The notes under the pieces were generated by a model that was given only the letters and a program-made list of their open reading frames with translations, made no database searches and was not told the DNA's origin. Both the position numbers and the translations under genes were made by a program. From Promethearchaeota archaeon (lineage in GTDB: Archaea > Asgardarchaeota > Lokiarchaeia > Sigyniarchaeales > SOKP01): a stretch of DNA of 64,000 nucleotides. Where the stretch lies: NCBI GenBank assembly GCA_016840085.1, contig JAEOTA010000004.1, positions 32,001 through 96,000 of the forward strand, written 5' to 3'. This document shows, piece by piece, positions 1 through 64,000 of the stretch; positions within the stretch are counted from its first letter, which is position 1; each line of letters starts with the position of its first letter.

Positions 1-353
1 CATTTTCGAAGACGATAGATCTGTCCCCTTAATTTAGCAGGTATTTCTTTGCCAAATATATCTCGATTTTTCCAATCAATCATGGTACTAAGTCCTTTAT
101 CATGTATCATATAAGTCATAGGAGCACCAGTTCTAGTTCTCTTTTTTTTCTGATCCGCATCAAATGCTCTCCATTCTGGTCCCCGATCAATATGTTTTTC
201 AGAATGAACTAAGCCACATTCTTCACATACAAGTAATCCTCTATTTTCATCAAAGAAAATAGCTTTACCACATTCAGAGCAAATACCACTTTCTATACAC
301 AAGTTCTCATTTGATGCAGAATTTATTTCTCTCCAACTTGAAATAGAACACAC
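1..353 (-). CDS. tfb: Transcription initiation factor IIB (TFB), N-terminal part; runs off the window edge
   Basis: Manual translation from GTG at 353: ...[71 protein letters not shown]..., i.e. TFB Zn ribbon plus B-reader (GPEWRAF, HDKGLST). Not in the ORF track; start codon uncertain. Confidence 0.95.
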
Positions 354-397
354 CTTTTTTAACTATATTCTTTTATTTTAAAAGAATTTTTGGAAAA

Positions 398-721
398 TTA
401 TGCTATTTTAGTATATAATTTGGTATTTGGTTCAAATGGTTGATTAGGTAAAGTCTTTATCGAAATAAAAGGGAGATTAAAGGGACCAAAGATATCTTTT
501 ACATTGCCAATTTTTTCATATTTTTCATTATACACTGGTTGTTTGAAAATTTTTTCGAGACTCTTATTCCACTGTTTAGCTCTAAAGATTTGATGTTTTT
601 TAGATTTTCCGATGTAGAAAAGATTTAATTTAACCCAGTTTTTTTTCAAAAGAGTCCCTTGCTTTAGCAATGAGATTAACATAAAAGATGGTGAGTAATA
701 TTTAAATATAATGGTTTTCAT
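398..721 (-). CDS. gar1: H/ACA RNP subunit Gar1/Naf1
   Basis: KIGNVKDIFGPFNLPFISIK matches the Gar1 core; conserved position upstream of tfb. True start probably internal. Confidence 0.8.
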   Translation of the reverse strand: MKTIIFKYYSPSFMLISLLKQGTLLKKNWVKLNLFYIGKSKKHQIFRAKQWNKSLEKIFKQPVYNEKYEKIGNVKDIFGPFNLPFISIKTLPNQPFEPNTKLYTKIA

Positions 722-801
722 TATTTTTTCTTACAAAAATGGAAATTAATAACTTAATAATCTAATTACAATTTAATCGAATTTTTTATTTAGAAAAAAT
801 T

Positions 802-1902
802 TCAGCAATAATTTTTCTGTAGTTGATATTTTCTCTTGCAATCACATTCAAATCTATTTTGTTCCAACTCACTTAAATTTTGAGAAAGAACAAAATTCTT
901 AAGTAATAGCTTTGCAGAATTCTCACATTCTCTTTTTAAGCAATTATGTATCCCTCTTCTCGTTCCAGCACCACTAGGATCAGACAAAATTCGAACTTTA
1001 TCTAAATCTTTTTGTGTTAGTGATTTTTTTAAACATTTAAATAGGGAATAATACCACGGAGGTCTATATCTATTTTGATACCAGAGATATTCCACAAGAG
1101 TGCCTTTTTGTATGTTCAATGGATTAATCGATATTGTATTTATTTCTAGTTCAATTAGTTTTCTAATTGAATTTACACAATCATCTATAGCAGCTTGTTC
1201 ATTAAGAAATGGTGGTTTAAATAATAAATAAGCTTTTACACCTATATTATACTCTTTACATTCTTTATATACTTCTTTAAAATCTTCGAATAGAAATCCC
1301 TTATTAATATAATTGTTTCTAATATAATCATTCACAGTTTCAAGTCCAATAGCGATCTCAACATATTTTTCTTTTAGAAATTCTTTTATCTCAGAAAGGC
1401 TCTCTGTAGTTATATATTCTAATCTGCTTTCTATGACGAATTCTTTAATATTTTCGATTTTTGCAATTCTTTCATAAATAGTTCGCCTAACATCTTCAGT
1501 GATTTCTTTTTCATCAAAAAAACTTCCCGAATTAAATATTTTTAATATATAATTATCATGATCCTTTTCTATCTCGCTAATTTTAGTGTTAATAGCATAA
1601 TTAAATTGATTTATAACTTGAGATTGATCAACATCATCAATATTTGCATCATTTACATATCCACACATCGTACATCCACCAGTTTCACCTAATGACCAAC
1701 TACATCCTTTTGTTCTCAGGATAATTGTGAATTGCTTTCCTATTTCATTAATAAGTCGATCTTTTTTTATCCAAAAAGCAATAGGTTGATTTAATTGTTC
1801 TTTTCCATATTTTTTCTTGTTTTTTAGAGTTTTTTCTCTAAAAAATTTAACTTTTTCTGCAATATATTCATTATATTCTTTTAAATTACTATTTTTTATC
1901 AT
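802..1902 (-). CDS. Archaeosine biosynthesis radical SAM enzyme RaSEA (TIGR01210-like)
   Basis: ILRTKGCSW...GGCTMCGY cluster motif, IFNSGSFFD, AIGLET, YRPPW; adjacent to ArcS. Confidence 0.9.
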   Translation of the reverse strand: MIKNSNLKEYNEYIAEKVKFFREKTLKNKKKYGKEQLNQPIAFWIKKDRLINEIGKQFTIILRTKGCSWSLGETGGCTMCGYVNDANIDDVDQSQVINQFNYAINTKISEIEKDHDNYILKIFNSGSFFDEKEITEDVRRTIYERIAKIENIKEFVIESRLEYITTESLSEIKEFLKEKYVEIAIGLETVNDYIRNNYINKGFLFEDFKEVYKECKEYNIGVKAYLLFKPPFLNEQAAIDDCVNSIRKLIELEINTISINPLNIQKGTLVEYLWYQNRYRPPWYYSLFKCLKKSLTQKDLDKVRILSDPSGAGTRRGIHNCLKRECENSAKLLLKNFVLSQNLSELEQNRFECDCKRKYQLQKNYC

Positions 1903-3979
1903 TGATTTTAACTATTCTCCCAGTTTTTGAATTCCTTATAAAATTCGAACCAACTATTAAATTTCCGGTTCCTATTACATCGTTTTTTTCCTTATTTATA
2001 ATGAACGTAAAATTGTTTGGGATTAAATCTTGACTGAAATCTATGATCCCCTTTCGAAATAATGTATTACCTTTAATGTGATCTGCATCAAAGACAATCG
2101 TATTTGAATCTATAGAATAGGGTACTTGAATTAATCGATTAATTCCCTTAAGTGTTAAATCTATTTGGCCTGTAGAGGATTTAAAAACTCCCAATCTTTC
2201 CTTGCTTTTTAAATCTATTAAATTAATATTACCATTAGACTTAAGTTTGATTTGTATTAATTCTTGTGAAATTACTCTCATTCCTGAACCGACACCAAAC
2301 TGATAATCTAATATTTTAATAAATTTTCGAATCCACGATTTTGTTAAAAAATCTCCTTTCTTTAACTGTTGTTTAGGGTTATACTTATCCTTGTATTCAC
2401 TAATTAAATATTCTAATGATTGAAGGGATTCTTTTGATGTTAATTTATCTGAAATTTTTGTAAAAAAGAATTTATGAGGTAATTTAGATTTAGCTCTCTC
2501 AACAATCTCATGATATTCATTTTTAAGATGACAAACAATCGGAATATCCTTATCATATTTTTCTAGCATTTTTACGAGCATTTTAGCAGCGATATTCAAT
2601 TCTTCATTATTCCAATCTCCTGTAACTGAAATATCATACGAATTAACAGGATAAATATTTTCAAATTGTCTTGGAATAACTCCTAAAGGTGAAGTCAGAA
2701 TAAATTCTTGGAAATTTGGAAATTCTGAAAATTTTCTTATTCTTTCATAAAATAATTTATGAGATTTAGATTCAGAATAAGGCTTTTTAGCTGAGCATGG
2801 AAGTAATATGATTAAAGTGGTCCATGGTTCAGGTTCAAAATTTATTATTGCTCTTTCTCTAAATTCTTTAAAATCTGGTCGATTATATGAAGATGGTCCA
2901 AGGCATCTAATTTTTCTATTTTTTATAGTTATAGGTGTTTCATATCTCATTAGATTAAAATATTCTTTATCTAACATTTTCAAAATTGAGATTAAATTAG
3001 TATCATCACACGTAGATTTTTCGACAAAGGCTCTATAATCTTCATAATTTAAATATTGGTTAATTTTATTCATGTAATTAGTTGCCGATATTATATTATG
3101 GAGACATAATAAATCTATTTTCTCAGAAGAATATTTAATATCAAAAAGATTCATTAATTTTCCTTTACAAGCAACACAAGTACAAGGTAAATACCTCACT
3201 TTATATATTGGAAGAAGATACTCTATCGTGTCATAGAAATTTTCAGCTGACAAATATAATAAATAAGAACTGTCAATTAGATCCACGCCTAAATATATTA
3301 AAATAGGATAAAATTTAGGGATTATCCTACCTGAAGCCATTACAACGAGATTGTTGTCCAATTCAGTTTTAATCTCAGAAATAACCCTTGAAATACCTCT
3401 AAAATTACTAAAATTATCAAAAACATCAGATAAGTTTAACAATTTAATATTTTCATTCTGAATTATAATTGGGATATAGAGTTTAAACAATTCAGAATAA
3501 TCAAAAACTTTAATCGTTATGCCAAAATTAAGATTTGGATATTTTTTTAAGATATATTTGATCTTTTTAAGATATTCTTTTATTTCTTTTTCTGCAAAAT
3601 CTTTGTTAATAGATGTTGTAGGAATATTAAAAGGTAATATTGATATTATCTTGTCTTCAGAGAAGATTTCTAAATTTCTTATTAAAAGATCTTCAAAATT
3701 CTCCAAAGTTCCATTAGAAGAAAAAATAAATCCTGTATCCTTGAATTTTTCACGAAGAAATCCAATTTTTAAAAATATCTCTTTTGAAATAATGAAGAGC
3801 TTGTGATTTTCAAATTCTTGTATAAAACTAAATTGTTTCATTAATGAATTTTTTATAGGAATAATTATATTTGGAGTGTTTATATATAGCTTCCGATCTC
3901 TAGATAATGATATCCGCCCTATTCTTGAATAACCTATCCTACTGGCTTTTAATTCAAAAAAATAATTCATACTTTTCAA
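1889..3979 (-). CDS. arcS: Archaeosine synthase alpha subunit ArcS (TGT-like + DUF5591 + PUA)
   Basis: TGT-like N-terminus (SRIGRI, GVDLID, CTCVAC...HN), LLPCSAKKPYSESKSH, TSPLGVIPR, YDISVTGDW, C-terminal PUA. Confidence 0.9.
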   Translation of the reverse strand: MKSMNYFFELKASRIGYSRIGRISLSRDRKLYINTPNIIIPIKNSLMKQFSFIQEFENHKLFIISKEIFLKIGFLREKFKDTGFIFSSNGTLENFEDLLIRNLEIFSEDKIISILPFNIPTTSINKDFAEKEIKEYLKKIKYILKKYPNLNFGITIKVFDYSELFKLYIPIIIQNENIKLLNLSDVFDNFSNFRGISRVISEIKTELDNNLVVMASGRIIPKFYPILIYLGVDLIDSSYLLYLSAENFYDTIEYLLPIYKVRYLPCTCVACKGKLMNLFDIKYSSEKIDLLCLHNIISATNYMNKINQYLNYEDYRAFVEKSTCDDTNLISILKMLDKEYFNLMRYETPITIKNRKIRCLGPSSYNRPDFKEFRERAIINFEPEPWTTLIILLPCSAKKPYSESKSHKLFYERIRKFSEFPNFQEFILTSPLGVIPRQFENIYPVNSYDISVTGDWNNEELNIAAKMLVKMLEKYDKDIPIVCHLKNEYHEIVERAKSKLPHKFFFTKISDKLTSKESLQSLEYLISEYKDKYNPKQQLKKGDFLTKSWIRKFIKILDYQFGVGSGMRVISQELIQIKLKSNGNINLIDLKSKERLGVFKSSTGQIDLTLKGINRLIQVPYSIDSNTIVFDADHIKGNTLFRKGIIDFSQDLIPNNFTFIINKEKNDVIGTGNLIVGSNFIRNSKTGRIVKINDKK

Positions 3980-4092
3980 TAAATACGACTAAATTACTGA
4001 ATTAATTTTTTTCTATTTAATTTATTGAAATATTCTAAAATTATTAAGAATTCACTCATTGGAAATTAATATATCTTTAAAGTCTTATTTTT

Positions 4093-5415
4093 TTAAAAAA
4101 TCAGAAAATTTGTATATAATTTTAACTCATCTAGGACAAAATGAGTAAAAGTGTCTTCGATTTCTTCTGTTAGATAAAGTTGTCTTATGAAATTTCCATA
4201 TTCCTCTATTTTCTTTACACGAACAATAGCTAATAAACCATATTGTTCGCCTATCCGAAAAAGATCAGTAATGTTTTTGTTATTTTCTAATTTGAAGGCA
4301 AGTTCATTGTATTTGGATGGATCTTTTGGTTTAATTCGGAGTATATACTTACCTTTAAAACCTATTTCTTTCGGAGAGAAATCAACTGTGTAATTTAGAA
4401 TTACACCTTGACGTTCAAGTTTTTTAATTCTATTATGTATCGTTGATTGTGATATTTCATCATTATGTTGTTCCTTAAAGATTTTTTTTATTTCGTATGT
4501 TGATATTGGTTTAAGTCCTTGCCCATCCCGCAAAATTTTTAATATTTTATAATCAATATTGTCTATTTTAAGATTTAGATCGATGTTTTTCTTATCTATT
4601 TTTATCCCAATCTTCCTTATAGCTTTAATTATCTTATTTATTACGTGTTCAGCGTCTGTAGTCTCTCTTAAACCGCTTACAATTATTTTACCATTTGAAG
4701 AAATTAAAATGGTTGTGTTAATTTTTTCAAGCTTCATAACAATACCCGGAAATTTCTTGGGATTATATTTAATATCCATATGATTTCGACCGATCAGATT
4801 TAAATCAATTTTCTCTGCAAGTTCTACCTCTGCATTCTCAATTATATAATCTGAATTAGTATCATAATCTTTTTTCTTTTTCAATATGAAATTTAATTGT
4901 TCTACGAGCTCCTCTTCAAAAGTCATATTTAAGCTCCTTAAGCTAATTCCATTTGTTTTAAACACCTTAATGGTTTCAATGATCTGATATTTTTTAAAAT
5001 ATGATCGCGCCATAATTTTATCAATTGTATTTAATATCTGATAATATTCCTCGGGGGATTTAAAGATAAATAAGGCGAATAGAGAAAATTCTCCAAAAAT
5101 ACCATCTAACATTTTTATCTGGGGGATATTCAGCAATTCCTCAACAAGTTCAGGCTCTTTTGGGTTAGTTTTAATTTCAAGCATGACATATTTTAGATTA
5201 TTCGGCCTAAGATTTGGATTAATATTAATTGTAAAATTAGTAATTATTTTTCGATCCCTTAAATTATCAAGCTTGTTTTGATATGTTTGTCTAGAGATAC
5301 CTATCGCACGGGAATTTTTTGAAATAATAAATTTGGTTTTTCCACTTAAATTTTTTATAAAACGCTGGACTTCTACTCGATCTTTATTATTGTTCATAAT
5401 ATAACAGTTTTGCAT
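4093..5415 (-). CDS. Tandem Lrp/AsnC regulator with an internal single TBP-fold domain (Lrp-TBP-Lrp)
   Basis: Two wHTH+RAM modules (aa ~15-160 and ~283-440; IDNIDYKILKIL...SQSTIHNRIKKLERQGVILNYT) flank aa ~189-275 YIIEN...IDLNLI...IKYNPKKFPGIVMKLEKINTTILISSNGKIIVSGLR, a TBP repeat signature. Confidence 0.85.
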   Translation of the reverse strand: MQNCYIMNNNKDRVEVQRFIKNLSGKTKFIISKNSRAIGISRQTYQNKLDNLRDRKIITNFTININPNLRPNNLKYVMLEIKTNPKEPELVEELLNIPQIKMLDGIFGEFSLFALFIFKSPEEYYQILNTIDKIMARSYFKKYQIIETIKVFKTNGISLRSLNMTFEEELVEQLNFILKKKKDYDTNSDYIIENAEVELAEKIDLNLIGRNHMDIKYNPKKFPGIVMKLEKINTTILISSNGKIIVSGLRETTDAEHVINKIIKAIRKIGIKIDKKNIDLNLKIDNIDYKILKILRDGQGLKPISTYEIKKIFKEQHNDEISQSTIHNRIKKLERQGVILNYTVDFSPKEIGFKGKYILRIKPKDPSKYNELAFKLENNKNITDLFRIGEQYGLLAIVRVKKIEEYGNFIRQLYLTEEIEDTFTHFVLDELKLYTNFLIF

Positions 5416-5535
5416 TTTCTTTTAGAAATATTAATTATATGTAAAACCTATTATAAAAATATTTGCACTTAACCAAAAATAGCTTTATTAATTAATTAAA
5501 ATTATAAAGTTTATAACAATAAAAGTGAATTTTAA

Positions 5536-6804
5536 ATGGTAAATTATAAAGTTGCCGATGAAAGTTTAGCAGAAAAAGGAAAGGAAGCACTATATATTGC
5601 AGAAAATAAAATGCCTGTAACCGCGAAAGTTCTGAGAGATCGTTTTGCTAAAGAAAAACCATTGGAAGGTATCACAATAGCAGGCTGCCTTCATGTAACA
5701 AAAGAAACAGGTAATTTGGCTCGCACTTTAAAAGCTGGAGGTGCTGAAGTATATTTATGTGGGAGTAATCCTCTCTCAACTCAAGATGATGTTACGGCTG
5801 CTCTGGTTCAGGAAGGAATAAATGTATTCGCATGGCATGGTAATACAGATGAGGAATTCTATTGGTGTATTCGTGAGTGTCTTAAGGCTAAACCCAATAT
5901 CCTAATTGATGATGGTGCCGATATGATTGTTACTGCGCATCAAGAGTTTGAAGATTTGATAAAATCGGGCACTATTATAGCATGCCAAGAGGAAACTACT
6001 ACGGGTGTTAAAAGATTTAGAGCGATGGAAAAGCAAGGAAAATTGAAGATACCTTTATTTCCTGTCAATGATGCTAGATGTAAGAATCAATTTGATAACG
6101 AGCTTGGAACGGGACAAGGAATTGTTTCTGCGATTTATGGAATGCATATTCTTTTTGCGGGTAAGGTTTGTGTGATTAGTGGATATGGACACTGTTCATC
6201 TGGAATGGCACTAAGAGCAAGGGGTCTTGGTGCTAACGTGGTTGTCACTGAAGTTGATCCGATTAAAGCACTTCAAGCTAAATTTGCAGGATATCAAGTT
6301 ATGCCTATAGCAGAAGCTCTACCAATTGCTGATATAATCCTAACAGCGACAGGGTGCAAACACGTGATTGCTCCGACAAAAGAGATGTTCAATAAGTTAA
6401 AAGACGGAGTAATTCTTGGTAATCTTGGACATTTTGACATTGAAATTCCAACCAAGGAATTATACGAATACGCAAAATGGATAAAACCTATTCGTTCTAA
6501 TGTGGAAGAATTGACCTTTCCTGATGGCAAAAGAGTTTATCTACTCGCCAAAGGGAGATTAGCTAACCTTGTTTTATCTGAGGGACACCCCAGTGAGATC
6601 ATGGATATGTCTTTTGCCCTTCAATCCTTAATGTCGGAATATATTGTAAAAAATAAAGATTCCCTAAAACCAGGTATGCTTGAGGTTCCAACTGATATTG
6701 ATGATAAAGTTGGTTTTCTAAAACTTAAAGCTATGGGTGTTGAGATTGATACCTTAACAACGGAACAATATAATTACATACACGGTTATGAAGAAGGAAC
6801 TTAA
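5536..6804 (+). CDS. ahcY: Adenosylhomocysteinase
   Basis: GCLHVTKET, SNPLSTQDD, DDGAD, EETTTGV, GHFDIEI, GRLANL, GHPSEIMDMSF motifs. Confidence 0.97.
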   Translation: MVNYKVADESLAEKGKEALYIAENKMPVTAKVLRDRFAKEKPLEGITIAGCLHVTKETGNLARTLKAGGAEVYLCGSNPLSTQDDVTAALVQEGINVFAWHGNTDEEFYWCIRECLKAKPNILIDDGADMIVTAHQEFEDLIKSGTIIACQEETTTGVKRFRAMEKQGKLKIPLFPVNDARCKNQFDNELGTGQGIVSAIYGMHILFAGKVCVISGYGHCSSGMALRARGLGANVVVTEVDPIKALQAKFAGYQVMPIAEALPIADIILTATGCKHVIAPTKEMFNKLKDGVILGNLGHFDIEIPTKELYEYAKWIKPIRSNVEELTFPDGKRVYLLAKGRLANLVLSEGHPSEIMDMSFALQSLMSEYIVKNKDSLKPGMLEVPTDIDDKVGFLKLKAMGVEIDTLTTEQYNYIHGYEEGT

Positions 6805-7033
6805 TTTTTATTTTATTTTTTTTTTACCTGCTGTTCACCCTGATCAATATGAAGGATCTGGTCTTTAAATCTCCCATTCACTACACCATTTTTTAACATA
6901 ACCAGTTGATTTATTTTACATTTTGGTAATATTATTTAATGGCATATTCCATACTCAAATAAAAAATCAGAATAAAATTTTAAGTCTTTACCTTTCTTTC
7001 AATTACCTCTTCTTTTTTAAAGGTAATATTGTC

Positions 7034-7160
7034 TTAAACAAGACTTAATTCTTTACGTAAGTTATCGGCCAGGTCTCCTAATCTATTAGCTGTAGCTTTA
7101 ACCTCTTCCATTGATGCACTTTGTTGTTCTGTAGCAGAATTTATTTTCTTTATTGAAGAA
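7034..7160 (-). pseudogene. Remnant C-terminus of a methyl-accepting chemotaxis (MCP)-like protein
   Basis: Minus-strand reading SSIKKINSATEQQSASMEEVKATANRLGDLADNLRKELSLV* resembles the MCP C-terminal methylation helix; the rest of the gene is absent. Confidence 0.6.
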
Positions 7161-7209
7161 TGAGACGCTTTAAATAAATAACTAAAAAAAGTATTAAAAA
7201 AGTTATTCT

Positions 7210-8826
7210 TTATTCAATTCTTTTAAGTTTTCTTAACCCGAATATAAAGATGGGAATAGCTATTAATGCTTGAATACCATTAAACCCTGCTAAGAATTCA
7301 TAAATCGCCCAATTTGAAGTAGGGGGTTCCGTAAATAGTGCGGCGATTAAAAAGATAAAACCTATGAACTGTCCCATTTGAATTGCTACGGTTATAAACA
7401 TATTCCCTCCCATATTTTTTCCTTTTTCTTCAAACGCAGGACGAAAACATTGTACTCCAATTGTTATAACGATTGCAAATATAGCAGAAAATAAAAAAGC
7501 GACAAAAGAAGATAGTATATCTATGAATTCAAATTCTAAAATGATACTGAGCGCAATTGTGAGTCCTATATCCATTAGAATTATTAATATTACCAGCGAA
7601 AACAAATAAGAATAGACCAGCCCGTTGACAGACCTAGGGGATTTCTTATATACCCAAAGTAGATCCTTAGAACCTACAAAGATATAACTCCCAAATATAA
7701 TACTCAATATAAATCCACCCATAAAGGTTCTTATTAATCTATATACTGCTGTAGTTATAAATTGACCACCCCCCATTTCAGGCACTATTAAGGGATACAC
7801 AATACCGAAAAAAGCAATGATTCCTATTGCGTAGACGAGTTTAGAAATATTTTCTTTTTTACGAAAGAATCCTTTAAATTGAACGATGACTAATCCTTCC
7901 CATTTTTTCCCGATAAACATCCTAAAAAATCCATATAGTTTACTCTCTTCTTCGATAATCGTAGCACCTTTTTCAGTACCCCCTTCTAGGCTATAAAAAG
8001 TATTTGCTTTCTTATATGAAAGATATAATACAAATAATGTTATGATAATAACTAATCCAATATTCATCCAAATATTTAGTATATAAGATTCCAAAAGCGA
8101 TGGCTCTAAGATATAAACAGCTATACTTGAAAACCAATATGCTGGATAAATAGAAAGCCAATTCTTAAGTTCTGGATGCTCTAGCAAATATTTAAAGAAA
8201 TATTGTAAACTATAGATAAGGGCGACCATTCCTATAGATATTATCATGAGCAGAACCTTGGCAAGATCTCGATATTTTTCCGAATCGGCGATTTTATGTT
8301 CGATCCAAGAAGATAGTATAGACCCTAACAACAATGCAAATAAACACATTCCAAAAACGTCAGTATAAATTACCAAAGTTTGTATGAAGGTTAGATCTAT
8401 AAGGGGATTGATGAGACCTACAATGGCAGGAGTAAGCCCAAGAACAAACAATAGCATAAACGGTAATTTTCCCACAAATTCTCCAAAAAAGATATCTCCC
8501 GCGGTTATAGGGGCTGCTAAAATCATCTCTTTATGACCAATCTCTGTTTGCCTATAGATAAAATTAAGCGGGTAGAGTATTATAATTATAAAGAATATCA
8601 TAAGCATATACTCAATGATTAACGCAACCGCAGGAACAATAATTGGTTTAAACTCCTCACTTTGAGCTAAAGTCGGCATAAAAGAATCAAATAATAATGG
8701 TGCTAAAATAAATCCCCATATCAATAACACACCATAGAGAATTACAAAAAAAAGCAGGCGATGTCTTCGAAATTTACTAGTTCTCCTTTTAAGTTCATTT
8801 TTTGCAATTACTTTCCATAAACCCAT
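7210..8826 (-). CDS. ABC-2-type transporter permease (multi-pass membrane protein)
   Basis: About 12-14 hydrophobic segments in two halves; directly downstream of an ABC ATPase. Confidence 0.8.
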   Translation of the reverse strand: MGLWKVIAKNELKRRTSKFRRHRLLFFVILYGVLLIWGFILAPLLFDSFMPTLAQSEEFKPIIVPAVALIIEYMLMIFFIIIILYPLNFIYRQTEIGHKEMILAAPITAGDIFFGEFVGKLPFMLLFVLGLTPAIVGLINPLIDLTFIQTLVIYTDVFGMCLFALLLGSILSSWIEHKIADSEKYRDLAKVLLMIISIGMVALIYSLQYFFKYLLEHPELKNWLSIYPAYWFSSIAVYILEPSLLESYILNIWMNIGLVIIITLFVLYLSYKKANTFYSLEGGTEKGATIIEEESKLYGFFRMFIGKKWEGLVIVQFKGFFRKKENISKLVYAIGIIAFFGIVYPLIVPEMGGGQFITTAVYRLIRTFMGGFILSIIFGSYIFVGSKDLLWVYKKSPRSVNGLVYSYLFSLVILIILMDIGLTIALSIILEFEFIDILSSFVAFLFSAIFAIVITIGVQCFRPAFEEKGKNMGGNMFITVAIQMGQFIGFIFLIAALFTEPPTSNWAIYEFLAGFNGIQALIAIPIFIFGLRKLKRIE

Positions 8827-8849
8827 TGTGAGAAATACCTCTTTTTATC

Positions 8850-9722
8850 TTATTTTTTCTGCTTTTTTTTTTTAGGAATATGGTTATTCATGTTTTTCTC
8901 GTCTCGCCACGCAAGTAGATCATCAATATGAGTTGCCCCAATTATTTTTAGATACGCATCTTCTAAATCTTTTGCACTCTGGGACTCAATGATCTCTTTA
9001 GGTTTTCCTTGTACCTTGAGCGCACCCTTATCGATTATACCAATTTTGTCGCACAATTCTTCCGCAGCATCTAATAAGTGCGTGCAAATGAAGATTGTCT
9101 TATCTGCTTTTTTCGCAAGCACAGAAATGAGGTCTTTTACCATTCTTGCTGCTGCAGGATCTAAATTCGAGGTAGGTTCATCGAGAAATATTATTTTAGG
9201 GTCTTGAATCAATGCCGCACATAGACATACTTTCTGTTTCATCCCCCGTGAATACCCCTCTAATAGGTCATTTTCACGCCCTTCCAAATCAAAAATATCC
9301 AGTAGTTCGTTAACTCTAGACGCAATCCTGTCTTCAGGAAGATAATATAATTCTCCTATAAATTCTAAGAATTCCTTTGCGGTTAGCTTCTGGTATAATC
9401 CAGGTGATTCTGGCAAGAATCCGCAGATCATTTTCACATCGCGACTTTGGGTTATAATATCAAAACCTCCCACCGTTGCGGTTCCCGCAGTAGGTCTTAT
9501 GATTGCGTTCAACATCCTAACAGTAGTCGTTTTCCCTGCTCCATTAGGTCCTAATAGTCCATAAGTCTGACCAAATGGAATCTCTAAATTTAATTCATCC
9601 ACAGCCACCACATTTCCAAAAACTTTTACAAGATTCGTGGTTTTTACCGCAAAATTATTCATTTTTGTTTTTTCTCCTCCTCTTTCAATATTATTATCTT
9701 CTTTGATTACTATTAACCACAA
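8850..9722 (-). CDS. ABC transporter ATP-binding protein (DrrA/NatA-like)
   Basis: GPNGAGKTT, YSRGMKQK signature, FLDEPTSNLD, CTHLL. Likely start MNNFAV at 9662. Confidence 0.95.
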   Translation of the reverse strand: MWLIVIKEDNNIERGGEKTKMNNFAVKTTNLVKVFGNVVAVDELNLEIPFGQTYGLLGPNGAGKTTTVRMLNAIIRPTAGTATVGGFDIITQSRDVKMICGFLPESPGLYQKLTAKEFLEFIGELYYLPEDRIASRVNELLDIFDLEGRENDLLEGYSRGMKQKVCLCAALIQDPKIIFLDEPTSNLDPAAARMVKDLISVLAKKADKTIFICTHLLDAAEELCDKIGIIDKGALKVQGKPKEIIESQSAKDLEDAYLKIIGATHIDDLLAWRDEKNMNNHIPKKKKQKK

Positions 9723-9961
9723 TTAACATTTACTAATCACAACTTTATTCTTTAAAATTTAAAGTTAAGCCTTAAAAATTTAGGTAAAGATTAATTTTCT
9801 CGTTATAAAATACGGACAATTCTAGAAAAAATTAATTATCATTTTGAGCAAGGGCATTATTCGGTGATTTTGGAGCACAATAAGTCCTGTTTACTATCCA
9901 TTCAAGCACTTGTCCAAAAACGCTACTTAAAACAACATTTAATCCAATTCGTATTATATGT

Positions 9962-10225
9962 TTGTTAGCTAAGGGAAGATTAGCAAATTTAGTTTTATCC
10001 GAAGGACATCCTAGTGAAGTTATGGATATGTCATTCGCTCTTCAATCTTTAATGTCTGAATATATAGTCAAAAATAAAGATTTATTAAAACCAGGCATTA
10101 TTGAAGTACCTGCTGATATTGATAACAAGGTTGGCTTTTTAAAACTTCAATCCATGGGTATAGAAATTGATGCCTTAACTGAAGAGCAATATAATTATAT
10201 CCACGGGTACGAGGAAGGTACTTAA
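9962..10225 (+). pseudogene. ahcY: Displaced 3' end (87 codons) of a second adenosylhomocysteinase allele
   Basis: 76/87 aa identical to the AhcY C-terminus at 6541-6804, same stop position, many synonymous differences; no 5' part. Confidence 0.93.
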
Positions 10226-10292
10226 TTACAAAAATACCTAATTTCAATTTTTTTTTTGTCTAGTTTTTAAAATTAGCAAATAGATTTTTCTT

Positions 10293-11324
10293 TTATATTT
10301 TTGGATATAGAATATCTTTAACATTTACTTCTCCGTATATTTCAAAGGCAAGTTTTCTTAAACCCTCTAATCCAATCGGTTCCTCGATAAGTTTATCAGA
10401 TTGCCAAATTTTGATCTGTTGAAATTCATTTTTAATTTCTTTTAAATAATTTTTTTGTAAAGAGTGTATTTTTCCACAGAAATTACACGTCTTAGCATGT
10501 TCTTTGGGAATTAACATGTTTATATGAACTGCCTCTAAATTAATATACCGCTTTGTTAAATCTCTAGCTCTTTTAATTTCTTCAAAACTTGGTTTTTCAG
10601 CAATAGTTACAAGTCTAAGTGAACCTATATTGTGAATTAATTCAGAAATTCGTTCTCCTCGTTTTTCGAGATCTACTATCATATTGAATATTTCTCTTCC
10701 TAATTCCTTTCTTTCTTTATAATCATCAAAAGGTTTCGTAATATTTCTCCACATCTTTGAAACATTTCTAATAGCTCCTTTAATAGAGTTATAAAAGTTC
10801 AAGGAATATTTCAATACAACCTTAACTTGATCTTCTGGAATTTCAAAAAGTGTAATCATATTAGCAGTAGGAGGAAAATCAGCTATGATAATATCAAATT
10901 GCACATTTTGACTGTTCGTTTCTTCTGCATCTAAAATTTTCTGAAAAAACATAGCGTTCTTAAGTGCTAATGGAATAGAATCTGCTGTAAAAGTTGTGTC
11001 TATAAATTTCTCAACTTGAGGAATTAAACCTACAATTGGCATTTTCTTCATTAAAGTTTTCATTTTATCTATTAAATCAGTTGTATATTCTTCAGCATAG
11101 ATATTAGCATCTGGTTCAATACCCCAAAGATTATTTGTGAGAGGTGTTAATTTGTTTCCAATCTCCTGTTCAAATAGATCACTAAGATTATGTGCCATAT
11201 CAAATGAAATAAGAAGAAAGTTTTTATCTGGAAGGAGATCTGATAATCTTACAGCTGTTGCTGCACTTATTGTGCTCTTTCCTACCCCTCCTTTTCCCCC
11301 AAGGACTAATATAGCTTCTAACAC
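10293..11324 (-). CDS. ArsA/Get3(TRC40)-family ATPase
   Basis: GKGGVGKST P-loop, SFDMAHNLSD switch I, DFPPT switch II-like, CNFC (CxxC) dimerisation motif. Confidence 0.9.
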   Translation of the reverse strand: MLEAILVLGGKGGVGKSTISAATAVRLSDLLPDKNFLLISFDMAHNLSDLFEQEIGNKLTPLTNNLWGIEPDANIYAEEYTTDLIDKMKTLMKKMPIVGLIPQVEKFIDTTFTADSIPLALKNAMFFQKILDAEETNSQNVQFDIIIADFPPTANMITLFEIPEDQVKVVLKYSLNFYNSIKGAIRNVSKMWRNITKPFDDYKERKELGREIFNMIVDLEKRGERISELIHNIGSLRLVTIAEKPSFEEIKRARDLTKRYINLEAVHINMLIPKEHAKTCNFCGKIHSLQKNYLKEIKNEFQQIKIWQSDKLIEEPIGLEGLRKLAFEIYGEVNVKDILYPKI

Positions 11325-11827
11325 AAATAATCAAAACATAAAATTAAAATTTATATATCAAAGATAAATATGAAATAAAAAACTAATCAAATATTTAATA
11401 TTGTTTCGTATGAATTTGTCTTTTTGTCATGAAATTCGAAAATTAGCAAAAAATAAATTGAAGAATTAATTAAATTAATTAATAAATATTTTGTACAATT
11501 TCATGAATATATTATAATAAAAATTATTAATATCATTCATTAAATTATCAATCAAATTAATCAATCATATTAACACATCAAAAATATAAAACTTACAAAT
11601 AAAGTTATTAAAGAATTTTATCAATTAAATAAATTAAAATTATTATTCAGACTTATAAAACAAATAAGAAGTAGGTTCATAATTCAAGCTTAATAAAAAT
11701 TCATAATCTTATCTCAATAGATTTAATATTTAAGATAGTAATTAGAAATAATTAGTTTAACGTTATTTCTACTTCAAATGGTTATTTACTACTTCTATTA
11801 TATAGGTCTGCCTTAGATTTTAATTTA

Positions 11828-13051
11828 ATGAACAAATCAAAAAGGTATAATATAATAAAAAAGGAAGTGATAAAGATTACAGATCAATCAGATTTTACTA
11901 CGAAATATATTATAGAAGTTAAATTCAACATTAAAGGTGTTGTTGAGAAATCAGATATAGTTGGAGCAATTTTTGGGCAAACTGAGGGGCTCCTCTTAGA
12001 CCTTGATTTGAGAGACTTACAAAAGTCAGGACGAATAGGAAGAATAGAAGTAGAAAATGAAGCACAAGAAGGAATTTCTACGGGAATTATTAAAATCCCC
12101 TCTAGCCTTACGCGACGTGAAACAGCATTATTAGCTGCGACTGTAGAAACTGTTTCCCGCGTTGGTCCATGTGAAGCTGAGCTTACTCTTATTGAAATTC
12201 GTGATGTTCGTGAAAGAAAACGAAAAAAGATAATAGAAAGAGCAGCTGAGCTTTTAAAAGAATGGGATCAAAAATCTTTAGAACAGAGTGAAATAGAAGA
12301 AAAAATAGATACAGATATTAAACTAGGTGAAATAATTTCATGGGGTTCTGAAAAACTCCCAGCAGGTCCCGAAGTAGAAAGTGATCAAGATCTTATCATT
12401 GTTGAGGGACGCGCTGATGTGTTAAACTTACTACGGATAGGTATTAAAAATACTATAGCAGTTCAAGGAACTCAAATTCCTAAGTCAGTTATTAAATTAA
12501 CTAAGAATAAAGACACGGTTACTGCCTTTTTAGATGGTGATAGAGGAGGTACAATTATTCTAAAAGAACTCATGCAAGTTGCAAAAATTGACTATGTTGC
12601 TAGGGCTCCCAATGGGTATGAAGTAGAAGAATTAACAAGAAAACAAATGATTAAAGCTTTACAAAACAAGAGACCCGCAAAAACATATAAAGAATCGGAA
12701 GGAGACTACTTAGATAAAAAAAGATATGATAAAATGGAGGATAAACTACAAAAAACTTTAAAGAAGTTTAAAATAAAGAATGAATCTGAACTAATTGAAA
12801 TAATTAATACTATTGAAACAGGGCATGGTATTGGATTAAATAAAAATCTAGAGAAATTGTTTGATATCCCCGTTGGTGAAATTTTCGAAAAAATTAGAAA
12901 TTATAAAGAGGTACAGTTTCTAATAATTGATGGGATATTAACTAAACGTCTTCTTTCACTTTCTATGAATCTGAAAGTAAAATTTATAGCATGTAAAAAT
13001 AAAGAAGATAAGTTAATTGTTCCTGAAAATATAATTGTTTATTTATTCTAA
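11828..13051 (+). CDS. dnaG: Archaeal DnaG-type primase / exosome-associated DnaG
   Basis: GVVEKSDIVGAIFGQTEGLL, IIVEGRADV, FLDGDRGG TOPRIM motifs. Confidence 0.97.
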   Translation: MNKSKRYNIIKKEVIKITDQSDFTTKYIIEVKFNIKGVVEKSDIVGAIFGQTEGLLLDLDLRDLQKSGRIGRIEVENEAQEGISTGIIKIPSSLTRRETALLAATVETVSRVGPCEAELTLIEIRDVRERKRKKIIERAAELLKEWDQKSLEQSEIEEKIDTDIKLGEIISWGSEKLPAGPEVESDQDLIIVEGRADVLNLLRIGIKNTIAVQGTQIPKSVIKLTKNKDTVTAFLDGDRGGTIILKELMQVAKIDYVARAPNGYEVEELTRKQMIKALQNKRPAKTYKESEGDYLDKKRYDKMEDKLQKTLKKFKIKNESELIEIINTIETGHGIGLNKNLEKLFDIPVGEIFEKIRNYKEVQFLIIDGILTKRLLSLSMNLKVKFIACKNKEDKLIVPENIIVYLF

Positions 13052-13089
13052 GTTTGAATGCTCTTTATTATTGTTCTTCACTATTAATA

Positions 13090-13329
13090 TTAACCAATTG
13101 GAAGGGCAACAGAAAAGATAAGCTGTATTACATAAGAAAGAGCGCCTAAAAGTAGGATTCCGATTCCACAAATCTTAAAAACCAAAAAATATTCTTTTTT
13201 ATCGGGCTTGTTCGCAATTTTCATAATTCTTTTTGAATTCTGGTAAAACAGACTTAATCTTTCATAAAGAGTTAGTTTCTTACTTTTTCCTTTTCTTTGG
13301 TATTTTTCATATTTCGGATAGCTTGACAT
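13090..13329 (-). CDS. secE: Protein translocase SecE/Sec61-gamma
   Basis: RIMKIANKPDKKEY plus a single C-terminal TM; follows ftsY. Confidence 0.92.
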   Translation of the reverse strand: MSSYPKYEKYQRKGKSKKLTLYERLSLFYQNSKRIMKIANKPDKKEYFLVFKICGIGILLLGALSYVIQLIFSVALPIG

Positions 13330-13489
13330 CCTTTTGAATTCTCACTAACAATATAATCTTTATATATAAAATTAAGGAACTTTTTTTAAATTATCGTTAT
13401 AAAAATATTGATTATATAATATCAAGTATCTTTGATACAAATAATTCTCTATCAAACGTTTAAAGATCAATAAATCTATAAATTATAAT

Positions 13490-14389
13490 CTAATTGATGT
13501 CAAGAATATTAGAAAGAAATAAATTTAGATCAAATGGTTTTAAATCGTCATAACCTTGACCTACACCTAGAAAAATGATTGGTTTCTTTGTTTCAAATGA
13601 AATTGATAAAGCAGCACCTCCTTTAGCATCAGCATCAAGCTTAGTTAGGATATTAGCATCAATTCCAACATGTTTTTTAAATTCTTTTGCTTGATACAAC
13701 GCATCATTTCCAGCAAGACTATCTCCTACAAACACAATTAAATCTGGTTGACTAACTCTACAGATTTTTTGCATTTCTTTCATTAAATTTTTGTCAGAAA
13801 CCTGGCGTCCGGCTGTATCTACCAAGACAACATCTATATTTTTAGCTTTCGCATGCTCTATTGTATCGTAGACGACAGAGGCAGGATCAGATTTATATTC
13901 ATGTTTAATAGTATTTATCCCCACATTATTCATGTGATACGTCAATTGTTCTATAGCTGCAGCTCGGAATGTGTCTGCAGCTGCGGCTACAATTGACAAT
14001 TGATTTTTCTTTAAATAATGTGCAATCTTTGCCATTGTGGTTGTTTTACCCGTTCCATTTACACCAAGAAAAACGATAATATATGGTGAATTTTGAGCTA
14101 TCTTTTTGTTTATTTCTTCTAATAGGTTTATTTCTTTATCAGGAGTCAAGATATTTATAATAATCTCTTTTAAAGTCTCAAATAATAAATTTTTAGTAGA
14201 GGTTAATCGACTAATTTGTTGTCCTTTAAACGATTCGATCATTTGATTACAAATTTCATCAGCTGTGTCAATAGCAACATCATTACTAATGAGTAATAGC
14301 TTTAAGTCGTTAATAGAGTTATCCATCTTCTCCTCGGTTAAACTTTTTTTAACAAAAGTCGAAAATACATTCTTTAATTTTTCAAGCAT
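13490..14389 (-). CDS. ftsY: SRP receptor FtsY
   Basis: GVNGTGKTTT, DTFRAAAIEQL, DTAGR, TKLDADAKGG, GVGQGYDDL. Confidence 0.97.
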   Translation of the reverse strand: MLEKLKNVFSTFVKKSLTEEKMDNSINDLKLLLISNDVAIDTADEICNQMIESFKGQQISRLTSTKNLLFETLKEIIINILTPDKEINLLEEINKKIAQNSPYIIVFLGVNGTGKTTTMAKIAHYLKKNQLSIVAAAADTFRAAAIEQLTYHMNNVGINTIKHEYKSDPASVVYDTIEHAKAKNIDVVLVDTAGRQVSDKNLMKEMQKICRVSQPDLIVFVGDSLAGNDALYQAKEFKKHVGIDANILTKLDADAKGGAALSISFETKKPIIFLGVGQGYDDLKPFDLNLFLSNILDIN

Positions 14390-14452
14390 TTACTTTTTCA
14401 CAAGAATTAGCAAATATATAAATAGTTATAACAATGACAAATATCAAAAAAA

Positions 14453-14869
14453 TTACTTTTGACCAATAACTCCTTGTATGAGATTTGAAGTCTCTTGTAA
14501 ATTTATATCTAAATTTTGTAATTGAGTTCTTAAGAATTGAATCTGCTTATTATGTTGTTCAATCAGTTTATCAAGAAATTCAATACTACCATTTAAATCT
14601 CTTTCAATTACAACATCTTGAGTTACAGAAAGTAGTATTTTCTCGGGATTTTTAATGGATGCCTTGATACTAGCCAATCCACCAATTGGAACTAATATCT
14701 CATCTCCATCTTTTACACCCTCCTTCAAATTTTCTACCGTAGTTTTAGTGTTTAATATATTTCCAAGAGAAGCATTAATAATCTCTAACTGACCTTGATA
14801 CATACCTCGTTGCTCTTTTAAATATCTGAATTTTAACAATTGTTCCTGATAATTTTTAGAGGACTCCAA
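14453..14869 (-). CDS. pfdA: Prefoldin alpha subunit
   Basis: Coiled coils flanking EILVPIGG beta-hairpins; conserved operon position. Confidence 0.93.
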   Translation of the reverse strand: MESSKNYQEQLLKFRYLKEQRGMYQGQLEIINASLGNILNTKTTVENLKEGVKDGDEILVPIGGLASIKASIKNPEKILLSVTQDVVIERDLNGSIEFLDKLIEQHNKQIQFLRTQLQNLDINLQETSNLIQGVIGQK

Positions 14870-14896
14870 TTTTATAACACCCGTTTAAATGATTAA

Positions 14897-15124
14897 TTAA
14901 TCTGATAATTCTCTTATAACATAATCTTGAGCTTCATCTAAAGTAATTTCTTTAATTTCTTGTATAGTGATCTGACGTCTATAAATACCTATCGATGTAA
15001 TTTGAGATAATACCTTTTCAATAGCATCTTCTTCTCTCAAAGCACGCACTTCTTTACGGAATAAATATTTTTTATGATTCTTTTTGTAGCTCCCAATAAT
15101 TCTATATATTTTTATCTTTGACAT
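14897..15124 (-). CDS. rpl18a: 50S ribosomal protein eL20 (L18Ae/LX)
   Basis: KIYRIIG...FRKEVRALREEDAIEKVLSQITS...RRQITI; operon position. Confidence 0.9.
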   Translation of the reverse strand: MSKIKIYRIIGSYKKNHKKYLFRKEVRALREEDAIEKVLSQITSIGIYRRQITIQEIKEITLDEAQDYVIRELSD

Positions 15125-15223
15125 AGCTATTATAAATCTTTGTATCGTAGTTTATAGAAAAAGATAATACTTTAAAAATATTAAATTTTTCTTTTTATCT
15201 CTTGCTAAATTAAGTCTATGGTT

Positions 15224-15904
15224 TCATAAATTAAGAATAGAAGTAAGTCTCATGAGCTCAGGACCGGTTGAATCACTCCCAAATATTCCGCTTTTATCAT
15301 TTACAATTGCTCCTGAACTAAGATATGGTATCCCGCGATTAATTGTTGAAACATCAACCTCATTAACTTTCAAAATTGAACAAATATATTCAATTTCCTC
15401 ATCAGTAGCAAGTGGATGCACTAAACATCCATTATTATTAGCTAACGAAATTGAACCTGGAAGATAATTATCAGCAAATTCATAAACTACGGTCTCAACA
15501 TTTAAGACATCTTCAATTTCAGTTTTATAATCTTCTAAAAATGCACTAATTATAGCGCCCTTATCATTGCAAAGTATTAAATTCCCAAAGGCGTTATCGA
15601 TGGATTTTAATATAGCAATTTGTGAAGAATCATTTACTTCTTTCAAAATATCTTTTAATTTATTTAGCTCATCATCTTTAATAAGGTGTGGGACAATTAT
15701 ACCATATTTATTTGATGCTATATACACCCCTAATAAAATGGAATCGTTAATAGTAAGAGGATAAAAAGATTCCTGAAAAATAGTTTTAAATTTTTTTAAC
15801 TGTTGTATTAATAATGTAGGAGGATAAAGAATGTATGAATTATTAGCAGATAAATATACACCAATTAGACTTTTACCAAATATTTGAGATCTTAAAATTG
15901 CCAT
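15224..15904 (-). CDS. eif6: Translation initiation factor 6 (aIF6)
   Basis: IGVY, GNLILCNDKGA, STINRG, TGPEL repeats. Confidence 0.95.
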   Translation of the reverse strand: MAILRSQIFGKSLIGVYLSANNSYILYPPTLLIQQLKKFKTIFQESFYPLTINDSILLGVYIASNKYGIIVPHLIKDDELNKLKDILKEVNDSSQIAILKSIDNAFGNLILCNDKGAIISAFLEDYKTEIEDVLNVETVVYEFADNYLPGSISLANNNGCLVHPLATDEEIEYICSILKVNEVDVSTINRGIPYLSSGAIVNDKSGIFGSDSTGPELMRLTSILNL

Positions 15905-15913
15905 TTTTAGTTC

Positions 15914-16354
15914 CTAAGCTAAATATACCACACAAAGTCCATCAATATTCTTTGTAACTCTCACTTTTAACTTTCGTGGAGGTTTTTGAATTCCTTGTTT
16001 CCAGATTCGTTCGTTTACTTCTTGAGAAATAATTAAAGATTCTGGTTTAAAGTGACGAGTCATGAAATCTCTAAGATATCTTATTGATTTTTTAGCCCAT
16101 TTGTTTCTTGGGCCTTTTCTTGCTTTAGCAAGAGGGATTATATATATTCTTTCATCAATAATTTCTTCTTTAGGAACCTCTTCTTCCTCTTCTAGAATTT
16201 CAGCTTCTTCTTCAAAAACTTCACTTATTTCTTCCTCTTCAGTAATCTCATCTAAACTAAACTCTTCAATTTCTTCTATTTCTTCTTCGAGTTCGGATTC
16301 TTCTAGTTCTTCTTCCAAATCATCTAAACTAATTTCCTTTTCTTTCTTTGCCAT
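15914..16354 (-). CDS. rpl31e: 50S ribosomal protein eL31 with a long acidic N-terminal extension
   Basis: ERIYIIPL...AKKSIRYLRDFMTRHFK...VNERIWKQGIQKPPRKLKV core; about 60 Glu-rich residues at the N-terminus. Confidence 0.95.
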   Translation of the reverse strand: MAKKEKEISLDDLEEELEESELEEEIEEIEEFSLDEITEEEEISEVFEEEAEILEEEEEVPKEEIIDERIYIIPLAKARKGPRNKWAKKSIRYLRDFMTRHFKPESLIISQEVNERIWKQGIQKPPRKLKVRVTKNIDGLCVVYLA

Positions 16355-16388
16355 TTTTACTCAGAATACTTACATTTATAAATTATAT

Positions 16389-16550
16389 TTAATCTCTCTT
16401 TAATCTTGTATTCCTCCAGGATCTTCGAGTATATGGACTAGTTCTAAACTTCCCACCTGTCCTCATTGTCACCCAACTAGGTATTGATTTACTTTGTTTC
16501 ATACTTTTTGCTCTTCTTAATTTAGAAGGCAAATTTTTATTACGAGCCAT
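16389..16550 (-). CDS. rpl39e: 50S ribosomal protein eL39
   Basis: MARNKNLPSKLRRAKSMKQSKSIPSWVTMRT...RRSWRNTRLK. True ATG at 16550; the ORF track over-extends it to 16661. Confidence 0.93.
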   Translation of the reverse strand: MARNKNLPSKLRRAKSMKQSKSIPSWVTMRTGGKFRTSPYTRRSWRNTRLKRD

Positions 16551-16566
16551 TCTATTTTCCTTCTTT

Positions 16567-16908
16567 TTACTTTTTAATATTAAATTCTTTTTTTTTCCCC
16601 ATAGAGGATATTTGTTCAAGCAACTTTTTAAATGCTTTATCTGATAATGGAATAGAACCACTTAATCTTCCTGATTGAAGAAGCTGTATTAATTGTAATT
16701 CTATCTGCTCAGCAAATTGTGGTTTTACCATTCGAATATTTTCTAACCTTTGTCTTCCCTCTACGCTTAATATCTTCCTCATTAGTTGATATTTTTGGTC
16801 TTGATATTCTTTTTGCTGAGCTGCAGCAATTTGCTGCTGGACCGCTTGTTGTTTTAATTCTTCTAACTTTTTCCTTCTTATGCTCTCTAATTCTTCATCG
16901 TCACTCAT
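16567..16908 (-). CDS. PDCD5-like DNA-binding protein
   Basis: DEELESIRRKKLEEL...ILSVEGRQRLENIRMVKPQFAEQIELQLIQL. Confidence 0.93.
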   Translation of the reverse strand: MSDDEELESIRRKKLEELKQQAVQQQIAAAQQKEYQDQKYQLMRKILSVEGRQRLENIRMVKPQFAEQIELQLIQLLQSGRLSGSIPLSDKAFKKLLEQISSMGKKKEFNIKK

Positions 16909-16941
16909 AACAGCTCACTCAAAATCATTAATCCAATATTT

Positions 16942-17367
16942 TTAACTTTTCTGCCTTAGAATCGTATATGCCGTCCTTTCTAGCAAACTTAACCCTTCAG
17001 GAGATACAACTCTTCCCAACCTTTCTTTATTTTCGATTAAATTTGCTTTTTCTAACTGTTGTAAGGCAACTCTTATAATTTTACCACCTGCTTTAGCAGA
17101 ATGCTTTAATCCCTTACCTTTTTTATTTTTTCCACCATAGAATTTTCTAAGTTTATTCACTCCTATAGGTTCAAATTTCTTAACTTTTCTAAGCAATGAT
17201 GCACATCGAATATACCAGAAGTTTTCTGAGTCAGCAGGAGCTAATTCTTTAAAAAATGCTGTCTTCCAAAATTCAGAACCTTGAGGCGGATTAATTTCAG
17301 GAAATTCTTTTAATTTCTCTGCTATTTCTTTTATTAATTTATCTGGCTGGACAACGTAGATCGACAT
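16942..17367 (-). CDS. rps19e: 30S ribosomal protein eS19
   Basis: KELAP...WYIRCASLLRK...GVNKLRKFYGG...IIRVALQQLE. Confidence 0.96.
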   Translation of the reverse strand: MSIYVVQPDKLIKEIAEKLKEFPEINPPQGSEFWKTAFFKELAPADSENFWYIRCASLLRKVKKFEPIGVNKLRKFYGGKNKKGKGLKHSAKAGGKIIRVALQQLEKANLIENKERLGRVVSPEGLSLLERTAYTILRQKS

Positions 17368-17471
17368 ATCAAATCAAATGCTCTTTAATATTTTCTAAGA
17401 TATTAATCTTTAATTCAATCGTTCTTTATTATATTTGATACGTTTTAAAAGTTAGAATAAATTAAAAATTT

Positions 17472-17765
17472 TTGTATTTTATGAGTTCTAGGACGATGGA
17501 TTATCAAAAAGAATTTAAAAAAGTGGTATTATCACAACCACATTGCATTTTAGGTAAAAAAGGAATTACTAATGACTTTATCAATCATGTAACTAAATTG
17601 TTAAAAAGATATAAAATAATTAAAATCAAAGCATTAAAGTCAGTTGCGACAAAATCGAATATAAAAGAATTGGCAAACCAAATTTCTCACTTAACTCAAT
17701 CTTTTTTGGTAGATATCAGAGGAAAAATATTTATTCTTTCTTTACAGAAGATAAATAAAATTTAA
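17472..17765 (+). CDS. YhbY/CRM-domain RNA-binding protein
   Basis: LGKKGIT...IIKIKAL...VDIRGKIFIL. Confidence 0.85.
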   Translation: MYFMSSRTMDYQKEFKKVVLSQPHCILGKKGITNDFINHVTKLLKRYKIIKIKALKSVATKSNIKELANQISHLTQSFLVDIRGKIFILSLQKINKI

Positions 17766-17795
17766 TTAATTAGTATTGACCCCTTGAGCTATTAA

Positions 17796-18149
17796 ATGCC
17801 AAAAAAAAACAAAAAGTCTAAATATCTTATAAAAAGAATAGCAAATTCTCGTATGCTTTATTTACTTCAAAGAGCTCATGAAATATTTCCTCAGAAAAAG
17901 GAATTAGCGAATAGATATGCCTATTTAGCTAGACGATATGCTCAAAGAGCAAAAATTAAGATCCCTGCTGAGTGGAAAAAACGTATATGTAATAAATGTA
18001 AAAATTTCTTATACCCTGGATTGAACTGTAGGGTAAGACTGCATTCACATAGAGGAAAAGGTTCTCACGTTTCTTTAACTTGTTTCGATTGCGATAAAAC
18101 TACTCGGTACTTCATTAAATTAAAAAATAATTCTGATAATAAGAATTAA
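17796..18149 (+). CDS. rnp4: RNase P protein Rpp21
   Basis: IANSRM...LANRY...KKRICNKC...LYPG...TCFDC Zn ribbon. Confidence 0.92.
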   Translation: MPKKNKKSKYLIKRIANSRMLYLLQRAHEIFPQKKELANRYAYLARRYAQRAKIKIPAEWKKRICNKCKNFLYPGLNCRVRLHSHRGKGSHVSLTCFDCDKTTRYFIKLKNNSDNKN

Positions 18150-18174
18150 TAAAAAATAGAGATTGAAGTAATAT

Positions 18175-18849
18175 ATGCCTTTAATTATTATTCTTGTGGA
18201 ATGTGGACTGGAATTAATCCCTAAAAAAATAAGAAATCATTCTGCTGTCAGAAAAAATATCTCATCAAATATCTATTCTTCACAACTATTAGATAATGCT
18301 TTACATCATAGTGCTATGAAAGATTTAGAAAATCTAAAAAAAAGAGGGCGACCTGACATCGCTCATTTGTGTTTACTCAATGCTTTAGGCTCTCCATTAA
18401 ATAAAACTGGTAATTTAAGTCTATTTGTCCATACTATACACAATAAAATCTTTAGATTTAACCCTGAAATTAGAATCGCGAGAAATTTTAATCGATTTAA
18501 AGGATTAATGGCAAAACTATTGATTGATGGCAATATAAATTCAGATGGTATAGAATTGATTTCTGAGGTTGAAGGAGATTTACAAAATTTAATTGGTTCA
18601 TTTAATAATCCAGAAATTATTCTATTTTCAAGTAAAGGAAAATTAATTTATGACTATAAGAACTTATTTTTAGAAGATTTATCGAAAAATGTGGTAGCTA
18701 TTATTGGTGCATTTCAGAAGAGCACGTTCTCACAAAAACTTTTAAAACTCTCTACTAATTTAATTTCCATATCAAAGTATTCATTAGACGCATGGATTGT
18801 AACTAATAAGATTATTACATACTATGAGTTAAGTCATAAAATTCAATAA
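18175..18849 (+). CDS. nep1: 16S rRNA pseudouridine N1-methyltransferase Nep1/Emg1
   Basis: LELIP, LLD...H, RGRPDIAH, SPLN, RIARNFNRFKGLM SPOUT motifs. Confidence 0.93.
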   Translation: MPLIIILVECGLELIPKKIRNHSAVRKNISSNIYSSQLLDNALHHSAMKDLENLKKRGRPDIAHLCLLNALGSPLNKTGNLSLFVHTIHNKIFRFNPEIRIARNFNRFKGLMAKLLIDGNINSDGIELISEVEGDLQNLIGSFNNPEIILFSSKGKLIYDYKNLFLEDLSKNVVAIIGAFQKSTFSQKLLKLSTNLISISKYSLDAWIVTNKIITYYELSHKIQ

Positions 18850-18856
18850 AATCACT

Positions 18857-18867
18857 AAAGTTATAAG
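18857..18867 (+). promoter_or_regulatory. Putative BRE/TATA promoter of tRNA-Gly
   Basis: AAAG-TTATAAG about 25-30 nt upstream of the tRNA 5' end; the AT-rich background limits confidence. Confidence 0.4.
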
Positions 18868-18891
18868 AAATGGTGATTTTTATAATTATAA

Positions 18892-18963
18892 GCGCCGCTA
18901 GTCTAGGGGTTATGATTCTGGCCTTCCAAGCCAGTGACCCGGGTTCGATTCCCGGGCGGCGCA
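18892..18963 (+). tRNA. tRNA-Gly(TCC), intronless
   Basis: GCGCCGC/GCGGCGC acceptor, CTGGC-CTTCCAA-GCCAG anticodon arm, CCGGG-TTCGATT-CCCGG T arm. Confidence 0.97.
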
Positions 18964-19366
18964 TATTCTGATTTCAAATTTATCTGTTAATTTTTCTTTT
19001 TTTACTCATATTTAAATCTTTTTTTTATGATTATCTATTTTGTCTCTTATTCTCAAAAGTGGAATTATTCCCAACTCTTACTATATCGAATTTCTATTTT
19101 TATTTATATTAAAAATTTGATGATTTTTTGATAAAGAAATAAGCCGGTTTATATTTCAAAAGGCATAAAGTTAAATTTACAAACTTGTATGTTTTAATAG
19201 AAAAAACGTCATCTGAATATATACCATTTCCATATTGAATATTAGATCACTTTTTTATTTATTATAAATGGCGTTTTTTCATCTTTTTCCATTTTTTAAT
19301 AGCATATTTCAATAATCTTATATTTTTATCATAATTATTGAGTTTACAAATTCAATTCTTTTTAAA

Positions 19367-20494
19367 ATGGTTAAATATATTTATAAAGAATTCAAAAGTG
19401 TATTAAACAAATTAAAATATCCAGATTCTTGGTTTTGGGCGCGCTATACCTTAAATGCATATTTTGGATGTGCCCACGCATGCATATATTGTGATGCCCG
19501 AAGCCAACGATATTATTTAAAAGATTTTGAGAATGAAGTCATTATCAAAACTGATTTTGATAAAAAATTAGATCTCAGACTTAAAAGAGCTCGAACATTG
19601 TTGCCTGATGTAATAGCTCCAGGTGGTGTAAATGATGCATATCAACCTATTGAAAAAAAAGTTAAACAAACAAGAAAGGTCTTGCAAGTTATAGCAAAAC
19701 ATAAATTTCCAATAAATATCGCTACTAAATCAAAATTAATTACTCGAGATATTGATATTCTTAAAAAAATCGCAGCTGATACTTGGTGTACTATAGGATT
19801 CTCGATATCTACCACGAATGTAGAATTAGCGAAATTTTTGGAACCATATTCTTCCCCTCCTTCAGAACGCCTTGAAGCATTAAAAATTATAAAAAAAGAA
19901 GCACCTAAAATCCAAGTTGGCACCTACTTTATTCCAATCATTCCCTTTTTAGAAGATGATGAAAATAATTTAGAAGATGTAATTAAAAAGACAAAAGAAA
20001 CTGGAGCAGATTTTATATTAATTAGTCCTGGTTTGACGTTAAGGGATTTACAAGCAGAATATTTCATTAAAAAACTAAAAAAAAGTAAATATCAACATGT
20101 TGTTAAACTACTTTTAAACTTATACAAAGGTCAAATGCATCCTCCTGCTGATTATGTCCACAAGATGCATTTAAAACTATTTAGTTTATCTCAAAAATAT
20201 AATCTACCTCTTCGTGCGAAAAGATGGATCCCAAAGGATTATAGGAAATGGAATTATAAAATTTCTGAAATTTTGTTGAACAAAGAATACATTGATCTCA
20301 TAAAAACAGGTATATCAAATACAACCATGAAATGGGCTGGTTTAAAATTGAATAATCTGAAAGAATCGATAATCGATGTATATAAAAATGGTAGAATTGA
20401 CCAGTTAGAAGGTTTTTATAAAAAAGAAATCAATATTATTAAACCCTATGTAGAAAAATTTGATAAAAAAACAAATTTAGATAAATTTTTATGA
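19367..20494 (+). CDS. SPL/Rv2578c-like radical SAM protein (DNA-repair associated)
   Basis: NAYFGCAHACIYCDAR, DAYQPIE, IATKS, LEPYSSPPSERL; C-terminal PIP-box-like TNLDKFL. Confidence 0.85.
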   Translation: MVKYIYKEFKSVLNKLKYPDSWFWARYTLNAYFGCAHACIYCDARSQRYYLKDFENEVIIKTDFDKKLDLRLKRARTLLPDVIAPGGVNDAYQPIEKKVKQTRKVLQVIAKHKFPINIATKSKLITRDIDILKKIAADTWCTIGFSISTTNVELAKFLEPYSSPPSERLEALKIIKKEAPKIQVGTYFIPIIPFLEDDENNLEDVIKKTKETGADFILISPGLTLRDLQAEYFIKKLKKSKYQHVVKLLLNLYKGQMHPPADYVHKMHLKLFSLSQKYNLPLRAKRWIPKDYRKWNYKISEILLNKEYIDLIKTGISNTTMKWAGLKLNNLKESIIDVYKNGRIDQLEGFYKKEINIIKPYVEKFDKKTNLDKFL

Positions 20495-21237
20495 CGATTT
20501 CTGATATTATCACAAGCATAATAAAAGATAACCTCAAAAAAACAGCTCCTTCCTTAACTAACGACCAAATTAGACGAAGAGATAGGGTTTTAAATTCAGA
20601 TAATCCTAATTTTATAGGATATGGACATACACTCTCAGAAATAGAAAAAATCGTAAGGTTAATTCATAAAGATTACCCTTGTAGTTATGAGGAAGCTATT
20701 ACTGTTTTCAAGAATTTGGTTAGCTCCAACGTTCATGAAGAGAAATTTGCAGGAATTTTCTTTCTTAATCGATTTAAAAACAGTTTTAATGATGATACTA
20801 TTGATATGTTAGAACAACAGATTTCTAAACACTGTGATACATGGGCTTTCTGTGATAGTAGCTGTATTAGAGTAATTGCCCCATTTCTCGGAAAAAAAAC
20901 CAATCAAAAACTAGCTAAGAAGACTATTGAGAAATGGTCAAATTCAGAAAATCTATGGATTAGAAGAGCATCTCTAGTTATTTCGCTTAAGATTGTAATG
21001 ATTAAAAAAGAATTCGATGAGACGCATGTGTTCGATTTTGTTGAAAAAATGATTACAATACCAGAAGATTATATCCAAAAAGCAATTGGCTGGCTTCTCA
21101 AAACCTGTTCAAAATTTAATCTAGAATCAATTTTCAATTACTTGATGAAAAATAAAATGAAGCTTCCCCGTTTAATTCTTAGATACGCAAGTGAAAAACT
21201 GTCTCAAGAAAAGAGGGAGCAAGTGCTAAAGAAATAA
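20491..21237 (+). CDS. AlkD-like DNA alkylation repair protein
   Basis: DTWAFCD, WSNSENLWIRRAS, YIQKAIGWLLK HEAT-like motifs; overlaps the upstream stop (ATGA). Confidence 0.88.
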   Translation: MTISDIITSIIKDNLKKTAPSLTNDQIRRRDRVLNSDNPNFIGYGHTLSEIEKIVRLIHKDYPCSYEEAITVFKNLVSSNVHEEKFAGIFFLNRFKNSFNDDTIDMLEQQISKHCDTWAFCDSSCIRVIAPFLGKKTNQKLAKKTIEKWSNSENLWIRRASLVISLKIVMIKKEFDETHVFDFVEKMITIPEDYIQKAIGWLLKTCSKFNLESIFNYLMKNKMKLPRLILRYASEKLSQEKREQVLKK

Positions 21238-21360
21238 GAGAACATGTTTTAATATAGGATTTTTTTGAAAAATAGAATATCCCCTATCTTCTTATTCAAA
21301 AGTATTAAATACTGTCTTGTCAAAGTTATACTTAATCCAATTAATATTGGGTGAAGAAAC

Positions 21361-21423
21361 ATGAAATCTAATTTAAAGAAAATAATACTATTGATTATAT
21401 TTGGAGTAATTTTATCATTTTGA
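21361..21423 (+). pseudogene. Orphan signal-peptide-like remnant (MKSNLKKIILLIIFGVILSF*)
   Basis: GGTGA SD-like motif upstream; resembles the N-terminus of the 25625 surface protein (MKSKLKQIIALIAII); stops after 20 codons. Confidence 0.4.
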
Positions 21424-21656
21424 TAAATACAAATTTTTTTTTAAGTACTTTTTACTCCCAAGTTCTTTTAATTTTTGACAAAACTATAAAAATGCTTAAC
21501 TCTTAAACTACTATGACATAAAAATGTCGACATCGAAATTTCAATGATTATTCATTTTCAGCCAAAATTACATCTGGAAGTAAAGTAATTACAATATTTA
21601 TTGTAAATAAAAGAGTTGAATTAAAAATAAAATACAAAGTAAGATCTATATCAATT

Positions 21657-24056
21657 TTGATATATCTAATATTTGTTTTTGGTGTTTTTTCAATAGTTAA
21701 ATTTGATGAATCGAAACCTACTTACAATTATAGCATTTTTGGTGAAAACTTTACAATTAAATCAAGTTCTTCTAAGTATACTAATGCTACGGTAATTTCG
21801 GATGACTATACTAATTGGAATAATGATAATAGCTATGATCCTTCAATTGCTGTAGATGATGGTGGAAACCTTCATGTGGTGTGGCATGATCATACTAATG
21901 GTCCATGGGGTTCTGATACTGAGATAATGTATGTGAATTATTCTTCTTCAGCCGGATGGTCTAATGCTATTGTAATTTCGGATAACGGTACTAATTGGAA
22001 TAATGGAATTAGTGAAAATCCCTCAATTGCTGTAGATGATGGTGGAAACATTCATGTGGTGTGGCATGATCATACTGATGGTCCATGGGGGACTGATATT
22101 GAGATAATGTATGTGAATCATTCTTCCTCAGCCGGATGGTCTAATGCTATTGTAATTTCGGATGATGGTACTAATTGGAATAATGATAATAGTAGGAACC
22201 CTTCAATTGCTTTAGATAGTGATGGAAACATTCATGTGGCATGGCATGATCTTACTGATGGTCCATGGGGAACTGATACTGAGATAATGTATGTGAATCA
22301 TTCTTCCTCAGCCGGATGGTCTAATGCTACAGTAATTTCGGATGATGGCACTAATTGGAATAATGATGAGAGTATATCGCCTTCAATTGCCATAGATAAT
22401 GGTGGAAACATTCATGTGGTGTGGCATGATCTTACTGATGGTCCATGGGGAACTGATGGTGAGATAATGTATGTGAATCATTCTTCCTCAGCCGGATGGT
22501 CTAATGCTATTGTAATTTCGGATGATGGTACTAATTGGAATAATGGTGATAGTAGGAACCCTTCAATTGCTGTAGATAATGGTGGAAACGTTCATGTGGT
22601 GTGGCATGATTTTACTGATGGTTCATGGGGTACTGATATTGAGATAATGTATGTGAATCATTCTTCTTCAGCCGGATGGTCTAATGTTATTGTAATATCG
22701 GATGACGGTACTACTTGGAATGATGGGGCGAGTTATGAGCCTTCAATTACTGTAGATAATGGTGGAAACATCCATGTGGTATGGTATGATTCTACTTATG
22801 GTCCATGGACAAGTGGTGCGGATACTGAAATAATGTATGTGAAATATTCTTCATTAGCTGGATGGTCTAATGCTACAGTGATTTCGGATGGATCTGGGGG
22901 TATCTATTGGAATGATGATGACAGTGAGTACCCTTCTATTGCTGTAGATAATGGTGGAAACGCTCATGTGGTGTGGCATGATTTTACTGATGGTCCATGG
23001 GGAACTGATAGTGAGATAATGTATACATTCATCGGTGATATAGTACCAGTTATTATAATAAATTCTCCTACTCCAAATGAATATATTGGAAGTGTTGCTC
23101 CACACTTCAATATTTCCATTGTTGGACTGTTTTTAAACACTACATGGTATACTTTAGATGACGGAAAAACCAATATAACATTCAGCGGATTAACTGGAAC
23201 AATCAATCAAACAGAATGGGCCAAGAAAGGAAATGGTACAGTGACTATTAGATTCTATGCGAATAATACCGCAGGTAAAGAGGGATATGATGAAGTAACT
23301 GTCTACAAAGATACCATTGCGCCAATTTCATCAATATCCTACATTGTCCATAAAGAACCAAATATGGTGAATATATCAACAACTTTTACATTAACTGCCG
23401 ATAATGCGAGTGGATCTGGGGTTTCTGTGATTAGATATAAAATTAATGATTCCGGCTGGTTAGATTATAATTCCCCCTTTGACTTAGATTTATATGCGTA
23501 TGGTGATCTTCTTATCTCGTATCAAGCAATCGATGAAGTTGGTAATATTGAAACAGTAAACACAGAACTGGTGGAATTGATGGGACCTCCTTCTGAACCA
23601 TGTGAACTTGTTAAACTTTTGCAAGTGGAGATAACTGAAAATTCTTATTCGACTGAACACTTCAATTTCACGTTCTTAGTATTTAACGAGCTTGGACAAG
23701 CGATTGATTTCGCAACAATTCAGATCTGGTGGAATGGAAATGATGTTTCTGATGATGTTGTTAATCTCGGAAATGGACTATATTTTGTATCTTTAGAACC
23801 CAAAACAGTAGCACCTGGAGAAGATCCAATCCTACTTAAAATGATAATCTCTGCTTCTGGATATGAAGATAAACTGTTTGAAACGTATCTTGCTGTTGAT
23901 CCTGAAACTTTAGAAAAAGAAGTAGGAAAAGGAGCTGAAGGAGTTCCTCTCGTAACAATCATTATCGCAATTATATCAACTGTAAGTGGAATATCAGTAG
24001 CCGCAGCAGCAGTAGTCCTATTGCGTAAAAGGAAACGAGCTAGTGAAGTTATATAA
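21657..24056 (+). CDS. Cell-surface protein: 7 x ~60-aa beta-propeller-type repeats, Ig-like stalk domains, C-terminal TM anchor
   Basis: N-terminal hydrophobic segment; repeats PSIAVDxGGNxHVVWHD...EIMYV; many NxS/T sequons; C-terminal TM followed by RKRKR. Confidence 0.88.
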   Translation: MIYLIFVFGVFSIVKFDESKPTYNYSIFGENFTIKSSSSKYTNATVISDDYTNWNNDNSYDPSIAVDDGGNLHVVWHDHTNGPWGSDTEIMYVNYSSSAGWSNAIVISDNGTNWNNGISENPSIAVDDGGNIHVVWHDHTDGPWGTDIEIMYVNHSSSAGWSNAIVISDDGTNWNNDNSRNPSIALDSDGNIHVAWHDLTDGPWGTDTEIMYVNHSSSAGWSNATVISDDGTNWNNDESISPSIAIDNGGNIHVVWHDLTDGPWGTDGEIMYVNHSSSAGWSNAIVISDDGTNWNNGDSRNPSIAVDNGGNVHVVWHDFTDGSWGTDIEIMYVNHSSSAGWSNVIVISDDGTTWNDGASYEPSITVDNGGNIHVVWYDSTYGPWTSGADTEIMYVKYSSLAGWSNATVISDGSGGIYWNDDDSEYPSIAVDNGGNAHVVWHDFTDGPWGTDSEIMYTFIGDIVPVIIINSPTPNEYIGSVAPHFNISIVGLFLNTTWYTLDDGKTNITFSGLTGTINQTEWAKKGNGTVTIRFYANNTAGKEGYDEVTVYKDTIAPISSISYIVHKEPNMVNISTTFTLTADNASGSGVSVIRYKINDSGWLDYNSPFDLDLYAYGDLLISYQAIDEVGNIETVNTELVELMGPPSEPCELVKLLQVEITENSYSTEHFNFTFLVFNELGQAIDFATIQIWWNGNDVSDDVVNLGNGLYFVSLEPKTVAPGEDPILLKMIISASGYEDKLFETYLAVDPETLEKEVGKGAEGVPLVTIIIAIISTVSGISVAAAAVVLLRKRKRASEVI
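21781..23027 (+). repeat. Intragenic tandem repeat, 7 units of about 180 bp
   Basis: Units begin CTAATG at 21781, 21961, 22141, 22321, 22501, 22681 and 22867; long stretches are identical between units. Confidence 0.97.
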
Positions 24057-24333
24057 TTTCTATTACTAATTTTTCTTTTTTAATTACTTTTTCTTCCCAC
24101 GATCTTTTGTATTGCATAGTTATTGTAGCCTTCCCGCGCGTAAGAGATAAAAAACTGAAATGTTCTGTGCCGCCTCCACCCAGTTTTGGACTTAATGGCA
24201 TATAGGATTTTTCCTTAAGCTCTACAAAACTAGTATCAAAATCTGCATCCCAACGATAACCTGTACTCGGATTGGAACCTAAAGAAACCTTAAAAACATC
24301 TCCAAGCTTTACTTTAATTATCTTTTGATTCAT
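24049..24333 (-). CDS. Chagasin-family (I42) cysteine protease inhibitor
   Basis: NPSTGYRW, GGGG and YKRSWE loop motifs. Confidence 0.9.
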   Translation of the reverse strand: MNQKIIKVKLGDVFKVSLGSNPSTGYRWDADFDTSFVELKEKSYMPLSPKLGGGGTEHFSFLSLTRGKATITMQYKRSWEEKVIKKEKLVIEII

Positions 24334-24371
24334 ACTTAATTTCTATATAAAAATTATCAAATTTTAATTTG

Positions 24372-24409
24372 AAGACTAAAAAAATTTTTATGAGAATCTA
24401 TACTTTATT
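24372..24409 (+). repeat. 38-bp direct repeat, copy 1 (upstream of the HAD gene)
   Basis: AAGACTAAAAAAATTTTTATGAGAATCTATACTTTATT; 36/38 identical to 25135-25172. Confidence 0.85.
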
Positions 24410-24454
24410 CCAAAATTCGATTAACTAAAAAGACAGATATAATAGTAGAATCCT

Positions 24455-25135
24455 ATGAAATATAAGGCTATTATTTTTGATCTATTCGGTACTCTTGTCG
24501 ATAATTATTCAGTTCAGGGATACAACAGATTATTAACAGATATGGCTTCAGCTCTCGAATTACCTGGTAAAGATTTTTCAAAACTTTGGCGTGATACAAC
24601 TTATGAGCGCGGAATTGGGACTTTTAAAACCACCGAAGAAAGTATAAGATATATTTGTAATATACTTGAAGTATCTGTAAGTGATGAAAAAATGAGGAAA
24701 TGTGAACAGATCAGAATAGAAAGCATCCGCAAAGCTTTAACTCCTAAAAATGGAGCTATTGAAATTTTAAAAGGTCTAAGGGGATTAGGATATAAGATTG
24801 GATTAATAACTAATTGCTCTGCTGATGTACCTCTTTTTTGGAAAAATACAGAATTCTCTCATTTCTTTGATGTTACAATATTCTCCGCTTCAGTAGGTTT
24901 GAAAAAACCGGACTCTCAAATATATAATTTAGCATGTGAACAATTAGGAGTCGAACCAGACACATGCCTTTACATTGGAGATGGTGATAGCAATGAACTC
25001 TCGGGAGCTTCTCAGTTTGGTATGGATGCTGTTATGATCCGTGATCCAAATGAGATAGATCCCTATCATTTAGTTGAGATAAATTGGAATGGTCGAATAA
25101 TTGAATCTTTCATGGAGATAATGGATCTGATTTAA
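24455..25135 (+). CDS. HAD-superfamily hydrolase
   Basis: IIFDLFGTLV, ITN, KKPD, YIGDGDSNEL. Confidence 0.93.
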   Translation: MKYKAIIFDLFGTLVDNYSVQGYNRLLTDMASALELPGKDFSKLWRDTTYERGIGTFKTTEESIRYICNILEVSVSDEKMRKCEQIRIESIRKALTPKNGAIEILKGLRGLGYKIGLITNCSADVPLFWKNTEFSHFFDVTIFSASVGLKKPDSQIYNLACEQLGVEPDTCLYIGDGDSNELSGASQFGMDAVMIRDPNEIDPYHLVEINWNGRIIESFMEIMDLI

Positions 25136-25172
25136 AGACTAAAAATATTTTTATGAGATTCTATACTTTATT
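25135..25172 (+). repeat. 38-bp direct repeat, copy 2 (at the HAD stop codon)
   Basis: AAGACTAAAAATATTTTTATGAGATTCTATACTTTATT. Confidence 0.85.
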
Positions 25173-25231
25173 TTTTATCTTATTCGGGATTAAATTTAAT
25201 TTTTAATTACGAATTAAGATTAATCATCTCA

Positions 25232-25425
25232 GCCAAGGTGGCGTAGCCCGGTATGCATTGGAGCTTTTCCACTGATGGGTAAGAACGCACCAGATCCATC
25301 GGATTTACCGAGAAAGGTGATACTGAAGATCTGGGTATCGAGAACTCTGGTTGTTTCAACCATTTTCGATAAGGTTCAAAGAAAAAGCCCAATTTTGAGT
25401 TTTTTTGGGACTCCCTCCCTTGGCA
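25232..25425 (+). tRNA. tRNA-Phe(GAA) with four BHB introns (about 20/20a, 30/31, 51/52, 59/60)
   Basis: Removing 25253-25281, 25294-25321, 25343-25372 and 25381-25411 gives GCCAAGG TG GCGT AGCCCGGTAGA ACGC A CCAGA CTGAAGA TCTGG GTATC GAGGG TTCAAAT CCCTC CCTTGGC A (76 nt, all stems Watson-Crick). Confidence 0.92.
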
Positions 25426-25624
25426 AGTTTTTTTCTCTTTTTTTAATAAAGTATGTAAAAATAAATGTCATCATAAAAGAAAAAAAGGATATCCTAATCG
25501 AAGATTAGTATCTTATTGATTTTAATTGTATAATTTTGGTCCTCATACATTATATTTACGAAGATATTAAATTATTAAAAACACTTAGAATGTTGTTCTA
25601 ATAAATTTTTTAAGTGAATATTCA

Positions 25625-28600
25625 ATGAAATCCAAATTAAAACAAATAATAGCTTTAATAGCTATAATATTGCTTATAACTTTTTCTTCAACAATTTATA
25701 TAAATTTATATGCTTATATCGATAACACCAATAATAAATCGTCTACAAATCCAGATGAGAATATGTCCACATTAAGCAGTAGTTCAAAAAGTCTCATCTA
25801 TCATGAAGATTTTAACGATACGTCGAGTTTTTGGGATCTGTATGATGTACCAAAGAGAACAATGGCTTTATCTTACCTTCCGAGTGATGATGCCTATACA
25901 AGTTCAGCAGATCCTTATGAGTATTACGGATCACAATCTCAATGTAAAGTAACTAATGAACCAGAATGGACTTTTTCTGGAGAATCATGGTTCATAGGTT
26001 CTCATTGGACATTTCCTCTCGATATTTTCTGGGATGGAAGTAATTGGTGGTTGCTAGATATTAATTATCGCATAGTAAAAAAATATTCTTCTTCATGGGG
26101 TTATACTGGGGTACATTATGATCTTAGTCCTCAAAATGATGCACCAGCAGATATTTTTTGGGATGGAGCTAATTGGTGGATGCTTTCATTCGATAATATT
26201 GTTTATAAGTATGATGCTTCTTGGGGTTATACTGGGATTTCTCATGATCTCAGTTCTGAAGAAGATAATGCCCAAACTTTCTTTTGGGACGGGAATAATT
26301 GGTGGACAGCAGGAGGCGGTAATCAAAGAATTTATAAATATGATTCTTCTTGGAGCTATACAGGAATTTCTTATGATATTAGCATCTTAGGTATAATACC
26401 CCAAGATATTTTTTGGTGGGATGGAGGTTATTGGTGGGTACTTGATAGTTCTATTTCCTATATATACTTGTTCGATTCTGATTGGGTCTATACTGCGATT
26501 TCTCATGATCTCAGCTCTCAAGATAATCACCCATTAAGTATATTTTGGGAAGGAACTAATTGGTGGATGGTTGGATCTAATGATATTATGGTCTATAAAT
26601 ACGATTATACACCATGGGACAATCATGAATGGATTTACACGGGAATTTCTTATGATTTTAATCCTATTTTTTATGAACCAATCGATGTTTTTTGGGGGTA
26701 TGGGGATTGGTGGATACTTGGACTCGATAGCCAAAGTTATAACTGGAGAGCGTATAAATATTCTTCTTCATGGGAATTTACAGGAGATCAAATCAATCTT
26801 ACTCCTATAGTTGAAGAGCCAATTGACTTTTTTTTTCATGATAGTGCTGTGATATATGTGATTGGATATAATAATTCACCCACTCCTGCAATTACCAGAT
26901 TTTCATCCGACTGGGACGTATTTGATATTTCTTTTGAACTTTACGAAGATGGAGACCCAGAAAGTATATGTTGGGATGGAACTCATTGGTGGATGTTAGG
27001 AAGTGAGAATGATAGGGTTTATCAATATGAAGATCATTTTGATTATTGGATGTATACTGAAGTTACATATGACATAGGCACTCAAAATAGCAATCCAAGA
27101 GATATATTCTGGGATGGAACTAATTGGTGGATGTTAGGAGGCAATGGAAAAATTTATAAATATACATCTTCTTGGGATTATACTGGAATCTCTTTTCCTC
27201 TTAGTTCTCAAGATAGTGATCCAACAAGTATATGTTGGGATAATTGGTATAATCATTGGTGGATGCTTGGTGCTGATCAAGGTATGATGTTTAAATATTT
27301 GGAACCAAGGGGGGAAGAGTATAGTTTTATTAAAAAGGAATTTCCCTATCTCTATACGAATTATACACAAAATTCCAACTTACGATGTTACGTGAATGAT
27401 GGTGTTTTTCCTTCAACTATTTACTCTTTTTCTACCTCAAATTTTAACGAAGCATCTATCATTTGGGATAATCAACCATCAGAAGTAGATTCTTTAGCAA
27501 GTTCAGTGGTTACAGGAACTGGTTGGGCTACAATAAATCTAAGCCACCCCTTTTATTATTATCTACTTAAATGTGATTCAAATTCTATAGAGTTTAGTTC
27601 TTCAGAAGCCTCCAGTAATCATCCCACGATAAATTACTATCTCAGCAAACATTACCAAGGAGGAGGAATATTGTATTGTCAGACAAATGAATCGGAGGTC
27701 TTAACTTTAAGAAGTCCAAATAGTTATAATTTTAATTTAAAAAAAGGAGATAGTATAGAAATTACATTTAACACGACTTCTTCAAATAAAATAGATTTTA
27801 ATCTGAGATACACAGGAATAGAACAAAAGAGTTTTACGTTTTCAGAAATGGGAAATATAGATTTTACTACTCGAACAGTTGAGTTAATACTTGATGAAGA
27901 TATGACTATTGATCAATTTGAAATTAGTGGATTGTTTGATGTGACAAAGAACTTGATTATCGATGAAATCAGAATATATACTCCTTCAATTTATATTGTC
28001 ACTCCAGAAAATAAGACTTATACTGGACCGATAGATGGATATTATCCTGCTACTTATTCGTTTGATGAGGGTGCTCTAGGTGAAGACCCGATTAATTGGA
28101 TAGTAGATGAGACAGGCGGAACTTGCAATGTTATAGGGGACATCGCTGGTCATAAGAGTGTAATTGAGCTTAATGATAAATCAGATCCTAATCAAGTTAG
28201 AGTAAGTAATTATTTCAATCCTCAGATTTCAGGAATCCTTGAATTTTGGTGGATGACCAATAATGTAACAAAAAATTCTTACTTCAGGTTAAATCAGGAT
28301 AATATTATTGGAGTGAATTTGAGAATCTCTGATGGTTATTTCGGTTATTATGATTCAAGTCTGCATCAAATAAAAATAATTGAAAACAATAAATGGTATC
28401 ATCATCAAGTTATATTTAACGCTTCAAAAGACAAGTATGATTGGTACATTGATGGGATCCTTGAAGTAAATGACGCTAATTTTGATAATCCAATAAATCT
28501 TCCAAATAGACTCTTATTTGAATCACATACTACTATGAATGATTATTGTACTTATTATGATGCGATTGGGTATTCATGGGACCCTAATTACAATATTGGC

Positions 28601-37542: not shown

Positions 37543-38394
37543 TTATAAAACTGACCTTAGATATTCAGACGATTCTTGGGCAACTTCTTCAAAAGAAGGT
37601 TTCATGATAGTTTCTAATGAGGCAAAACCATTATAGCCTGATCTTTTAAAAATATTTAGAAATGTTCTGAAATCGAAATGTCCTGTTCCTGGAGCCCTTC
37701 GTGTGCAATCTGCTAAATGCAGATGAGAAACATAATGAGTTATTTCTTCTAAGTAGTCCCAAATAAACCCAGGATCTTCTTCTAAATAAGTGTGATAAGT
37801 ATCAATTAATAGTTTTAAATTTTCATAGCCAATTTCTTCTATCAATTCTATTGATTCTGAGATTGTATTATAAGAATCAATTTCAAATCGGTTAATAGGT
37901 TCAAATAGTAATTCAACATTATAGTTTTCTGCTAATCTGCAACATTCTTTCAATGATGACTTGATGTTCATCTTCTCTTTTTTTTGATTACTCTCGAAAT
38001 CATATCGACCCCTAATTAAACCTATAATAACTTTCGATTTAACCTTAGTAGCAAATTCTATATATTTTTCTATTCTCTCAATAGCTTTTTTTCTTATAGT
38101 TTCACTAATATGCCCTAATGAACAACCAAATCGTATAAAGGTGTTTCCTGTTCCTAATGCGGGGATTTCCATTTCATAAGAATCTTGAATTTCTTCAATC
38201 CTTTTCGCGTTAATTTTTTCTGGTTCTAATAAACTTAATTCAATTCCTTTATAATTTAGCGGTTTTAAAAACTCACATAGGGAAGTAAACTTTTTTATTA
38301 CATCTTCTTGATTACGGTTGGATTCATCGAGAGCAGATACAATACTCAATCGCATATAATTCTTAATATCTAGGATTATTAAAAAGTTTAACAT
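37543..38394 (-). CDS. iolO: 5-keto-L-gluconate epimerase-like sugar isomerase (IolO type)
   Basis: ALGTG, IIGLIRG, EPINRFE, DTYH, HLAD, PGTGHFDF TIM-barrel motifs; iol context. Likely start MRLS at 38355. Confidence 0.8.
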   Translation of the reverse strand: MLNFLIILDIKNYMRLSIVSALDESNRNQEDVIKKFTSLCEFLKPLNYKGIELSLLEPEKINAKRIEEIQDSYEMEIPALGTGNTFIRFGCSLGHISETIRKKAIERIEKYIEFATKVKSKVIIGLIRGRYDFESNQKKEKMNIKSSLKECCRLAENYNVELLFEPINRFEIDSYNTISESIELIEEIGYENLKLLIDTYHTYLEEDPGFIWDYLEEITHYVSHLHLADCTRRAPGTGHFDFRTFLNIFKRSGYNGFASLETIMKPSFEEVAQESSEYLRSVL

Positions 38395-38449
38395 ATATGA
38401 CTAACTTTTATAATTAATACAACTTAATTTTAGAGGTTAAAATGAAAAA

Positions 38450-39418
38450 ATGAGCAAATGGAATCTACCACCTAAAGATGTGGGACATATGGATAAACCA
38501 AATGGAATATACCTTCAAACAATGTCAATCCTTGAGATTAATGAACGTCTAAAAGAGAATGATGTGATTATAATACCAATAGGTTCTACAGAGAATCATG
38601 GATCAGCAGCATGTATAGGAGAAGATACTTTTTTAGTAACACGAATGGCAGAATTAATCGCTCAAAAAACAGGTTGCACTGTTGCGGAGCCAATTTGGTA
38701 TGGGAGTCATCCTTATCATCATGTTGGAATGCCAGGTTCTATAATTGTTCCCGAAAAAATCTTTAAAGGTATAGTAAGAGCAGTTATTGCCGGATTGTGG
38801 AATATGGGTTTCAGAAAGCAAATATTACTAAATGGACACGGACAAGAATATGTAATTCCCTCAGCAATTCATGAGTGGGCTAAGAACTACCAACTCCCGG
38901 CATTGCTATGTAATGTTAACTGGTACCATGCCATTCCAAATCATTGTATGGATAAAGAACATGGAGGGCCATTTGAAACACCTTTTATTCATGCGGATGA
39001 GGCAGAAACCTCATTTTCGATGGCATTATTTCCTGAAATGATAAAATTAGAAAAAGCATGTGACAATGAGCCTGTTGGATGGATGCCAGAAGGTCATGTT
39101 GATAAGGCAGGGAATATATATCAAAGACCAATCAAATGGTATGGTCAAGTAGGATTTGGTCCAATAGAGGTTGCTGCTTATCCAGAAGGAAATGTTGGAT
39201 GCCCAAGTAAGGCATCTTTAGAAAAAGGGTTACCAGGTATAGAAGCACTCTTAGATTATTTGGAAAAATTAGTTAATGACATACTAAAAACCTTCCCTCC
39301 TGGAAAATTACCACCAGTTGAAGGTATTACTCAACGAGATCCTAAAGAAGTTGAAAAGTATATCAAAGGAGCTCTTAAAGGTGGGAAGAGCATTTACGAA
39401 TTAAGATATCCACCTTAA
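38450..39418 (+). CDS. iolN: 3-dehydro-scyllo-inosose hydrolase (creatininase family, IolN type)
   Basis: PIGSTENHG, GEDT, YGSHPYHH, NGHGQE, PFIHADEAETS; iol context. Confidence 0.85.
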   Translation: MSKWNLPPKDVGHMDKPNGIYLQTMSILEINERLKENDVIIIPIGSTENHGSAACIGEDTFLVTRMAELIAQKTGCTVAEPIWYGSHPYHHVGMPGSIIVPEKIFKGIVRAVIAGLWNMGFRKQILLNGHGQEYVIPSAIHEWAKNYQLPALLCNVNWYHAIPNHCMDKEHGGPFETPFIHADEAETSFSMALFPEMIKLEKACDNEPVGWMPEGHVDKAGNIYQRPIKWYGQVGFGPIEVAAYPEGNVGCPSKASLEKGLPGIEALLDYLEKLVNDILKTFPPGKLPPVEGITQRDPKEVEKYIKGALKGGKSIYELRYPP

Positions 39419-39496
39419 ACTTTTATTTTTTGTTTTTTTATGAGAGTTTTAAGATTGAATAAAGCTTAATTTAAAATTGAAAAAAGAAAAAAAAAA

Positions 39497-39979
39497 TTAT
39501 ATTTTCGCACCACAATAGGTACAATATTGAGCAGACTCTTTACTTATTGGTGTTCCACAATTAAAACAATATTTTCCACGTTCTTCAGTATTTACAGGCT
39601 CTTCTGGGATAGTTAAATGTTTAATTTGTCCTGTTTTTGTCGAAAACTTTCCTACCAGCTGACCAGAAGCTTTTAAATCTAAAATAATGGCTTGAACATC
39701 CTTTTCTGTTATTCCTGTACTCATACTCACATCTTCTATTGAAGCTTCAGGATTTGTTTGGAACTCTTGCAACACAACATTCCGTAATTTACTCCTATTA
39801 GCTATTGCTACGATTTGACTGGATAAAATAGCAGCACCAATCCCTATTGCTATAAATCCCCACCATGACCACCTATCCCACGGTATAAAACTTGTTATAC
39901 CCCACCAGAAAAAAGCACCAGCTATTATAAAAGTACAAACTGAAACACTATCAGAATATTGATTTTTTTCATATTTCAT
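39497..39979 (-). CDS. Membrane protein with winged-helix and C-terminal double Zn-ribbon
   Basis: Two TMs, a helical segment, then CFNCG...CTYCG. Confidence 0.7.
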   Translation of the reverse strand: MKYEKNQYSDSVSVCTFIIAGAFFWWGITSFIPWDRWSWWGFIAIGIGAAILSSQIVAIANRSKLRNVVLQEFQTNPEASIEDVSMSTGITEKDVQAIILDLKASGQLVGKFSTKTGQIKHLTIPEEPVNTEERGKYCFNCGTPISKESAQYCTYCGAKI

Positions 39980-40105
39980 CTAAATTACCTCACTTAGAGT
40001 GATATTTAATTGGAATATTAAATCAATATTTAAATGTTTTTAAGAGTCCAATTTCTAATTTGTTAAAAAAAAATACAAGCAGTCAGTGGATGAATAAAAA
40101 ACCAT

Positions 40106-40525
40106 TCAATTTGTGATTATACACTTATTTATTACTCCAAAGACCGATGAGAAATCAATTTGATCTTCCATTAACACGACAATGATTTTTCCTAAAATTT
40201 TAACTGAGAGAATGTAGAAATTGTCTGTGTGTATTAATGTGAAATCAGGGTTATGAACTCCTATTTCTGCTGCTATTTCTTCAGCTAACTCATATAACTG
40301 CGACATATTTAAACCTATTGAAGTTTTATTGAACTCTTGACTAATATATGACTTAATTACAACGCCATTCTCAGAAGTAATTAAAATAAAATATAATCCA
40401 GATTGTCCGAATTCTTTTATTAATCTATCTATGACTAAGTTAACTTCTAAAGTCGCAGTCATTATGTTATAATTAAACATCACTCTATTTAAGAATTTAT
40501 GGTAAAACCTTTTATCTTGGTTCAA
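40106..40525 (-). CDS. Roadblock/LAMTOR-like domain protein
   Basis: Helix, FILITSENGVVIKS, helix, three strands, helix: roadblock/profilin-like pattern. Confidence 0.6.
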   Translation of the reverse strand: MNQDKRFYHKFLNRVMFNYNIMTATLEVNLVIDRLIKEFGQSGLYFILITSENGVVIKSYISQEFNKTSIGLNMSQLYELAEEIAAEIGVHNPDFTLIHTDNFYILSVKILGKIIVVLMEDQIDFSSVFGVINKCIITN

Positions 40526-40580
40526 AATCCTGGATTATCTAAATAATTATAATTTATAAAGTGTTAGCAAATAATGGAAA

Positions 40581-41045
40581 TCAATCAAAAGAAAAATACT
40601 GATCAATCACATTTTCAAAACTATGGAAAGGTGTTAAATCTCCCTTAAAATCTTTTACATACGATTCATAATATTTTTCTAAAAAATCGTTAAAAATAAT
40701 ATGGATATACTTATTTGTATCTTCTGTATAATTTTCTTTTTCGATAAAATAAGCAAAAATTACGCCATTTTTAGTATCGATATGCAGATCAACATTTTTT
40801 AGCTTTAATTCTATTTCTCTACTTCCAATAAAATCTTTCGAATAAATCATAATCGCTGATAAAAAACCAGCTATTTGAAAAATATTTTTAGTGATATTTG
40901 TTCTCTTCTTAGCTACTTTCGAGAAGAATAATAATCCTGTTTCATTTAATATTAAAATACCGACTAATTGACCTTTAACCCGAGGAATATCAACAACTCG
41001 ACTACAAATGCTATTAATTTCTGTATTAGTAGTATCTAATCCCAT
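40581..41045 (-). CDS. Longin-like domain protein
   Basis: GILILNETGLLFFSK...IAGFLSAIMIYSKD...FLEKY...FKGDLTPFHSFE, an Asgard longin-like pattern. Confidence 0.7.
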   Translation of the reverse strand: MGLDTTNTEINSICSRVVDIPRVKGQLVGILILNETGLLFFSKVAKKRTNITKNIFQIAGFLSAIMIYSKDFIGSREIELKLKNVDLHIDTKNGVIFAYFIEKENYTEDTNKYIHIIFNDFLEKYYESYVKDFKGDLTPFHSFENVIDQYFSFD

Positions 41046-41223
41046 TTTAAAAATAATCTTTTTGTGTTAAAAATTCTAATTTGTGTTAATAAAATAATCG
41101 AAATACAAATATTTAAATATGTTTTTGATAATAATTGTTTCTTTTTGACAACAAACAACAATCTATATATGTTGATTGTTGATAATTGAATATGATAAAT
41201 TAATAAAAGGAAGAATTTTATAG

Positions 41224-41327
41224 TGGGCCTGGCAGGATTCGAACCTGCGACATCCCAGTCCGAAGCCGGGCACCCTTTCTGTTTTTTTCCTTATTGGAAA
41301 AAAATATCCAGACTAGATTACAGGCCC
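41224..41327 (-). tRNA. tRNA-Arg(TCG) with a ~29-nt D-loop intron
   Basis: GGGCCTG/CAGGCCC acceptor, CCCGG-CTTCGGA-CTGGG, GCAGG-TTCGAAT-CCTGC; the D-loop is interrupted by hairpin TTTTTTTCC-AATAA-GGAAAAAAA with a TCTG/CAGA central helix. Exact junctions uncertain. Confidence 0.93.
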
Positions 41328-41599
41328 AATAAAAATTGGGATTGTAAATTATAATAACTATAATAGAATAAGCAAATTAAATTTTAACTATTTTGTTTTA
41401 GTGGTGTCATTCCTTAAATAATAATTATTATTATAATTTTTATCTTAAATTTAACGTCTCAAGTGATACATACCCATTAATACATAGGATTAAAAATAAA
41501 TAGTGATAATATTTTTATCCTTTATTTCAAAAAAAGTTTTACAACAAGAATACTAATGAGTATTGTAAATTCAAACTAAATAGGAAAATCAATAGTAGT

Positions 41600-42049
41600 T
41601 TACTCTATTTTTTTAAAACCATTATTTATATATTTTAGAATTAACCTTAATAGTTTAATGAATCTTAAACCCTGAGTAAGATCACCATCAACTTTAATTA
41701 TACCTTTCATATATGCTTCACTTCCACGCATTTCTCGCTTAAGAACTTTGATTATTATATCCTTTGTAAATTTCACCTGAAATGACGCATCTCTGTTAAC
41801 TCCCTTTTTATAAATTATTGATTCCTTAGACACCTTAATCCAAAAATTAAATTTTATGTCTGTTATAAAAATCTGATAAATATAGTTATAATCATTGATT
41901 TCTTCTAAGAGTTCCTCTGTATTCATGACAATATTTATTCCCAAGTTTATAATCTTGCCTAAATTAGTAATAAACTCTTGGTTCTTATCCTCTAAATCGC
42001 TAATTACCGAATTGAAACTTTTTGAATCAAGCATATTAATTTGGGTCAT
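41600..42049 (-). CDS. SCP2 sterol/lipid-binding domain protein
   Basis: AYMKGIIKVDGDL SCP2 motif. Confidence 0.85.
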   Translation of the reverse strand: MTQINMLDSKSFNSVISDLEDKNQEFITNLGKIINLGINIVMNTEELLEEINDYNYIYQIFITDIKFNFWIKVSKESIIYKKGVNRDASFQVKFTKDIIIKVLKREMRGSEAYMKGIIKVDGDLTQGLRFIKLLRLILKYINNGFKKIE

Positions 42050-42208
42050 ATGCCACTATAAAAAATATTATTATACCTAAGTATTCCTTATTATCTACAT
42101 CATCATAAAACAATATAAATCTTTCTATGAGGATGTATTAACATCCTATTCAGAATAAAATTTTTATATTTTCCTTTATTTCTTTGATTATATACTTATT
42201 TTTCTAAA

Positions 42209-42316
42209 GCCCACATAGTGTAGCCCGGTCCAGCATTCGGGACTGTCACTCCTGCGACGCGGGTTCAAAAAAAATATGGTTTCTCCGTGTTTTGGAACAT
42301 CCCGCTGTGGGCGCCA
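42209..42316 (+). tRNA. tRNA-Asp(GTC) with a 30-nt T-loop intron (58/59 or 59/60) and encoded CCA
   Basis: GCCCACA/TGTGGGC acceptor, CGGGA-CTGTCAC-TCCTG, GCGGG-TTCAAA[42270-42299]T-CCCGC, then G-CCA. Confidence 0.94.
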
Positions 42317-42445
42317 TTATAAATTTAGATTAACTCATTTTAATTGAATTTCTTATAAAAACTGTAATAAAAGTGTCAAATTTTTAGTTTCTGCAACATT
42401 ATTACTATTAATTTAAGATTTAATTACTTAATATCTAAATTTAAA

Positions 42446-43705
42446 ATGAGTAATCATTCAGATAATAAAGTTGAATTAATGGCACCTTTAAAGAATTTTA
42501 AATCTTTAAATGCCGCATTAAAAAATGCTAATGCGGTCTATTTTGGTGTTGAATCGCTAAATATGCGAATGTTTAGTGACAATTTTAAATTAGAGGATTT
42601 GAATAAAATTGTTTCATTATGCCATGAAAATAATGTGAAAGCGTATTTGACTACAAACGTAGTAATTTATGATAATGAAATTGAATTAACAGAAAAAATA
42701 TTAAATAAGGCTTCTGAAGCAGAAATTGATGCTGTTATAATACATGATATTGGAGCAATAGAATTAGCAAAAAGTAAAGGATTAAAGTTCCATATTTCTA
42801 CTCAAGCTAATGTATCTAATGCTCTGTCAGCTAAATTTTATGAAAACTTAGGAGCTGAAAGATTAATTCTAGCAAGGGAATTATCACTTGAGCAAATTAA
42901 AGAGATAAGAAAAAAAGTAAGTAAATGTGAACTTGAAATATTTATTCATGGAGCACAATGCACTTCTATTTCGGGCAGATGCTATTTTTCAGCTGAAATT
43001 TGTGAATCACAGGATTATTCAGCAAATCGAGGGAAGTGTATTCAACCATGTCGGAGAAGATGGAAAGTATATGATGATGAAAATAATGAATTCATTTATG
43101 ACGGCGTTTTTTTTATAAACACTAAAGATCTTTGTATGATTGAACATATTCCTCTATTAATTCAAGCAAATATAGATGCTTTTAAGATAGAAGGGAGAAT
43201 GAGAGACCCTATTTATATTGAGGAAGTTACTAAATGTTATCGTGAAGCTATAGATGCATATTACGAAAATACATTTACAAATCAAAAAGTTCAAGAATGG
43301 CTTACTCGCTTGAAAAGAGTATACAATCGAGGTTTTTCTACTGGATTTTATTTTGGATTTCCTAAAGGTAGCGAAATTGAAGGAGAACGAGAAGGAAATA
43401 TTTCAGATTTCAGAAAAATTGAAATTGGGAAAGTAATATCTTATTTCCCCGAAAAATCCGCAGCAAAAATTATTTTAACTAAAGGAAAATTAAAATTGGG
43501 AGATGAAGTTTTTATTATTGGGACTCACACAGATACTTACTTGCATCAAAAAATTCAATCAATTCAAATTAAACAAAAAAAGAATCTAACTGAAACACCC
43601 ATCGTGTCAAAAGGTAAACCAATAACAGTTGGGATACTAGTCGATAAACCTGTTAAAAAGAATGATAGAATTTTCAAATTAGAATCTATGAATAAAAATA
43701 ATTAA
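42446..43705 (+). CDS. U32-family protein (TrhP/RlhA-like RNA hydroxylation)
   Basis: ELMAP, HISTQAN, LARELSL, HGAQCTSISGRC, NRGKCIQPCR, FKIEGR. Confidence 0.92.
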   Translation: MSNHSDNKVELMAPLKNFKSLNAALKNANAVYFGVESLNMRMFSDNFKLEDLNKIVSLCHENNVKAYLTTNVVIYDNEIELTEKILNKASEAEIDAVIIHDIGAIELAKSKGLKFHISTQANVSNALSAKFYENLGAERLILARELSLEQIKEIRKKVSKCELEIFIHGAQCTSISGRCYFSAEICESQDYSANRGKCIQPCRRRWKVYDDENNEFIYDGVFFINTKDLCMIEHIPLLIQANIDAFKIEGRMRDPIYIEEVTKCYREAIDAYYENTFTNQKVQEWLTRLKRVYNRGFSTGFYFGFPKGSEIEGEREGNISDFRKIEIGKVISYFPEKSAAKIILTKGKLKLGDEVFIIGTHTDTYLHQKIQSIQIKQKKNLTETPIVSKGKPITVGILVDKPVKKNDRIFKLESMNKNN

Positions 43706-43779
43706 ATTAAACTTATAAAAAATTTAAAGAAAAAAAAAGAAATGATTATATAGAATGGGTTGATTTTAATGAGAACCTT

Positions 43780-44226
43780 TTATAAATCTTCAACTAAATC
43801 TTCATATGCTTCTAATGCTAATTCAATAATTTCCTGGAAAGCCATAGCATCTTGAAGATTTCCTTCTACAGTGATATCTCCTGCCATATATGCACTTGTT
43901 GCATCAACTTCGCCCATTAGAATTCCAGCACCAACTTCTAAAGTTGAAGACATAGTGAATGAAGGATTATCTACATCTCCATCACCAAAATCTAAATCGC
44001 CCTCTTTCACAGTTAGCCAAAATTTCTTGTCTGCGTCTGAAATTACCATTTGAATAGCGATATCCATGTCTTCAAGCTCTTCTTTAAGATCTTCATTCTC
44101 AGTTGAGATTTCTTTAATGAACGCAAAAACCTTCATCATATCGTCAACCACAGCTGCTCCAGCTCCCTTTTCCTGGGCCGCTTTTAAATCTTTTAATAAT
44201 GATTCGTCAACCATTTTAATTTTCAA
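43780..44226 (-). CDS. SCP2 sterol/lipid-binding domain protein
   Basis: DATSAYMAGDITVEGNLQDAM SCP2 motif; acidic. Confidence 0.9.
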   Translation of the reverse strand: MKIKMVDESLLKDLKAAQEKGAGAAVVDDMMKVFAFIKEISTENEDLKEELEDMDIAIQMVISDADKKFWLTVKEGDLDFGDGDVDNPSFTMSSTLEVGAGILMGEVDATSAYMAGDITVEGNLQDAMAFQEIIELALEAYEDLVEDL

Positions 44227-44620
44227 CCTTCTTTTTTAGTTTTATACTATATTTTCAAAATTAATTGATTAATTAAATGTATAAAATTGCAATTAGTATT
44301 AAACCTTAATATTATAAAAAGGTTTTATTTCTTTTTTACGTCGTTAAGTTTTAAAACAAATAAAAAAGAATAGATAACAAATAATTATTTTTTTTTAAAA
44401 GGCTAAGAACAAAAGAAAATTGTCGTGATAAGCTTCAAGGAATTTATAAAATACTTAGGAGTATTTAAACTATCATTTCTTCGTCATTAAATAATACTCT
44501 TATATTATTGAGTCTTATTACCTAATTTAGTTAATTTTTCCTTGATAATGCCAAAAATTAAATCAGTGAACTTTTATTAATTTGTAAGAGATAAACGACT
44601 AATAATTATTATCAATAATT

Positions 44621-45250
44621 TTGCCAAGAAAAATGATGTTAGAACAGTTATATAATGCTACTGATAATTTAATTAACCAACAGTTTTATAAAGAAGGTCG
44701 CGATATTATCATAGGCAGAACACCTGAAGTTTCAGTAAAAATTAGCAATTCAGGGCAAATTATAAGAAGATTTAAAGATTTATTTAACCAGAATTTACAT
44801 TTATTTTTAGAAGGTAAATATTTCAAATTTTTAAATCTTTTTAAGAAAATTAAGGGAGTAGATGATAATTATATTGGAGAAATTTATCAGGATCTTCAAC
44901 TTAAATTAGAAAATTTAAAAGATACAGAAAATATTAATGTAATTGTTCTATATGCAATCGTATTAAACTCTATAATTTCAACAATAAGAGATCTTAACTT
45001 TGCAACAACCCTTAGAGAAATTAAGCTACGTGTGAACTATAGAATAACTATAAGTGAGAGGAAAATTCAAGATGAATTAGATAAACTATTTATGAGAAAT
45101 GATAATAATGTTTCAATTTTATATAACATTTCATATCTTGACACATTAGCAGAATCATTTCATTATAAAAAAGTAGCTAGAACCTGCAAAATACAAAGAG
45201 GTAAATATATAAATCGTATTGTTAATTTAATTGTTGCTTCTAATAATTAG
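44621..45250 (+). CDS. Hypothetical protein
   Basis: 209-aa ORF, no recognised motif. Confidence 0.6.
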   Translation: MPRKMMLEQLYNATDNLINQQFYKEGRDIIIGRTPEVSVKISNSGQIIRRFKDLFNQNLHLFLEGKYFKFLNLFKKIKGVDDNYIGEIYQDLQLKLENLKDTENINVIVLYAIVLNSIISTIRDLNFATTLREIKLRVNYRITISERKIQDELDKLFMRNDNNVSILYNISYLDTLAESFHYKKVARTCKIQRGKYINRIVNLIVASNN

Positions 45251-45266
45251 AGATAAAATAATAAAT

Positions 45267-46016
45267 CTATATAACTTTACTTTTTATCATATTTTCAAGT
45301 AGAATTTTAGCTAGATTTTCCAATACTATAGTTCTCAAATTCTCATCAATCACTCGTATTCTATCTGAGAATTCGATTTGTATTGACTGTGAATTGTTAA
45401 TTTGGGATGCACCATATTGTTCTGTTATATACCCCCCAGTTAAGACATATTCTTTTCTTCTCGGGTGACCTGGTGCAATCGGTATATTTAACTTTATAAA
45501 TTTTTTTATAATGTCTCCGCGAATATTTTTATCCCAATCTTTCCTTGGGATTGGATGAGGGAAAAATGAATAAAGATTATTTGTTCCTAAAATTATATCA
45601 ACATCTCTAAATCCTGAAGGTCGGTTATTTGCTTCAAATCCATGAATATCAATCAATAGGGAATAATTATATATTCTTAAATTATTCAAAATTAGATCTC
45701 TGATTTTATTATGATAAAACGTGTAAATCTCTCTAGCAAATAAAGAATTTTGGTTATAAGCATCATCTTTACCTCTATTTAAATCAATTTTACTTCGATG
45801 TATTTTTGAAATAATATAAGATGGGCTTTTAGAATCTAAAATTTCAAACTTTTCAATTAAATCTATAGTAAATTGTATTGTACCTTTATCTATCCCAAAT
45901 ATTCCACTTGACCTTTTAGGGATAAATGAGCACTTTGAAGTTCCCCCATGAGGTACAGATATGATTAAAGGAATATTACCTTGTTTAAATTCTATGTATT
46001 CCTTTGAATCAAACAT
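45267..46016 (-). CDS. N-formylglutamate amidohydrolase-like protein
   Basis: IISVPHGG, RSKIDLNR, LIDIHG, GGYITEQYG, IQIE. Confidence 0.85.
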   Translation of the reverse strand: MFDSKEYIEFKQGNIPLIISVPHGGTSKCSFIPKRSSGIFGIDKGTIQFTIDLIEKFEILDSKSPSYIISKIHRSKIDLNRGKDDAYNQNSLFAREIYTFYHNKIRDLILNNLRIYNYSLLIDIHGFEANNRPSGFRDVDIILGTNNLYSFFPHPIPRKDWDKNIRGDIIKKFIKLNIPIAPGHPRRKEYVLTGGYITEQYGASQINNSQSIQIEFSDRIRVIDENLRTIVLENLAKILLENMIKSKVI

Positions 46017-46084
46017 TATATCTTTATATAAACATCCCTAAGTTATAAAATATTAATAAAAAGAGAATATAAAATAATGAGAAT

Positions 46085-46540
46085 TTAAATTTGAAGGACT
46101 AAGTAAATAACATAAAATAAAATGAATGTCAGGGAATCAAATATATAAAACAATACAAACTCATATTTCTTAATTTTTTCATAAAGTAAATAAGCACATC
46201 CTAAACACATTAAACCCCCTAAACCAACCAAAATTATATCAAAAATGGCATTAACAATGCTATCTTGTCGATTCTGATACTTTAAGCCCCACTCATAAAC
46301 GAGAGTATTTTCAATAAGTTCCCAAAATATTCCAAATATTATCGTACCAATGAGAAAGGCGAACCAATGGGACATTTTTACTTTAAAATTATTTGGGTCA
46401 ATTAAATTTCTTAATGTTGATATTAGCGAGAGTAAAGCAAAAACCACAATTCCCATACAAATATGACCAAAACTGAAAAAATCAAATATAGATCGATTTA
46501 TTTCACTTGGAAGCGTTGCCCATAGCCAGTTAAATAACAT
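46085..46540 (-). CDS. Membrane protein (H...WE...D motif family)
   Basis: FDFFSFGH, FWELIEN, DSIVNAIFDI; about 4 TMs. Confidence 0.65.
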   Translation of the reverse strand: MLFNWLWATLPSEINRSIFDFFSFGHICMGIVVFALLSLISTLRNLIDPNNFKVKMSHWFAFLIGTIIFGIFWELIENTLVYEWGLKYQNRQDSIVNAIFDIILVGLGGLMCLGCAYLLYEKIKKYEFVLFYIFDSLTFILFYVIYLVLQI

Positions 46541-46699
46541 ATTTCTCTCCTTTTGATAATTTATATATAATTTAAAATAATTTATTATAAATTTAATTTA
46601 GAAAGTAATGTAATTAGGTTATCATTTTTATTAAAACCGTTAAATAATATTAACGATTTTTATTAAAAAATGTTTACATGAAGTTTACGTTCAATGCCG

Positions 46700-46872
46700 T
46701 TTATTCATGAGGGCTAAAACCCGTAGCCTCTATCCGATGGCCAAAAGGCATCTCGGACTACTTAATCTTCTGAAAGATTATCATTCTAGTGCTATACTAG
46801 ATGGGCTTTCAGCTACATGTCCTCCCGATTCGGGAGCAATTTTCTAAAAATGAGGGAAGTCCTCTGAGAATA
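46700..46872. ncRNA. Candidate structured non-coding RNA, family unknown
   Basis: About 43% GC (hand count, 46701-46870) inside a very AT-rich 600-bp intergenic region; four hairpins nested in two long-range helices (see findings). Confidence 0.55.
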
Positions 46873-47156
46873 CAACTATAGTTCCAATGCAATGATACTA
46901 TAAAAATAAATAATTCTTTCTTGGTTCACCTTTTATTTAAAACATTTAATTATTTTATTTCAATTAAAAAGAGATTCCTATTTAAATTGAATGAGTCATA
47001 TGAATTTTGATATAATAATTGGATGTCTTGAGACATTAAAGCTAACAATAAACAAATTATATTAAAATTTTTTAATATGAATTAAGATTTTTAATATATT
47101 TTATGATTATATATAATCAGGATAATAATACTATCAAATTTATTTTGTGTTAATCT

Positions 47157-48440
47157 TTGCAGAAGAAAATTGCATTTGTTCTTTATTATAATAAAGATAA
47201 TATTTATAGCTTAAACTCTATAGCTGCAGCTCTTGAGACTGGAGAATATTTTGAGGGTATAGAATTTTATTTTATTTTAAAAGAAAATGATCTTATACGA
47301 AATCTCCAGAATATTATTGATAATCATGATACTATTTTGGTAGGGATATCTTTTTTTACAACTCAACTATTTGATACTCATGATTTAATAAGAAGCCTTA
47401 AATCTAAATATGGAGATAAATGCTTATTCGTTGCCGGAGGACCCCATCCTACTGGGGATCCAATAGGAACTCTTGAAATGGGATTTGATTTAGTAGTAGT
47501 TGGCGAAGGAGAAGAAACAATTAAAGAGCTTATGAAGAACCTATTTCTTAATAAAAAATTAGATAATATTAAAGGAATAGCTTATTTGAATGAAAAAAAT
47601 AATTATATTTATACAGGAAAAAGAGCACCAATTAACCTAGATGAATATCCTCCTTTTCCAATAAAAAATACTAGATTTGGAGCAATTGAAATAACAAGAG
47701 GTTGCCCATATGTATGCTACTTTTGTCAGATCCCTTATATTTCAGGAACAATCCCAAGGCATAGAAATATAGAGTCTATCTGTAAATCTGTAAAAATTTT
47801 ACATGATTATTATGGTGATCTTACAGATATTAGATTTATAACTCCAAATGCTTTTTCTTATGGTTCTAAAGACGGAAAAAAAGTAAATCTGGCTAAACTT
47901 AAAGATTTACTTTTAAATATTAGAGAAATAATTGGTGAGAAAGCTAAAATTTTTTTTGGAACTTTTCCATCAGAAGTAAGACCTGAACATGTAAATCAAG
48001 ATACTTTAGATTTAGTTTTAAAATATGCTGATAACGATAATATTACTATAGGTGCTCAATCTGGTAGTCAAAAGATATTGGAATTATGCCATAGAGATCA
48101 TACTTCAGAAGATGTGTATAAAGCTGTTAATCTGGCATTAAAGTCAAAACTTAAGGTTAATGTAGATTTTATCTTTGGGTTACCTGGAGAAATAGAGGAA
48201 GATATTGCACTTACAATTAAAATGATGAGAAATTTATCAGAATTAGGAGCAAGAATTCATGCCCATTCATTTATTCCCTTACCACAGACACCGTTTGCTA
48301 AGCAACCTGTTAAGCATTTGAATGAAGCTTATAAAAAAGCAATAAAAAATTTAATATCAAAAGGATATGCGTTTGGAGATTGGAATAAACAAGAAAAGAT
48401 AGCATTTAAAATTGCCCAATATTTAAAAAATAACATTTAA
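47157..48440 (+). CDS. B12-binding-domain radical SAM protein (TIGR04013-like)
   Basis: GGPHPTG, GEGE, EITRGCPYVCYFCQ, RFITPNAFSYG, FPSEVRPE. Confidence 0.9.
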   Translation: MQKKIAFVLYYNKDNIYSLNSIAAALETGEYFEGIEFYFILKENDLIRNLQNIIDNHDTILVGISFFTTQLFDTHDLIRSLKSKYGDKCLFVAGGPHPTGDPIGTLEMGFDLVVVGEGEETIKELMKNLFLNKKLDNIKGIAYLNEKNNYIYTGKRAPINLDEYPPFPIKNTRFGAIEITRGCPYVCYFCQIPYISGTIPRHRNIESICKSVKILHDYYGDLTDIRFITPNAFSYGSKDGKKVNLAKLKDLLLNIREIIGEKAKIFFGTFPSEVRPEHVNQDTLDLVLKYADNDNITIGAQSGSQKILELCHRDHTSEDVYKAVNLALKSKLKVNVDFIFGLPGEIEEDIALTIKMMRNLSELGARIHAHSFIPLPQTPFAKQPVKHLNEAYKKAIKNLISKGYAFGDWNKQEKIAFKIAQYLKNNI

Positions 48441-48452
48441 ATAAAGTTAAAT

Positions 48453-49313
48453 TTATTTAACAAGTCTGATCTTATTTTCTTCTTTCTTTATAAAACCTTC
48501 TTTTTCTAATTTATTAAGCACATTTTTAACTCTCTTTTGATCAAAATTGACGAATTTTTTTTCAAAGTCTAATTTATGGAGCGTTTTAGTCTTTATTAGA
48601 ATTTTTAAAACTTCTCCTCTAAGTTGTCTGTTCGATCCTTTGAAAGAGGTTTGCTTTCGATAATGAGCACTCTTTTTATTTAATTCAGGGTGAGTTTTTT
48701 TTAACATAACTCCGTAATCCATAAGCGCATAATACCAGTCTCGTGGGTTTTTTTTATCAATTGTTTTCTCAACAAAAGGTGAAATTTCTTTGTCTTTTAC
48801 GTGATTTTTGTTAGCAAAAAAGAAGTAGAGGTATACATTTCTGATATTAGTTTCAATAAAGATTGTAGGTTTATTAAACGCAAACGTAACAATTGAGGAT
48901 GCTGTATTATGTCCTATTTGAGGAAATGATTTTAGAATCTCTATAGAATTAGGCATCTTACCATCATAATCATTTATTATAATATCAGCTATTTTTTTTA
49001 GTGCAACTGCTCTACGATTATACCCTAGTCCTTTCCATACCTTAAGAACCTTATCAAGTGGAGCTTTTGAGAGGGTAGAAAAATCAGGGAAACTTTCTAA
49101 AAACTCTAAAAACTTCTCTGAGACTCTCTTTGTTTGAGTTTGTTGTAGCATAATTTCTGAAATCAAAACTTTATAAGGTGTGATTTCCTCTCTGAAAGGA
49201 AAATCTCTTTTAAAATTTTTGTAATAGGAGTAAATAATTTTTTGGAATGATTGAACTAATTCAGATGTTAATCCAGATGTTTTATAAAGCTTATGAAAAT
49301 CAGTAATAAGCAT
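48453..49313 (-). CDS. mutY: MutY-like A/G-specific adenine glycosylase (HhH-GPD), lacking the Fe-S motif
   Basis: VLISEIMLQQTQ, WKGLGYNRRA, IETNIR, ALMDYG; no Cys cluster. Confidence 0.85.
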   Translation of the reverse strand: MLITDFHKLYKTSGLTSELVQSFQKIIYSYYKNFKRDFPFREEITPYKVLISEIMLQQTQTKRVSEKFLEFLESFPDFSTLSKAPLDKVLKVWKGLGYNRRAVALKKIADIIINDYDGKMPNSIEILKSFPQIGHNTASSIVTFAFNKPTIFIETNIRNVYLYFFFANKNHVKDKEISPFVEKTIDKKNPRDWYYALMDYGVMLKKTHPELNKKSAHYRKQTSFKGSNRQLRGEVLKILIKTKTLHKLDFEKKFVNFDQKRVKNVLNKLEKEGFIKKEENKIRLVK

Positions 49314-49428
49314 TTTTTTGATAATAAAGGAGTTAAATATACATTAATTGAATATTTGATAGAAATAAAGCTATAAATAAAAAGAATTTATGGATTTCAA
49401 AGTATAAAAGTTATTTGAAAATACCTTA

Positions 49429-51336
49429 TTAAGAAAGATCAAATGCAAATACGGTTGTTCCATCTTCAATTTTCTTAAGTTTAAGAGAATATCCTGAGCT
49501 ATTTATTATTTTTAACATAGCTTTATTTTCAAGTAAGATTGTCCCTCCAAATGTTTTATAATTAAGCTCTTTGCCAATTTTAACTAAATAATTTAATAAA
49601 AATTTTGTTATCCCAAATCCTCTCCAGTTTTTATGAACCACAAATGCTAATTCAGCAATTGAAGGTTGATATGCTTTAAAGAAAGCTCCCATTGCAACGA
49701 TTTTTTCTTCACCATTTTCACTGAATTCTCCTACTAAAATCATATCTGTGGCGTAATCGATATTGACCATTGGTTGGATTCTTCTATGCCGAAAATCTTT
49801 CATGGGTGTAAAGAATCTTAGATACCTATCTTTTTCATCTAATGAATAATGGAGCTCTTGTATCATTCTTTCATCAGTAGGTTTAACAGGCCGGATCTTT
49901 ATTTTTTTACCATTTTTAAGTTCTAAAACAGTCTCATACTTTTCTGGATAGACGCTTATTCTTCCATCAATAGAAAGGGGTAATTTTTGGTCTGTATAGA
50001 TATATTTCCATTTTTTTGCATGTTCTAATAATTCTTCTCGAAAATCAGGATGAGCAATATTGATCATTTCAAGAACTCTTTCTCTGACGCTTTTTCCATA
50101 GAGGTATGCTATCCCCCATTCGGTAACTACATAATGAATATCTCCTCTTGTTATTACTACACCCGAACCGGGCTCAAGAAAAGGTGATATTCTCGACACT
50201 ACAGTTCCATCTTTTAAAGTAGCAGTAGAGGGTAATACCATTATTGGTTTTCCTTCTTCAGCTCTCCCAGCACCTCTTACAAAATCAACTTGACCTCCTA
50301 TTCCACTATAAAATCTATGTCCTAGTGAATCTGAATTTACTTGACCTGTTAAATCCACACTTAAAGCTGCATTTATCGCAACTTGCTTCTTATTTTTACT
50401 AATAATAAAAGGATCATTTGTATAATCACAGGGATGGAATTCTACCATTGGATTATCATGAACAAAATCATACAACTTTTTTGAACCCATTACAAATGAG
50501 CATATAATTTTATCTCGATGTATGCTCTTTTTTTTACAGGTAATAACACCTTCTTCTACAAGTTCAACTATTCCATCTGAAAATACTTCACTATGAACAC
50601 CTAGATCTTTTTTATCAATTAATTCTCGTGTAACTGCATTTGGTATCTGTCCTATTCCCATTTGTATAGTAGATTCATCTTCAATTAAAGATGCTACAAA
50701 TTTTGCTATTTTGATAGAAACATCATCAAGCTCACCATAATTGAATTCAATTATCTCATGATCACTTAAAACAAAAGCATCAATATCATCCATATGTATG
50801 AAAGAATCACCTAAAGTACGAGGCATATTAGGATTAATCTCAGCTACCACATTTTCAGCCGATTCTGCAATTGGTTTAACAATATCTACGTTAATCCCAT
50901 AACTACAAAATCCATATCGATCTGGTGGACTAACTTGAATGAGTGCTGTATCCATATGCATCTTGCCAGATTTAAATAATTCTGGAATTTCTGAAAGCAA
51001 CATTGGAGTATAGTCTGCTTGTCCTCTCTCAATATATTTCCGTAAGGACTTTCCTATGAAAAATGCATTATGTCTAAATAAATCCTCTATTCCTCCAGCA
51101 GTTTCATAATAATCAAGGTCACTAAGGCTTAGAAAATGCAATATCTCTACATCAGGTAGCTTACGACCATATTCAATTAATTTCTTTGTAAGATCTAAGG
51201 GTTCTGCGCAACCAGAATCAATAAAAATTCGGTCACTTGGTTTAATATAATTTCTAATTGCATCATCAAGAGAGACTTGCTTTTTATTATAATCTTTTAT
51301 CAAACTAGAAATGTCTTGATTTGGAGTAAATGGCAT
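49429..51336 (-). CDS. Acetyl-CoA hydrolase/4-hydroxybutyrate CoA-transferase fused to a C-terminal GNAT domain
   Basis: QMGIGQIP, LGVHSE, SGIGGQVDF, VTEWGIA, IAHPDFR; GNAT part RYLRFF...AELAFVVHKNWRGFGI. Confidence 0.92.
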   Translation of the reverse strand: MPFTPNQDISSLIKDYNKKQVSLDDAIRNYIKPSDRIFIDSGCAEPLDLTKKLIEYGRKLPDVEILHFLSLSDLDYYETAGGIEDLFRHNAFFIGKSLRKYIERGQADYTPMLLSEIPELFKSGKMHMDTALIQVSPPDRYGFCSYGINVDIVKPIAESAENVVAEINPNMPRTLGDSFIHMDDIDAFVLSDHEIIEFNYGELDDVSIKIAKFVASLIEDESTIQMGIGQIPNAVTRELIDKKDLGVHSEVFSDGIVELVEEGVITCKKKSIHRDKIICSFVMGSKKLYDFVHDNPMVEFHPCDYTNDPFIISKNKKQVAINAALSVDLTGQVNSDSLGHRFYSGIGGQVDFVRGAGRAEEGKPIMVLPSTATLKDGTVVSRISPFLEPGSGVVITRGDIHYVVTEWGIAYLYGKSVRERVLEMINIAHPDFREELLEHAKKWKYIYTDQKLPLSIDGRISVYPEKYETVLELKNGKKIKIRPVKPTDERMIQELHYSLDEKDRYLRFFTPMKDFRHRRIQPMVNIDYATDMILVGEFSENGEEKIVAMGAFFKAYQPSIAELAFVVHKNWRGFGITKFLLNYLVKIGKELNYKTFGGTILLENKAMLKIINSSGYSLKLKKIEDGTTVFAFDLS

Positions 51337-51467
51337 TAAATCACTATATTTTTATATTAATTTCATTTAAATTAGTAGTTAAAGAATTTTAAATATATTT
51401 ACATAAGATTATTAGAGTAAATTATAAGTCTAAATCCTTTTTCACAAATTTTCAAATATTATTCTAA

Positions 51468-52160
51468 ATGTATATTAACATAATTATTATAAGCGCAATA
51501 TTAAGAGAAATTAGCGAGAGTGTATTTAAAATGTGTATATTATTTCTTTTTAATATAATAAGTCTTGTTTTAATAATGCCCTTATATTTTTTATCTGTTG
51601 AGCATTTAAAACTTCAGGAGAAATACGGAAAGGAGAAAGGATTACAAATTACCAAGATTTGTGGATTAATTTCAGGATGGGGTTTTTTCTTATTTTTATT
51701 TGGGATTTGGATTTCACCCCAGCCAAGATTTAGAATCTCATTCTTCCAAATCGCTTTAACTTTAATTCCAATTATCGGGTTTTCTATTTCGATTTTCCAG
51801 TTAATTATATCAGTTCCGCTTATTTTTATTGGTGCTTGGTTTGGGATTGTAGGTGTAAAAGAAATTACATTAAAAGTAGCTGAAACTCATAGACCAGAAA
51901 AAGTTATAAGTACAGGAATTTATTCCAAGATTAGGCATCCACAATATTTTGGTGCAATTCTATCTCATATTGGAATTACATTCTTGCTTTCCTCCTTTTA
52001 TTCACTATTGTCAACTCCTTTAATAGTTTTTATAATTTATCTTATGTCATGGAAGGAAGAAAAAGAATTAATAAGAGAATTTGGTAAAGAATACAAAAAT
52101 TATAAAGAAAATGTGCCAATGTTAATACCAAGATTAAGAGTCAAAGAATCTAAAAAATAG
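51468..52160 (+). CDS. Isoprenylcysteine carboxyl methyltransferase (ICMT/PEMT) family membrane protein
   Basis: GIYSKIRHPQY, EEKELIREFGKEYKNY. Confidence 0.88.
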   Translation: MYINIIIISAILREISESVFKMCILFLFNIISLVLIMPLYFLSVEHLKLQEKYGKEKGLQITKICGLISGWGFFLFLFGIWISPQPRFRISFFQIALTLIPIIGFSISIFQLIISVPLIFIGAWFGIVGVKEITLKVAETHRPEKVISTGIYSKIRHPQYFGAILSHIGITFLLSSFYSLLSTPLIVFIIYLMSWKEEKELIREFGKEYKNYKENVPMLIPRLRVKESKK

Positions 52161-52251
52161 AATTAAAATAATTGCATAATAATCAATAATAAAAAATTTA
52201 ATATTTTTCTAAAATTTATAAAAATATACCCATTGATTTTCAAAGTTACAT

Positions 52252-52590
52252 ATGTCAAATGATAGAGTTGAAATCGCGGATTTAGAAGCATTTATCGATG
52301 GTTTAAAGGTTTCAATTGACACCTTAGAAGATGTTGATCCAAGTAAAGCTAAAGGGTTTCAAGCGCAACTAGCGAAAGCTATTTCTGATTTAAGAATAAA
52401 AAGAGCTGCTAAAATTGAACCGCTACCCGAACATATAGGTCATTTCACTAAGGAGGATCTAAAGAATTATTTATTAAAAGAATTAGAATCCTTGCAAGAT
52501 CATTTGGATTCTACCGATTATAATTGGAGTAGAAAATTTGATTTGGTAAAAAAAATCGCTCTATTAAGAGAACAGATAAATTCAATGTAG
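52252..52590 (+). CDS. Hypothetical helical protein
   Basis: 112-aa ORF upstream of tatD. Confidence 0.6.
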   Translation: MSNDRVEIADLEAFIDGLKVSIDTLEDVDPSKAKGFQAQLAKAISDLRIKRAAKIEPLPEHIGHFTKEDLKNYLLKELESLQDHLDSTDYNWSRKFDLVKKIALLREQINSM

Positions 52591-52609
52591 TTTTTCTTTT
52601 TTTTAAAAG

Positions 52610-53374
52610 GTGTTTATTATGTTAATTGATATTCATTGTCATGCCAATCTATTCTTAGTTTTAGATGAGGTACTTAAAGAAGCTAAAAATGTAGGAGTAG
52701 AAAAGATAATTTCTGTTGGGATGAGCTTTACTAGTTTAGGAAGAATATTAGAAATATGTGACAAATATGATACAATTTATCCTGCGTTAGGAATCCATCC
52801 TGAAGAAGTGAAGATGAATAAAGATATTAAAAATCAATTAGATTTAATAGTGGATATTATAAAAAAAAATAATGAAAAAATCTGCGCTATAGGCGAGATC
52901 GGTTTAGATCATCATTTTGTTAAAGAAAAGGAGCTATATCCTCTTCAAGAGGATATCTTTAAGATTATGCTTAGATTAGCTCAAGAATTGAAGTTACCTA
53001 TTAATTTACATACAAAGGGGGCAGAAAAATTAGTATTTGACATACTCCCCTCATATACTATCCCCCATATTAATATTCATTGGTATTCTGGACCTGAACA
53101 ATTTTTAAATTTAGGAATTGATCGAGGATACTATTTTTCAATTACTCCTGCTATCAGTTATTCACCTGCAGTTAAAAATACTGTCTTAAAAGTTGATAAA
53201 GAATTCATTCTTCTCGAAAGTGATGGACCGGTAAAATATTCTGGAAAAATCGGCACTCCTGCAATGATTAAAGACGTGTTAAATACAATCTCTAAGTTAA
53301 AGAAAATTGATACTAAAGAATTAGAAAAGCAAATAGAAAATAATACGAAATTAGTTTTCCCCAAAATCTTTTAA
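52610..53374 (+). CDS. tatD: TatD-family nuclease
   Basis: IDIHCH, GIHP, IGEIGLD, LH, HW, ESDGP. Confidence 0.93.
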   Translation: MFIMLIDIHCHANLFLVLDEVLKEAKNVGVEKIISVGMSFTSLGRILEICDKYDTIYPALGIHPEEVKMNKDIKNQLDLIVDIIKKNNEKICAIGEIGLDHHFVKEKELYPLQEDIFKIMLRLAQELKLPINLHTKGAEKLVFDILPSYTIPHINIHWYSGPEQFLNLGIDRGYYFSITPAISYSPAVKNTVLKVDKEFILLESDGPVKYSGKIGTPAMIKDVLNTISKLKKIDTKELEKQIENNTKLVFPKIF

Positions 53375-53483
53375 GGAATAATTATAGTCATATCTCTTAT
53401 TTTAATCAATTATTAAAATTATAGCATCTAATATTTTCTTGGAAAAATGTTTTTAATTCTTTTCTAATTTAGTATTTAATTAG

Positions 53484-54359
53484 TTAATTAGTTTTGTTGG
53501 CGATAATAAATACATGATATTCTGGTACAACTGGTTCATCAATTCCAACATATTTAGTTAAAATCACTTCAAATCCATATGATTTCAGAAGTTTTTCCCA
53601 TTCTTTCACCTTAAGAAAATTGATAGGTATATTGATATCTTCGTCCCCAATTACTCGATTGTAAAACCAATCAAAAAAACTGTTAGTAATCCTAAATTCA
53701 TCATCCTCAATATAAGCTTCTTTGATTAATAAGCGCTGTTTGGTTACTCTTGCTGCTTCTTCCAATAAATGTTTGGGATCGCTCGCGTGATGTAATACAG
53801 TATAGAGAATGGTAGTATCTACTTCCTCATCTGCTAGAGGTACTTTTCCCTTTGGATTGTATAAAATTAATGGTAGATCTGTATAATTATAATCTACAAT
53901 ATCAACTAGCACAACTTCTTTATTAAGTTGTTCTCTTACTTCTAAGGCTAAAAGCCCATTTCCTGCACCAAGATCAAGTATCTTATTTCCTACGATATAA
54001 TTTTTTATTTTTTCAAACCTCTCTTTAGCATTTTTGAATTCTTTAGGCTTTAGATCTTTTTCATTATCTGCATGTTTTCTGATAAATTTTCTCAGTGTTT
54101 CTTCAACTTTAATAAGAGAAATTCCTTTTTTCAGACCTTTAGTAATGATTCTGTTCACATATAACCAAAAAATATGTCTTTTAAAATAATCCAAACCAGC
54201 ATTTTTCATGGCAGATAAAAATAATGACCGAATTTCATTCCAATAATGCTTATCTTTTTCATTTTTCTTAGAAAATATTGGATATATGAGACTTTCCACA
54301 AGATCTATATCATTTTGATTAGTAGGTTGGTAAAATTTAATTGTTTCTTCTTGAATCAT
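53484..54359 (-). CDS. Class I SAM-dependent methyltransferase
   Basis: ILDLGAGNG, YTVLHH, EAARV. Confidence 0.88.
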   Translation of the reverse strand: MIQEETIKFYQPTNQNDIDLVESLIYPIFSKKNEKDKHYWNEIRSLFLSAMKNAGLDYFKRHIFWLYVNRIITKGLKKGISLIKVEETLRKFIRKHADNEKDLKPKEFKNAKERFEKIKNYIVGNKILDLGAGNGLLALEVREQLNKEVVLVDIVDYNYTDLPLILYNPKGKVPLADEEVDTTILYTVLHHASDPKHLLEEAARVTKQRLLIKEAYIEDDEFRITNSFFDWFYNRVIGDEDINIPINFLKVKEWEKLLKSYGFEVILTKYVGIDEPVVPEYHVFIIANKTN

Positions 54360-54391
54360 TTATTTTTCACATCCATTAAATTTTTAAATAA

Positions 54392-55063
54392 GTGAGTATT
54401 TACTCACTTATAAACTTTATGAGCAATTGCTCCTTTAATATTACTATAATGTCAAGTAAAAAATTTTCACGAAATAAAAAAGATAAAATTAACCTGATTT
54501 ATGATACATTTTTTAAACTAATCTTAAAAAAGGGTTATCACAAAACCAGTACAAATCATATCGCAAAATCAGCTAAAGTTAGTATTGGTACGATCTATAG
54601 ATATTTTCCGAAAGGGAAAGAAGATATTATAAGAAAATATTTTGAGGAATCGATGGGAAACTTTTTGGACAGTCAGGATTTAAGTATTGTGAATGATGAA
54701 AATATAAGAGATTTTCTCAATCGTTTTGTTTTAGATTTATATAAGAATCACGAAGAAAATAAAGGATATAATCTAGCTTTTAGATCTGCTATACAATCCG
54801 ATAAAAAATTGTATAATTCACACAAAGAGAAAATTTTAATTTTTTTTAAAGATACAGTGCAGAAATTAAGGAAGACAAATAAAAACTTTAAACAAATACC
54901 TGAGGATAGATTGGTTGAAACATTTACCTTTATTTATAATCTTATAAATGCGATTTTATATCATCATTTATCTATAATGGAATTATTTGATACAGAGGAT
55001 AAAATTGTCGAATATCTTTCAAATTTAGTAATTTTTTCATTGAAGTATTTACTTAATAATTAA
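54392..55063 (+). CDS. TetR/AcrR-family regulator
   Basis: GYHKTSTNHIAKSAKVSIGTIYRYF HTH; divergent from the methyltransferase. Confidence 0.92.
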   Translation: MSIYSLINFMSNCSFNITIMSSKKFSRNKKDKINLIYDTFFKLILKKGYHKTSTNHIAKSAKVSIGTIYRYFPKGKEDIIRKYFEESMGNFLDSQDLSIVNDENIRDFLNRFVLDLYKNHEENKGYNLAFRSAIQSDKKLYNSHKEKILIFFKDTVQKLRKTNKNFKQIPEDRLVETFTFIYNLINAILYHHLSIMELFDTEDKIVEYLSNLVIFSLKYLLNN

Positions 55064-55084
55064 AGATATATTAAAAAATTGTAT

Positions 55085-56110
55085 CTATGATTTTTCTTCT
55101 CTTTCCATTATTTGAATAATTTCTTTAGGTAATTCTCCTCTGCTTTTCATTCGATCTAGCATATCTTTTATTTCAGAAAACGTATTACCATAAATATGAA
55201 GTGAATTGCTAAAATCTAAATAGTGACCCATCTCAACATCGAGCTCATCAGCAATACTCTTTTGAATTCTTATCATTCCATTAACATTGGCTTCCCAAGC
55301 TCGGAATAGGTCTCGGCTCCTCCAGGTTGTTTGCATAATTAGTTGTCCGTTTTTAATTCGCATAAATACTCTCTGAAGACAGGGAGGATCCACATGATAT
55401 GGATCCACTAATGGTCGCCAGGTTATAGCTTGCGCTCTGCGTGAATAAGGCTTTTCTTTTAATTTCTGTATAATATATTCCATTTGATTAATTCTTGGAA
55501 AATTAAACACTGCGATAGGAATTTTCTCAAATCCTACTTGTTCAGAGATTTTTTTATCTAAATCAAATTCTACTCCATTTTTTAATTTCCAAATATTAGA
55601 TTCAGCAGTGCTTCTAATTTTCTCCGCTTTTATCAATTTCTTATGAGTTTTTACAAAATCATTATCAACTAGTTCTAAATCATAATTTTTATGAATACTA
55701 TCTTCAAGAGAAAAAGGAGAATAGTTAAAAACTCTATCATGGTAAGAATAAGGAAAACTTACATCAGAATCAAATAAAAAGTGATCATTCACACCTTCCA
55801 TGATTTCTTCGATATAACCACTCTGTATTGAGCCTATTAAATATGTGTCTGCTATACAACCAAATACTTCATATGAATTACCAAATTTTGATCTAATTTT
55901 CATAATTTTATCCTTTCTCATTATTGGATCACTCATAGGGTAGTTAATCTCAATTAATACAGAAGCATCTTTAGAAGGAGGATCCTCTGGTTTATCATAT
56001 TCTGTTTTTATATCATCTCCATTATATAATACTTGCCCTATAGCAGAAAGCCACGCGTCTCGAACATTAGGTTTTGAAATAAAAAAAACTTTAGCCACTT
56101 TTGAACACAC
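55085..56110 (-). CDS. thyA: Archaeal-type thymidylate synthase (ThyA-like) with an internal insertion
   Basis: YSYHDR, SRRAQAITW, PPCLQ, WRSRD, SLHIY. Confidence 0.88.
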   Translation of the reverse strand: MCSKVAKVFFISKPNVRDAWLSAIGQVLYNGDDIKTEYDKPEDPPSKDASVLIEINYPMSDPIMRKDKIMKIRSKFGNSYEVFGCIADTYLIGSIQSGYIEEIMEGVNDHFLFDSDVSFPYSYHDRVFNYSPFSLEDSIHKNYDLELVDNDFVKTHKKLIKAEKIRSTAESNIWKLKNGVEFDLDKKISEQVGFEKIPIAVFNFPRINQMEYIIQKLKEKPYSRRAQAITWRPLVDPYHVDPPCLQRVFMRIKNGQLIMQTTWRSRDLFRAWEANVNGMIRIQKSIADELDVEMGHYLDFSNSLHIYGNTFSEIKDMLDRMKSRGELPKEIIQIMEREEKS

Positions 56111-56384
56111 TCATAAATTATTTTATGCTCACATTGATATAGAGATTCTTCTATTACAATAATTAGTATTTATCTGTTAAATAATTAATAACCCTTAGTC
56201 GAATTTTATAAAATTTTAATTAATATTTTTGTAATTAGTTTTTTGACAAACCTTCATCAAAATATTTATAAAACCTAAATTAACATTATTTTATTATAGG
56301 AATATATTGATTAACTTACAAATCTCATTCAAAAATTTAAATAATAAGAGTAAAATAATTAAATAAACTATAGGATGAAGTATA

Positions 56385-56582
56385 ATGGGTGACGATGAGA
56401 AGAAAAAGAAAAAAGGTTTTGGAAAGTCATTAAAGAAAGGTTTTGCGAAAGGTTTAGGTAAAATAGTGGAAAGTGTTTCTGGCTCCGAAGCAGCAGGCGC
56501 TGGCGTTAAGAAAGCTGTCAAGAAAGGCAGTATTAAGAAAGGAATTAAAAAGGGTCTTAAAGAAGCCAAAGAAGATGATTAA
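56385..56582 (+). CDS. Small Lys/Gly-rich basic protein
   Basis: 65 aa with repeated KKG motifs; GC/codon pattern differs from the AT-rich flanks. Confidence 0.65.
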   Translation: MGDDEKKKKKGFGKSLKKGFAKGLGKIVESVSGSEAAGAGVKKAVKKGSIKKGIKKGLKEAKEDD

Positions 56583-56702
56583 TTTATTCTAAATTGACCT
56601 ACTAAATTATTATCTATTTTTATTTTTTATTAACAACAAATTTTTAATAATTATTTTGTTTTAAATTCTTAAGATAATCAAACTGATGGCTTTAATTATA
56701 AT

Positions 56703-56993
56703 ATGAAATTGCATCTTGAATTCTCTCCCCCATTTAATGAAGTTACTAAAAAGTTATTTGAAACATTTGAATTTGATAAAGAGTTAATTCTAAAAGAATT
56801 ATTAGAATTCTTTCATGAGACGTATGGAAAAGCTTTTACTGATTTAGTCTGGGAAAAAGGAAAAAAAGGGGAATTTAATAAGCTTCTTTCTCTGATTATA
56901 AATGGACATAGTTATCGTCATGATAAATTTTTAAACACTATTTTAAAAGATGGTGATCAGATAGTCTTTATTTACATTTATTTTGGCGGTTAA
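56703..56993 (+). CDS. MoaD/ThiS/SAMP ubiquitin-like protein
   Basis: LIING...LKDGDQIVF...FGG C-terminal diglycine. Confidence 0.88.
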   Translation: MKLHLEFSPPFNEVTKKLFETFEFDKELILKELLEFFHETYGKAFTDLVWEKGKKGEFNKLLSLIINGHSYRHDKFLNTILKDGDQIVFIYIYFGG

Positions 56994-57008
56994 ACCTTTT
57001 TTTAAAGT

Positions 57009-58040
57009 TTATAAAATTATTATTAACCACATTCCAAATCCAGTTAACATTGGATTCAAAATATTATCAGAAATATAATTAGCAAATGCATCTACTAATA
57101 AAAATAAAGTTGTAGCCACTATCGCCATTAAGATGATTTTTTCTATGGATATAGGTATCCACGCATAATATATCATAGGAATAATAAGCACTATTAATAA
57201 TGTTGCTAATCCACCTGCAATAAAACCCTCAACAGTCTTATCCGAATTCTTTCTTAAACTACGTTTTCCAAATTTTTTTCCTATTACACAAGCAGCAGCG
57301 TCAGCTCCGGTTGCTATTAAAGCAACCATTCCAAAAATAGGAAATGGCGCAAAGAGGAAGGGAGTAAATGATAATACTAATGCTGTAGAGGCGATAAAGG
57401 TACATTGCTCTTCCTGTCGCATAGACATATACCATCGCTTACTCCATTTAGGAAGTAAGTAGAATTTGTTTAGTCGTGCTAGATCTCCTATTTGAAACAT
57501 AATAACGAAACCAAAACCCACAGTTATGATCAACCAATATGAAAAACTATAATTATCTAAACCCCATTGGGTCAGAAGTCCAAGATCATCAAGAACAAGT
57601 CCTAACGTCCAAAAGAAAAAGATTACAAAACATGTAAATAAATGTAAAAATTTCCTACCAAATTCATTTTTCAAATCATCTACCCAATTTTTGTTGAATT
57701 CTTCACAATATTTATTATAATCTCTCTCTGCCATAATTTCGGGATTTCTTTGAGAAATGATTCCATTATAAAGTAACATAATTACCCATATTCCCATCTC
57801 AACTATAAAAAAGGTTGATGTAAATAACCATAAATAATTCAATGAATTTTGACTTAAATCAGGTGAATGAAATTGATACATAAAAGGAAAAAGAACTCCA
57901 GCTATCAAAAATAGTAAAGCAATTAAAATTTCATTTATAATTAAATGATTTTCTATTTTGATTTTTCTGTTTTTAAATATGTAAATTAAAGTTAAAATTG
58001 AATACCCAATTAAAATGATGCTTGTAGGTAAATAATACAT
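57009..58040 (-). CDS. CTP-dependent polyprenol/dolichol/diacylglycerol kinase family protein
   Basis: RKFLH, DAAACVIGKKFG, KTVEG, DNILNP. Confidence 0.85.
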   Translation of the reverse strand: MYYLPTSIILIGYSILTLIYIFKNRKIKIENHLIINEILIALLFLIAGVLFPFMYQFHSPDLSQNSLNYLWLFTSTFFIVEMGIWVIMLLYNGIISQRNPEIMAERDYNKYCEEFNKNWVDDLKNEFGRKFLHLFTCFVIFFFWTLGLVLDDLGLLTQWGLDNYSFSYWLIITVGFGFVIMFQIGDLARLNKFYLLPKWSKRWYMSMRQEEQCTFIASTALVLSFTPFLFAPFPIFGMVALIATGADAAACVIGKKFGKRSLRKNSDKTVEGFIAGGLATLLIVLIIPMIYYAWIPISIEKIILMAIVATTLFLLVDAFANYISDNILNPMLTGFGMWLIIIL

Positions 58041-58089
58041 GATGTTAACCTTTAAAGTCTAATAATATAAAAATTTTTACTACTAAATA

Positions 58090-59193
58090 TTAAATCCACG
58101 CTAAAATAATTGTATAGAAATCTAATTTAAAGAAGAATCGAACAAATATATAAAGTAACCCACATCCAATAGGGATTAATAAATTATCTGACAAGTTAAT
58201 TGGTTTTCTGGTTAAGATATCAGAAATTAGGAAGGTAATAGAAAATATAATTGACCAGAAATGACCAACAAAGAAGAAACATATCGCATAAGTTGTTAAT
58301 GTACCTGCTATTGTACCTTCCCAGGTCTTTCTTTCATTCCAAGAAATATGATGTTTCCCATAGCGTATTCCAATTTGGCTCGTCATTAAATCGGCAATTG
58401 AGCTTATACCTAATATTGCAAAAAATATCATTGGAGGGCAAATAAAAGCTACGAACATGTGTCCGATTGCATAATAAAGGTAAGTTCCATAATTTTCTTT
58501 TTCTTCTTCAGTTAGATAAATTTTGGGAAACATAGTAAAAGGGAAAGAAAAAAACCGAGATTTTCGGCTATATTCATTTGTAATCATTATTAAACATATC
58601 GTATAAAAAAAGAAAAATAGAAGATAATAAAACCATCCCAATGCATACATAACTTCAGCAATAGAATCTTGTTCGTTAAATATTTGCAAATATAATAAAA
58701 GCATATTATTTTCTTCAGGAATCATTCCTGCTGAGCTACCTGTATAAAATTGTACAACATATAACCCAATATACCAAACAATAAATAGAGCAACAAAAAT
58801 TAATACGTGATTCAATTTCCGGAGTGTATCTTTCTTCGCTTTACTCAAATTCTTTTGTTTTAATTCTAATTTTTCTGAAAAATTGGAAAGATCTTTCTTT
58901 AAAACTCGTTTACATATTTGCTCTATTCCAGTAGAAATTATTAATAAAAATAGAACTACTAATAAAGGTATTCCAAGCGACAATAACCACAAAGGCATTA
59001 TAGATGAACGGAGCTCAGTATCTTGATTCATTAATAATAAAAACAACAGAATATGGATAAATACCAAAAATAATGCACTAAATCCAAAAATATTATTAAG
59101 AATATCCTTCCTAAGTGAAAGATACATATAATTAAAGAGGATAACTAAATAAGAAAACAAAAAAAAAATAAACCAAAAAAAGAAATATTCCAT
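58090..59193 (-). CDS. CTP-dependent polyprenol/dolichol/diacylglycerol kinase family protein (paralog)
   Basis: RKLNH, DLMTSQIGIRYG, KTWEG, DNLLIP. Confidence 0.82.
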   Translation of the reverse strand: MEYFFFWFIFFLFSYLVILFNYMYLSLRKDILNNIFGFSALFLVFIHILLFLLLMNQDTELRSSIMPLWLLSLGIPLLVVLFLLIISTGIEQICKRVLKKDLSNFSEKLELKQKNLSKAKKDTLRKLNHVLIFVALFIVWYIGLYVVQFYTGSSAGMIPEENNMLLLYLQIFNEQDSIAEVMYALGWFYYLLFFFFYTICLIMITNEYSRKSRFFSFPFTMFPKIYLTEEEKENYGTYLYYAIGHMFVAFICPPMIFFAILGISSIADLMTSQIGIRYGKHHISWNERKTWEGTIAGTLTTYAICFFFVGHFWSIIFSITFLISDILTRKPINLSDNLLIPIGCGLLYIFVRFFFKLDFYTIILAWI

Positions 59194-59331
59194 AACTAAA
59201 CTTGTTTATAAGTATATATTAAATATATGCATTTTCTCATAGACTTATATTATTAATTTCAGAATAAACTCTTTAATAAAATTTACAAAAAAATTAATCT
59301 TATAATTAGATAGTATAAAATTTCCTTCTCT

Positions 59332-59949
59332 ATGGCATCAAAATTGAAGAAAATTATCTTAGCTTCGAAATCCGTTGATCGAAGTTGGCTCCTAAAACAA
59401 GCAGGAATTTCTTTTGAAGTAATTGCTACAAATATTGATGAAGAAGAATATAAAATAAATATTTCAGATCCTATTGAATTATCAAAAGAATTAGCTAAAG
59501 CTAAGGCTTTATTTGCTAAAAATTTATTAATAAAAGATGATTTTGATTGTGCTATTATCGCAGCAGACACAATTGTGGAACTTAATGGAGAGATAATTGG
59601 TAAAGCAGAAAATGAGGAGCATGCTTTTGAAATTCTTAAAAAATTAATTGGTAAATCTCATAATCTTATAACAGGAATTGCCATTACCGATACAATTACA
59701 TCTAAGATTATTGTTGATTATGATATTACATCTGTAGAATTTCTTGCACTTTCTGATAAAGAAATTAGGGGATACATAAAAACTAATGAATGGAAAGGAC
59801 GTGCTGGAGCCTATTCAATAAGAGATAAAGCAAGTTTATTTGTAAATAAAATAAATGGTTCTTCTTCGAATGTAATTGGTTTACCAATGCAAAAACTCTA
59901 TAAAATCTTAAAAAAGGAATTTAATGTAAATTTATTTCAAAGGAATTAA
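59332..59949 (+). CDS. maf: Maf-family nucleoside triphosphate pyrophosphatase
   Basis: IILASKS..R, AADTIV, GRAGAY, GSSSNVIGLP. Confidence 0.93.
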   Translation: MASKLKKIILASKSVDRSWLLKQAGISFEVIATNIDEEEYKINISDPIELSKELAKAKALFAKNLLIKDDFDCAIIAADTIVELNGEIIGKAENEEHAFEILKKLIGKSHNLITGIAITDTITSKIIVDYDITSVEFLALSDKEIRGYIKTNEWKGRAGAYSIRDKASLFVNKINGSSSNVIGLPMQKLYKILKKEFNVNLFQRN

Positions 59950-59962
59950 ATATATAATAATT

Positions 59963-60535
59963 ATGAAGAAAATTCATATCTGTGTAGGGTCTTTAAATCC
60001 AACAAAAATTAATGCTACAAAAATAGCATTTGGTAAATATTATGATAATATTCAAATTTATAATGTTAAAGTAGATTCAAAAGTTTCAGATCAACCTATT
60101 GGTCTAAATTTAATTCTCGAAGGGGCAATTAATCGAGCTAAAAGTGCTTTAAATTTTCTTATTAACGAAAAAATGATTAATCAAGGAATTTTTGGGGTGG
60201 GAATTGAAGCTGGATTAGTTAATGTACCTTATTCTAACACAAATTATATGGATTTCCAATTTTGTGCTATTATAGATGAAAAGAAACAACTTTCTCTAGG
60301 TTCTGGAGTAGCATTTGAATACCCTCACTCTGTTATTGATCAAATTTTGAAAAATTCAAATAAAGAAATTGGTGAAATTATGGGAAAACTAGCAGGTAAT
60401 ATGAATTTGAAAAATGAAGCAGGTGCTATTAGTTTTTTAAGTAAAAATACTATAACTAGAACTGAAATTTTAACTCAATCAGTAATATGTGCTCTATTAC
60501 CCTATATGAATAAAGGTTTATATCAATTTTATTAA
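59963..60535 (+). CDS. yjjX: Inosine/xanthosine triphosphatase (YjjX/DUF84)
   Basis: VGSLNPTKI, SDQP, GAINRA, GVGIEAG, GAISFLS. Confidence 0.92.
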   Translation: MKKIHICVGSLNPTKINATKIAFGKYYDNIQIYNVKVDSKVSDQPIGLNLILEGAINRAKSALNFLINEKMINQGIFGVGIEAGLVNVPYSNTNYMDFQFCAIIDEKKQLSLGSGVAFEYPHSVIDQILKNSNKEIGEIMGKLAGNMNLKNEAGAISFLSKNTITRTEILTQSVICALLPYMNKGLYQFY

Positions 60536-60566
60536 AAAAAGAGGAGGAGGGTTTTTTAATTTACTT

Positions 60567-60728
60567 TTATAATTTTTTTATACTTTTTAAATCTTCATAG
60601 AACCTTAGTATTTTTTCAAATTTGCTAATCAAATTCTCATAATAATCTTCGTCAGCATATCTCATTTTAGATAACTCTCTTGCAACGGCGATTTCGTTTC
60701 TGTATCGTAGTATTTTTTCATCAATCAC
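60567..60728 (-). CDS. Small hypothetical protein (53 aa), below the ORF-track cutoff
   Basis: GTG start; MIDEKILRYRNEIAVARELSKMRYADEDYYENLISKFEKILRFYEDLKSIKKL*; amphipathic helical pattern. Confidence 0.5.
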   Translation of the reverse strand: MIDEKILRYRNEIAVARELSKMRYADEDYYENLISKFEKILRFYEDLKSIKKL

Positions 60729-60922
60729 ATAGTTTTTTCAAATAAGTTTTTATTTAAAATACAAAAATATCACAATATTATCACCTGAAAAACTAGCAAT
60801 AAAAGAAGAGAATTTTGATATTTTTTTGTAATCGAAAAGTAATAGTCTTTTTTTTAAAACTTAAATGCTTATATAATGTAAAAACTTTATACAATTTAAA
60901 ACACTAATTAAGAGGATATAAA

Positions 60923-61255
60923 ATGGCTAAAACGCATTACAAAAACGAAGGAATTATGAAATTCCTAACTGTTATTGGAGGTTTAGTAGCATTAGCAAGT
61001 CAATTATTCGCAATTTTTGGAGGTCCATGGCCCATTCCTCAATGGGTTGGATTATATAGCATAATATATGCAATTATTGGAATTTTTATTTCAATTATAA
61101 CAATTTATACAGCAATTAAGCCCGATAATCCTTTTCCGTTTCATTGGTTATTCTTATTTGTATTAGGTATATTACTTATAATCTTTGCTGGAGGAATAAT
61201 AGCCTGCGTTCTACTAATTATTGCTGCATTAATTGGATTGATTGAATCCTTATAG
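60923..61255 (+). CDS. Small membrane protein
   Basis: GAGG SD; 3-4 TMs. Confidence 0.7.
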   Translation: MAKTHYKNEGIMKFLTVIGGLVALASQLFAIFGGPWPIPQWVGLYSIIYAIIGIFISIITIYTAIKPDNPFPFHWLFLFVLGILLIIFAGGIIACVLLIIAALIGLIESL

Positions 61256-61326
61256 AGAAAGAAAAACCAATCTTTTCAAAATTTAAATTATTATTTTTTA
61301 TCTTTTTTCAATTATAAATTTCAAGT

Positions 61327-62193
61327 CTAAGAGTTTTCCAAGAAATAATTAACAATTTCTTCTGCTAAATTGATATCTGTGACTTTTTGTAATGCTGTGA
61401 ATCCTGGAATAGAATTCACTTCTAAAACAAGATACCCTTTTTCACTTTCTAATATATCAACTCCAGCTATTTCAGTTTTAGTAACTTCTGCTGCTTTTAT
61501 TGCTAATTTTTCCAATTCATTATTTATTTCAATTGGTTCTGCTCTAGCACCCATATAAATATTTGTTTTCCAACTATCACCAACCCTATACATACCAGCA
61601 ACAACTTTATTACCTAAAACGAATATTCTAATATCTCGATTCTGATGTTTAATGAATTCTTGTAGATAAAACACTTCATTAAGTCGACCAAGAGAATATA
61701 TGACGTTTTCAGCAAAACCTTTATTGTTTAATCTAGTTATACCTATACCCTTTGATCCAAAGAGTGGTTTTAAAACACAATCTTCTCCCAATTCTTCAAA
61801 AGATTCTAAAGCAGTGTGAGGATCTTCACAAATTATTGTTTTAGGTGTAGGGATGTTATGCTTTTCCAAAAAAATAGAAGTTAGAAATTTATCACTCGCA
61901 ATTTCTAAAGACTCTCTTGAATTTATTAATTTAACATTATATTCTTCTATTGCTCTTAAAATATCTAACCTAAAAAATACTTTTTGGGTGATCCCTGCAC
62001 CAAAACCTCTCACAAGAGCCGCTTTAGGCTCAAGATTAGTAAATTTGTCTTTAAATTTTTCTTTAAAAGAAATAGATAGTTTCACTGTAGAGGGAATGAA
62101 ATATTGGATGTTATACCCTTTCTTTTCAAATTCCTTAGTTAATAATTGAACTTCAGGATCAGAAGGATTTGGAGTAATTATCATAGATTCCAT
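61327..62193 (-). CDS. RimK/LysX-family ATP-grasp ligase (MptN/CofF-like glutamate ligase)
   Basis: DKFLT, VLKPLFGSKG, YLQEF, DIRIFV, GVDI, EVNSIPG. Confidence 0.9.
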   Translation of the reverse strand: MESMIITPNPSDPEVQLLTKEFEKKGYNIQYFIPSTVKLSISFKEKFKDKFTNLEPKAALVRGFGAGITQKVFFRLDILRAIEEYNVKLINSRESLEIASDKFLTSIFLEKHNIPTPKTIICEDPHTALESFEELGEDCVLKPLFGSKGIGITRLNNKGFAENVIYSLGRLNEVFYLQEFIKHQNRDIRIFVLGNKVVAGMYRVGDSWKTNIYMGARAEPIEINNELEKLAIKAAEVTKTEIAGVDILESEKGYLVLEVNSIPGFTALQKVTDINLAEEIVNYFLENS

Positions 62194-62276
62194 TTTAGTT
62201 CTCCTTAAAAGTAAATTAGTTTATTAATCTATAGCACACTAATTTTTAAATAAATTTATTTTCTTATAAAACATAT

Positions 62277-62897
62277 ATGAAATCAATGGATCGTGAAGAT
62301 AAAGACCGAGAAATAGAGAAATTATCTAAAATATTAAGCAAAATTCAAAATCTTTATTATAAAAAGAAAGAACAATTAGAAGAATTACAAATAGAGATAG
62401 ATGAATTAAAGGAAGTGCTAAATTTCTTAAATTCTCTCATTTCAACCAAATCTTTCTTTAGTGCCGATGAAATTTATCAACAAACTCTAAAAGAAGAAAA
62501 GAAACCTATCGATGAAAAATATTTTATTGAAGAAATTCCAAAAGAAAAAGTTAAAGGAACAAATATTAAGAGAAAAATTTTTACTAAAGATAAAGATAAA
62601 GAACCAGATCTATTATGTGTGTTAAATTTTTATGATCTTAATTCAGTAGAAATTAAATTAATTAATCCTGAGAAACGGTCAATAAAAGAAACCTCTGAGG
62701 ATTTTATACGAATTTTCTTGAAGGGGGCTCTTATAAAAATTAAGGAATCTAATTCTACTATGAATTTGGAATATCATCATTTTAAAAACACAGATCTAAT
62801 CGAAATCATAAAAATTTCCAATTTAAATTCAATTTCTGAGTATGATTTAATAACTTCAAAGATAAGCGAATTGTTAGCAAAAGAAGTTATTAATTAA
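62277..62897 (+). CDS. Hypothetical protein with N-terminal coiled coil
   Basis: Heptad pattern KKKEQLEELQIEIDELKEVL. Confidence 0.65.
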   Translation: MKSMDREDKDREIEKLSKILSKIQNLYYKKKEQLEELQIEIDELKEVLNFLNSLISTKSFFSADEIYQQTLKEEKKPIDEKYFIEEIPKEKVKGTNIKRKIFTKDKDKEPDLLCVLNFYDLNSVEIKLINPEKRSIKETSEDFIRIFLKGALIKIKESNSTMNLEYHHFKNTDLIEIIKISNLNSISEYDLITSKISELLAKEVIN

Positions 62898-63053
62898 CAA
62901 AATTGTGGTGTTGATATAGTTTAATTTAGACTTATTCTAATCATTTGCAAAATATTATATTAGCATAATATTATGTTTTATTAAAATAGGAAAAATTAAT
63001 TATTCGAGAATTCTTATTTATTTTATCAAAATCAATATATTGAGTGTGTAATT

Positions 63054-63866
63054 TTGGCGAAGAAGAAATCATGGCTGCAAATGCCAAAGGTTCACTCCAA
63101 ATTTCATGACCCGAAGTTAGAGAGTGTATTAATTAATAAATCTCTAGAATTTTTGACTGGTGATAAAGGTGAACCCCCTTCATTTTTATTCCTTTCAGGT
63201 GCATTTTTTGATGTCAAATCATTTGCATATTCAGGACTAAGAGCTTGGAAGGGCACTGTAAAACCCTCAGAGGATAATGGGGGGAGAAGACCAGTTCTAG
63301 AAGCCACATTCGCTTCTTTATCAGTATATTTAAGTTCTCTATTAGGATTTCAATCAGATTTTTATTTTGCTTATGATGAGATAAAAGATATCTTATTAGA
63401 GAAGAAAAGGGAAGATCTTTGGACAATCGTCTCAGAAAAATTACCCTTTATTTCTATACCACCAAAAGAAATGTATGGTACTCAAGTCTCTCCAATTTCT
63501 CCTTATTTTATAATTAAACAGGATGAAGATTTAACATTAGGAGAAATTTACCCCTCAGCTTATTTAACTCAAATCATAAAAAATATTAAAACAAGATTCT
63601 TTGTATTTTATCAATTTCAAGGATATTCAGCTTTTGGATTTTTTAATGCATTGCCTGAACTATCTAAATTTGGATTCGAGGAACATGCCAGAGATTTTAT
63701 TGAAGATCCAACCTCAGAAAATTTAATAAAATATTCAAAGAATGCTAAAAATCTTAAAGAAATATTAGTAGCACTTATCAATGCGTATAATAACGCGTTT
63801 CTCGAACAATTCATAATACCAGACTACGAATTGCTCTTAAATAAATTATTAGAGGGAGAAGCATAA
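63054..63866 (+). CDS. Hypothetical protein
   Basis: 270-aa ORF translationally coupled (TAATG) to a small GTPase. Confidence 0.65.
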   Translation: MAKKKSWLQMPKVHSKFHDPKLESVLINKSLEFLTGDKGEPPSFLFLSGAFFDVKSFAYSGLRAWKGTVKPSEDNGGRRPVLEATFASLSVYLSSLLGFQSDFYFAYDEIKDILLEKKREDLWTIVSEKLPFISIPPKEMYGTQVSPISPYFIIKQDEDLTLGEIYPSAYLTQIIKNIKTRFFVFYQFQGYSAFGFFNALPELSKFGFEEHARDFIEDPTSENLIKYSKNAKNLKEILVALINAYNNAFLEQFIIPDYELLLNKLLEGEA

Positions 63867-64000
63867 TGGTGAATATTGGATTGTTGGGTGATGTTAGTGT
63901 TGGAAAGACAAGTATTCTTCGTCTTTTCGTTCGTTATTTAAAAAAAGGTGATATTGAAAAAGTAGAAGGAGGAGTAAAATGTTCTGTAGTTAAAGCAGAT
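63866..64000 (+). CDS. Small GTPase (Ras superfamily), partial
   Basis: MVNIGLLGDVSVGKTSILRLF P-loop; truncated by the window edge. Confidence 0.85.
   Translation, partial: MVNIGLLGDVSVGKTSILRLFVRYLKKGDIEKVEGGVKCSVVKAD

What the first reader, a model, noticed from the sequence alone, without database searches (positions are those of the whole stretch)
4093..5415. Lrp-TBP-Lrp fusion: a gene-specific regulator carrying half of a TATA-binding protein
Seen: two complete Lrp/AsnC modules (wHTH + RAM) separated by about 87 aa (about 4591-4851) that follow the TBP repeat signature I-E-N...D-L...Y-N-P-x-x-F-P-G...I-x-S-x-G-K-I-x-x-x-G...helix. Only one of TBP's two repeats is present. The first intercalating Phe (FPG) is kept, while the second (LIFxSGK) appears replaced by Ser (LISSNGK). 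Established: archaeal Lrp-type activators such as Ptr2 work by recruiting TBP, and single TBP-fold domains are known in RNase HIII and AlkA/Ogg1 glycosylases. I know of no Lrp-TBP fusion. Inference: Lrp oligomerisation could pair two half-TBPs into a saddle, giving a ligand-controlled, promoter-specific TBP surrogate or a TFB/TBP decoy. The gene is divergent from ahcY (120-bp spacer) and co-oriented upstream of arcS-RaSEA-gar1-tfb, so those are candidate targets.
Basis: partly seen in the sequence, partly recalled or inferred. Interest (0 to 1): 0.85.

Follow-up and report, generated by a model that had tools for sequence, protein, structure and literature searches.

The report
Lrp regulator carrying half a TBP
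An Asgard archaeon's gene regulator, encoded next to the SAH-hydrolase gene, has a copy of one half of the cell's own TATA-binding protein spliced between its two Lrp units; the fusion is real, conserved and apparently undescribed, but the half is optional and is more likely an extra DNA grip than a private TBP.

Summary
ORF 4093-5415 (-) encodes wHTH+RAM, then one TBP repeat, then wHTH+RAM. The repeat matches PF00352 at E 2e-16 and P. woesei TBP at 3e-21.

The repeat is 50% identical to the N-terminal lobe of this genome's own TBP. In a tree it nests inside that family's TBP N-lobes as a single clade, so it was captured once.

The double-Lrp gene sits between ahcY (divergent) and arcS in all 28 related loci where both flanks could be read. 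Only 18 of 68 genomes of one GTDB family that hold the double-Lrp gene carry the lobe. It was deleted cleanly several times between short TTTGAA repeats.

The lobe is under purifying selection (dN/dS about 0.3, against about 0.1 for the Lrp units). It keeps the TBP DNA-contact residues on strands S2-S5. Its central strand S1 is shortened, acidic, or absent in about 28% of relatives. In this genome the second intercalating Phe is Ser, a very recent change.

My reading is an optional accessory minor-groove contact on a ligand-responsive ahcY/self regulator. A paired-saddle TBP surrogate is unsupported. No paper describing this was found. This scan has already followed up the same family in other genomes and reached the same conclusion.

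The parts
4093..5415 (-). ORF of the double-Lrp regulator with an inserted TBP lobe (440 aa from the first ATG; probably 434 aa from Met7)
5395..5397 (-). Probable true start codon (Met7). This ATG is conserved in all aligned orthologs; the upstream ATG is present in only a few.
   Evidence: (alignment of the intergenic region plus gene starts)
5254..5388 (-). Unit A winged helix-turn-helix (aa 10-54). The recognition helix R42-Q43-T44-Y45-Q46-N47-K48 is invariant or nearly invariant in the family.
4960..5193 (-). Unit A RAM (Lrp/AsnC ligand-binding) domain, aa 75-152
   Evidence: PF01037 at 22.9 bits, just below the cut-off of 25; beta-alpha-beta-beta-alpha-beta
4840..4938 (-). Left part of the insert (aa 160-192): linker with an acidic amphipathic helix (aa 166-179), which search alignments pair with TBP's acidic N-terminal tail. 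The left copy of the flanking TTTGAA (Phe-Glu) direct repeat lies here.
4591..4839 (-). Single TBP lobe (aa 193-275) with elements S1-H1-S2-S3-S4/5-H2. It is 50% identical to the N-lobe of the genome's own TBP.
4750..4752 (-). F222, equivalent to the first TATA-intercalating Phe of a TBP lobe. Invariant in 106/106 relatives.
4699..4701 (-). S239, at the position of the second intercalating Phe. It is Phe in 96/106 relatives and in the 94%-identical ortholog G276.
4396..4566 (-). Unit B winged helix-turn-helix (aa 284-340). The recognition helix S322-Q323-S324-T325..N328-R329 is invariant. The right copy of the Phe-Glu repeat in relatives lies just upstream of it.
4126..4353 (-). Unit B RAM domain (aa 355-430)
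5416..5535 (.). Divergent intergenic region shared with ahcY. It is strongly conserved in loci with and without the lobe and contains TATA-like elements for both genes. It is the candidate operator region.
5536..6804 (+). ahcY (adenosylhomocysteinase), divergently transcribed. It occupies the same position in all 28 related loci where this flank could be read.
1889..3979 (-). ArcS-like archaeosine synthase gene downstream on the same strand. It is syntenic in the related loci long enough to show it.

Best explanation
Shown:
- The gene encodes a single-chain double Lrp/AsnC (feast/famine type) regulator. It has two wHTH+RAM units with different recognition helices, each nearly invariant across the family.
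- It is a positional ortholog across one GTDB family of Asgard (Lokiarchaeia-type) archaea, always divergent from ahcY.
- In the linker between the two units it carries a copy of the N-terminal lobe of the lineage's own TBP, apparently with part of TBP's acidic N-terminal tail.
- That copy was captured once. It is kept under purifying selection that is about three-fold weaker than on the Lrp units. It has been deleted cleanly several times.

Inferred:
- The Lrp core is a ligand-responsive regulator of the shared ahcY/self promoter region. The ligand is perhaps a metabolite of the SAM/SAH cycle.
- The TBP lobe acts in cis as an optional accessory DNA contact. It would use the outer S2-S5 face with its Phe and Lys/Arg residues to grip or kink AT-rich, TATA-like minor groove next to the Lrp operator.
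- This would add affinity or bending, or occlude a TATA box from the real TBP.
- It does not rebuild a two-lobe saddle and does not replace TBP.
- In this genome the second Phe is Ser, so any kinking should be weaker than in most relatives.
For: Architecture and fold.

Origin: the insert is 50% identical to the genome's own TBP N-lobe (E 2e-33) and 27% to the C-lobe. All 94 inserts score higher on an N-lobe HMM (median 84.5 against 45.6 bits). The inserts form one clade (SH-aLRT 86) nested within the N-lobes of this family's TBPs (97*).

Orthology and target: ahcY is divergent in all 28 related loci with that flank, whether or not they carry the lobe, and arcS lies downstream in 26 of 29. The intergenic region is conserved. 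There is one copy per genome.

Optional lobe: 18 of 68 family genomes carry it. It is mixed within two genera. Forms without the lobe are nested among forms with it, needing 7 changes, of which at least 4 are forced by well-supported branches. The deletion junctions differ and lie between TTTGAA/Phe-Glu direct repeats.

Selection: dN/dS is 0.15-0.46 in 11 of 12 pairs (0.85 in one very close pair) for the lobe, against 0.04-0.21 for the Lrp units.

DNA face kept: F222 is present in 106/106, position 221 is K/R in 103/106, K243/R in 101/106, position 245 is V/I in 96/106, position 247 is T/S/N in 91/106, and the second Phe is present in 96/106. The exposed residues of helix H2 and the stirrup vary.

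Against a saddle: S1 is shortened, acidic or missing.
Against: - No DNA binding by the lobe has been shown, and no structure with DNA could be predicted here.
- The second Phe has been replaced independently by S, C, L, N, Y and even D/E in about 10 of 106 relatives. A Phe-pair kink is therefore not universally required, and the invariant first Phe could be kept for folding (the FPG motif).
- No promoter element specific to loci with the lobe was seen, so the lobe has no identified DNA target.
- Repeated loss shows that the core function does not need it.
- The ligand and the regulon are inferred from gene position only.
Confidence: 0.45

Rival explanations
1. One reading: oligomerisation of the Lrp units brings two half-TBPs together into a homodimeric saddle. 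This would give a ligand-gated, promoter-specific TBP surrogate that recruits TFB and RNA polymerase.
For: The lobe is a true TBP lobe with most DNA-contact residues of S2-S5 conserved. Lrp proteins oligomerise (established knowledge). Stand-alone single-lobe TBP-domain proteins exist in some archaea (PMC3597702).
Against: The S1 strand lies at the centre of the saddle and forms the lobe-lobe seam in TBP. Here it is 4 residues shorter, has Glu/Asp at the DNA-facing positions, and is absent in about 28% of relatives. The lobe is of N-type, while TFB binds the C-lobe stirrup (PDB 1AIS). The lobe is dispensable at the same locus. The genome keeps a normal TBP.
Confidence: 0.1
2. The lobe is a protein-binding module. 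It would dock a partner that normally recognises TBP's N-lobe, or it would bind the real TBP or TFB. The result would be recruitment of the basal machinery (a hard-wired version of Ptr2-type TBP recruitment) or a decoy for it.
For: Archaeal Lrp activators such as Ptr2 act by recruiting TBP (established knowledge). The acidic helix stretch retained with the lobe (search alignments pair it with TBP's acidic tail) could bind a basic surface. A second, unrelated protein in the same archaeal family has also captured the N-lobe, as expected for a portable interaction module.
Against: The exposed residues of helices H1 and H2 and of the stirrup, which are the usual protein-contact surfaces of TBP, are variable among the inserts, while the concave-face residues are the conserved ones. 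No archaeal partner of the TBP N-lobe is known (my knowledge).
Confidence: 0.2
3. The lobe is a nearly neutral passenger. It would be a folded spacer in a tolerant linker with no specific function, on its way to being lost.
For: It has been lost repeatedly and cleanly. It evolves faster than the flanks. No promoter change accompanies the lobe. The second Phe is already lost in this genome.
Against: dN/dS is clearly below 1 in 11 of 12 pairs (0.15-0.46; 0.85 in one very close pair), and the frame is intact in about 100 divergent clusters. Conservation is position-specific for surface-exposed DNA-contact residues of TBP. This genome's lobe is among the most TBP-like (rank 10 of 94).
Confidence: 0.15

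Closest known systems
Archaeal Lrp/AsnC (feast/famine) regulators, e.g. P. horikoshii FL11/PH1519 (PDB 2cyy, 2e1c), P. furiosus LrpA (1i1g), LysM, Ptr2
   Same: Each unit has an N-terminal wHTH plus a C-terminal RAM domain. The gene lies divergent from a metabolic gene, as is typical for local Lrp-type regulators.
   Different: Two non-identical units are fused in one chain, a covalent pseudo-heterodimer. A TBP lobe sits in the inter-unit linker. The ligand, operator and oligomeric state are unknown.
Archaeal TATA-binding protein (P. woesei 1pcz/1ais; the genome's own TBP at G000:C53, L001:1441-2103)
   Same: The insert is a true PF00352 repeat derived from the N-lobe of the lineage's own TBP. 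It is 50% identical and keeps the FPG Phe and the S2-S5 DNA-contact residues.
   Different: There is only one lobe and no C-lobe/TFB stirrup. S1 is shortened and acidic. The second Phe is Ser in this genome. The lobe is embedded in another protein and is optional.
Single TBP-domain proteins and TBP-fold domains in RNase HIII and AlkA/Ogg1-type glycosylases (Brindefalk et al. 2013, PMC3597702)
   Same: A single TBP-fold lobe is used outside the two-lobe TBP, in some cases as a nucleic-acid-binding accessory domain.
   Different: Those domains are ancient and very divergent in sequence. This lobe is a recent copy, at the level of one taxonomic family, of a real TBP lobe, and it is inserted into a sequence-specific regulator. 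No Lrp fusion is mentioned in that paper (0 occurrences of Lrp/AsnC).
Second half-TBP carrier in the same archaeal family (P0180, 320 aa; L091-L093)
   Same: The same kind of N-type TBP lobe (PF00352, E 2e-23) is added to an unrelated protein. It is again optional: orthologs of about 225-248 aa lack it.
   Different: The lobe is C-terminal on a domain of unknown family. It is closer to the canonical N-lobe (about 61-62% identity), so it looks like a separate capture; no tree was built for it. It is not present in this genome.

Membership tests
Lrp/AsnC (FFRP) transcription regulators | N-terminal winged helix-turn-helix DNA-binding domain | tested here: met
   Unit B: HTH_24 at 26.6 bits, above the cut-off of 21.9. 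Unit A: no Pfam call, but it is homologous to unit B across the recognition helix (E 4e-7), AF2 gives three helices, and the helix is invariant in the family.
Lrp/AsnC (FFRP) transcription regulators | C-terminal RAM / AsnC_trans_reg ligand-binding domain (beta-alpha-beta-beta-alpha-beta) | tested here: met
   Unit B: PF01037 at 34.5 bits, above the cut-off of 25. Unit A: 22.9 bits, just below it. Both units show the beta-alpha-beta-beta-alpha-beta pattern in the AF2 model. Foldseek finds FL11 and relatives at E 2e-8.
Lrp/AsnC (FFRP) transcription regulators | Dimer and higher oligomer formation with effector (amino acid) binding at RAM interfaces | not testable with these tools
The monomer model has low global confidence (pTM 0.41).
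TATA-binding protein (TBP) | Two tandem PF00352 repeats forming one saddle | tested here: not met
   There is one repeat only.
TATA-binding protein (TBP) | PF00352 repeat with the S1-H1-S2-S3-S4-S5-H2 fold | tested here: met
   E 2e-16, 59.9 bits. PDB TBPs at E 3e-21. AF2 secondary-structure elements with pLDDT 70-84. Foldseek hits to TBPs at E about 4e-6.
TATA-binding protein (TBP) | Pair of DNA-intercalating Phe residues per lobe | tested here: not met
   F222 is present. The second position is Ser239 in this protein, but Phe in 96/106 relatives.
TATA-binding protein (TBP) | Central S1 minor-groove contacts (Asn/Val/Thr) and the S1-S1' seam | tested here: inconclusive
   The Asn is kept here. 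The next two DNA-facing positions are Glu. S1 carries a 4-residue deletion and is absent in about 28% of relatives. Which side each residue faces is inferred from alignment, not from a structure.
TATA-binding protein (TBP) | C-lobe stirrup that binds TFB | tested here: not met
   The lobe is of N-type in sequence and in phylogeny.
Monopartite TBP-domain proteins (PMC3597702) | [quoted passage not shown] | tested here: not met
   The lobe is embedded between two Lrp units. The single-stretch short hits in the library search were truncated canonical TBPs.

The most novel reading that the evidence does not exclude
Two captured N-lobes, brought together by Lrp oligomerisation on the ahcY/self promoter, form a homodimeric TBP-like saddle whose assembly is controlled by the Lrp ligand. 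This would be a living example of the hypothesised single-lobe ancestor of TBP working as a dimer, and of a gene-specific regulator that supplies its own TATA-binding activity.
Probability: 0.08. Interest if true: 0.9.

Novelty: new variant of a known kind. Interest (0 to 1): 0.6.

Why it matters
TBP is the universal two-lobe platform of archaeal and eukaryotic transcription initiation. How its lobes evolved, and whether one lobe can work alone, is an old open question.

Here a recent copy of a real TBP lobe, whose origin can be traced, has been spliced into a sequence-specific, ligand-sensing regulator in the archaeal group closest to eukaryotes. Orthologs with and without the lobe sit at the same locus, which is a natural experiment.

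This makes two things directly testable with a simple pair of proteins and a 120-bp promoter:
- what a single TBP lobe can do on DNA;
- whether covalently coupling a basal-factor module to a gene-specific regulator changes promoter use.

A second independent capture of the same lobe in the same family suggests that the lobe is a reusable module.

Tried and rejected
- Homodimer test. Complex prediction on the insert (aa 163-284, 2 copies, family alignment) gave no support (score 0.01).
- Expression. No RNA holder is listed among the public runs, so expression could not be addressed.
- Promoter element specific to lobe-carrying loci. Alignment of 29 intergenic regions shows the same conserved blocks whether or not the lobe is present.
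- Inverted repeats in 5390-5545. Many short AT-only pairs were found. I judged them uninterpretable in DNA of about 25% GC.
- Other half-TBPs suggested. G034:C88 and G012:C1 turned out to be divergent two-lobe TBP paralogs.
- Short single-stretch hits P0123, P0128, P0149, P0187 and P0214. These are truncated or frameshifted canonical TBPs.
- Paralog without the lobe in this genome. None was found, so the two forms are alternative orthologs and not paralogs.
- Siroheme decarboxylase (AhbA/B, Lrp-like enzymes). Only marginal hits (E 0.012), and both recognition helices are conserved, so a regulator is more likely.
- Literature. Four full-text searches and two targeted papers gave no mention of an Lrp-TBP fusion.
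- Full-length AF2 model. It has low global confidence (pLDDT 63, pTM 0.41), so I drew no conclusions on how the domains are arranged.
Full report
1. What is there.

The ORF at 4093-5415 on the minus strand is open for 440 aa. Pfam finds one TBP repeat (PF00352, aa 195-268, E 2.1e-16, 59.9 bits against a cut-off of 22.9). It also finds two stretches of the Lrp/AsnC ligand-binding domain and a winged HTH.

Against PDB sequences the best hits are archaeal TBPs (P. woesei 1pcz, E 3e-21). The N-repeat aligns better than the C-repeat. Next comes the Lrp-type regulator FL11/PH1519 (E 2.5e-14).

I then scanned the three parts separately. The C-terminal unit is a clear Lrp (PF01037 34.5 bits, HTH_24 26.6 bits). 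The N-terminal unit is weaker (PF01037 22.9 bits, just below the cut-off, and no HTH call). It is still homologous to the C-terminal unit from the recognition helix into the RAM domain (30% identity, E 4e-7).

An AlphaFold2 model built on 101 relatives has modest confidence (mean pLDDT 63, pTM 0.41). It gives three helices plus a beta-alpha-beta-beta-alpha-beta unit twice. Between them lies an S1-H1-S2-S3-S4/5-H2 lobe with pLDDT 70-84, preceded by an extra helix at aa 166-179. Foldseek finds both Lrp regulators (E 2e-8) and TBPs (E about 4e-6).

The ATG at 5395-5397 (Met7) is conserved in every ortholog, while the first ATG is not. The real protein is therefore probably 434 aa.

2. It is not an artefact.

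About 94 of the 120 best protein clusters in a 5.8-billion-protein collection have the same Lrp-TBP-Lrp architecture (400-443 aa). They come from many assemblies named as Promethearchaeota/Lokiarchaeia and are annotated only as "Lrp/AsnC ligand binding domain-containing protein".

Contigs from other sediment and mangrove studies cover the insert junctions at nt 4569 and 4938. Run X5 spans 4227-5176 at 96% identity and bridges both junctions with over 200 nt on each side. Run X6 spans 3950-4969, crossing the 4569 junction and reaching 31 nt beyond the 4938 junction.

3. Where the lobe came from.

The genome has one canonical TBP (220 aa, L001:1441-2103) and no other PF00352 hit. The insert is 50% identical (71% similar) over 100 aa to the N-lobe of that TBP (E 2e-33), with a 4-residue gap in S1. 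It is only 27% identical to the C-lobe. Search alignments also pair the acidic stretch just before the lobe with TBP's acidic N-terminal tail, so the copy seems to include part of that tail.

All 94 distinct inserts score higher on an HMM of Asgard N-lobes than on one of C-lobes (median 84.5 against 45.6 bits).

In a tree of 94 inserts and 47 canonical TBPs split into lobes, three things hold. The C-lobes are one clade (99*). The inserts are one clade (SH-aLRT 86). That clade nests inside the N-lobes of this one GTDB family (97*), after the TBPs of two of its genera branch off (88).

So the lobe was copied once from the lineage's own TBP, fairly recently.

4. It is optional.

Relatives of about 318 aa are the same protein without aa about 160-283. 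This genome has only the form with the lobe.

In 301 Asgard genomes the double-Lrp gene is found in 67 of 68 genomes of one family and, at this threshold, nowhere else as a full match. Counting this genome, 68 family genomes hold the gene and 18 of them carry the lobe: 9 of 23 in the window's genus and 9 in a second genus (27 searched, 26 with a match). The rest do not carry it, and there is one locus per genome.

All 28 related loci where that flank could be read, with or without the lobe, have ahcY divergent upstream. arcS lies downstream in 26 of 29. They are therefore positional orthologs.

I built a tree from the Lrp columns only. Forms without the lobe sit both at the base and nested inside clades that carry the lobe. 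This needs 7 changes, of which at least 4 are forced by well-supported branches.

The insert is flanked by a short direct repeat: left ...S-F-E-E-E..., right ...N-F-E-I-D..., with TTTGAA at the DNA level. Basal forms without the lobe have a single xNFEID. The nested forms without the lobe have different junctions (SFDID, TSELD, KSNSNFEID, LGDHIRKID), as expected for separate deletions.

Some exchange of alleles between genera is also likely. G291 has flanks typical of the window's genus (ArcS-like protein 70% identical), but its regulator groups with the other genus (99*).

5. Is the lobe doing something?

Pairwise dN/dS (NG86) is 0.15-0.46 in 11 of 12 pairs for the lobe (0.85 in one very close pair) and 0.04-0.21 for the two Lrp units. 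That means purifying selection, about three-fold weaker than on the Lrp units.

Across 106 distinct relatives the equivalents of TBP's DNA-contact residues on S2-S5 are kept:
- F222 in 106/106
- K/R at position 221 in 103/106
- K/R at position 243 in 101/106
- V/I at position 245 in 96/106
- T/S/N at position 247 in 91/106
- the second Phe (position 239) in 96/106

The exposed residues of helix H2 and the stirrup vary.

S1 is different. It forms the centre of the saddle and the seam between lobes in TBP (established structural knowledge). Here it reads N-I-E-I-E-I in the family consensus, with Glu at the positions that face DNA by alignment. About 28% of relatives lack the linker helix and S1 altogether.

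In this genome the second Phe is Ser (codon 4699-4701). The 94%-identical ortholog G276 still has Phe, so the change is very recent. Ten relatives have replaced this Phe independently, with S, C, L, N, Y, D or E. Otherwise this genome's lobe is among the most TBP-like (rank 10 of 94).

6. Most likely mechanism.

The Lrp core has two different invariant recognition helices. It is best read as a single-chain pseudo-heterodimer that binds an asymmetric operator in the conserved ahcY/self intergenic region and responds to a small ligand. This is inferred from family knowledge and gene position.

A distant double-Lrp homolog in another Asgard family lies next to an MtaD/DadD-like adenosyl-nucleoside deaminase. 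This is a weak hint toward metabolism of SAM by-products.

The lobe sits in the linker that leads into the second wHTH. It keeps the outer DNA face of a TBP lobe and has lost the central one. I therefore favour an optional accessory contact with AT-rich minor groove near the operator, giving extra affinity, bending or TATA occlusion (confidence about 0.45).

Rivals:
- a protein-docking module (about 0.2);
- a nearly neutral passenger (about 0.15);

7. Comparison with what is known, and novelty.

[quoted passage not shown] It is not a TBP: it has one lobe, no TFB stirrup, and here only one of the two Phe residues.

Single TBP-fold domains are known in RNase HIII, in glycosylases and in small stand-alone archaeal proteins (PMC3597702). 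Those are ancient and divergent, and neither that paper nor PMC7221094 mentions an Lrp fusion. Four full-text searches found no description. I class it as a new variant of a known kind.

This scan has already followed up the same family in at least five other genomes with the same conclusion. I reached my reading before seeing those notes, and I re-tested the main claims here.

One of those notes said the half-TBP also occurs on other proteins, and I followed that lead. An exhaustive search with the lobe found P0180, a 320-aa protein with an unknown N-terminal domain and a C-terminal N-type lobe (PF00352, E 2e-23). It is full-length in three genomes of the second genus, while orthologs of about 225-248 aa lack the lobe. 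Those three genomes have the double-Lrp gene without the lobe. This family is not present in the window's genome.

Noticed in passing
L091 (G153:C150:5696-6655), L092, L093; protein P0180: A second, unrelated protein in the same archaeal family carries a C-terminal N-type TBP lobe (PF00352, E 2e-23; about 61-62% identical to canonical N-lobes) after a 220-aa domain of unknown family. Orthologs of about 225-248 aa in other genomes lack the lobe. The three genomes with this fusion (G153, G113, G071) have the double-Lrp gene without the lobe.
   Followed up: partly
L090:598-1686 (+) and L090:1705-2706 (-), genome G044: A distant 362-aa double Lrp-Lrp homolog without a TBP lobe, in another Asgard family, lies tail-to-tail with an MtaD/DadD-like deaminase (5'-deoxyadenosine/MTA/SAH deaminase family). 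This is a weak hint that double-Lrp regulators are tied to metabolism of SAM by-products.
   Followed up: partly
L088:988-1524 (-), L089:971-1510 (-): Divergent two-lobe TBP paralogs (178-179 aa) occur in another Asgard family. Their first lobe lacks the FPG Phe (it reads ...FYGGRVAY...), while the second lobe is canonical.
   Followed up: partly
L001:1441-2103 (-) and neighbours: The genome's canonical TBP has a 27-residue, strongly acidic N-terminal tail. Its gene lies next to a small Ras/Rab-like GTPase gene (L001:2344-2871) and a 212-aa ORF (L001:5-643).
   Followed up: no
G040:C41:92124-92726, G030:C135:935-1483, G049:C2:88989-89579: Several genomes of the same family encode extra full-length TBP paralogs (56-69% identical to the main TBP). 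The window's genome has only one TBP.
   Followed up: no
proteins P0122 (376 aa) and P0193 (702 aa): Metagenomic proteins with four PF00352 repeats in one chain (double TBPs) turned up in the library search with the lobe.
   Followed up: no
L020 (G291:C40:6772-8031): The flanking ArcS-like protein is as similar to the window's as expected within its genus (70%). The regulator itself groups with alleles of a different genus (99* support). This suggests allele exchange between genera at this conserved locus.
   Followed up: partly

Follow-up and report, generated by a model that had tools for sequence, protein, structure and literature searches.

The locus examined here raises the question of whether a single archaeal tRNA gene is divided by four introns, none of them at the canonical site, and, if so, where these introns begin and end, how they would be spliced out and how they came to be there. 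The gene had been predicted, from the letters of a 64,000-nt stretch of a Promethearchaeota archaeon contig (the whole of which we call the window), as a tRNA-Phe(GAA) in five exons at 25232-25425. These limits, the exon and intron counts and the anticodon all held up, and the sequence left after intron removal is a clean cloverleaf; going by its sequence, the segment is a genuine, functional-looking tRNA-Phe gene with four non-canonical introns.

Anatomy and intron boundaries of the tRNA-Phe gene

Structurally, the gene occupies 194 nt of the forward strand, on which all features given here lie, and encodes no CCA; its five exons (20, 11, 21, 8 and 14 nt) are separated by BHB introns totalling 120 nt at positions 19/20, 30/31, 51/52 and 59/60, and this mapping bears out the first reading that the 37/38 site is empty. 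Exon 1 (25232-25251; 20 nt, positions 1-19 including 17a), one base shorter than first read, is followed in the D loop by intron 1 (25252-25282; 31 nt, 19/20), an HBh' type with central helix GCCC/GGGT (4/4), cuts between GG and T and between AA and G, and a 2-bp inner helix leading to an imperfect hairpin. Exon 2 (25283-25293; 11 nt, positions 20-30) runs into the anticodon-stem intron 2 (25294-25321; 28 nt, 30/31), a relaxed BHB with CACC/GGTG paired 4/4 and one pair on either side. Exon 3 (25322-25342; 21 nt, positions 31-51) holds the anticodon GAA at 25325-25327 and precedes the T-stem intron 3 (25343-25372; 30 nt, 51/52), an hBH type, predicted to be preformed in the precursor, with central helix ATCG/CGAT (4/4) and a 5-bp outer helix that joins positions 41-45 to 53-57. 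Exon 4 (25373-25380; 8 nt, positions 52-59) is followed by the T-loop intron 4 (25381-25411; 31 nt, 59/60), in which TTCA/TGGG pairs 4/4, with two G-U pairs, between a 7-bp inner and a 2-bp outer helix (hBHBh'), and exon 5 (25412-25425; 14 nt, positions 60-73) ends in discriminator A. Two T7 runs downstream (25428-25444) are likely an archaeal-type terminator, and the AT-rich region upstream (25150-25231), 91-93% identical to that of the sister species G024, is the probable promoter; an unaligned tally of upstream regions brought out no conserved TATA position. The gene is flanked on one side by what we take, from its motifs, to be a HAD-like hydrolase and on the other by a 1374-aa ORF. It lies within a variable stretch (19367-31024). 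Many relatives have counterparts of the ORFs 19367-21237 and 29776-31024 next to their tRNA-Phe gene; the large repeat-rich ORFs at 21657-24056 and 25625-29749 are matched in few of the compared loci, some of which have short flanks.

The original prediction placed a 4-bp central helix with 3-nt bulges at every intron, and this geometry, with 4/4 pairs and a cut after the second bulge base, is found at all four junctions once the helix sequences of intron 1 are corrected. In shuffled introns, the probability of a 4/4 central helix was 0.007, 0.003, 0.015 and 0.022 for introns 1-4, respectively (joint ~6e-9). Introns 1, 3 and 4 also have a flanking helix of at least 2 pairs; intron 2 has a single pair per side here, and its inner pairs number as many as 10 among the orthologs. 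Introns 2, 3 and 4 lie exactly where they had been placed, and the lengths of the last three exons stand; revised are intron 1, previously read as 25253-25281 and thus one base off at each end, the lengths of the first two exons (formerly 21 and 12 nt), the intron total (formerly 118 nt) and the product (formerly 76 nt).

Both registers of intron 1 are geometrically possible in this genome: a 29-nt intron at 20/20a, leaving a 76-nt tRNA with an 11-nt D loop, would have a central helix (CCCG/TGGG) that is likewise 4/4, and ARAGORN accepts the 76-mer as tRNA-Phe(gaa). In three intron-less orthologs (L017, L051 and L077), however, the D loop reads AGCCCGGGA, 2 bases shorter than the 76-nt reading, and alignment of the spliced gene to this intron-less template gives intron 1 as 25252-25282, at 19/20. 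Among the 32 orthologs that bear intron 1, the 19/20 register has a 4/4 central helix in all 32 and the alternative in 29, failing in three; the first inner pair of the 19/20 helix covaries (G-C 15, A-T 10, G-T 4, T-A 2, T-G 1), and the two additional bases that the longer tRNA would keep, absent from the intron-less genes, vary freely (T/A and A/G/T). The contigs of relatives without intron 1 join at 25251/25283, orthologs that have none or only some of the introns lack the insert exactly at the predicted junctions, and the same four intron boundaries came out of a template-free parse combining an HMM with pairing. Because of the intron-less orthologs, the covariation, the parse and the contig joins, we place intron 1 at 19/20 and hold the 29-nt register to be very improbable; this gives a mature tRNA of 74 nt.

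Intron removal from six other orthologs gives exactly the corrected 74-mer, which has no stem mismatches, is called Phe(gaa) by ARAGORN and differs from intron-less L017 only in two compensated T-stem pairs; it is to L017, as a stand-in for the spliced product, that an RF00005 score of 64.9 bits belongs. One DNA unitig, which may derive from the source sample itself, covers 24916-25700 with zero differences. That the locus might be a pseudogene or an assembly chimera, the working gene lying in the unassembled part, is suggested by the several tRNAs and the EndA alpha subunit that the assembly lacks, and it is opposed by the intact exons and compensated stems, the identical unitig, the synteny of the locus with the single tRNA-Phe loci of relatives and the four-intron versions in nine other genomes, so that we regard it as extremely improbable.

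Predicted splicing machinery and order of intron removal

Functionally, we expect the gene to be transcribed as a single ~194-nt precursor, whose four BHB or relaxed-BHB motifs would be cut after the second bulge base by an Asgard (alpha-beta)2 EndA with the relaxed specificity of its L1 loop, after which RtcB would ligate the exons and addition of CCA would give a 74+3-nt tRNA. EndA is the expected route because an (alpha-beta)2 enzyme with an L1 loop conferring relaxed specificity has been reported for Asgard archaea (PMC5829648), and the earlier argument that splicing of this gene calls for such an enzyme appears right. The assembly encodes RtcB (contig C83) and one EndA subunit (C79:3618-4226; L031 1210-1818), which lacks the catalytic histidine in an alignment to Methanocaldococcus structure 1a79 and is thus a beta subunit. 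An alpha subunit was found in five relatives, with Tyr/His/Lys and an L1-type loop Lys, and was not found in this assembly by Pfam, TIGR00324 or tblastn with the relatives' alpha subunits; despite a stated completeness of 98.8%, its absence is probably an assembly gap.

It had also been proposed that the D arm, the anticodon arm and the T arm cannot fold before splicing and that splicing is perhaps ordered. The former was overstated: intron 1 sits in the D loop, and the anticodon stem does form in part (27-30/40-43) in the predicted precursor. An obligatory, nested order, in which each removal creates the next BHB, would accord with the double use of positions 53-57, by intron 3 in its outer helix and by intron 4 in its central and outer helices, with the use of C25-C28 by intron 2 as well as by the D and anticodon stems, and with the prediction that intron 3 alone is preformed. 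The central helices, however, occupy disjoint exon stretches (15-17a, 25-28, 46-49 and 54-57), none of which crosses another intron; every exon has at least 8 nt; all four helices can be enforced at once (-50.5 versus -69.4 kcal/mol for the free fold); and the orthologs carry many different subsets of introns. Across all intermediates, ViennaRNA gives central-helix probabilities of ~1.0 (intron 3), 0.02-0.5 (intron 1) and at most 0.02 (introns 2 and 4), the low values being weak evidence in that nearest-neighbour models penalise BHB bulges. Removing any subset barely alters the probabilities of the remaining introns, predicted BHB formation staying near constant across the 15 intron-containing intermediates, so that the folding probabilities yield no order and no BHB is predicted to be unlocked by the removal of another intron. 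An obligatory order is thus not supported by these models or imposed by the geometry, and we consider it unlikely.

We favor instead a scheme in which the four motifs form independently and the introns are probably removed singly, with local refolding and no fixed nested order. Intron 3 would be removed most readily, and introns 2 and 4 would have the anticodon stem and the T arm as competitors; because the helix probability of these two is so low in every intermediate, enzyme-induced refolding must be assumed for them. The introns themselves would be dispensable passengers, coming and going among related species. That the locus is a functional tRNA-Phe(GAA) gene, spliced by EndA and RtcB at four motifs without a fixed order and bearing dispensable introns, is in our judgment highly probable.

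The genome-wide tRNA set

A purpose-written, intron-aware scan of the whole assembly (G000) returned 36 loci above 20 bits, against one in a reversed-sequence control that held no match above 25 bits; the tRNA-Phe gene scored 38 bits. There are 37 tRNA genes in all, and the scan found no further ones in the unmasked genome. tRNA-Phe is single copy in the assembly, with no second gene among the 37 or by exon patterns, GAA stem-loops or the intron-aware scan; the assembly is incomplete, since Cys, His and several other tRNAs are missing from it, and a second Phe gene may lie outside it. An ARAGORN 'Phe' on contig C77, with an 825-nt intron, is unsupported by the intron-aware scan. The concern that standard scans could miss the gene proved well founded: ARAGORN, with intron mode on or off, and Rfam RF00005 both pass over the unspliced gene, and common finders would thus call tRNA-Phe absent in this genome.

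Introns interrupt 31 of the 37 genes and leave six intron-free (mean ~1.3 per gene once four imperfect parses are corrected by eye), and their lengths cluster at 28-31 nt. Phe is the only gene with four; Ile(TAT), Trp and, counted by eye, Leu(CAA) have three. The first of these (G000:C32:27182-27368, minus strand; introns of 31, 27 and 54 nt) belongs to the UAU-type Ile tRNAs, which are uncommon in archaea. On the same contig, a selenocysteine-like tRNA with a TCA anticodon (24385-24526, plus strand) probably has two introns, as it is ~54 nt longer than the intron-less copy in G024 (L219 201-288). Within the window, ARAGORN and Rfam both overlook two other intron-containing tRNA genes, each conserved in the sister G024, namely tRNA-Arg(TCG) (41224-41327, minus strand), with a 29-nt D-loop intron at 20a/21, and tRNA-Asp(GTC) (42209-42313, plus strand), with a 30-nt intron at 59/60. 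ARAGORN's intron mode mistypes several genes that have non-canonical introns (on C81, C83 and C19), calling, for instance, Glu(CTC) at C81:6390 Leu and Ile(GAT) at C81:31475 Ala. Copying of the tRNA-Phe introns from other tRNAs of the same genome is unsupported, with best matches of 0.48-0.53 against a shuffled 95th percentile of 0.46-0.52, and the idea that the introns might play a box C/D role was dropped, as short motifs gave no consistent C plus D pair.

Orthologs, intron turnover and known systems

A survey of orthologs from the same genus, a collection biased toward genes with an intact 5' exon in which named matches are overwhelmingly Promethearchaeota/Promethearchaeia MAGs (Lokiarchaeia), comprised 53 distinct genes with 0-4 introns on one 74-nt body: three have none, 12 one, 16 two, 12 three and 10, this gene included, four. 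With 10 of 53 at that number, four introns in tRNA-Phe are common within the group. The DNA that matches the locus best comes from marine sediment metagenomes of one study. The introns occupy nine positions (15/16, 19/20, 22/23, 30/31, 37/38, 51/52, 53/54, 58/59 and 59/60), '52/53' labels being a template artefact (A52) for introns that pairing and BHB put at 51/52; the four-intron genes have three position sets, and intron sequences group by position only, in families of up to 21 members. Two Methanomassiliicoccales loci (L034 and L071) were excluded as non-orthologs. Five loci titled Hermodarchaeota, Hodarchaeota or Odinarchaeota (L035, L057, L070, L074 and L075) carry Loki-type tRNA-Phe alleles, with the same neighboring genes where flanks were matched, and their off-group titles probably reflect submitter labelling or mis-binning. 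In G015, the 15/16 intron (L009 1466-1495) includes 11 nt that repeat the anticodon arm of its own tRNA, CTGAAGATCTG; in L014 and L198 this copy is degenerate. Chance could account for it, or it might hint that the intron originated by local duplication.

Evolutionarily, we set these intron patterns against a single-gene rpoB DNA tree, used in place of a protein-level tree whose resolution was too low. On the DNA tree, the nearest sampled relative is G024 (20% third-position divergence). Its tRNA-Phe gene (G024:C7; L198 minus strand 1501-1663) is syntenic with that of G000, the upstream 780 nt being 91% identical and the downstream gene homologous after ~1 kb, and has introns at 15/16, 22/23 and 37/38, sharing none of the four. 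The exons of G002 and G015, both more distant, match those of G024, and the 15/16 introns of G002 and G024 are 29/30 identical; the last 16 bases upstream of the G024 gene also resemble G002 and G015, which suggests that a replacement tract begins just upstream of the gene. Over 18 genomes, the rpoB tree requires 32 changes in intron presence and shuffled labels 32.9, and 13 (non-independent) pairs of same-position introns are 93-97% identical at 32-42% rpoB third-position divergence; introns common to G000 and G024 have a median identity near 0.8 at 20%. At 29 isotype-matched tRNA loci of G000 and G024, counted by eye with G024 genes taken mostly from Rfam hits and so biased to few-intron genes, the intron set is the same at 18 and different at 11.

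Given the G024 intron set, the lack of signal on the rpoB tree, the near-identical introns in distant species and the 11 differing loci, the sequences suggest between-species allele exchange as the simplest reading of this turnover. We see roughly an even chance that replacement of whole or partial alleles between species, by recombination at the same locus, is the main way in which tRNA introns spread within this genus of Lokiarchaeia, rather than independent de novo insertion or vertical descent; the four-intron gene would then be a mosaic of circulating ~30-nt introns. The identity of the 19/20 intron declines with distance (rho -0.69), and vertical descent therefore also contributes. As alternatives, the turnover could stem from deep ancestral polymorphism or from repeated, precise losses combined with selection on the sequence of the introns, or be only apparent, if the tree of this one gene misleads or MAGs are chimeric at their tRNA genes. 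If allele exchange is the true explanation, some reconstructed intron 'gains' would be transfers.

The gene is a clear example of an already published phenomenon and not a record intron count, and Lokiarchaeia, a class with cultured members, joins the lineages with four-intron tRNAs. The evidence of turnover, which was unplanned, is of more interest than the count, pointing to a change of intron sets in Lokiarchaeia that is rapid and possibly horizontal, and the ortholog series of 0-4 introns on a near-identical 74-nt body offers a substrate panel for Asgard EndA and multi-intron precursors.

The four introns had been put forward as possibly new, and Asgard genes with as many are on record. 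In three Asgard genomes, 92-95% of tRNAs are interrupted (Valentin-Alvarado 2024, PMC11291895), with four introns in Atabeya-2 Trp and in Freya Arg(TCT), Ile2 and Leu(GAG), four by tRNAscan and three by R2DT in Atabeya-2 Lys(TTT), and three in tRNA-Phe (PMC11291895, Supplementary Data 4). Those Atabeyarchaeia and Freyarchaeia genes are likewise Asgard, with several non-canonical introns each, whereas here it is Phe, in Lokiarchaeia, that has four, and the genome-wide burden is lower (~1.3 per gene, 31/37). The main text of a preprint by Goswami et al. (bioRxiv 10.64898/2026.10.13.758758), whose focal families are Freyr-, Jordi- and Atabeyarchaeaceae, describes up to five intervening sequences per Asgard tRNA gene, systematically missed D-arm introns, BHB enrichment and an (alpha-beta)2 EndA, and states that in no case has splicing in a cell been demonstrated for the newly identified Asgard intervening sequences. 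It reports no copying between tRNA types, as in our within-genome check, and no general route of arrival, an open question on which allele exchange, if true, would bear; that main text does not contain 'Loki', 'Promethe', 'horizontal', 'recombination' or 'conversion', whereas here intron sets appear reassorted between species at one locus. The older maximum was three introns per tRNA gene, in Thermoproteales and Caldiarchaeum (PMC3293823), against four in the present tRNA-Phe. Like it, these lineages have BHB introns away from the canonical site, 30/31 and 59/60 among them, both of which are listed as non-canonical (PMC4090602). In Thermoproteales, introns have been copied across tRNA types (PMC4090602; PMC3293823), which is not seen in this genome, and in Caldiarchaeum, the gain or loss of an intron by a single tRNA locus in very closely related organisms has been attributed to recombination with mobile elements (PMC3293823).
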